13,490 nt of DNA from an uncultured archaeon (GTDB taxonomy: Archaea > Iainarchaeota > Iainarchaeia > Iainarchaeales > CSSED10-239), in NCBI GenBank assembly GCA_964463155.1, contig CAYXAY010000019.1, forward strand, positions 1 to 13,490, given 5' to 3'. The notes under the pieces were generated by a model. The model saw nothing but the letters and a program-made list of their open reading frames with translations. It did not search any database and was not told where the DNA came from. Both the position numbers and the translations under genes were made by a program. This document shows positions 1 to 13,490 of the stretch, in pieces (within the stretch, counting starts at the first letter, position 1; the number at the start of each line of letters is the position of its first letter).

Positions 1-46
1 ATAAGCTATACTACATAATATATAATATATTAATAAAATAAGTAAT

Positions 47-72
47 TAAATTAAGAATTTAAATTAAGAATT
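47..72. repeat. Perfect 13-bp tandem direct repeat (TAAATTAAGAATT x2) upstream of giant gene 1. The ATTAAGAA core occurs three times (50-57, 63-70, 70-77).
   Basis: Read directly: bases 47-59 and 60-72 are identical. A further ATTAAGAA overlaps the end of the repeat. It lies about 35-60 nt upstream of ATG 110, in a promoter/operator-like position. Confidence 0.8.
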
Positions 73-97
73 AAGAAAGAAATATTTACAAAAAAAT

Positions 98-101
98 GGT
101 G
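98..101 (+). promoter_or_regulatory. Shine-Dalgarno-like GGTG for gene 1
   Basis: GGTG lies 8 nt upstream of ATG 110. The same GGTG motif sits at a 7-nt spacing ahead of gene 2 (4794-4797). GGUG is complementary to the conserved 16S 3' end (..CACCUCC..). Confidence 0.45.
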
Positions 102-109
102 CAAAAAAC

Positions 110-3100
110 ATGGGAAAGAAACTATATTATTCTTTAGAAAACAAATGGTATGATTTTGTAGAAAATACAGGACTATATAAGATCACGGACAAGATAGATA
201 AGTTCATGCCGTCTTTTATATTTTTCATGCTTCTTGTGATTATGATAATTGCAGGAGTGTTCCTATTACTGCCAACAATAACTGGCGAAGGAGAAGTAGG
301 AATAACATTTAAAGTGATAGATGATTCTAGAGACCCAGTTCCACTTGCACCAGTAAGTGTCTCAACAATTGATAACTTCTACACATTAATAGCAAACGAA
401 GACGGAATCACCAGAAAAATAAATATTCCAAAAAACACAGAATACACAGTAGATATTGATTTTGTGGGAAGCAACTATGAAACATTTTCAATAGATTATT
501 TTGCAGAAGATAGTGAGCAAGTAACAATATATCTAACAGAAACCACAAGACAAACAACAACACGCTACACAGTAACATTGATTGATACATCCACAAAACA
601 AAAAATAAACGCGAACGGCAGGGCTGAGTTTACTTGTTCAAATCCAGGTGCAATAGCACCAGCTGCAGTAACAATAACAAACGGTGTGATTGATGTGAAT
701 GCTAATAGCAACTGTCAATTAAGGGCAACATCAATAACTCTTCAAGGCTATGACACAAGACATTCAACAGCTATAGGCCAGAACACAACTTCCATTGATT
801 TACAACGCACAACTATAGATTTAAAAGAAGCACATCCATTACATATCACAGTCAATGGAGAAGGCGGCGCTCCATTAACAGGAGTAACAGCAGCACTTTA
901 CGCTAATGGTGTAGCAATAGCAGGAAAAACTTGTGTAACACTTGCGGGTGTCTGTTCAATAACAGGAGTAGAAACAGGAAATTATGTCCTTAAAGTTACA
1001 GACACAAGGGTTGTCCCAGAATATGGTTCAACAAATGTTCCAATAACAATAACAGGAACAACAAACAGGACAGTTACTTTAACTAGAACAATTGCTGGTG
1101 ACATACGTGTAAAAGTAAGGAAAGCAAACGGTCAAGCAGTAGAAGGAGCAAACACTAAACTAAAATATGGAGACACAGAAATCTATAGTGGATTTTTAAC
1201 AGATGCAAATGGTTTAGTAACATTACCAGTTTATGATTTAACAAAAACATATAGAGTTGTTGTTGTAAAAGAAGGATACATGATTGCTTCACAAAGCAAT
1301 GTTACAGCAAGCGCAACAACACCAATAATAATAACCTTACAGGCAATAACCCCACAAACAGTTGCAACATTAAAGATTAGAGTTCTAAATAGCGAAACAG
1401 CAAAAGGCTTTTCTCATGCCCAAGTTGTTTTGTATGATGCTAAAACAGGATTTTTAACAGATTACGATTCACAAATAACAAACAGCGATGGAAACTGTAC
1501 ATTTAGAGTAAGCGCTGGCAGATATTATGCCAAAGCATTTAGAGGCTCATCAAGCGGCATAAGTGACGAGTTTGATTTTGATGTAAGAAATGCAACAGAC
1601 AGTAGTCCAGTAATTATTCCAATAGAGGTAGTTAAAGGAACTTTAAGAGTTTCTGTAGTAAACAACTATGGAGAGGCAGTTTCAAGAGCAAACATTATTT
1701 TATTTGACAAATATAGTTCTAGACAATCAGTGTGGGGCGGAGACCTCGCAAACATTGATGGAACATATGATATTTCTGAACTGACAGCGGACACCGAAGT
1801 TTATGCAGTAGTTTCAGATATACAGGATAACCTAGGCATGACACAATCAGAGTATGTTTATATTAGACCAGGAATTACAAACGATTTAAAAGTAACTCTT
1901 TATCCAAAGGTTTCTGCTTTACAAAAACCACAAATACAGTTTTTGGGTTTCTTTAATGATTCAGGAAACAAATTAAATGGATATTTAAGAGCTGGCGGAG
2001 ACTACAAGGCAAAATTCTTGTTATTAGTTCCACAAGAAAGAGATAGAGATGATGAGTTCCAAGAAGTTGGAGCGGTCATAAGAACTGGTTCAACAACAAG
2101 CACAGGAATCTCAACAACACCATATATGGAAAATGACAGCATTTACCTAAAATCAATTGATCTTCCAAACTCAGAGATTACAAAATACACTCAATATAGT
2201 TCTGAGGTAGGATATGATGGAATTGAAGATGAAGACACAATAACACAAGGCGATGCAAAATGGGCAAAGGTTGTTTTCAATGAAATCTATGGAAATAATT
2301 TTGCTAACGCTTATACAATAATGGCAGATGTTAAGATTAGAGATTCTGCAAGCTATGGTGAAAGAGTAAATGTCAGTTATTTGGGCTTTGGTTATAACGA
2401 AGACGATGAATATGAGACAGACCCTAATGATAATACAAATAATAATGATGTAGAATACATGACTTATAAAACAGAAAGCTTCAATATCGGAGAAGAACAA
2501 GCATGTTCAAAAGATTTCTGTTTTACTTTAAATATTACAGACCTATATGAAGACATAAGAAAAGACGTTGTTTCAGATTACACCGCAACCCCTCATCAAC
2601 ATTATAAGTTAAGGTTTGGATTAATCAATAACAATAAAAATAGAATACACAATAACTCAAGATTAGAACTTGAAAACAAAGATAAAGGCCTAACCTTTGA
2701 AAGCATAAACATAACTCAACCAAACGGGGTCCCCCAAAACATCACTCCAACAAACAACATCTACGAATATAAGATACCTGTTGAAAGATTTGACCCGCAC
2801 ACAACTCTTTCAGGAGAAATAAATTTCGTTCCTGTGTTAAAGGGAGATAGGCAGTTTGTTATTAGCTTTGTTTCTGATCAACAAGTAATATTTACAAAAC
2901 TTGTTGTAATACAGGTTTTGTCAGATAAAACATTTACTGTTAAAGTAACACCAGATGTCATACCTTCCGGAAAGAACTTCAATCTTCAAGTTGAAGTCAA
3001 AGATTCAAAGACAGGCATAGAGGTTGAAAATCCAGTAACCGTAAGAGTAAAAGATAGATTCAAAAGGGATTTGCTTGCAAACCCAGTACGAGTTGGACCA

Positions 3101-4660
3101 CTTGGAATTGCGTCAGTAAACAACATCCCTGGTCAACAATCCGGAGACAAGATTTATGTTTATGTTGAGGCACCAGAGTATGAGACAAGCATTACAGAAA
3201 AAGAAGTTACAGAAAATATCTTTAAGATTACTCCAACAAGACTAGGGGTGTCATTAAATATTAATACAAAACCACAAGACACAACAAAGTTTACACTTGA
3301 AAACCTAAGTGAAAACGAATTGACAATAGAGTCAATAAAACTAATAGGTAACGACAACCAGATTGATGTGATTGATGTCCAAAGAATAAACAATTCTCTT
3401 GCAGGATATTTCGGAACTGTAATACCTGGCTTTGACTCAAGCGAAACAGCAAACAACTACAATAACAAGCAAGAGATTGAAGCAAGATTCTTTACAAGCC
3501 CTAGAGTTGAAACAATACGCGAAGTTAGAAACATCAGCTCAAAGTTAATAATACAATTAAAGGACAAATACAATAAAGATTATGTTTGGGAAGCACAATT
3601 GCCAACAACAATAGCTGTAGGTTATGAAGGTTTAATGGACAATCCAAACTGTATAACTCTTTCAGATGGTTTCTGGGAGGCAACAGTAGTTGACAATTAT
3701 GTGGATAAGCAATTCACATTAAAGAATAATTGTGGAGTAAAGGAAAGACCAGTTCCATTAAACGGTGGCTTGTCAGCTAAAGTTGAGTTTGAAGGAAATC
3801 CATTAGGTCGGTTTACAGTAAATGTTGGAAACAGAGGCGTGGAATTATCACATGGTTATTTCAAGAACATCTATGACACAATTGACCAAGAGAAATCATA
3901 TAATGTTAATATAAGATATACTCCTGTTGGGAGATACACAGGAGACATCAAAGGTAAGATTATCTTTAGATCAGTTAATGCAACATCTTCTGGCAATCAA
4001 GAACTAATAACCGAATACAAGTTTGTATTGCATGTTGTTAGCCTAAAAGACTGTTATACAGTTTCAAAGAAAGTATTAACTGCTCCAGATACAGGACAAG
4101 CAGATGTCTTTGTCATTGAGAACAAAGGCTGTGGAGCAGAGACGATTTATAGATTGTCATGCGATGAATGTACAGGTCTTGTCATCAGCCCTAAGGAAGA
4201 TATAAAGGTTAGTGCAACAGGAACATCAGAAGAAATAAAAGTAATGTCTATGGGGGCAATGCCAGGGATGTACATACTAAACTTATATTCAAAGATAGGC
4301 GGAGCAAGAGGACATGAAAGAAATGTTGGGAGAGTAAGAGTAGAAGTAAGACCTGTAAGTCAATGTCTTGATCTTGACAGATATGAGTATGACTTGTACC
4401 GATATGCATATTCAGAAGGCAGCGGTCAAGCAACAACAGCAAAAAGCTTTGATATAGGAAACCTAATCAACCGTTGTTATGGCCAAGACGTAAAAATTAA
4501 AGGAACACTATCAGACGGGGTAAAATGGCGTGCAGCAGGCGTGAGCGGCTTAAGAGACGGGGTATTTACAGGCCTAACTTCCGCTTTAATAAAAAAAATA
4601 ATTCCAAACAAAAAGGCAAACACGGCAGAAATAAACCAGACAGCCACGGCGTCTTCATAA
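110..4660 (+). CDS. Giant membrane-anchored cell-surface protein (1,516 aa) with tandem carboxypeptidase-regulatory-like/Ig-like beta-sandwich domains and paired-Cys modules; function unknown ('A1')
   Basis: This is the longest closed ORF, running from ATG 110 to TAA 4658-4660. About 33 polar residues precede a hydrophobic helix, PSFIFFMLLVIMIIAGVFLLLP. Residues ~63-598 read as six repeats of ~85-90 aa. An example is IRVKVRKANGQAVEGANTKLKY..TDANGLVTLPV..YRVVVVKEGY, i.e. the 'V.V.D..G.P..GA.V.L...TD.NG.....L..G.Y.h.h..GY' pattern of CarboxypepD_reg/prealbumin-like folds. The C-terminal half contains Cys pairs (CSKDFC, NPNC..KNNC, KDC..NKGC). The protein is rich in Thr/Asn/Ile and no enzymatic motif was recognised. 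Confidence 0.9.
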   Translation: MGKKLYYSLENKWYDFVENTGLYKITDKIDKFMPSFIFFMLLVIMIIAGVFLLLPTITGEGEVGITFKVIDDSRDPVPLAPVSVSTIDNFYTLIANEDGITRKINIPKNTEYTVDIDFVGSNYETFSIDYFAEDSEQVTIYLTETTRQTTTRYTVTLIDTSTKQKINANGRAEFTCSNPGAIAPAAVTITNGVIDVNANSNCQLRATSITLQGYDTRHSTAIGQNTTSIDLQRTTIDLKEAHPLHITVNGEGGAPLTGVTAALYANGVAIAGKTCVTLAGVCSITGVETGNYVLKVTDTRVVPEYGSTNVPITITGTTNRTVTLTRTIAGDIRVKVRKANGQAVEGANTKLKYGDTEIYSGFLTDANGLVTLPVYDLTKTYRVVVVKEGYMIASQSNVTASATTPIIITLQAITPQTVATLKIRVLNSETAKGFSHAQVVLYDAKTGFLTDYDSQITNSDGNCTFRVSAGRYYAKAFRGSSSGISDEFDFDVRNATDSSPVIIPIEVVKGTLRVSVVNNYGEAVSRANIILFDKYSSRQSVWGGDLANIDGTYDISELTADTEVYAVVSDIQDNLGMTQSEYVYIRPGITNDLKVTLYPKVSALQKPQIQFLGFFNDSGNKLNGYLRAGGDYKAKFLLLVPQERDRDDEFQEVGAVIRTGSTTSTGISTTPYMENDSIYLKSIDLPNSEITKYTQYSSEVGYDGIEDEDTITQGDAKWAKVVFNEIYGNNFANAYTIMADVKIRDSASYGERVNVSYLGFGYNEDDEYETDPNDNTNNNDVEYMTYKTESFNIGEEQACSKDFCFTLNITDLYEDIRKDVVSDYTATPHQHYKLRFGLINNNKNRIHNNSRLELENKDKGLTFESINITQPNGVPQNITPTNNIYEYKIPVERFDPHTTLSGEINFVPVLKGDRQFVISFVSDQQVIFTKLVVIQVLSDKTFTVKVTPDVIPSGKNFNLQVEVKDSKTGIEVENPVTVRVKDRFKRDLLANPVRVGPLGIASVNNIPGQQSGDKIYVYVEAPEYETSITEKEVTENIFKITPTRLGVSLNINTKPQDTTKFTLENLSENELTIESIKLIGNDNQIDVIDVQRINNSLAGYFGTVIPGFDSSETANNYNNKQEIEARFFTSPRVETIREVRNISSKLIIQLKDKYNKDYVWEAQLPTTIAVGYEGLMDNPNCITLSDGFWEATVVDNYVDKQFTLKNNCGVKERPVPLNGGLSAKVEFEGNPLGRFTVNVGNRGVELSHGYFKNIYDTIDQEKSYNVNIRYTPVGRYTGDIKGKIIFRSVNATSSGNQELITEYKFVLHVVSLKDCYTVSKKVLTAPDTGQADVFVIENKGCGAETIYRLSCDECTGLVISPKEDIKVSATGTSEEIKVMSMGAMPGMYILNLYSKIGGARGHERNVGRVRVEVRPVSQCLDLDRYEYDLYRYAYSEGSGQATTAKSFDIGNLINRCYGQDVKIKGTLSDGVKWRAAGVSGLRDGVFTGLTSALIKKIIPNKKANTAEINQTATASS
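209..274 (+). other. N-terminal transmembrane/signal-anchor helix of gene 1 (aa 34-55)
   Basis: An uninterrupted hydrophobic run, PSFIFFMLLVIMIIAGVFLLLP, follows a Lys/Asp-rich leader (..YKITDKIDKFM). No signal-peptidase-like A-x-A site is obvious. Confidence 0.7.
296..1903 (+). other. Array of six tandem ~85-90-aa beta-sandwich (CarboxypepD_reg-like) domains in gene 1
   Basis: Repeated starts are VGITFKVID, RYTVTLID, LHITVNGE, IRVKVRKA, LKIRVLNS and LRVSVVNN. Each is followed by a '(T)D.(N/D)G' turn and a '..Y.h.h' strand. The array ends at Tyr598. Confidence 0.55.
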
Positions 4661-4793
4661 AAACAGTCCTCCGAAGACCAAGCAGAATAGGCTGGTTTAG
4701 TCAATACACGGGTGAGTTTAACTTCAGCCGATGCAAAATACAAAATGTAAATAAGTAACTAATATATTAAAATTTAATAATAAAAAAACATAA

Positions 4794-4797
4794 GGTG
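4794..4797 (+). promoter_or_regulatory. Shine-Dalgarno-like (AA)GGTG for gene 2
   Basis: GGTG lies 7 nt upstream of ATG 4805. I saw no hairpin plus T-run between genes 1 and 2, so co-transcription is plausible. Confidence 0.45.
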
Positions 4798-4804
4798 TAA
4801 AAAA

Positions 4805-4882
4805 ATGAAATCAAATCTAAAATTTGTTTTAGGACTAACAATGGCTTTGTTGCTATTGTTTAGTGTAGGAAATGTTTATGCG
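4805..4882 (+). other. Predicted Sec-type signal peptide of gene 2 (aa 1-26, cleavage after VYA)
   Basis: A basic n-region (MKSNLK) precedes the hydrophobic core FVLGLTMALLLLFSV and a small-residue c-region (GNVYA). Confidence 0.7.
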
Positions 4883-7708
4883 GGGGGTACTTCTAACAAT
4901 AACACCACAGCAACACTCTCCGCCTTACAGTCTGCCTTTAATCTGATTACTGGCGTTTTTGGCAAGCTTGTCGGTGGACCGTTCTGGCTACACGGTATTG
5001 TCGCAGGAGCAACATCTGCATTTAAAACATACAGTGCTCTTGATCAAACAATCAAAATGAATCTAAGAAGTGAAAGAGTAAATGTCTCTGACAACGAGTT
5101 TGTTTCAGAGGACGCAAAAAAAGAACTAAGGATTGATTTTGACAACAACGTAGTATTAACAGACCAAAATGTATTAGATATTGATTTCATAGTTACAAGA
5201 AAAGCAAAAGAGTTTAAAGATACACAAGGACGAGAAAAAAGCCCAAAAATCAGATGGGCAGAAAAAACAGAGACAATAGATGTTATAGATGTTAATAACC
5301 AAAAAACAAAAGGACAAAAAAGAGCAATATTGTTTGAAGACTTAAACCAAACAATAAAGCAAGCATCAGAATATAGAACATTAGTAATTGAATACAAACA
5401 AGCAGAGTTTGGAAGACAGCCAGTAAAGATAACAATTGAAGACATTGACGATTTATATGGCAATGGAATGAGCTGGTTAAGAGTATTTACAACAGGTGTA
5501 GACCAGGCAAAGGAAAAACTTATTGACAGAATGGACAATTTAGAAAACGTATATGCTAAAAGAGAACCAAACCCATCACCAAACAAAGCACAAAAATTCC
5601 GTTTATTATTCAACTCAAGAGTAGATGATAATGAGACAATAAGCTCAGAACTACTTGATTGTACAAACGAAAAAGGAGACCCGATAGGTTCAACAGGAAC
5701 AGAAGTATTACCAAAAGTAGCATACAATTGGGACTTTAAAGAAAATAACACAGTAATCCCAATAGCTGGGGAAACTTCAAAAGTAGTAAACAACACTTGG
5801 TGTGATGTTGCAACAAATGGAATATATTGTGATGCAACACAAACAACAATAGAAGTATTACAAAAAATAAACACAATAAATGAGTTTGTAGAACTACATC
5901 GCGCAAACTTCACTTGCCCAACAGGAGCAGAAACACAAAACCTAGCAAGTGACATTAACAATGTTGGAATTGTTTATCTAAATGTAACTTCAGTTACTGA
6001 AAAAAAAGCAACATTTGAATACAAGATAAGAGGGAATTATCAAACTACAATACTACCTGCACCAAGAACACTATTTGATATTAACTATACTGTTCAAAAG
6101 AAGGCAGAGAATTCATTTAATTGGATAACAATAGCATCAGGGACAAAAATAATCGGTCACGAATACCTAAATAATGGCATCATAGATGAAACAATCCAAT
6201 CAACCTTTTCAACAGCAGCAACCGCAGAGGACACTATAAAAATAAAAGTATTCTTAACAAACTTTAATGCAATAATATCAAACAATGAAATTGGAAACAA
6301 CATAATAGACAATTCTTTAGAAGTTCAAACAAGTATAGAAGGGGGAACAGCAGGATGTACTCTAGAAAAGACAACAGAAAACCTAAAGAAATACCATCCT
6401 GAGTTTGATGAAAAACTATACAACTTCAAAGCATATCTAATGAAAGATGGATACAGTAATGATTTCAAGAAGGACTTTGATGAATATTACAGATTAACAT
6501 TTAACACAGGAATACCGAACTGGTATGATAATGCTGAAACATCATATTCTCCATTATACAAATACTTTATAGATCCGCAAAAATTCAAATTCAAACAAAG
6601 ATTTGCTAACGAAATTGAACAAACTATGCTTCCGGGACCAGGAAGATACAATGTAAAGATACTGATATATTATGATGATAATTGGAAACTATTCAATGAC
6701 AGAGGAGACATAACAGGAAAGATAGAGATCATTCTTGACAAAGAACAAAATCCAGAGCTTGATTCTCCACTATACTATATGCCACTTGACGGAATGGTAG
6801 GAAGCACAGGAGACAAGACAAGAAATGGCTATGGTGTAGATTATTTAGATGATAAGGTTCCAATATTTTTAGATTCTCAACACAATTATACTACAGCAAT
6901 GTTTACTGAAGGCTATCTTTCTTCAAACACAATTTCAACAATAAAGACAAAAGAGATAAAGGACTTTTCTACAATGAACAACGGAAACGAAAGAGGAAAG
7001 CTATTATCAATAACTAGAGCGCAAAACAATATATTAAACTTAAGATATATACCCTCAAGACCAACACCAGTAGCATTAAAAGTAACAAACACAAAAGCAA
7101 ACACACATGCCTATGCTTTCTATAAGTTATCAGTTGGTTTACCAATAGATCAAGGCGGAGAAGTTGCAACACCTGGTTTAAGTCTAGCAAATTGGACAGG
7201 AATTGGAGCAAGCAAACAATGTAGAGACTTTTCTGGAATACCAATACTTGAAAGATTCCTAGCAAGTGATGACCTTGTTTCAACAGAATCAGAACTAGGA
7301 CCAGTAACTCAAAGCCAAAGCCACAGTTATGGTGTTGAATGGAATAAGAATATTATCAGAAGAACAGGAAATGTTTGGTTATATACAATATTCTACACTC
7401 CTGCAAATTTCAAGACAGGCCCAGGAATAAGTTATTTGTATATTGATTCTGCAAACGACAATGCATTATTGTTTACAATAGATAACACTCAAAGAGACGG
7501 AAGTCAAAACGTAGCCTTAAAAAATAGATTTGAAAAAGACATTAAATCAATAACTGATGTCTTTGAATTAGTAAAAAACAAAAATGCATGTATATACAAC
7601 GACAGCAAATCACTAGATGTATTCTACAATCCAAAGAAAATCTCAGAGCCATTGACAGACGCTATTGAACACGGCCTAGACAGAGAAGGTGCTTGTATAA
7701 AGCACTAG
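4805..7708 (+). CDS. Secreted 967-aa protein with 8 Cys, unknown family ('B1'), probable partner of gene 1
   Basis: The ORF runs from ATG 4805 to TAG 7706-7708. The N-terminus MKSNLKFVLGLTMALLLLFSVGNVYA|GG is a classical n-h-c signal peptide with no lipobox Cys. It is followed by a Gly/Ala-rich hydrophobic stretch (aa ~43-73). The mature part has an even number of Cys (8). No catalytic motif such as HExxH was recognised. Confidence 0.9.
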   Translation: MKSNLKFVLGLTMALLLLFSVGNVYAGGTSNNNTTATLSALQSAFNLITGVFGKLVGGPFWLHGIVAGATSAFKTYSALDQTIKMNLRSERVNVSDNEFVSEDAKKELRIDFDNNVVLTDQNVLDIDFIVTRKAKEFKDTQGREKSPKIRWAEKTETIDVIDVNNQKTKGQKRAILFEDLNQTIKQASEYRTLVIEYKQAEFGRQPVKITIEDIDDLYGNGMSWLRVFTTGVDQAKEKLIDRMDNLENVYAKREPNPSPNKAQKFRLLFNSRVDDNETISSELLDCTNEKGDPIGSTGTEVLPKVAYNWDFKENNTVIPIAGETSKVVNNTWCDVATNGIYCDATQTTIEVLQKINTINEFVELHRANFTCPTGAETQNLASDINNVGIVYLNVTSVTEKKATFEYKIRGNYQTTILPAPRTLFDINYTVQKKAENSFNWITIASGTKIIGHEYLNNGIIDETIQSTFSTAATAEDTIKIKVFLTNFNAIISNNEIGNNIIDNSLEVQTSIEGGTAGCTLEKTTENLKKYHPEFDEKLYNFKAYLMKDGYSNDFKKDFDEYYRLTFNTGIPNWYDNAETSYSPLYKYFIDPQKFKFKQRFANEIEQTMLPGPGRYNVKILIYYDDNWKLFNDRGDITGKIEIILDKEQNPELDSPLYYMPLDGMVGSTGDKTRNGYGVDYLDDKVPIFLDSQHNYTTAMFTEGYLSSNTISTIKTKEIKDFSTMNNGNERGKLLSITRAQNNILNLRYIPSRPTPVALKVTNTKANTHAYAFYKLSVGLPIDQGGEVATPGLSLANWTGIGASKQCRDFSGIPILERFLASDDLVSTESELGPVTQSQSHSYGVEWNKNIIRRTGNVWLYTIFYTPANFKTGPGISYLYIDSANDNALLFTIDNTQRDGSQNVALKNRFEKDIKSITDVFELVKNKNACIYNDSKSLDVFYNPKKISEPLTDAIEHGLDREGACIKH

Positions 7709-7721
7709 TTTTTTTATTTTT
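7689..7721 (+). terminator. Hairpin plus oligo-T terminator overlapping the gene 2 stop codon
   Basis: GTGCTT (7689-7694) pairs perfectly with AAGCAC (7700-7705) around the 5-nt loop GTATA. This is followed by TAG, then T7 (7709-7715), A, T5 (7717-7721) and further T-runs. It is compatible with a bacterial intrinsic terminator or an archaeal oligo-T terminator. Confidence 0.6.
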
Positions 7722-7798
7722 GTAATTTTTAAATTTTTACCCCTCTATTTATAAGATTTACAAAAAAATCAAACCTATGATGTTAAATACTTAGTAAT

Positions 7799-8041
7799 AT
7801 GATTTATATGCGGAAAACTATGAAGTTTGACATTGTTCTAGAAAAACAAAAAGAAGGCGGTTATACAGTCTATGTTCCATCTTTGCCTGGTTGCATCTCC
7901 CAAGGCGAGACAGAAAAAGAAGCCATAACAAATATTAGAGAAGCAATAGAAATGTATATTGAAGAAATCAATTCAAATAAACTAAAAACCATGTTAAATT
8001 CTTTTTCTATCAAACAAACACAAGTGACTATTAATGTATAA
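7799..8041 (+). CDS. hicB: HicB-family antitoxin (UPF0150/HicB-like), short form without a recognisable DNA-binding domain
   Basis: MKFDIVLEKQKEGGYTVYVPSLPGCISQGETEKEAITNIREAIEMYIEE matches the HicB N-terminal consensus (..E..e.GGY.a.VP.LPGC.sqG.T.eEA..n.keAIe.yle). The true start may be ATG 7808 or ATG 7820 (MKFD..), both in frame. The TAA stop is at 8039-8041. It overlaps hicA by 8 nt. Confidence 0.85.
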   Translation: MIYMRKTMKFDIVLEKQKEGGYTVYVPSLPGCISQGETEKEAITNIREAIEMYIEEINSNKLKTMLNSFSIKQTQVTINV

Positions 8042-8252
8042 GATTGATAATCTTTCAGCTAAGGATGTAATAAAGATTTTGCAACTTAAAGGTTATTTTA
8101 TACTAAGACAAAAAGGCAGTCACATGCTACTTAAAAACAAAGACAACAAAATAATGGTCATTCCAAACCACAAAACCCTAAAAATAGGAACAACGCGTCA
8201 AATAATCAAATCTATTGACTTAATAAAGCAAGGAGTTGAAAGATTATTATAG
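8034..8252 (+). CDS. hicA: HicA-family mRNA-interferase toxin (YcfA-like)
   Basis: LSAKDVIKILQLKGYFILRQKGSHMLLKNKDNKIMVIPNHKTLKIGTTRQIIKSIDL matches the HicA consensus (l..kelik.L.k.Gf...RqkGSH..l.......t.vP.H..elk.GTl..IlkqagL), including the GSH histidine. Its ATG lies within the end of hicB (ATGTATAA overlap), which indicates translational coupling. The TAG stop is at 8250-8252. Confidence 0.9.
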   Translation: MYKIDNLSAKDVIKILQLKGYFILRQKGSHMLLKNKDNKIMVIPNHKTLKIGTTRQIIKSIDLIKQGVERLL

Positions 8253-8322
8253 CCACAATTAACTTCTTAACTTAAATAACCAATAACCTTTAAATATCTT
8301 TCTTTCTCTAATATAAATAGAT

Positions 8323-8330
8323 TTTAAATA
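8323..8330 (+). promoter_or_regulatory. TATA-box-like TTTAAATA about 20-25 nt upstream of ATG 8349 (candidate archaeal-type promoter, short or absent leader)
   Basis: TTTAAATA is centred about 23 nt upstream of the start codon of gene 5. Only a degenerate GGATGTG (8334-8340) is available as an SD. AT-rich background makes chance TATA-like matches common. Confidence 0.25.
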
Positions 8331-8348
8331 TATGGATGTGAAAAGATT

Positions 8349-11300
8349 ATGTCATTTGCTTTAAAATACCAGGCATTTTTAGAGAAAATAAATACTAGAA
8401 TGCCAATCAAATGGTTAACAAAACCAATAGATAAGATTCATCCTCTAACTTCTTTTTTCGTGTTTATATTAATAGTCTTAGCAATATTGTTCTTTATCTT
8501 TAAACCACACATTCTTCCTGAAGCAAAAATAGAATACATGTCTTTTACAATAGGTCTTACAGACAGCAATGGACAGCTACTTAAAAACTTTGAGTTTGAA
8601 ATAAAAAATTTCAAAGACAATGTAACTCAAACCCATAGGACAGGAAACAACGGGCAGTTAATCATTGAACTTGACAAGTTTGGACATTATTCTATTATTG
8701 TTGACAAAAAAGGATATAAGTACACAGAAGAGTCAATTGATTTGTCAAGAGACAAACAACACTTTGTAATACAATTATTTAGTCTTCCAACAACCCAAAA
8801 CAAAGCCTTAATGTTTGTTGGAACTGACGGCAAACCAATTTCTGAAAACCTAAATGTTACAATCACTTGCCGAGACGGAACTACAATAGACCCATCAACA
8901 GCAACAGTGATAAACGGAACAGGAAACTTTACGGTTCCAGTATCCTGTAATTATCTTGTTGCAACCGCTATAGGAAACACATATTCTGGACAAAACATTC
9001 CAATCAACCAAACAACAGGAATAGTGACTGTTCCTCCAAGAGCAGCAAACACAAGCGTTGGAAGAGTGACAATAAAAACTAGTAGTAATAATAATTTTTT
9101 AGATAGAATAACACTAAGAATATACAAGGAAGGAAACACCATTGATTCAATTGCTTCTGGACAAACAACAACAGGTTACAAGTCTTTTGCAAACATAGAG
9201 ACAGGAAACTATATAGTTATTGCAACAGACGATTCGTTAAGATATCAAACAGCAAACTCAACATTTACTGTCACAAAAAACACAGAAACACAAGTGACAA
9301 TTGACTTGGTTCCAATTGCAGGAAACGAAACGACCCCAGGAATAAACACAAGAGACATAAAAGTCATAGTAAAGGATTTAGATACAAACCAAGAGCTAGA
9401 CTCAACATCTCTAACAAACATAATCTTAACAACAACAATTGGTGGTTCTCCTCAAACAGTAGACACAAAACCATATGTTTCTGCAGGAGTAATCTTTAGA
9501 ATTGATTCAAGCAAGCAATATTCATTAACTGTAAGAGCAGAAGGCTATATTGCCCAAGTAAAAAACATAACACCAAACATTAATGATTATATGATTTTTT
9601 TAGAAAAAGAAACAGTAAGCAATGTTTCTGATATCAATGTCAGTGTGAGAGATGAAGACAACCTTCCAGTAATCGGTGCAACACTATTGATTTATGATGG
9701 TAGTTCTGAATTTTTAGATACTAGATTTAGATCAGTAATAACTGACAATAACGGCAGCACAAGCTTTGATAACATACCAAGAGGATATTATTTTATTAGG
9801 CTAAGAAAAAACAATGTTGTTTCTCAATCCCCAAAATTTAATCATAATCCTCCAAGCGACACAAATCTTTCAATGAACATCAACATAGGTCAAGGAACAA
9901 TCAATCTTACAATAAAAAATACCGCTAATGAGATTATTAATTTTGCAAACATAAGGATATTTGATATTAGTGGAAGAGAAATAGGAGTTGACCAGGCAAC
10001 GCAAGCAGGAACATACACAAGGAGACTAAAAGCCGACAAGACGGTTTATATAAAGATTTCAAAAGACGGCTATTTTGATTATTACACAGAGTTATTGCCA
10101 ATTATTGGTGGAGAAACAATCAACAAAGAAATAAAACTAACAAGACTAGGGACAATAAATGTTCCAACAGCAGAGCTTGTTGGTTTATATAATATGCAAG
10201 ACCGTTCTGCAACCCACTTAACCCAAAACACAAGATATTATTTCAAGTTTAGAATCATTAATCCGAGTTCAGGAAACATTGGTTTAAGGTTTATGATTGG
10301 AGAGAAAAATACAGCAACAGAAGACATAGTTTATATAAAACCAATAACAGACTCCAAAGCAAACATTAGTTATTATAGTAATACAAACCTTGACATTGTT
10401 GCTCAAGATGTTCCTGCAAAAATAGCGGACGCAATCTTTGTAAATGCTAGTCAAGCAGTATATGAACTATTAATACCAGTAACCACTGTACAAGCAAGAA
10501 GAGGGCAAGCAATTCCTATCTATTATTCTGTTTTTACTGCTAATCCTCCAGCAATAAATAACCTAACAAACCAAAATGTCTATTACATTGATGTTTCAGA
10601 AATATGTTCAGAAAACTTTTGTATATCAGGCCAATATCTTGATATTGAAAGTGATATTATTTATGACTTGTCTACAACAAACCCAATGGTTGTAAACAAA
10701 AACTATGACTTAAAATATGTTTTAACAAACGCAAAGTCAAATGTTTACATAGGTAATAGACTGTCAATAACAAATGTAGAAAACTCGTCAGAAATGCAAG
10801 CGCATTCAATTGATATTAGCTATTACAATATCTTTGGTAATGGTTTTTCATACACCAGTAATTCTGGAAACCAATTAAGAAACAAAATACCATTTACTTC
10901 TGAGTTCTTGAATCTACCACAGATTAATGTTTATGATAAGATTAATATTAACTCCAAAATAAAACCAGCAGTTCTTGGAACAACAAGATTGCAAAACAAG
11001 ATAATCTCTAACCAAGCAATAGCATATAACCAATTCATTAGTTTTAATGTTTCACAACAATATCCTTTCACAATAGATTATGAACCAAAGAACATAGTTC
11101 CAGGAAGGCCATTTAACATGACAGTAACTGCTCTTGGCAACTCGGCAATACCAGTAAACAACGCCATAGTAAATGTTTATCAAAGACTTGCAAACAACCA
11201 GCTAGTAACAGTAACAAATGGAAGCTTTAGAACAAACGATTATGGACAAGCAATTGTTGCTCTTCCAGCAGTGCGAAATGGTGAAAAAATAATTATTGCT

Positions 11301-13490
11301 GTTGAGAAAAGCGGATATTACGCTCAACCATTAGAGATAACAATAACTCAAAACATCTTGTCTTTAAAGCAAGGAACAACAGCAGTAACTGACAATGCGC
11401 CATTTACAATTAATGTTCATAAGTCAAATGCTCTTGGCACAGAAAAAACATTAACAATAATAAATAAGACAAACTACCCATTAAGATTAAAGCAATTTAG
11501 AGACGATAGTTTTAGCTTTAGAAATTCAAACTATTTAAATATAGAACAATTACAAAACCACTTAAACAGCCAAGTAGATGGTATAGTTATTCCAGCTAAT
11601 GGTGAAGACAACCTAAAAATAAAATTATCAGCATCTCAAGATGCAACAAATGTCACAGAAACAATAAACATAACCGGAAACATAATAGGTTATGTCACTG
11701 TTGACAACTCAATAACAGAATATCCTTTCAATATCCCAATGAATGTTAAGATTTCAGTTGGAGAAGGAGTAGAAGCAGACGATTGTTTAACATTTACAGG
11801 AATGAGCAATCCTTTTGAGGCAGTTGTTGGAGGAAATGGCTTTACAACAGAAAGCTTTACAATAATAAACAACTGTAAAAGAAAAGGAAACGATGAACAA
11901 GGCGTTGTTCTAAACGCTCTAAGGGCAAAAGTTGTAAACACAAAAGACCAATATGGTTATTACACTTTAAGAGTAAGAGAAAGAACAATAACACTTTCAG
12001 AAGGCGCTTACACAACAATACTTAGTGATTTAGAGCCTGGCCCATATGATGCTACACTAACCTATTACTCCATGGATAAAAAGATTGGAGATGTAGAAAG
12101 CAAGATTTACATTAATGCTCAGATAGAGACAGACACTGGTTTAAAATATGTAAACACAACAAGAGATGTTGCATTTACAACAAAGATAGCAATAAGAAAG
12201 ATAGAAGACTGTATTGACTTCTATGATGACGGCAAAAAGATAAACAACATGCTTGTTATTCCTAAAGAAATCAACACAACAGAAGTAAAAGACATAACAA
12301 TAAAAAACAACTGCTCAACACTTGGAAGATTTAAGTTATACTTTTGTGGAGAATACAAAGAATATGAGGGTTGTCAAGAACTAAGATACGAAAACATGCT
12401 AGGATATCTACAAAACGAGCTAAGCTTCAATCTTGGAGAAGACTCACAAATTGTAGGAATCATTAAGCCAGATGTTCCTGGTGGCTATATAATCCCAGTA
12501 AGAGTATCAATCTTAAGCGACAGCGGAAGAGCAATAGCAACTGTTGAAAAAAGACTAAAAGTAAATGTACAGTCAGGAAGAGCAAACAGCCTATACATGG
12601 TAGATCCATTTATTGAAGTAGAAAAAGTAATAACTTCTAGAAATCAAAACACCTATGTAAGTCCAGAAGTCAAGCTACTAAACAGCGACATCAACAAGAC
12701 TCCTTGGTATTATGCTACACGGAAAGTTGGTGATACTGGATTTAGTAAATATATGAATGAATTTTCGCCGGAATCAAGTGTATTAGAGAAAGTTATATTT
12801 GTTAATTTTGAAACATTTACAGTTAATAAAGAAGGCATGGATTCATTTTTGCGTGGTTGGGTAGAAGCCACATATATAATAGGTATGTCGGTTATTTCAT
12901 TCGTTTGTTTGGTTTGTGCATTGGCTCTATTGACGGTTCAAATAGTTGATTGGTTATTACCGTCATTAACTAACAACTATAAAGAAGATGTAACTTATAA
13001 TATGCCAAAAATCTATGAAGATTTCTTAAAAACTAGCCCAGATATAGAAAAAGCGAAAACAATAAATGTTGTTGGTAATACCGATACAGCATATATTTCT
13101 ATAATTGACATTACGGGTGCGAGATATAGACAATTATATAATTTAAAAAATCATATACACGGGAAATTAATAAGCGATATTACTATTTCCCAAAAATTGG
13201 ATTTGTGTTCAAAAAATAATTACCAAACTGTTGGCGCAGATGCGTTTTGGAGTGAAAACCCAAAAAACTGTGATAATTTAAGAGTTACTACTGATGGTAC
13301 CGGATATAAATACACAGTAGATTGTGATGGCGCTTGGAATTTTGGTAGCAAAAAGATCGATGCAACATATAATGGCATATTAGAATGTAGATTTAATGAA
13401 ACAATTTGGCCAGAGCAAGCAGGCATCAAACCCCTTATCTTTAATGTGTCGGATACAAATTTAATTAATAGACTAAAAATGGGCGAAACA
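8349..13490 (+). CDS. Second giant surface protein, 3'-truncated by the window edge (>=1,714 aa). It is a paralogue of gene 1 ('A2') that continues past an internal TM helix into a Cys-containing tail ('B2'-like).
   Basis: This ORF is not in the ORF track. I translated the frame by hand, codon by codon, from ATG 8349 to base 13490 and found no stop. The nearest upstream in-frame stop is TAA 8325-8327, and ATG 8349 is the first ATG after it. The product starts MSFALKYQAFLEKINTRMPIKWLTKPIDKIHPLTSFFVFILIVLAILFFIF, followed by six CarboxypepD_reg-like repeats (e.g. INVSVRDEDNLPVIGATLLIYD..TDNNGSTSFDNIPRGYYFIRL). It then has CSENFC, DDC..INNC and EDC..KNNC modules collinear with gene 1. Confidence 0.9.
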   Translation, partial: MSFALKYQAFLEKINTRMPIKWLTKPIDKIHPLTSFFVFILIVLAILFFIFKPHILPEAKIEYMSFTIGLTDSNGQLLKNFEFEIKNFKDNVTQTHRTGNNGQLIIELDKFGHYSIIVDKKGYKYTEESIDLSRDKQHFVIQLFSLPTTQNKALMFVGTDGKPISENLNVTITCRDGTTIDPSTATVINGTGNFTVPVSCNYLVATAIGNTYSGQNIPINQTTGIVTVPPRAANTSVGRVTIKTSSNNNFLDRITLRIYKEGNTIDSIASGQTTTGYKSFANIETGNYIVIATDDSLRYQTANSTFTVTKNTETQVTIDLVPIAGNETTPGINTRDIKVIVKDLDTNQELDSTSLTNIILTTTIGGSPQTVDTKPYVSAGVIFRIDSSKQYSLTVRAEGYIAQVKNITPNINDYMIFLEKETVSNVSDINVSVRDEDNLPVIGATLLIYDGSSEFLDTRFRSVITDNNGSTSFDNIPRGYYFIRLRKNNVVSQSPKFNHNPPSDTNLSMNINIGQGTINLTIKNTANEIINFANIRIFDISGREIGVDQATQAGTYTRRLKADKTVYIKISKDGYFDYYTELLPIIGGETINKEIKLTRLGTINVPTAELVGLYNMQDRSATHLTQNTRYYFKFRIINPSSGNIGLRFMIGEKNTATEDIVYIKPITDSKANISYYSNTNLDIVAQDVPAKIADAIFVNASQAVYELLIPVTTVQARRGQAIPIYYSVFTANPPAINNLTNQNVYYIDVSEICSENFCISGQYLDIESDIIYDLSTTNPMVVNKNYDLKYVLTNAKSNVYIGNRLSITNVENSSEMQAHSIDISYYNIFGNGFSYTSNSGNQLRNKIPFTSEFLNLPQINVYDKININSKIKPAVLGTTRLQNKIISNQAIAYNQFISFNVSQQYPFTIDYEPKNIVPGRPFNMTVTALGNSAIPVNNAIVNVYQRLANNQLVTVTNGSFRTNDYGQAIVALPAVRNGEKIIIAVEKSGYYAQPLEITITQNILSLKQGTTAVTDNAPFTINVHKSNALGTEKTLTIINKTNYPLRLKQFRDDSFSFRNSNYLNIEQLQNHLNSQVDGIVIPANGEDNLKIKLSASQDATNVTETINITGNIIGYVTVDNSITEYPFNIPMNVKISVGEGVEADDCLTFTGMSNPFEAVVGGNGFTTESFTIINNCKRKGNDEQGVVLNALRAKVVNTKDQYGYYTLRVRERTITLSEGAYTTILSDLEPGPYDATLTYYSMDKKIGDVESKIYINAQIETDTGLKYVNTTRDVAFTTKIAIRKIEDCIDFYDDGKKINNMLVIPKEINTTEVKDITIKNNCSTLGRFKLYFCGEYKEYEGCQELRYENMLGYLQNELSFNLGEDSQIVGIIKPDVPGGYIIPVRVSILSDSGRAIATVEKRLKVNVQSGRANSLYMVDPFIEVEKVITSRNQNTYVSPEVKLLNSDINKTPWYYATRKVGDTGFSKYMNEFSPESSVLEKVIFVNFETFTVNKEGMDSFLRGWVEATYIIGMSVISFVCLVCALALLTVQIVDWLLPSLTNNYKEDVTYNMPKIYEDFLKTSPDIEKAKTINVVGNTDTAYISIIDITGARYRQLYNLKNHIHGKLISDITISQKLDLCSKNNYQTVGADAFWSENPKNCDNLRVTTDGTGYKYTVDCDGAWNFGSKKIDATYNGILECRFNETIWPEQAGIKPLIFNVSDTNLINRLKMGET
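8448..8501 (+). other. N-terminal transmembrane/signal-anchor helix of gene 5 (aa 34-51)
   Basis: The hydrophobic run TSFFVFILIVLAILFFIF follows the leader ..KPIDKIHPL, in the same position and context as in gene 1. Confidence 0.7.
8538..10148 (+). other. Array of six tandem beta-sandwich (CarboxypepD_reg-like) domains in gene 5
   Basis: Repeat starts are MSFTIGLTD, ALMFVGTD, GRVTIKTS, IKVIVKDL, INVSVRDE and INLTIKNT. The array ends at about residue 600, against 598 in gene 1. Confidence 0.55.
12873..12947 (+). other. Internal hydrophobic (transmembrane-like) helix of gene 5, aa 1509-1533
   Basis: YIIGMSVISFVCLVCALALLTVQIV is the only long hydrophobic run after the N-terminal anchor. It is flanked by ..FLRGWVEAT and DWLLPSL. 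Confidence 0.6.

Follow-up and report, generated by a model that had tools for sequence, protein, structure and literature searches.

A GC-rich gene junction as candidate fission point of a giant two-module surface protein in a DPANN-like archaeon

What lies behind a sharp rise in GC content at the junction of two giant surface-protein genes? The question is raised by a 13,490-nt stretch of archaeal DNA, analysed here at its full length and referred to as the window. Its GC content averages 33.7% (sd 6.6 for 60-nt segments) and peaks at 58.3% at position 4502 (4502-4561, 60-nt sliding), within a patch at 4470-5040 that covers the end of gene 1 and the beginning of gene 2. The original prediction described this patch as a Gly/Ala-rich junction with a glycine-zipper-like segment that might contact a host membrane. 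Its 60-nt G+C figures are exact (56.7% at 4501-4560, 50.0% at 4621-4680, 41.7% at 4681-4740, and 43.3, 50.0 and 45.0% at 4861-5040; 28.3% at 2401-2460 outside the patch), and its peptide strings and the coordinates 4931-5023 are correct as well. As an explanation of the whole we somewhat favour another reading, in which a giant surface protein of two modules, from a DPANN-like archaeon, was split into two genes at this patch. Features of the locus are listed in Table 1.

Table 1. Features at the gene 1/gene 2 junction and at the equivalent junction of gene 5, in window coordinates
Feature	Position	Strand	Remarks
Antisense 88-aa ORF with TM-like stretch	4477..4743	-	Judged spurious
10-nt repeat AGACGGGGTA, copy 1	4513..4522	+	Codons S-DGV; trivial; not kept in L001
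10-nt repeat, copy 2	4555..4564	+	Codons R-DGV, part of conserved motif
Gene 1 last conserved block, aa 1473-1491, WRAAGVSGLRDGVFTGLTS	4526..4582	+	Gly/Ala/Arg-rich; inside the GC maximum of the window
Gene 1 truncated hypervariable C-terminal tail, aa 1492-1516, ALIKKIIPNKKANTAEINQTATASS, and stop codon	4583..4660	+	
Unmatched stretch	4619..4759		Last 13 codons of gene 1, then unusually GC-high non-coding DNA; no counterpart in relatives
Gene 2 AT-rich leader	4760..4804	+	Kept in relatives; GC 0.12
Gene 2 predicted Sec-type signal peptide, aa 1-26	4805..4882	+	MKSNLK, 15-aa hydrophobic core, GNVYA
Gene 2 hypervariable linker, aa 27-44	4883..4936	+	Low column identity
Gene 2 conserved Gly/Ala-rich hydrophobic segment, aa 45-76	4937..5032	+	Predicted helix a, G-G-P turn, predicted helix b
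Gene 5 equivalent junction, aa 1500-1540, FLRGWVEATYIIGMSVISFVCLVCALALLTVQIVDWLLPSL	12846..12968	+	Strongly hydrophobic, between gene 1-like and gene 2-like parts

The GC spike consists mainly of GGN, GCN, CGN and CCN (Gly/Ala/Arg/Pro) codons of the junction motifs. Gly/Ala codons had been expected to account for part of the rise, and amino acid composition indeed explains most of it. The last conserved block of gene 1 has a GC content of 0.57 against 0.49 predicted from its amino acids, the Gly/Ala-rich segment of gene 2 0.45-0.53 against 0.35-0.46, and the rise over codons 10-70 was seen again in all four homologues tested. What is left is an excess of G/C-ending codons (GC3) in gene 1 (4490-4657, z = 2.4) and in gene 2 (4883-5023, z = 2.96; top 0.6% among 47-codon windows). 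After the signal peptide, a strong excess is confined to the window (z = 4.2); it is weak in the homologues L001, L004 and L008 and turns negative in L007. A rare-codon "ramp" after the signal peptide is unsupported, since the conserved cluster of G/C-ending codons that it predicts is inconsistent across homologues.

The same excess could be the trace of recombination, with DNA of a higher-GC relative replacing the tail of gene 1 along with the N-terminus of gene 2. Such a mosaic tract would account for both the G/C-ending codons and the missing tail (see below); the excess flanks the junction left and right, neither protein has a part more variable than the tail or the linker, and some relatives are much higher in GC3 (0.385 in L007, 0.244 here). 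Yet the excess is marginal once about 90 independent windows are allowed for, it is missing from the signal-peptide codons between the two patches (z = -0.69), and no donor sequence was found by blastn against L001 or in metagenome contigs, all of which makes this origin very unlikely. A mosaic tract would also be compatible with fission.

A GC-raised stretch within an AT-rich genome might instead encode a structured RNA or, on the opposite strand, an 88-aa membrane protein from an open frame with a TM-like stretch. Nowhere in the window was there a tRNA match or, at E <= 1, an Rfam match, and folding was not better than that of shuffled sequences (4500-4760, z = +1.4 and +0.9 for the two strands; 4860-5040, z = +0.43), so that within the limits of these tools a structured RNA, for which the original prediction had called for a check, is excluded. 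The antisense ORF has no homologue among 1.84 billion representative proteins and a negative codon-usage log-likelihood (-4.6 bits), overlies conserved plus-strand coding sequence of gene 1, and belongs to a region absent from relatives by blastn. Either product is hardly credible, and the ORF is rejected as a gene and should stay uncalled in annotation. The 10-nt direct repeat reported in the patch is likewise rejected as a feature. Its second copy stands where it had been placed and the first is 1 nt off; the pair reflects xDGV codons used twice, copy 1 is unconserved in L001, and chance alone should yield about 0.3 such pairs per 800 nt (an estimate). A search for inverted repeats as possible borders of an invertible segment gave only weak pairs at chance level.

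Gene 1 codes for an N-terminal membrane anchor followed by an ectodomain of about 1450 aa, rich in beta-sandwiches. Its product is 74% identical to an 1863-aa homologue in L001 as far as ...SGLRDGVFTGL, the end of its last conserved motif (WxxAxxSGLRDGVFTGL), which is common to L007, L010, L011, L013, P0014 and P0015. This last block resembles the residues directly before helix 1 of a hydrophobic stretch in fused paralogues (GASGLAQAGYYTGG in L007_2504 and WASGLVGAGIGAG in L016_b). Homology to relatives continues only to 4618 (..IIPNKKA); tblastn with the tails of L011 and P0014 gave a match at VFTGLTSALIKKIIPNKKA (E ~ 3e-5). Past the shared 12-residue motif the tail is 25 aa long, as opposed to 116-369 aa in the five relatives with complete tails.

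At the nucleotide level, 4450-4575 corresponds to L001 8733-8858 and 4760-4810 to L001 9960-10006, with no blastn match between. The non-coding part at 4661-4740 has a GC content of 0.44, against 0.12-0.21 in other intergenic regions, and a parallel GC-rich non-coding remnant is found in L007. The unmatched stretch is probably decayed tail-coding sequence, left after a loss of about 1.1 kb relative to L001. Its codon-usage score is positive in no frame, tblastn of 4560-4810 gave no significant match past IIPNKKA to a frameshifted gene 1 continuation or to remnants of the relatives' tails, and an exact 24-mer from it had no match in metagenome contigs. In this repeat-rich region the truncated tail could be an assembly artefact; no second assembly of the strain was found. 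Search with the C-terminal part of gene 1 retrieved three fragments only.

Gene 2 encodes a Cys-containing protein of 967 aa. Its leader carries a Shine-Dalgarno-like GGTG (4794-4797) 7 nt upstream of ATG, is 82% identical to L001 9960-10006 and is shared by L007 and L017 in the form AAAGGTGT...ATG. Residues 1-26 combine a charged n-region, a hydrophobic core and small residues at -3/-1, as predicted for a cleavable Sec (class I) signal peptide. These residues are conserved in 13/13 orthologues, where the predicted cut follows V/I-x-A and Kyte-Doolittle 19-residue means are 1.98-2.56. The least conserved part of the protein follows (aa 27-50, mean column identity 0.41 as compared to 0.74 overall).

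About 18-25 aa past the predicted signal-peptidase site begins the Gly/Ala-rich segment, with 32% Gly+Ala compared to 12% across the protein. Conservation in homologues, proposed as a check, is clear: the segment is kept in all 12 full-length homologues (50-58% identity), with P59, G64, S71, Y76 and L79 invariant, and is present also in a homologue of 38% identity. Its conservation score (0.69, protein average 0.74) is about average. The turn reads G-G-P here and G-N-P in most homologues, and helix b carries a ridge of small residues (G64, G67/G68, S71/A72). The small-x3-small spacing noticed earlier does exist (G53-x3-G57, G64-x3-G68, A67-x3-S71, G68-x3-A72) at conserved positions, while the number of such pairs is not raised over shuffles of the same segment (p = 0.5). 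Similarly, the glycine-zipper-like idea holds as far as a conserved small-x3-small ridge by a turn is concerned, the helices being those of a low-confidence AF2 model (13 sequences; helices 36-52 and 60-79; mean pLDDT 40.8), and fails at the family level: whole proteins had no Pfam glycine-zipper match at E <= 0.1, and eight junction segments had no relevant one at E <= 10. Sequence searches of Pfam, NCBIfam and PDB with gene 2 gave no match, and Foldseek of the model against PDB returned generic beta-sandwich matches only.

Membrane propensity was assessed by simple hydropathy scales, a transmembrane stretch being taken to have a Kyte-Doolittle 19-residue mean of at least 1.6 and an apparent (Hessa) insertion free energy near or below 0. 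The gene 2 segment stays below these thresholds (1.2-1.5 and a summed +3.7 to +7.4 kcal/mol in orthologues), so that it is not expected to insert into the membrane of the cell itself.

A different picture is given by relatives in which both genes are one. Gene 1 and gene 2 represent a split form, collinear with single polypeptides, namely a 2731-aa protein from a Ca. Iainarchaeum MAG (L016_2731) and the gene 5 class of about 2500 aa. On L016_2731, aa 11-1469 correspond to gene 1 aa 1-1488 (E = 1e-91) and aa 2088-2719 to gene 2 aa 260-950 (E = 1e-43). L007_2504, L015_2302p and L016_b show similar two-part matches, and profile matches were obtained in four fused proteins. By these alignments both genes lie in order and without overlap on one polypeptide, as would be expected of a fission/fusion pair. 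Gene 5 itself is 50-66% identical to the fused proteins of about 2500 aa in relatives. The original prediction had pointed to an equivalent junction in gene 5, and the case is stronger than it proposed, gene 5-type paralogues being fusions of gene 1-like and gene 2-like parts with a hydrophobic Gly/Ala-rich stretch between them. The shift to G/C-ending codons claimed for gene 5 at 12720-12960 is not borne out (GC3 18 observed, 21.3 expected, z = -0.95); NCG/CGG make up 5 of 80 codons there, against 1% overall.

Five fused proteins were examined, and four of them carry a Gly/Ala-rich stretch of TM grade at the module boundary (Kyte-Doolittle 1.7-2.8, Hessa sum -3.0 to +1.9); three have it as two helices and gene 5 in a shorter form. 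In the remaining one, the Ca. Iainarchaeum orthologue, there is only a weak Gly/Ala segment. Transmembrane values are reached by gene 5 (2.77, -3.0) and L007_2504 (2.55, -0.2) and nearly so by L015 (2.14, +1.1) and L016_b (1.74, +1.9). At about 31-35 residues the gene 5 stretch is rather small for a hairpin that crosses the membrane twice. In alignments it pairs with the two-helix stretches of the gene 5 orthologues L007_2504 and L015, and it lies in collinear order with the N-terminus of gene 2. Collinear alignment extends downstream from the hydrophobic segment through a (R/K)(V/I)N(I/L) motif (N93) to NVLDVD (D125 invariant). Between the end of the segment and N93 there are 20 aa in gene 2 and about 19 in L016_2731. 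Taken by itself, the N-terminal segment of gene 2 is not significantly similar to the fused proteins (HMM E = 0.16, -3.6 bits), and a profile search with an alignment including the fused paralogues did not widen the family. Equivalence of the gene 2 segment to the stretches in fused proteins is thus suggested by position and collinearity. Since fused gene 5-type paralogues are strongly hydrophobic at the equivalent junction, a membrane-related origin of the segment is plausible.

Under the fission explanation, the fused state would be ancestral, the direction (fission or fusion) being drawn from parsimony. In fused paralogues the hydrophobic stretch may dip into the cell's own membrane in an out-in-out manner, which would leave both ectodomains outside. 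After fission a new signal peptide would have been needed to export gene 2, and the residual hairpin might hold the exported module at the cell surface, either at the membrane interface or docked to the conserved motif that ends gene 1. Our inference is that gene 2 retains, in its weakened helix-(G/N)(G/N)P-helix segment, the vestige of a hairpin for anchoring or docking.

The properties of the gene 2 segment taken by themselves could also be those of an ordinary structural element without membrane or docking role, be it a flexible linker or a helix pair packed on the first globular domain, with the GC rise as a by-product of composition. Sub-threshold hydropathy, conservation not above average, a small-x3-small count no higher than composition yields and the lack of a glycine-zipper family match agree with it. 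We nevertheless regard it as rather unlikely, since the positional equivalent is TM-grade in four fused paralogues, gene 2 lacks a C-terminal anchor and would, after signal-peptide cleavage, have no other evident means of cell retention, and invariant P59 together with the G64/G67/S71 face suggests a specific helix-helix or lipid-facing surface.

The original prediction itself thought of a fusion-peptide-like element in contact with the host membrane. Worked out, this reading has a fusion-peptide-like or toxin-like glycine zipper, borne by a secreted or distal module, insert into the host-cell membrane in the manner of viral class I fusion peptides or of the bacteriocin-like glycine-zipper motif in T7SS LXG toxins such as TelE. 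The segment is indeed N-proximal behind a predicted signal-peptidase site, Gly/Ala-rich, moderately hydrophobic and provided with a conserved small-residue ridge, and a hydrophobicity insufficient for integration by the translocon would allow its export and leave it free for post-translocational insertion. Moreover, the relatives include a DPANN lineage, giant surface proteins of other DPANN archaea were proposed to act in host interaction (PMC10266531), and there are glycine-zipper toxins by which target membranes are destabilised (PMC10765036). Against this stand the missing homology to fusogen or toxin families in Pfam, NCBIfam, PDB and Foldseek searches and the stretch in fused paralogues, hydrophobic enough for integration by the cell's own translocon to be expected; host-membrane insertion is therefore improbable. 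Quite improbable, too, is the broader form in which the gene 2 hairpin and that of the fused orthologue leave the cell intact and then act as fusion-peptide-like or pore-forming elements inserting into the host membrane after translocation, gene 1 and gene 2 form a contact or cytoplasmic-bridge device, and the TM-grade versions of paralogues are its self-anchored form.

The gene 1/gene 2 family is uncharacterised, with no Pfam, NCBIfam or PDB relative, and is found in giant-surface-protein gene clusters of small-genome archaea. It bears on how such archaea attach to their partners and possibly exchange material with them. Split by fission, gene 1 and gene 2 would be halves of one machine, linked in relatives by a hydrophobic hairpin-like element, and this offers an architectural model of anchor, stalk, hairpin and distal module. 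It also singles out a short peptide open to testing, aa 43-76 of gene 2, and suggests that the C-terminal motif of gene 1 may interact with the hairpin of gene 2. More generally, GC spikes in AT-rich genomes may simply mark Gly/Ala-rich hydrophobic elements.

The organization resembles "Rosetta stone" fission/fusion pairs, in which neighbouring genes on one strand correspond in order to a single polypeptide of other genomes and, in this case, to paralogues at the same locus as well. It differs in that the break falls at a hydrophobic hairpin-like element and the downstream half has its own signal peptide; the fused Iainarchaeum orthologue has none at its gene 2-like part, because no hydrophobic stretch precedes its segment.

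Glycine-zipper hairpins are represented in Pfam by "Glycine zipper 2TM" (PF05433) and Gly-zipper_Omp/YMGG. Shared with them are a Gly/Ala-rich region of about 30-50 aa, two helical stretches round a turn and a conserved ridge of small residues, L016_b (WASGLVGAGIGAGLAYMVTGAL...GGGWISGGLIIGAGIAGLLIGG) being especially alike. In contrast, Pfam gives no match here, and the setting is a giant archaeal protein, not one of the small lipoproteins of bacterial outer membranes. Viral class I fusion peptides, e.g. those of HIV gp41 and influenza HA2, are Gly/Ala-rich hydrophobic N-termini or near-N-termini that arise by proteolytic maturation and precede a heptad-repeat coiled coil in a trimeric hairpin. 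[quoted passage not shown] With both, gene 2 has in common a Gly/Ala-rich, moderately hydrophobic, N-proximal segment on a protein predicted to be exported; it is unrelated to them in sequence and fold and lacks an LXG domain.

Nanohaloarchaeal "SPEARE"-type proteins are giant membrane-anchored surface proteins of DPANN archaea, proposed as host-interaction devices (PMC10266531). The present family is set apart from them by its Pfam content, with beta-sandwich-type domains only and no ATPase domain. Both are very large, beta-sandwich-rich, membrane-anchored and extracellular, and are clustered in small archaeal genomes.

Gene 1 and gene 2 (1516 + 967 = 2483 aa) are a two-gene version of a single protein, since collinear fused chains occur in relatives. 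The relatives are represented by unclassified 'archaeon' MAGs and a single Ca. Iainarchaeum MAG (Iainarchaeota, kingdom Nanobdellati, i.e. DPANN); the window itself is a whole 13,490-nt contig, with GC content of 33.6%, of an NCBI archaeal MAG. A 2731-aa protein of the Ca. Iainarchaeum MAG (locus L016) aligns by residues 11-1469 with gene 1 (E = 1e-91) and by residues 2088-2719 with gene 2 (E = 1e-43). Gene 5 is orthologous (50-66% identity) to ~2500-aa proteins from relatives, in which a gene 1-like N-part is joined to a gene 2-like C-part. Equivalence of its junction to that of gene 1 and gene 2, as originally proposed, thus holds: gene 5 is a fused paralogue with a Gly/Ala-rich hydrophobic stretch at the joint. 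In gene 5 and three further fused paralogues (L007_2504, L015, L016_b), this stretch reaches Kyte-Doolittle values of 1.7-2.8 and Hessa sums of -3.0 to +1.9.

Features of the window and of loci of relatives (L); gene 1 tails are counted beyond the shared 12-residue motif.
Feature	Locus	Position (nt)	Description
Gene 1	window	110-4660	1516 aa; N-terminal membrane anchor and CarboxypepD_reg domain
Gene 2	window	4805-7708	967 aa; without family match
HicB/HicA pair	window	7799-8252	toxin-antitoxin pair between gene 2 and gene 5 (intergene span 7709-8348)
Gene 5	window	8349 to contig end	>1714 aa, incomplete; gene 1 paralogue, 24% identity
N-terminal ~35-aa motif	window	110-290 and 8349-8520	
N-terminal ~35-aa motif	L010, L011, L013, L015, L016		protein N-termini
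Adjacent giant genes	L016	740-8935 and 9850-15897	both fused, gene 1-like and gene 2-like
Junction stretch	L007_2504		GSAIAAIALTLSVAGVGGLSFLV-P-LAAFLGPVGIGFIAILSVVAFVAPLF
Junction stretch	L015		...AAATITVALLIGLKTIIVTGSIVPPFGWILAGTAAIAMLVTPIF
Junction stretch	L016_b		WASGLVGAGIGAGLAYMVTGALPMSTIYGGGWISGGLIIGAGIAGLLIGG
Junction stretch	gene 5	12846-12968	FLRGWVEATYIIGMSVISFVCLVCALALLTVQIVDWLLP
Gene 1 tail	window		25 aa
Gene 1 tail	L007		116 aa
Gene 1 tail	L013		199 aa
Gene 1 tail	L010		226 aa
Gene 1 tail	L011		327 aa
Gene 1 tail	L001		369 aa
Repeat-bearing tail	L001	8860-9975	
Repeat-bearing tail	L004	3-587	
Repeat-bearing tail	L011, L017, P0014		

Several features of the surrounding loci were recorded. 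Giants of gene 1 type and gene 5 type share a conserved cytoplasmic N-terminal motif (..Y..E.KWY.F.......K..D.IDK..PSF) that precedes the membrane anchor, and in one of the two L016 giants the two junction motifs are separated by a ~400-aa insert of low-complexity or coiled-coil type. In the four loci reaching far enough (L001, L004, L007, L008), two to three large genes separate gene 2 from the next CarboxypepD_reg/SpaA-type giant gene; in L001, L004 and L008 these encode ~1100-1490 aa and then ~620-640 aa. No remnant of the two intervening L001 genes was detected in the window by tblastn.

Twelve full-length gene 2 homologues (50-58% identity) can be aligned end to end. By inspection, aa 1-26 have the classical characters of a putative Sec-type signal peptide: charged start, 15-residue core (Kyte-Doolittle 1.98-2.56) and, just ahead of the predicted cleavage site, V/I-x-A. 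The linker that follows (aa 27-50) is hypervariable, with column identity of 0.41 vs 0.74 overall; it is polar and Asn/Thr-rich in the window, Gly/Val-rich in most homologues. The Gly/Ala-rich segment (aa 45-76) is conserved in all 12 full-length homologues and also present in a 38%-identical one, with consensus [GN][GN]-P-[IVL]-[LIV]-[TH]-G-[LVI]-[VI]-G-[GA]-[AG]-x-S-[AG]-[YF]-x-[ST]-Y-x-x-L-D and invariant P59, G64, S71, Y76 and L79. Its Gly+Ala content is 32%, vs 12% for the whole protein. Window gene 2 has an extra tryptophan (W61, 4985-4987) and a G-G-P turn where most orthologues have G-N-P.

A glycine-zipper-like element resembling membrane-inserting ones had been read into this segment. 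Pairs with Gly-x3-Gly and small-x3-small spacing do exist, but they are no more numerous than in residue shuffles (p = 0.5), and hydropathy falls below transmembrane level (19-residue Kyte-Doolittle 1.2-1.5, Hessa sum +3.7 to +7.4 kcal/mol; signal peptide, about -1.8 to +0.9). The AF2 model from a shallow alignment (mean pLDDT 40.8) places two helices (36-52 and 60-79) on either side of the G-G-P turn without confidence, and neither Foldseek nor sequence searches of Pfam, NCBIfam and PDB with gene 2 returned anything specific. The segment is rather unlikely to be an ordinary buried or linker element, the main rival reading. Insertion into a host membrane, as originally suggested, would be of far greater interest if it occurs; we regard it as improbable.

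Both a signal peptide and a strong hydrophobic stretch are missing from the fused Iainarchaeum orthologue. Its place equivalent to the gene 2 segment is occupied by GVITDWGIGLMGGNAIFGALLAGLFSWF, ~19 residues ahead of the conserved V-E-I/(R/K)-V-N-I motif (20 in gene 2), and shares with the segment the pattern GN[AP]I..G.L..G...S.[FY]. The best match of a gene 2 N-terminus profile falls exactly there, though not significantly (E = 0.16); equivalence of the split and fused segments is supported by collinearity, not by similarity of the segment itself. The gene 1 motif AGVSGLRDGVFTGL resembles residues opening helix 1 in paralogues (GASGLAQAGYYTGG; WASGLVGAGIGAG), a likeness that is suggestive only.

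In fused paralogues, the TM-grade two-helix stretch would most simply sit in the membrane of the cell itself as an out-in-out hairpin, which would keep both large modules outside. Such a location is consistent with the signal peptide of split gene 2 and with its conserved cysteines. Fission is the parsimonious direction, because the fused form is found in the outgroup orthologue and in every paralogue. After the split, the new gene 2 would have needed its own signal peptide, absent from the fused orthologue. The conserved but weakened hairpin, directly behind this signal peptide, could lie in the membrane interface, and it is the best candidate for holding the gene 2 module on the cell, since no other anchor would remain after cleavage. 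Alternatively, it may pair with the conserved gene 1 C-terminal motif and so rebuild the ancestral hairpin non-covalently. Taken as a whole, fission, out-in-out hairpin, new signal peptide and residual surface-holding hairpin make up an explanation that we somewhat favour.

The gene 1 tail is truncated in the window. W(K/R)xAxxSGLRDG(V/L)FTGL is the final conserved block of gene 1 proteins across relatives, and L001 (1863 aa), closest among full homologues, shares 74% identity with gene 1 as far as ...SGLRDGVFTGL but is divergent beyond. Tails after this block are hypervariable, with tandem Cys-rich ~25-aa repeats (NVCTPAC..T.ECVNG.C.LK), Pro/Ser/Thr/Glu repeats (PSATE/PPATE) and several (at least two) alternative C-terminal end domains; those of protein fragments P0014 and P0015 comprise at least 125 and at least 172 aa. 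Similarity of the window tail to L011 and P0014 extends through ...ALIKKIIPNKKA (to nt 4618), and the tail ends 13 codons later. DNA similarity connects window 4450-4575 with L001 8733-8858 and resumes between 4760-4810 and L001 9960-10006, so that ~1.1 kb of L001 lacks a counterpart. Non-coding 4661-4740 has GC of 0.44, vs 0.12-0.21 in all other intergenic stretches of the contig, and coding-like codon usage in no frame. In relatives with full tails, the spacer between the gene 1 stop and gene 2 start is 25-30 nt long (GC 0.10-0.14), while the other short-tailed relative, L007, has 155 nt (9806-9960, GC 0.41) in which a Cys-repeat-like remnant is faintly recognisable. Window 4619-4759 looks like decayed tail-coding DNA. 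The two lineages with a high-GC spacer ahead of the AT-rich gene 2 leader have the shortest tails; the L010 spacer is also long (242 nt, GC 0.31).

The GC rise itself was recounted. Every 60-nt count of the original prediction was exact, as were its peptide strings and their coordinates, and the contig-wide maximum is 58.3% at 4502, ~3.7 sd over the mean. The 10-nt repeat is present twice, though at 4513-4522 and 4555-4564; it was rejected as a feature, being Asp-Gly-Val codons used twice, with only the second copy kept in L001. GC expected from amino acids under the window's own codon usage is already high (0.49 vs observed 0.57 at gene 1 4505-4564; 0.35-0.46 vs 0.45-0.53 at gene 2 4880-5014), so the rise over the 0.34 background reflects mostly Gly/Ala/Arg/Pro content, more than the partial share at first allowed for Gly/Ala codons.

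The excess of G/C-ending codons (z = 2.4 at gene 1 4490-4657; z = 2.96 at gene 2 4883-5023, top 0.6% of 47-codon windows) is marginal given ~4200 codons, and signal-peptide codons between the two patches show none. Gene 2 codons 10-70 are the gene's GC maximum in three of four homologues (L001, L004, L008; 0.46-0.49 vs means of 0.29-0.33 over the gene); L007 also has a raised value there (0.47), yet its maximum lies elsewhere. Synonymous excess there is weak in three homologues and negative in one. A recombination tract behind this small bias, compatible with the main explanation, is quite improbable. The supposed shift to G/C-ending codons at gene 5 12720-12960 was not found (18 observed vs 21.3 expected); NCG/CGG occur in 5/80 codons there vs 1% over the three big genes, though these are small numbers.

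An RNA or antisense gene at the patch is very improbable: Rfam scan gave no match at E <= 1, tRNA scan none, and folding of both strands was no better than that of shuffles (z = +1.4, +0.9, +0.43). An antisense 88-aa ORF with a TM-like run (4477-4743) is considered spurious, with 0 homologues among 1.84 billion representative proteins. A hydrophobic, Ser/Phe-rich 305-aa antisense ORF inside gene 2 (5044-5961, minus strand) has the look of a shadow ORF opposite the AT-rich coding strand.

The patch at the gene 1/gene 2 junction is real and conserved, and its compositional oddity, made up of Gly/Ala codons and the remnant of a decayed tail, is largely ordinary. The gene 2 segment would work like glycine-zipper helical hairpins. 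It superficially resembles viral fusion peptides and the T7SS LXG toxin glycine-zipper motif (PMC10765036). It belongs to none of these, with neither profile nor fold match. Giant membrane-anchored surface proteins of DPANN (PMC10266531) are of the same general class, but the family described here is different and unannotated; what it adds is architecture, in that the fission point of these uncharacterised giant surface proteins falls at an element that is hydrophobic and hairpin-like.

Follow-up and report, generated by a model that had tools for sequence, protein, structure and literature searches.

What a toxin-antitoxin pair does between the genes of a giant surface-protein cluster, and whether the cluster has any need of it, is the question raised by the archaeal locus analysed here, a stretch of 13,490 nucleotides (the window). 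Between gene 2 and gene 5 of the window two small ORFs lie on the same strand, at 7799..8041 (+) and 8034..8252 (+) (Table 1). The initial annotation had identified them as a hicB-hicA module, with the antitoxin gene first and an 8-nt overlap, and had suggested that the module either stabilises the surface-protein island by addiction or marks a duplication or insertion junction. The order of the genes, their overlap, their coordinates and their sizes were all correct.

Table 1. Features of the window and contents of the slot between gene 2 and gene 5 in the window and in related loci (L numbers).
Feature	Position	Strand	Description
Gene 1	110-4660		1516 aa; co-oriented with genes 2 and 5
Gene 2	4805-7708		967 aa; co-oriented with genes 1 and 5; secreted, without Pfam domain
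Gene-2 hairpin and T7	7688..7715	+	left border of the slot
Whole hicBA cassette	7733..8257	+	about 525 bp, accessory; delimited by comparison with the empty-site allele (L021)
hicBA upstream region	7733..7819	+	putative archaeal promoter and short leader
hicB	7820..8041	+	73-aa antitoxin; N-terminal partial RNase H-like HicB domain alone
hicB/hicA overlap ATGTATAA	8034-8041	+	8 nt; hicA ATG before hicB TAA; read from the sequence
hicA	8034..8252	+	72-aa toxin; dsRBD-fold RNase domain, Gly28-Ser29-His30 motif
Gene-5 upstream block	8258..8348	+	right border of the slot; ends at the gene-5 ATG, 8349
Gene 5	from 8349 to beyond the window end (8349-13490 in the window)		>1714 aa; co-oriented
Slot state hicBA	window, L001, L002-L005		hicB and hicA
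Slot state X-Y	L008:12934-19657; L009:8213-12679		two large secreted-protein genes without Pfam domain; L008 (=L022) and L009 (=L018)
Slot state X'-Y'	L019:318-4750		diverged pair; L019/L020
Slot state empty	L021:3318-3435		116-nt intergenic region; T-rich terminator joined directly to the ATTAAC... promoter block

The identification of both genes was confirmed by profile searches, with scores above the Pfam thresholds. HicA matched HicA_toxin (PF07927) with 54.9 bits against a cut-off of 27 (E 9.4e-15) over profile positions 1-57 of 58, and HicB matched HicB_lk_antitox (PF15919) with 49.5 bits against the same cut-off of 27 (E 5.6e-13). The score of HicB against PF21748 (UPF0150), 26.1 bits, was slightly under the cut-off of 27.3. 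In NCBIfam, no meaningful match was obtained for HicB or HicA.

The AlphaFold2 model of HicA (pLDDT 81) exhibited a helix at residues 9-18, strands at 22-27, 30-34 and 40-44, and a helix at 51-60, in an alpha-beta-beta-beta-alpha arrangement followed by an additional C-terminal helix. With this model, Foldseek returned the T. thermophilus structure 1whz as the best match (TM 0.80), together with B. pseudomallei 6g26_E and S. pneumoniae 5yrz_B. In an alignment of 61 HicA sequences, built without the locus-derived ones, His30 is invariant, Gly28 and Ser29 are conserved at 90% or more, and Pro44, His46 and Gly52 vary very little. The residue opposite His30 in 4c26, the structure of a B. pseudomallei HicA mutant, is number 24, the site of the H24A replacement; the catalytic histidine, with the conserved Gly before it at the start of the second strand, is thus kept on proper alignment, as had been expected of a genuine HicA. 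In the B. pseudomallei toxin, the corresponding Gly22 and His24 are needed for toxicity (PMC11594946). By analogy with its family, the 72-aa protein would act as a translation-independent RNase of dsRBD fold using Gly28-Ser29-His30.

An exhaustive HMMER search gave 342 representative clusters of HicA relatives at E<=1e-3. A word-index homology search with the same protein returned the query alone, which is a limit of the index and no sign of an orphan. In comparison with the L002 pair, HicA evolves faster than HicB (65% against 79% identity, pN 0.20 against 0.12), and this faster divergence explains why the word-index search returned 482 relatives for HicB but the query alone for HicA. With pS values of 0.79 for hicA (saturated) and 0.62 for hicB, and a dN/dS of about 0.10 for hicB, both genes are under purifying selection.

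The hicB ORF can also be read from its first ATG, at 7799, which would give a protein of 80 aa. The start is likely the ATG at 7820, for a product of 73 aa, because the homologues begin at the same Met in the alignment, because gene callers give 73 aa on related contigs, because the L006 ORF opens at the equivalent position, and because the window, L002 and L006 have a weak SD-like motif (GCGGA/GAGGA/GGTGA) 5-6 nt before the start, that of the window being GCGGA at 7810-7814. The 80-aa form was dropped in favour of 7820 on the homologue starts, the L006 ORF and the SD-like motif.

Searched against the PDB, the HicB sequence matched the N-domain alone of B. pseudomallei 6g1c/6g1n, E. coli 6hpb and Y. 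pestis 4p78, and also 2yzt (TTHA1756), a stand-alone protein of 67 aa; these alignments stop at about residue 50-61, short of the DNA-binding domains of the long HicBs. The AlphaFold2 model of HicB, made from a 58-sequence alignment (mean pLDDT 81), presents strands at residues 6-9, 15-18 and 26-29 and a helix at 32-53. This beta-beta-beta-alpha part reached a pLDDT of 86-96, and the last 20 residues, with a pLDDT of 53-64, were assigned no strand in the monomer model. The top Foldseek matches of the model were all HicB or HicB-like proteins, HicB N-domains among them, with a probability of 1.00. By analogy with the solved HicAB complexes, the long helix of HicB, 32-53, would lie against the HicA beta-sheet and so inhibit the toxin.

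No RHH, HTH or other DNA-binding domain was found in HicB, either with Pfam or in the AlphaFold2 model, and there is no room for an RHH or HTH because 20 residues alone follow the helix. The description of HicB as the neutralising domain alone is thus right. The "short polar tail" that the initial annotation had added to it is indeed a short C-terminal stretch, but it is probably a linker followed by the fourth strand of a beta-beta-beta-alpha-beta fold, since it exhibits alternating hydrophobic residues in the alignment (...TQVTINV here, ...ILVAV and similar in the 66-aa forms).

Two observations were made on the hicA genes of related loci. The HicA of L005 (333-551) presents Asp in place of Gly28, i.e. 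KDSH for KGSH, with no other difference from the protein of L002/L004; the toxin may be attenuated, or the replacement may reflect a sequencing error. At L002:1559-1777 and L006:10215-10433, intact hicA ORFs had remained uncalled in the source annotations, so that "orphan" small HicBs in databases may often be annotation gaps.

The lack of the DNA-binding domain of classical HicBs could be taken to mean that the pair is a decaying remnant, i.e. an inactive module or one whose HicB was cut by a premature stop from an ancestor bearing such a domain, and the G28D replacement in L005 and the hicA genes missed by gene callers in L002 and L006 would fit this explanation. It is nevertheless extremely improbable. 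The relatives of HicB include hundreds of short proteins (the 120 listed have 51-110 aa, nearly all of them <80 aa), purifying selection on both genes is strong, and all catalytic and consensus residues are intact, as are the "missed" hicA ORFs of L002 and L006. Moreover, hicA overlaps the hicB stop, and no remnant coding for a DNA-binding domain can therefore follow. A truncated-pseudogene HicB was rejected on the short relatives and the purifying selection. The named relatives among those listed are annotated as HicB family antitoxins and come nearly all from Micrarchaeota, Woesearchaeota, Aenigmarchaeota, Nanoarchaeota or unclassified archaea, mostly DPANN.

In every neighbourhood inspected (L001, L002, L004-L007 and L011-L017), hicB stands before hicA. 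The 8-nt overlap of the window recurs in L001, L002, L004, L005, L006 and L007, as ATGTCTAA in L002, L004 and L005 and by coordinates in L006 and L007; the two genes overlap by 4 nt in L012-L017 and are separated by 4 nt in L011. The overlap is presumed to be a site of translational coupling: hicB would be translated first and the translation of hicA coupled to it through ATGTATAA, so that toxin would be made only with antitoxin.

The sequence upstream of hicBA is shared by the window with L002/L004/L005. Within it lie a TATA-like TTAAATA (7783-7789), kept in L002-L005, and a TTTATAA (7748-7754) found only in the window. No convincing palindromic operator was found in this region, where the inverted repeats are A/T runs alone, as expected at about 28% GC. 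Classical autorepression by the antitoxin appears unlikely because HicB has no DNA-binding domain; expression probably comes from a short constitutive archaeal promoter, with TTAAATA as the candidate TATA element, from read-through of gene 2, or from both. A scan for sigma-70 promoters gave 5 sites against 4.6 expected and is uninformative for archaeal DNA, and no Rfam match was obtained in the whole window.

On the left of the pair, the hairpin and T-run terminator that had been ascribed to gene 2 was recovered. Its stem (7688-7706) spans the gene-2 stop codon TAG (7706-7708) and is followed by T7 (7709-7715), and the scan for terminator-like sites in this region gave 2 sites where shuffled sequence would give 0.2, this stem being scored once per strand. 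The stem of the window is GGTGCTT-N5-AAGCACT; a hairpin with another stem, TTTAGTT-N8-AACTAAA, again with a T-run behind it, is present at the same place in L002 (~1213-1240), L008 (~12917-12945), L009 (~8197-8225) and L021 (~3298-3330). The hairpin overlaps the codons for the conserved C-terminal Cys-Ile-Lys-(His/Asn), and it may be either an RNA signal or a by-product of coding. On the right, the block upstream of gene 5 runs from 8258 with ATTAACTTCTTAAC, followed by TTTAAATA (8289-8296) and AATATAAATA (8310-8319). This block of about 90 nt (ATTAACTT.TTAAC...TTTAAATA...AATATAAATA...ATG) is kept in the window, L002, L008, L009 and L021, whatever the content of the slot.

Around the slot, genes 1 and 5 are remote paralogues of each other (~23% identity), each with an N-terminal membrane anchor and CarboxypepD_reg/prealbumin-like domains, and an ORF similar to gene 2 (~26% identity) follows the gene-5 homologue in L018 (13031-15301) and L021 (8544-10835). 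The duplicated pair of giant proteins, described initially as two A/B units, therefore looks right.

Genome and metagenome collections yielded relatives of the flanking genes, and the comparison of synteny proposed at the outset showed hicBA present, absent or replaced between gene 2 and gene 5. In all recovered relatives the gene-2 terminator region and the gene-5 upstream block are conserved, and the content between them differs, with at least four states (Table 1). L001, a contig from SRR11582140, is nearly identical to the window. The X and Y proteins of L008 and L009 are homologous (48% and 37% identity, respectively). The slot states do not track the similarity of the flanking genes. Between L021, where the slot is empty, and L009, where it holds X-Y, the gene-2 products are 99% identical and the gene-5 products 98%; the flanking proteins of L002/L003, which carry hicBA, are 81-93% identical to those of L021 and L009; and those of the window (hicBA) and of L008 (X-Y) are each 61-67% identical to all others. 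The 98-99% identical flanks around different contents in L021 and L009 show that the slot turns over at the strain level.

The hicBA pair is therefore an optional cassette of about 525 bp at an indel hotspot, and the surface-protein cluster does not need it. The left boundary of the cassette (~7733) is approximate, as it lies in the A/T-rich terminator. Of the two junctions that had been considered, the duplication junction is argued against by the slot comparison, and the insertion junction stands in a modified form, the site being a hotspot of indels. The four-state polymorphism of the slot is the mildly new result here, the toxin-antitoxin pair itself being of a known kind.

Post-segregational killing is a classical role of toxin-antitoxin modules, and on this ground the pair could be an addiction module that stabilises the island, the loss of which would free stable HicA from labile HicB and kill the cell. 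The presence of hicBA at the same place in two lineages with flanking proteins only 62-65% identical also favours this explanation. The slot comparison, however, makes it quite unlikely: the island is also present where the slot has no genes (L021) or is occupied by others (L008, L009 and L019/L020), and the change of state between contigs with 98-99% identical flanking proteins indicates an easy turnover. Furthermore, the same hicBA subfamily sits among housekeeping genes elsewhere, and inverted-repeat and plasmid searches gave no hallmarks of a mobile element around hicBA.

The proximity of hicA to gene 5 raises another possibility, that of a domesticated post-transcriptional regulator of the giant surface-protein genes, with HicA cutting the gene-5 mRNA or hicBA transcripts reading into gene 5. 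The genes are co-oriented, their position is kept in two diverged lineages, and the promoter block of gene 5 is only 5 nt away from the hicA stop codon. Runs of five or more T are absent between the hicA stop and the gene-5 start of the window (8253-8348), and hicBA transcripts may consequently read into gene 5 in this genome. L002, in contrast, has TTTTT directly after the hicA stop; in addition, gene 5 is intact and has the same promoter block in contigs whose slot is empty or has another content, and the relatives of hicBA adjoin unrelated genes. We consider such a regulatory role highly unlikely.

A further reading takes the stretch from the gene-2 terminator to the gene-5 promoter as a dedicated site of cassette exchange, where the conserved flanks, the stop-codon hairpin with its T-run on the left and the ATTAAC... 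block on the right, would serve as recombination arms that swap cargo at the strain level and hicBA would be defence or selfish cargo linked to surface genes. This is rather doubtful. If it were true, the alternative cargoes would be nothing, hicBA and differing pairs of secreted-protein genes, and hicBA would be tied to genes of the cell surface, a likely virus target or point of host contact. Inspection of the cassette revealed neither terminal inverted repeats nor a target-site duplication, the A/T-run matches being of the kind expected at about 28% GC, and a plasmid DNA search with 7700-8300 gave no match. Viral contigs contain 109 relatives of HicB, the best being 60% identical over 53 aa; these are distant and give no sign of a recent viral source.

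Taken together, this optional cassette is very probably a functional-looking, compact type II operon of Class 2 (see below) in an AT-rich archaeal genome, probably of the DPANN type, its most likely role being that of a selfish and/or defence element. As to what it does for itself or for the cell, our guess is selfish persistence and/or defence by abortive infection. The defence part of this guess is speculative, because PADLOC gave no defence-system match and because the neighbourhoods of the relatives of hicBA, made up mostly of housekeeping or glycosylation genes, are without defence islands. The turnover of cargo at the strain level in a conserved giant-surface-protein cluster bears on the diversification of cell-surface islands in uncultivated archaea.

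The contexts of HicA have been sorted into 14 classes (Gerdes 2024, mBio 15:e03293-23; PMC10865869). In Class 2, hicB precedes hicA, HicB has 63-103 codons and no recognisable DNA-binding domain, and the genes are close or overlapping; "the most prevalent" are Classes 1 and 2, which are also characteristic of archaea, no member of either has been analysed experimentally, and their regulation was flagged as an open question (PMC10865869). The pair of the window fits Class 2, with hicB first, 73 (or 80) codons, no DNA-binding domain and an 8-nt overlap. It is an ordinary pair of this already described kind, and its arrangement is not unusual: the reversal of the classical order pointed out in the initial annotation is real, but it is no departure, being that of Class 2 (PMC10865869) and the rule among the relatives of HicB. 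As a toxin-antitoxin module, the pair adds little, being a further uncharacterised example of the commonest, already catalogued class of compact hicBA. As orthologous Class 2 loci that have diverged but kept their upstream region, the window and L002-L005 could offer a test case for the regulation of operons whose HicB has no DNA-binding domain.

Among Class 2 pairs, that of the window resembles the Nanoarchaeota pair MCK4670649.1/MCK4670648.1, with HicB 69% identical over residues 1-48 and HicA 44% identical; a further example of the class is MBZ7977438.1/MBZ7977437.1 of Campylobacter sp. RM12654. The window shares with them the antitoxin gene in first position, a HicB in the 63-103-codon range without a DNA-binding domain, a HicA of about 70 aa and overlapping genes. 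Its HicB belongs to a subgroup of 72-78 aa, and the linker that leads into its last strand (...KLKTMLNSFSIKQTQVTINV) exceeds that of the common 66-aa form by about 7 residues. The genes share 8 nt instead of 4 nt, although overlaps of -8 are also found in the published Class 2 table (PMC10865869).

With the classical hicAB systems of Classes 3/4 (E. coli K-12 6hpb, B. pseudomallei 6g26, Y. pestis HicA3B3 4p78 and S. pneumoniae 5yrz), the pair has in common the dsRBD fold and the catalytic histidine of HicA and the N-terminal neutralising domain of HicB. In these systems the toxin gene comes first, and HicB, of about 135-150 aa, has at its C-terminus an HTH or RHH that forms dimers and represses the operon's own expression (PMC11594946), whereas in the window the order is reversed and the DNA-binding domain is absent from HicB. 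The T. thermophilus proteins TTHA1756 (2yzt, 67 aa) and TTHA0281 (2dsy), which are single-domain, are similar to the HicB of the window in size and fold and rank among its top matches, and the HicA of that organism, 1whz, is the best structural match to the HicA of the window; these proteins are bacterial, and their identity to those of the window is low (17-28%).

Follow-up and report, generated by a model that had tools for sequence, protein, structure and literature searches.

The last 5.1 kb of the window (the whole stretch of DNA analysed here, which is one entire 13,490-bp NCBI MAG contig) is occupied by a genuine coding gene, gene 3, that begins at ATG 8349 on the forward strand, runs to position 13490 and is truncated by the contig end. 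The 5' ~70% that is present encodes, as the fused A+B form, the first ~70% of a membrane-anchored DPANN surface protein of about 2,470 residues. The gene is a member of an uncharacterised giant surface-protein family and is not new in kind. Genes 1 to 3 lie within a conserved co-directional module that spans at least ~35 kb and includes four family members. Taken as a whole, a genuine contig-truncated fused A+B surface-protein gene in a conserved module, with an anchored, non-enzymatic product that would act as an adhesin or envelope scaffold, is very probably the right reading. For annotation, 38% of the contig is one gene hidden by a track of closed ORFs only; with gene 3 recognised, "two big genes and empty space" becomes a fragment of a multi-paralog surface-protein module. 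The initial annotation held that the gene changes how the whole locus reads, and it does: genes 1, 2 and 3 are parts of one surface-protein module. The genes of the window are as follows.

110..4660, forward strand: gene 1, 1,516-aa paralog of module A alone
4805..7708, forward strand: gene 2, 967-aa paralog of module B alone, whose N-terminus resembles a signal peptide
7799..8252, forward strand: HicB-HicA toxin-antitoxin pair, between gene 2 and gene 3
7799 or 7820 to 8041, forward strand: hicB (Pfam HicB_lk_antitox, E=5.6e-13)
8034-8252, forward strand: hicA (Pfam HicA_toxin, E=9.4e-15)
8349..13490, forward strand: gene 3, partial CDS, 1,714 codons, with ~750 more missing past the contig end

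Machine translation of the forward frame from ATG 8349 to 13490 gives 1,714 codons with zero stops, as expected from the stop-free giant ORF originally proposed. The frame is preceded by a TAA ending at 8327, and its first start codon is ATG 8349. At 1,721 codons it contains the longest open run in all six frames (gene 1 has 1,530), which makes gene 3, as claimed, the largest in the window. Mononucleotide shuffles of its 5.1 kb (n=200) have longest open runs of 79 codons on average and 160 at most. In a codon log-odds model trained on genes 1 and 2, the gene 3 frame scores +0.333 bits/codon and the other five frames score -0.054 to -0.873; the frame thus outscores the antisense frames (+0.33 vs at most -0.05 bits/codon), and it is the best-scoring frame in 8 of 8 sliding windows of 300 codons each. 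GC by codon position (0.39/0.35/0.24) is like that of genes 1 and 2. The suggested likeness to gene 1 in composition and domain grammar also stands: amino-acid compositions correlate at r=0.93, CarboxypepD_reg domains occur in both products, and BLASTP aligns gene 3 aa 23-1264 with gene 1 aa 25-1295 at 23% identity (E=2e-33).

Gene 3 is missing from the ORF track because its frame lacks a closing stop inside the window. The ORF lister, by its own description, skips ORFs running off either end; this description and the position of the gene at the contig edge agree with the early suspicion that the track was limited to ORFs closed inside the window. At a 60-aa threshold the lister returns exactly four minus-strand ORFs of 60-83 aa in 8349-13490, reproducing the four short ORFs first reported for the last 5.1 kb. 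Window positions 6870-12644 recur in an independent Logan assembly (SRR11582140) with 5 mismatches and no indels. This Logan contig was found via an exact HicA protein look-up and is 5,778 bp long, shorter than the window contig; the strain-level comparison yields just 5 differences in all, 3 of them in gene 3. An exact-protein look-up with gene 2 returned no record, a 33-mer taken from the window end has no exact match in JGI metagenome contigs, and the HicA, gene 2 and 33-mer look-ups together found no overlapping contig carrying the 3' end of gene 3.

The extent of the missing end is given by orthologs. Seventeen full-length orthologs and three genomic ones, the latter of 2,476, 2,496 and 2,484 aa, match gene 3 collinearly at 99-100% query coverage (E=0, 35-62% identity), and 19 collinear orthologs (E=0, 35-57% identity) are 2,476-2,518 aa long. 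Orthologs run 747-759 aa past gene 3 aa 1713 to a conserved C-terminus of the ...EFYWNPK... type. Because full-length orthologs are 2,476-2,518 aa, some 750 residues are missing from gene 3, and the full size of 2,400-2,500 aa that had been predicted for it fits. Synteny around the orthologs is kept down to 35% identity. The gene order A, B, fused gene is found in the window, in L002/L003 and in L008, and two other large genes lie between in L006; the conserved module also has partner genes of ~140 aa and ~750 aa.

All named family members are proteins from DPANN MAGs (Ca. Diapherotrites, Ca. Micrarchaeota), labelled either "hypothetical" or "carboxypeptidase regulatory-like domain"; the window is placed among these archaea by its homologs and not by a marker gene. 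A full-length member consists of a conserved leader, a hydrophobic anchor, module A (~1,450 aa of successive beta-sandwich domains), a hydrophobic Gly/Ala-rich junction, a linker domain and the module B core (~700 aa), with total lengths of ~2,200-3,250 aa. In a search with the B profile, 521 representative clusters came up, 241 of them at E<=1e-30; most are 2,200-3,250 aa long with B at the C-terminus, and the family these represent is without a characterised member. The B core carries a YCDATQ motif and invariant Cys, Trp and Asp positions. The literature searched contains general reports of DPANN giant surface proteins and none on the family of gene 3.

On sequence comparison, genes 1 and 2 (1516+967=2483 aa) are identified as a conserved split (A, B) paralog of fused gene 3, since module A of gene 3 matches gene 1 and the ortholog B core matches gene 2 (ortholog P0001 aa 1763-2488 align to gene 2 aa 265-948, E=2e-44). 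In the spacer between the two genes (4661-4804), the frame shared with gene 1 is interrupted by at least 7 stops. Both halves are conserved: gene 1 has orthologs at 64% identity in L002 and 44% in L008, and those of gene 2 are at 39-60% identity. The B-like, gene 2-sized tail that the initial annotation assigned to gene 3 is confirmed in the orthologs, but B homology is not visible inside the window. There, BLASTP detects nothing in common between gene 3 aa 1541-1714 and gene 2, and profile-profile comparison with hhalign gives a probability of 0.3%; the alignable B core begins just past the contig end and can be seen only through the distal tails of the orthologs. The tail was thus rightly deduced from the architecture, without being seen in the window. 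A signal-peptide-like start is present in 31 of 39 split B proteins. Fused and naturally split versions of one two-module protein adjoin here, so that module export and interaction can be tested.

The HicB-HicA pair stands outside the surface-protein family. Its two genes overlap by 8 nt, both Pfam matches exceed gathering scores, PADLOC has no model matching the pair, and the corresponding position in L002, L005, L006 and L008 lacks it. PHROGs and PADLOC searches with genes 1 to 3 gave no matches, and a viral or defence origin of these genes was rejected on that ground. Rfam, tRNA and DNA-repeat scans detected no RNA genes, recent duplication or DGR-like template/variable repeats.

The probability that the open frame is an accident of non-coding composition (A-rich, AT-rich, with few stops) or an artefact of assembly is practically nil. 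The window is 33% GC with strong positive AT skew, and one antisense frame of the gene 3 region scores near zero, not strongly negative; such an accident is nevertheless refuted by a run of 1,714 codons set against a shuffle maximum of 160, by the top codon score in every sliding window, by Pfam domains to E=9e-17 and by E=0 orthologs that cover every residue, and the independent Logan assembly speaks against an artefact. It is very unlikely that gene 3 is a pseudogene in this genome or is organised in another way, as a second split. Its 3' ~750 codons do lie beyond the contig, adjacent genes 1 and 2 show that a gene split at the A/B boundary can persist, and the HicAB insertion is a local rearrangement. 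However, the gene 3 frame runs 174 codons beyond the junction, where genes 1 and 2 split, and the fused gene is unbroken in 19 of 19 orthologs and in the genomic copies examined from four related loci. Since the window is a whole contig, truncation by assembly suffices for gene 3.

The contig-truncated gene 3 has the following features along its length.

8289..8341, forward strand: upstream block of gene 3, three elements with similar spacing before the ATG of the orthologs in L002, L005 and L006
8289-8296, forward strand: TTTAAATA, element in the conserved upstream block
8312-8319, forward strand: TATAAATA, element in the conserved upstream block
8334-8341, forward strand: GGATGTGA, SD-like element in the conserved upstream block
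8349..8444, forward strand: leader at the N-terminus, aa 1-32; the family motif ...KPIDKxxP... stands directly before the anchor
8445..8501, forward strand: hydrophobic membrane anchor, aa 33-51, LTSFFVFILIVLAILFFIF, Kyte-Doolittle peak 3.09
8532..10148, forward strand: module A, first part, aa ~62-600, prealbumin-like/Ig-like beta-sandwich repeats (CarboxypepD_reg, SpaA, PEGA)
10149..12833, forward strand: module A, second part, aa 601-1495, all-beta sandwich chain with no Pfam match
12858..12968, forward strand: hydrophobic A/B junction, aa 1504-1540, WVEATYIIGMSVISFVCLVCALALLTVQIVDWLLPSL, Kyte-Doolittle peak 2.77
12969..13490, forward strand: post-junction linker domain, aa 1541-1714, four-Cys beta-sandwich conserved in gene 3 orthologs

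The upstream block is likely an archaeal TATA-type promoter followed by a ribosome-binding site, with putative functions for its elements. A leaderless transcript for gene 3, from TTTAAATA at -26, was considered and dropped because the orthologs keep boxes at -60 and -37 and GGATGTGA at -15, and do not conserve the -26 box. The start of gene 3 is itself conserved in orthologs (consensus N-terminus MSFxxKYQxFL...). Gene 3 aa 1-51 align with the family consensus, which has a leader (...PIDKxxP-SF) and then the hydrophobic anchor; in 107 aligned family N-termini the leader motif reads LKDxYxxLEDKYYxFLDKI..IPIYxIxDPIDKxVPSF, and it is shortened in gene 3 and its orthologs. The Lys/Arg-rich flank suggests that the leader is presumably cytoplasmic. 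A hydrophobic anchor occurs within the first 100 aa in 107 of 108 fused-size family members.

In the first part of module A, Pfam matches are to CarboxypepD_reg (E=8.9e-17, best stretch aa 429-508), SpaA (E=1.2e-11, aa 242-317) and PEGA (E=3.1e-5, aa 387-413); the search also matched SdrD_B. The second part has conserved Cys pairs, e.g., C753/C758 and C1146/C1176, and is modelled by AlphaFold2 as nearly all strands (mean pLDDT 74.5). Strands continue in the post-junction linker (model residues 943-1096, pLDDT about 57-77). Pfam and NCBIfam searches detected no enzymatic domain in genes 1 to 3, the orthologs or the conserved neighbours, and PDB sequence searches with gene 3, gene 2 and the family profile returned nothing significant.

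The gene 3 junction coincides with the break point between gene 1 and gene 2. Orthologs carry Gly/Ala-rich blocks of 40-58 aa at this position, and a hydropathy threshold for the junction is passed by 58 of 108 family members (median 38.5 aa, ~880 aa before the C-terminus). In gene 3 the block is ~29-37 aa without a central Pro/Gly turn, short for a two-helix hairpin, and AlphaFold leaves it unmodelled (pLDDT 26-38). The module B model has a mean pLDDT of 63, with the first ~280 aa poor. Its fold search against the PDB gave local beta-sandwich matches of ~136 columns only, to GH2 mannosidase and Brr2 Ig-like domains (TM about 0.09), and comparison with BFVD gave nothing meaningful. Readings of module B as a glycosidase, a fusogen or a viral receptor-binding protein were rejected because the fold matches are local and the BFVD comparison gave nothing meaningful. 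The predicted B core appears to be without a structural counterpart in the PDB, a provisional statement because the model is only moderately confident.

In the proposed topology, the N-terminal segment of the gene 3 product would act as a signal-anchor (N-in), so that module A would extend outward as a long, beaded stalk. A junction that crossed the membrane once would place module B in the cytoplasm, contradicting the signal peptide of gene 2. The junction block may instead form a membrane hairpin or re-entrant segment, in which case module B would also be outside; the stand-alone B protein, gene 2, begins with a cleavable-looking signal peptide, in agreement with this placement. The gene 3 protein would be a non-enzymatic surface structure, either a host-directed adhesin or contact structure or an envelope scaffold, and the four anciently diverged paralogs may work jointly and not as variants that replace one another. 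For the family, we infer from sequence a function in surface adhesion or envelope structure.

That the family consists of S-layer or envelope-lattice proteins, purely structural and without a host-contact role, is doubtful. These proteins are membrane-anchored, rich in beta-sandwiches and free of enzymatic domains, they bear sequons, and four conserved paralogs in fixed order would suit a hetero-oligomeric lattice. However, Pfam and NCBIfam detected no known S-layer domain, the 30 N-glycosylation sequons of gene 3 are not above expectation (25.6 +/- 4.3 in shuffles), and S-layer subunits are typically smaller than a two-module protein of ~2,500 aa. An unlikely, more specific proposal is that the module encodes a hetero-oligomeric, double-anchored surface apparatus confined to DPANN archaea of the Diapherotrites/Micrarchaeota type, with B as a new host-binding or membrane-active head that would attach to the host or open a connection with it. 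An archaeal alpha-2-macroglobulin or thioester-containing protein, trapping proteases or covalently tagging targets, is extremely improbable. Foldseek with aa 601-1714 does find complement C5, CD109, A2M, TEP1, PrgB and ciliary central-pair proteins (E down to 5e-19; for C5, CD109, A2ML1, TEP1 and bacterial A2M, about 1e-14 to 1e-11), and distant family members match Pfam MG4 and bMG3. Despite the low E-values, superposition is poor (TM-score 0.09-0.15, rmsd above 38 A), a likeness of sandwich strings and not of architecture, and unrelated Ig arrays (the ciliary proteins and PrgB) match equally well. Genes 1, 2 and 3 lack the CxEQ thioester motif, gene 3 and the full-length orthologs have no Pfam A2M or TED match, and aa 601-1714 are modelled as all-beta, with few helices, of 4-12 residues, and no thioester domain. 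With motif, TED and superposable architecture all absent, this identity was rejected.

Among known systems, the alpha-2-macroglobulin, C3-C5, CD109 and TEP1 proteins resemble gene 3 in that the second half of module A is an MG/Ig-like beta-sandwich chain; by Foldseek, gene 3 is not superposable on the MG1-MG8 architecture, and in contrast to A2M proteins it has no helical TED, is membrane-anchored and carries the extra B module. NOMO1-like proteins have repeated CarboxypepD_reg domains, and orthologs give a faint match to PF22904 (NOMO1-like_2nd). NOMO itself is eukaryotic, sits in the ER membrane and is anchored at its C-terminus; domain type alone is common to it and the gene 3 family. The SpaA, SdrD B-repeat and PrgB adhesins and pilins share prealbumin/Ig-like domains and the "stalk of beads" logic with gene 3. 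Unlike sortase-anchored adhesins of Gram-positive bacteria, the family is archaeal and is anchored at the N-terminus and by an internal hydrophobic block. In 13 full-length orthologs the last 60 aa contain no PGF, the mark of a PGF-CTERM (archaeosortase) signal, and the C-terminus lacks both LPxTG and a hydrophobic segment; one LPxTG was found, at aa 938 of P0001, inside the protein and away from the C-terminus where a sorting signal would lie.

DPANN genomes are ~1 Mb, yet tens of kilobases are spent on giant surface proteins, which are prime candidates for host recognition and attachment. The SPEARE proteins of Nanohaloarchaeota (SVXNc_0300, BNXNv_0298) are very large and membrane-anchored, with tandem Ig-like ectodomains, and have been proposed to mediate host contact; they are 8,880-9,409 aa long in two strains and have a VirB4/TraG-like ATPase domain and a neighbouring secretion ATPase (PMC10266531). 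Gene 3 is like them in its DPANN origin, membrane anchor and tandem Ig-like ectodomain, a functional class in common and not homology, as no sequence homology between the gene 3 family and SPEARE proteins was found; it differs in its size of ~2,470 aa and in that genes 1 to 3, the orthologs and the neighbours have no ATPase domain. The closest counterparts of gene 3 are its orthologs. HRS42546.1 (Ca. Diapherotrites archaeon, 2,484 aa, "hypothetical protein") is collinear with it over 1,713 alignable residues at 56% identity. Gene 3 is contig-truncated and has HicAB upstream, and otherwise does not differ in kind from HRS42546.1-like orthologs; together with HRS42546.1 and MBI4052687.1 / MFH0954736.1 (labelled "carboxypeptidase regulatory-like domain-containing protein"), it has a common leader, anchor, A module, junction and genomic position.

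Translated on the forward strand, positions 8349 to 13490 of the window yield 1,714 codons and no stop, as the initial annotation had claimed for a giant ORF absent from the supplied ORF list. The frame is open from 8328 (a TAA ends at 8327), and its first start codon is the ATG at 8349. The resulting run of 1,721 codons is the longest among the six frames; in shuffled 5.1-kb sequence the longest open run averages 79 codons, with a maximum of 160. The suspicion that the list held only ORFs closed inside the window is also borne out: run with its defaults, the ORF lister gives only four ORFs in the interval, all on the minus strand and 60–83 aa long, and by its own description it omits ORFs that run off an end. 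The finding of this gene, gene 3, corrects an artefact of that list. The products of genes 1 and 2 are recorded from an NCBI contig of 13,490 bp, the same length as the window. The window is therefore an entire MAG contig, and what truncates the gene is an assembly boundary rather than a biological one. The Logan assembly of run SRR11582140, which is independent, matches 6870–12644 with five mismatches and no indels. The relevant features are:

110–4660, forward strand: gene 1 (1,516 aa), a stand-alone module A (N-terminal chain of beta-sandwich domains)
4805–7708, forward strand: gene 2 (967 aa), a stand-alone module B (C-terminal part)
7799 or 7820 to 8041: HicB-like antitoxin gene
8034–8252: HicA toxin gene, overlapping the HicB gene by 8 nt
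8349–13490, forward strand: gene 3, running off the contig end

The coding-potential comparison suggested in the initial annotation favors the gene 3 frame. A codon model trained on genes 1 and 2 and applied to all six frames scores it at +0.333 bits/codon, versus −0.054 to −0.873 for the other five, and it is the best frame in eight of eight sliding windows of 300 codons. A reciprocal model trained on gene 3 recognizes gene 1 (+0.37) and gene 2 (+0.33). Gene 3 agrees with genes 1 and 2 in codon-position GC and in amino-acid composition (r=0.93), and its aa 23–1264 align to gene 1 aa 25–1295 (23% identity, E=2e-33), in agreement with the composition and domain grammar earlier said to be shared with gene 1. 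The start at ATG 8349 is supported by an N-terminus conserved in orthologs (MSFxxKYQxFL...) and by an upstream block common to three orthologous loci (TTTAAATA at −60, TATAAATA at −37, and GGATGTGA at −15 to −8). In genes 1 and 2 a GGTG motif lies 8–9 nt 5' of the ATG (window 93–109 and 4789–4804); gene 3 is without that arrangement and instead carries GGATGTGA at 8334–8341, kept in orthologs. Both elements resemble Shine-Dalgarno sites, which makes leaderless transcripts improbable for genes 1–3. The presumed gene 1 promoter region also holds an AT-rich 13-nt tandem repeat (window 34–74; consensus unit TAAATTAAGAAT, 3.2 copies).

A protein search recovers 19 collinear orthologs of gene 3 (E=0, 35–68% identity), 17 of them full-length at 2,476–2,518 aa; those with names are from Ca. 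Diapherotrites or unclassified "archaeon" MAGs. Genomic orthologs (2,484 aa in locus L002, 2,496 aa in L005, and 2,476 aa in both L006 and L008) run 747–759 aa past the residue aligned to gene 3 aa 1713, so the complete protein should be about 2,460–2,475 aa, inside the 2,400–2,500 aa originally predicted. A genome scan also gave a 50-residue match to aa 533–582 (48% identity) in a Bacteroidaceae contig (L007 10001–10147), which was rejected as a family member since the match is short and isolated.

The expected "B-like tail" holds by inference from orthologs: aa 1763–2488 of the full-length ortholog P0001 align to gene 2 aa 265–948 (E=2e-44), and other orthologs do likewise. Inside the window the homology is not visible: BLASTP detects none between gene 2 and the 174 post-junction residues of gene 3, and the profile–profile probability is 0.3%; the B core would begin just beyond the contig end. 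Genes 1 and 2 together amount to 2,483 aa, the size of one fused member, and lie in the same reading frame. Their 144-nt spacer (4661–4804) holds at least seven in-frame stops, and each is kept as a separate gene in relatives down to 39–44% identity. The gene fission is thus old and stable, and sequencing error does not account for it. In the fused form, the hydrophobic junction between A and B sits exactly at this break, and the start of gene 2 resembles a signal peptide (...FSVGNVYA/GG). In two near-identical Diapherotrites contigs (L003 1888–6915 and L002 1860–6915), the gene 1 ortholog is called at 1,675 aa in one, while the other has a call of 1,553 aa and a separate fragment of 97 aa, which suggests a strain-level frameshift or a variable module A C-terminus beside the fission point. 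Within gene 2, a 305-aa antisense ORF with a TTG start (5044–5961, minus strand) is most likely a by-product of strong strand composition bias; the best antisense frame of gene 2 scores 0.09 bits/codon and the sense frame 0.33.

A search of 1.84 billion proteins with a profile of stand-alone B proteins recovers 521 representative clusters, and 241 of these reach E≤1e-30. Most measure 2,200–3,250 aa and carry B at their very C-terminal end, and the stand-alone form (~970–1,090 aa) is a small, closely related minority; the dominant fused layout is therefore probably ancestral. All named members are Ca. Diapherotrites or Ca. Micrarchaeota MAG proteins, labeled "hypothetical" or "carboxypeptidase regulatory-like domain-containing." An N-terminal anchor is present in 107 of 108 fused-size members, and 58 have a junction block over the hydropathy threshold. 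These blocks have a median length of 38.5 aa and reach 72 aa; many are rich in Gly/Ala and have Pro/Gly at the center. A leader motif, LKDxYxxLEDKYYxFLDKI..IPIYxIxDPIDKxVPSF, is conserved family-wide directly before the anchor and could be a dedicated targeting/secretion signal or a cytoplasmic docking site. The leader region spans 8349–8444 in gene 3 and 110 to ~210 in gene 1. About 50 positions of module B are invariant, among them six Cys and a YCDATQ motif. The module B model averages pLDDT 63, with aa 285–967 mostly at 70–88, and has no global structural counterpart in PDB or BFVD. By homology, gene 3 is a truncated ortholog in an existing, uncharacterized DPANN surface-protein family.

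Gene order is conserved around gene 3 orthologs at 56% and 35% identity.

Conserved gene order around gene 3 orthologs
1: fused giant, ~2,350–2,390 aa
2: A, ~1,550–1,760 aa
3: B, ~980–1,007 aa
4: fused, gene 3 type, 2,476–2,484 aa
5: gene of ~135–155 aa
6: gene of ~720–790 aa
7: gene of ~1,980–2,110 aa, fourth family member

The last gene has a gene-1-like leader and a B-like C-terminus; no Pfam domains were found in the partner genes. The co-directional four-paralog module (fused, split A+B, fused, fused), with its ~140-aa and ~750-aa genes, is seen in L002 1–27455 and L008 1–27431. The window is the middle of such a module, whose length we estimate from gene sizes at 35 kb or more; in a DPANN genome of ~1 Mb this would be a few per cent. 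The paralogs are mutually only ~21–24% identical, yet each is conserved across genomes, a pattern that favors separate roles exercised in co-operation over a set of interchangeable variants. The HicB–HicA pair lies between genes 2 and 3 in this genome only; the matching position holds ~100–140-bp spacers in L002 and L008 and other large genes in L005 and L006. This distribution suggests that the pair was inserted into the surface-protein module in this lineage alone.

The first ~600 aa of gene 3 match the Pfam domains CarboxypepD_reg (E=8.9e-17) and SpaA prealbumin-like (E=1.2e-11), as well as PEGA. PDB sequence searches and viral and defence family searches gave no match. An AlphaFold2 model of aa 601–1714, built from a 19-row alignment, is almost all beta-strand (mean pLDDT 74.5), and its Foldseek matches are MG/Ig-like sandwich arrays (E down to 5e-19, TM 0.09–0.15): complement C5, CD109, A2ML1, TEP1, bacterial A2M, PrgB, and ciliary central-pair proteins. 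With TM this low, the predicted likeness is one of domain type, not architecture. The gene 3 sequence has no CxEQ thioester motif, and the model has no helical domain.

Hydropathy places an N-terminal anchor at aa 33–51 and a second hydrophobic block at aa 1504–1540. In the proposed topology, the Lys/Arg-rich leader would remain cytoplasmic, the first segment would act as a signal-anchor, and module A would reach out of the cell as a long stalk built of sandwich domains. At the junction, the second hydrophobic block would dip back into the membrane, either as a hairpin or as a re-entrant segment, putting the Cys-containing linker and module B outside the cell as well, which agrees with the signal peptide on stand-alone B. 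The gene 3 block is short for a hairpin, which makes this topology tentative. Beyond gene 3 itself, interest lies in the conserved fused/split paralog pair, a module B without structural match, and the conserved four-paralog module. As no catalytic domain was detected, a structural or adhesive role, in host-cell attachment or envelope scaffolding, is best supported, its main rival being an S-layer-type role for the family. Attachment or scaffolding would resemble the roles proposed for other DPANN giant surface proteins (PMC10266531; PMC5498576).

Follow-up and report, generated by a model that had tools for sequence, protein, structure and literature searches.

The stretch of DNA analysed here, a window of 13,490 nucleotides, carries part of a cluster of giant surface-protein genes of a tiny Diapherotrites (DPANN) archaeon. 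We consider it very likely that gene 5, the last gene in the window, encodes a giant in which two modules, A and B, are fused in one chain, and that genes 1 and 2 together represent a distant paralogue with the same layout, which fission split long ago. One genome would thus hold fused and anciently split versions side by side. Annotation of the region would also change: gene 5 would code for a protein of about 2,500 amino acids and not for an "anchor plus cytoplasmic tail", and gene 2 would be no isolated secreted protein. Both belong to a large superfamily that can now be defined, whose members are built to a constant plan: an anchor, a stalk module, a labile hydrophobic junction and a C-terminal module.

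Gene 5 and its full-length orthologues

All features discussed here are on the forward strand. Gene 5 starts at position 8349 and runs past the end of the window, with 1,714 amino acids visible. Its A part (residues 1-1506, positions 8349-12866) contains a cytoplasmic motif, a signal-anchor transmembrane helix (residues 33-51, positions 8445-8501, dG about -6; this and all other dG values come from a position-independent scale) and beta-sandwich repeats, with Pfam matches to CarboxypepD_reg (E 9e-17), SpaA and PEGA. The junction segment, A1507-V1533 (12867-12947), is followed by the visible tail (residues 1534-1714, positions 12948-13490), which begins with an acidic and aromatic post-helix motif and continues as an Ig-like linker domain. 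In the AF2 model of the tail, residues 1542-1701 form a beta-rich domain with a pLDDT of about 80-88, and a Foldseek search of the PDB with the junction model returned only Ig-like matches (integrin legs, TCR). An earlier reading of the sequence alone had described a single internal hydrophobic helix followed by four cysteines (in the contexts LCSKNN, NCDN, VDCDG and LECRF), and both are confirmed. The cysteines are residues 1620, 1641, 1659 and 1680, all invariant across the orthologues, and the linker-domain motifs DITGARY and WPEQAGIKPL are conserved.

Twenty orthologues of gene 5 were found, all from Diapherotrites archaea; the complete ones are 2,466-2,518 aa long and none is split. Residues 1-1713 of gene 5 align end to end with a complete 2,504-aa protein (L010) at 50% identity, and the A part is 50-67% identical to the A parts of the full-length orthologues. 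The complete proteins run about 900-1,000 residues past the junction, and every one of them ends in a B core resembling gene 2: their C-terminal ~700 aa are homologous to gene 2 residues 258-951. A profile comparison (hhalign) of the gene 2 family with the orthologue tails, taken from five full-length and two partial orthologues, gave a probability of 100% and an E-value of 4.9e-52 over 622 aligned columns. Between single sequences, the L010 protein and gene 2 align in two places: residues 2093-2488 of the former with 541-946 of the latter (31% identity, E 3e-38), and 1775-1866 with 265-372 (E 1e-6). By the register of the orthologues, the B core of gene 5 would start about 35-60 residues beyond the window end, that is, past nucleotide 13490, its presence being taken from orthologues at 34-67% identity.

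What is visible of gene 5 would then be the front two-thirds (1,714 residues) of a surface protein of about 2,470-2,510 aa. At the N-terminus of such a protein, a short, conserved cytoplasmic stretch would lead into the signal-anchor helix, which is very hydrophobic. Outside the cell would follow module A, with Ig-like beta-sandwich domains over about 1,450 residues, then a Gly-rich hydrophobic junction, then the Ig-like linker domain with its four Cys (the visible tail) and, beyond the window, the beta-rich B core, about 700 residues long.

For contig extension, an exact look-up of HicA, one of the genes upstream of gene 5, returned only a shorter Logan contig of 5.8 kb, an exact look-up of gene 2 returned no record, and a metagenome scan gave two loci ending inside the gene. 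When the word index was queried with residues 1265-1714 of gene 5, no match came back. Because the full-length gene 5 query did recover orthologues, the C-terminal parts of giant proteins are apparently not covered by this index. In four gene 2 contexts (L005, L011, L012 and L013) the retrieved sequence (10-kb flank) covers the gene 5 orthologue up to about residue 1,500.

The split pair and the direction of the event

Gene 1 (110-4660) encodes the A module alone, and its open reading frame of 1,516 aa is as long as the sequence-only reading had it. An N-terminal cytoplasmic motif precedes its signal-anchor helix (residues 36-54, positions 215-271, dG about -6.4), and Ig-like/CarboxypepD_reg beta-sandwich repeats come after it (Pfam CarboxypepD_reg, E 6.5e-12). 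Hydrophobicity and dG scans of the whole protein, C-terminus included, found no hydrophobic segment besides the anchor. Gene 1 and gene 5 are collinear homologues with 23% identity across 1,355 aa (E 2e-33). It had been remarked that the gene 5 helix starts where gene 1 stops, and this coincidence is real, with the final conserved motif of gene 1 aligning about 35-45 residues ahead of the helix. Gene 1 has orthologues in L002 and L010 (60-69% identity) and in Candidatus Forterrea (45%).

Gene 2 (4805-7708; 967 aa) encodes the B module alone. It opens with a Sec-type signal peptide (residues 1-26, positions 4805-4882) with a V-x-A cleavage motif, and signal peptides are present in 13/13 gene 2 orthologues (~975 aa). 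A GGTG motif at 4794-4797, 7 nt upstream of the ATG and preceded by an A/T-rich stretch, can be read from the sequence as a putative Shine-Dalgarno-like element, which would give gene 2 its own translation start. Behind the signal peptide lie a Gly-rich amphipathic region (residues 38-78, positions 4916-5038) and the B core (residues 258-951, positions 5576-7657), identified by its homology to the gene 5 orthologue tails. The AF2 model (pLDDT 80) is beta-rich, with helices at 3-23, 38-54 and 60-78. Searches of Pfam, NCBIfam and PDB sequences gave no match for gene 2 or module B. The first cysteine cluster, C286/C333/C342/C371 (5660-5917), lies inside the B core, and there are no cysteines from the signal peptide up to C286.

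These four gene 2 cysteines are the ones that the sequence-only reading had listed, but the likeness it saw between them and the cysteines of the gene 5 tail does not reflect homology. The best BLASTP E-value is 2.7, and a profile comparison of gene 2 residues 1-262 with the equivalent of the visible tail gave an E-value of 0.046 and a probability of 1.2%. The register was also wrong, as hhalign places the gene 2 cluster opposite a later one, residues 1797-1866 of the L010 protein (L10_2504), the equivalent of which is about 60-150 residues past the window end of gene 5. The wider proposal, that gene 5 is an A+B fusion and that genes 1 and 2 have the same architecture in split form, is upheld by the B core at the C-terminus of the full-length orthologues.

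A survey of split and fused relatives, suggested as a check on that proposal, supports it too. The gene 2 family profile retrieved 521 cluster representatives (50% identity clusters), and all superfamily members with a taxonomic name are Diapherotrites. Among the best 150 of the 521, 88 start with Met and have the length of a giant (2,100 aa or more); in the giants of this set the B match is at the C-terminal end, and 85 of the 88 have an N-terminal anchor. The N-terminal cytoplasmic motif is likewise seen in superfamily members. Of 133 relatives that could be classified, 108 are fused giants and 25 are split. In one fused protein of 2,586 aa, P0024, residues 6-1497 match gene 1 residues 3-1493 (E 3e-147) and residues 1829-2553 match gene 2 residues 190-946 (E 1e-77), so the two genes align to it collinearly and without overlap.

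For the direction of the event we turn to the B core, from which a simple NJ tree was built, rooted at the midpoint and carrying no support values. In it 22 split gene-2-type proteins form one clade, which is sister to the fused P0024 and nested three nodes deep among fused proteins. From this nesting, fission of a fused ancestor is the most likely origin of genes 1 and 2. After fission, gene 1 would retain the anchor and module A, and gene 2 would retain module B and gain a cleavable Sec signal peptide of its own, because B must still reach the outside. The order of a gene 1-like, a gene 2-like and a gene 5-like gene is kept in L010 and in Candidatus Forterrea (34-45% identity). In L002 the order is unchanged and two genes for secreted proteins lie between the gene 2-like and gene 5-like genes, and in L014 a gene 2-like gene is followed by a gene 5-like one. 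The boundary between the gene 1-like and gene 2-like genes is of the stop-then-start type in L002, L010 and Forterrea (L018). With gene order and split kept in several genomes, the split is old and neither a frameshift nor an assembly error, which agrees with gene 2 having a signal peptide and a putative Shine-Dalgarno-like motif of its own. In the window, gene 2 and gene 5 are separated by HicB (7799-8041; Pfam HicB_lk_antitox, E 5.6e-13) and HicA (8034-8252; HicA_toxin, E 9.4e-15). This toxin-antitoxin pair is an insertion outside the A/B system, and in relatives its position is occupied by other genes or by none.

The opposite course, in which A and B were separate originally and giants of the gene 5 type were made by joining them, is unlikely in our estimation. 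An unrooted tree alone gives no direction, and a few stand-alone B proteins with signal peptides do occur outside the gene 2 clade (P0033 and P0078). There is even a second split/fused pair in the same cluster, with a B' protein alone on one side and giants of 2,317/2,409 aa on the other. Fusion would however have to account for the excess of fused forms among the classifiable relatives (108 against 25) and for the position of the 22 gene-2-type proteins, monophyletic and inside the fused forms with P0024 as sister. In similarity, moreover, fused giants stand much nearer to gene 1 (E about 1e-145) than gene 5 does (E 2e-33), and several independent fusions at one and the same junction would be required.

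The hydrophobic junction and the placement of module B

The gene 5 junction segment has 27 uncharged residues, a mean KD of 2.26 and a dG of about -3 kcal/mol, and in a Kyte-Doolittle scan the sole hydrophobic segment besides the anchor is at 1504-1540. AF2 predicts helices at 1499-1511 and 1519-1540 here, with low confidence. In the 20 orthologues the junction is Gly/Ala-rich with 31-82 uncharged residues (most have 50-82), except that one protein, L14_2484, has no hydrophobic segment at this place. Gene 5 has the shortest and most hydrophobic junction among those that have one, and many of the others are only marginally hydrophobic in the dG scan. Further out in the superfamily, 47 of the 88 giants among the best 150 of 521 are without any internal hydrophobic segment. 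The hydrophobic junction is thus evolutionarily labile. Most orthologues reach the length of a two-helix hairpin (~40 or more uncharged residues), which the 27 residues of gene 5 do not; the gene 5 junction has lost about 25-30 residues, leaving a single strongly hydrophobic helix of 27 residues.

In gene 2, the counterpart of the junction appears, from sequence similarity, to be the Gly-rich stretch after the signal peptide; this segment gives a significant match to one fused protein only, P0038 (E 7e-6, small database). The sequence-only reading had implied that the gene 5 helix is equivalent to the gene 2 signal peptide, which is doubtful, as P0024, P0063 and others, the fused proteins nearest to genes 1 and 2, lack a hydrophobic junction. 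Descent of the signal peptide from the second junction helix of the orthologues was also considered and is unlikely on the same ground.

By the standard rules for stop-transfer sequences, a helix of the gene 5 type would leave B behind it in the cytoplasm, and the topology puzzle raised on this account was a fair one. The family context, which places B outside, answers it in part, for the other junctions more than for the 27-residue helix of gene 5 with its single-span length. We infer that B is extracellular in every form, which is the only placement that fits all junction variants: with orthologues that have zero or two helices, B must be outside. Gene 2 and its relatives carry signal peptides with V-x-A motifs, and according to AF2 and Foldseek the gene 5 helix is flanked by Ig-like sandwich domains before and after it. 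The flank on the C-terminal side of the helix is acidic, with one K/R against three D/E, and so lacks the charge that the positive-inside rule expects of a cytoplasmic flank. Nor does the protein look like a type I-like anchor with a cytoplasmic tail, the tail being an Ig-like sandwich with four invariant cysteines. In most orthologues the junction would cross the cell's own membrane twice, as a hairpin of two helices, or else only dip into it. For gene 5 itself, a non-spanning or re-entrant arrangement of the helix is more likely than a cytoplasmic B.

Three other arrangements can be set against an extracellular B joined to A by a hairpin or re-entrant segment. The gene 5 junction in this genome could be a true single-pass stop-transfer helix, with linker and B in the cytoplasm as a decaying or re-purposed allele. 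With its 27 uncharged residues, mean KD and dG it is, after all, the strongest junction segment among the 20 orthologues, and the visible 181 residues after it hold no second hydrophobic segment. We regard this as rather unlikely, as the tail retains all family-invariant residues (the four Cys, DITG.RY and WPEQAGIKP) and is predicted to be an Ig-like sandwich, its flank of one basic and three acidic residues is the opposite of a cytoplasmic flank, and the orthologues with zero or two helices need B outside. Little credence can be given to an internal signal at which fused precursors are cleaved, which would give the same pair of mature polypeptides from fused as from split genes. The two-helix junction has indeed the topology of a stop-transfer helix followed by a re-initiating signal, as in viral glycoprotein polyproteins, and gene 2, in the split form, opens with a cleavable signal peptide of canonical type. 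The second helix of the orthologues is however followed by a conserved P-x-F-F-S-D-Y without a small-x-small site and with a Pro near the helix end, and in about half of the giants a hydrophobic junction that could act as a signal is missing. Very improbable, finally, is a C-terminal anchor followed by an unrelated cytoplasmic domain with no relationship to gene 2. The visible tail shows no direct similarity to gene 2, which would agree with it, but the orthologues continue for about 900-1,000 residues into a gene-2-like B core (E 5e-52), and P0024, which covers gene 1 and then gene 2, contradicts it as well.

Known systems and possible function

DPANN archaea are believed to spend their lives attached to other cells, and to our knowledge the molecules that mediate this contact are almost unknown. 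A role of the A/B proteins in cell-surface or cell-cell interaction is probable from their predicted architecture. In Candidatus Forterrea multitransposorum, also a member of the Diapherotrites, a 42-kb region has been reported to encode five membrane-anchored proteins of large size (>1,800 aa), and a role in cell-cell interaction was guessed (Probst and Banfield 2018, PMC5905446). A locus of the complete Forterrea genome (L018) has gene 1-like, gene 2-like and gene 5-like (2,466 aa) genes in the order of the window, and so is very probably the same gene cluster. It holds at least two such giants and thus probably lies in the 42-kb region. The parts of the Forterrea paper drawn on here cover size, membrane anchoring and the guessed role, and in these parts the A/B architecture, the split and fused paralogues and the junction are absent. 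Beyond that remark, we found no description of the family in the literature.

Genes 1 and 2 resemble Rosetta-stone pairs, in which two adjacent genes are homologous, in order, to the halves of single proteins, and from this collinearity their two products may be expected to work together. The split pair argues that A and B would act as one unit on the cell surface. The case differs from such pairs in that both states coexist as paralogues in one cluster and that the split required the gain of a signal peptide by the distal half. This coexistence amounts to a natural experiment on the role of the junction. In the type Va autotransporters and type Vb two-partner secretion systems of Gram-negative bacteria, the same two modules likewise occur in one or in two polypeptides, and as here each polypeptide of the split version has its own export signal. 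There is no relationship in sequence or fold, no beta-barrel is involved and archaea have no outer membrane, so this is an analogy only. Adhesins with Ig-like repeats are similar in module A, which has Pfam matches to CarboxypepD_reg, SpaA, Big_1, SdrD-B and macroglobulin-like domains. They differ from the A/B proteins, where the anchor is N-terminal and not of the sortase or PGF-CTERM type, and where a ~700-aa B core without Pfam, NCBIfam or PDB sequence match is present.

Viral glycoprotein polyproteins contain internal hydrophobic hairpins and signal sequences, and class I fusion proteins have Gly-rich fusion peptides. The A/B proteins share with them a Gly/Ala-rich hydrophobic element at the boundary of two extracellular modules, which in the split form is near the mature N-terminus of the distal module. 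They differ in having no cleavage motif, and half of the A/B family is without the hydrophobic element. A viral-type fusogen found no support: the gene 2 model gave only isolated Ig-like or lectin-like matches in the PDB and BFVD (Foldseek), with a TM-score of at most 0.12, and none to the fold of a viral glycoprotein or of a class I, II or III fusion protein. It is a long shot that the Gly-rich junction, instead of anchoring the protein in the archaeon's membrane, is a membrane-inserting element on the tip of a long Ig stalk with a B head, engaging or penetrating the membrane of a host or partner. If it were, the variation in junction length from 0 to 82 residues and the amphipathic N-terminal segment of gene 2 would reflect different partners.

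Organisation of the cluster and the end of gene 1

The window (G+C about 33%) contains five genes, all on the + strand. Gene 1 (110-4660, 1,516 aa) is homologous to and collinear with gene 5, which starts at 8349 and has 1,714 aa visible before the window ends (E 2e-33, 23% identity across 1,355 aa). Both begin with a basic segment of about 32 residues followed by a very hydrophobic helix, and their Pfam matches are limited to Ig-like beta-sandwich families (CarboxypepD_reg, SpaA, PEGA). The cytoplasmic motif that precedes the anchor helix (roughly LE.KWY ... IDK..PS; window 110-271 and 8349-8501) is conserved in both genes and in distant giants, i.e. fused relatives of at least 2,100 aa, such as P0024, P0073, P0100 and P0145. 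Possibly it acts as a targeting or docking signal specific to the family. Gene 2 (4805-7708, 967 aa) carries a Sec-type signal peptide, and its sequence has no match in Pfam, NCBIfam or the PDB. Between gene 2 and gene 5 lies a toxin-antitoxin pair (7799-8252) with overlapping genes for the HicB antitoxin (7799-8041) and the HicA toxin (8034-8252). In relatives, this position either has no gene or encodes a pair of secreted proteins, one of 1,097-1,490 aa and one of 623-645 aa.

The observations on which the sequence-only reading was built are accurate. Besides its anchor, gene 5 has exactly one hydrophobic segment (uncharged core A1507-V1533, nt 12867-12947), and this is followed by four cysteines at residues 1620, 1641, 1659 and 1680; gene 2 has cysteines at residues 286, 333, 342 and 371. 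In the alignment, the final conserved motif of gene 1 falls some 35-45 residues before the helix in gene 5, so the stop of gene 1 truly corresponds to the onset of hydrophobicity in gene 5. The C-terminus of gene 1 (window 4540-4660) ends about 30 residues past a shared GLRDGVFTGL motif. Its orthologues (L002:4384-9975, L010:4967-9805, L018:1-2340) extend some 110 to 375 residues further, with hypervariable sequence that is Cys-rich or made of Pro/Thr repeats, and this variability indicates that the split A module (the gene 1-type part) is unconstrained at its C-terminal end. At one of these loci a 42-codon ORF is called between the gene 1 and gene 2 counterparts (L010:9833-9961); the 144-nt spacer of the window has no equivalent.

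Full-length relatives of gene 5

Thirteen proteins of about 975 aa make up the gene 2 family (50-100% identity). They occur with a gene 1-like gene immediately upstream, and downstream with a gene 5-like gene (called 2,472-2,508 aa) that is either adjoining or past two secreted-protein genes. Locus L010 has a complete gene 5-like copy of 2,504 aa, to which gene 5 residues 1-1713 align at 50% identity; its residues 2093-2488 correspond to gene 2 residues 541-946 (31% identity, E 3e-38), and residues 1775-1866 to gene 2 residues 265-372, including the Cys cluster (E 1e-6). A scan of species-representative genomes for a conserved WPEQAG motif added five further loci, among them one in the complete genome of Candidatus Forterrea multitransposorum and one in a 'Candidatus ainarchaeum' MAG. 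With full-length gene 5 as query, 16 orthologues of 2,476-2,518 aa were found, one of them labelled Candidatus Diapherotrites. A word-indexed search of the same database with gene 5 residues 1265-1714 (window 12141-13490) gave no match and so missed even orthologues of 59% identity, seemingly because very long proteins are not indexed in their C-terminal parts.

When the gene 2 family was compared with the orthologue tails by hhalign, the two were clearly homologous (probability 100%, E 4.9e-52, 622 columns), gene 2 residues 258-951 mapping to the last ~700 residues of the fused proteins. In the closest orthologue the match begins near residue 1750, equivalent in gene 5 to a point some 35-60 residues past the window cut. 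The proposal that gene 5 combines gene 1 and gene 2 is thus right, with its homologous part outside the window; the Cys-cluster argument originally offered for it does not hold. The visible tail of gene 5 finds gene 2 in BLASTP at a best E of only 2.7, and a profile-profile comparison of the N-terminal 262 residues of gene 2 with the visible-tail equivalent gave E 0.046 and a probability of 1.2%, so the resemblance of the clusters was rejected. The four-Cys domain visible in gene 5 is a linker domain of its own, which all orthologues keep invariant; gene 2 does not have it, and has no Cys before residue 286.

Location of the B module

The sequence-only reading also held that a second membrane pass in gene 5 would leave its B module (the gene 2-type part) in the cytoplasm, in conflict with the exported gene 2. 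Several observations indicate, across the family, that B lies outside the cell. The relatives of gene 2 carry V-x-A signal peptides. Among the best 150 of 521 representatives, 47 of 88 giants have no internal hydrophobic segment, among them the nearest fused relatives of genes 1 and 2; without such a segment, A and B must share one side of the membrane. In 20 gene 5 orthologues, 31-82 uncharged residues (mostly 50-67) rich in Gly, Ala and Thr form the A-B junction, a length sufficient for an in-and-out hairpin; one group has a 40-residue junction with a central PGP turn, and in the orthologue L14_2484 the stretch is absent. Scored on a biological hydrophobicity scale that is approximate, the N-terminal anchors reach about -6 kcal/mol, whereas many of these junctions lie between +0.9 and -1.9 kcal/mol and would insert only marginally or not at all. 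Acidic and aromatic residues, rather than basic ones, characterise the motif after the junction (P-x-F-F-S-D-Y onwards). Finally, Ig-like sandwiches flank the gene 5 helix on both sides in the AF2 model, and Foldseek with the junction model returned integrin-leg and TCR-type Ig matches only. Given this evidence, an even number of passes or none is the only arrangement that suits the whole family, which removes the general puzzle.

What is left of the conflict concerns gene 5 itself. Relative to its orthologues its junction has lost about 25-30 residues, leaving one segment of 27 residues, more hydrophobic than any of theirs (about -3 kcal/mol on the approximate scale). At face value this would read as a stop-transfer helix, and the B module of this one protein would then be cytoplasmic. 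That is improbable, however, as the domain after the helix retains every invariant residue; for this reason a non-spanning or re-entrant junction is favoured.

Probable fission, signal peptide and possible role

Searched exhaustively, the gene 2 family profile matched 521 cluster representatives; 88 of the best 150 were giants (at least 2,100 aa, with a Met start). The B match lies at the C-terminal end in the listed giants, and 85 of the 88 have an N-terminal anchor. Stand-alone B proteins with a signal peptide are confined to the gene 2 clade and a few outliers. P0024 (2,586 aa) is a true composite: residues 6-1497 match gene 1 residues 3-1493 (E 3e-147) and residues 1829-2553 match gene 2 residues 190-946 (E 1e-77). 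Fused giants of this kind are much nearer to gene 1 than gene 5 is. A midpoint-rooted NJ tree was built on the B core of 108 fused and 25 split proteins; in it, the 22 gene 2-type proteins form one clade, sister to P0024 and nested among fused forms, and in Forterrea the order gene 1, gene 2, gene 5 is retained at only 34-45% identity. The fusion/fission interpretation is supported by stronger evidence than the sequence-only reading could offer. By parsimony and this simple tree, we infer that genes 1 and 2 derive from one ancient fission of a P0024-like giant, and conclude that gene 5 is their distant fused paralogue.

As a hydrophobic junction is missing from the fused proteins nearest to genes 1 and 2, gene 2 more likely gained its signal peptide anew, as the fission required, than retained it from a junction helix. 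The Gly-rich residues 38-78 that follow the signal peptide, modelled by AF2 as two low-confidence helices, match the junction of the fused P0038 (E 7e-6, small database), with sub-threshold matches at the junctions of many other giants. This weakly suggests that they are the true counterpart of the junction.

AF2 models gene 2 with confidence (mean pLDDT 80, exceeding 90 in much of the core), and the whole model has no structural neighbour in the PDB or a viral structure library. Searches found no enzymatic or known binding domain. The Forterrea genome paper mentions a 42-kb region with five large proteins anchored in the membrane, which it regards as likely factors of cell-cell interaction (PMC5905446). 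Locus L018 very probably lies within this region. As a working model, a role at the surface or in cell contact would be reasonable. The superfamily is not a new kind of system; what results is a structural annotation that is useful for a lineage-specific group of uncharacterised giant proteins.

A second split/fused pair is present in the cluster (L002:1-4255, L010:1-4905; L002:13090-17562, L005:3677-6970). Its giants (2,317-2,409 aa) join an A-like part to a B'-like C-terminus without a hydrophobic junction, and there are stand-alone B' proteins of 1,097-1,490 aa that carry a signal peptide. A DC...YCDATQ motif is common to B' and B (E 4e-6).
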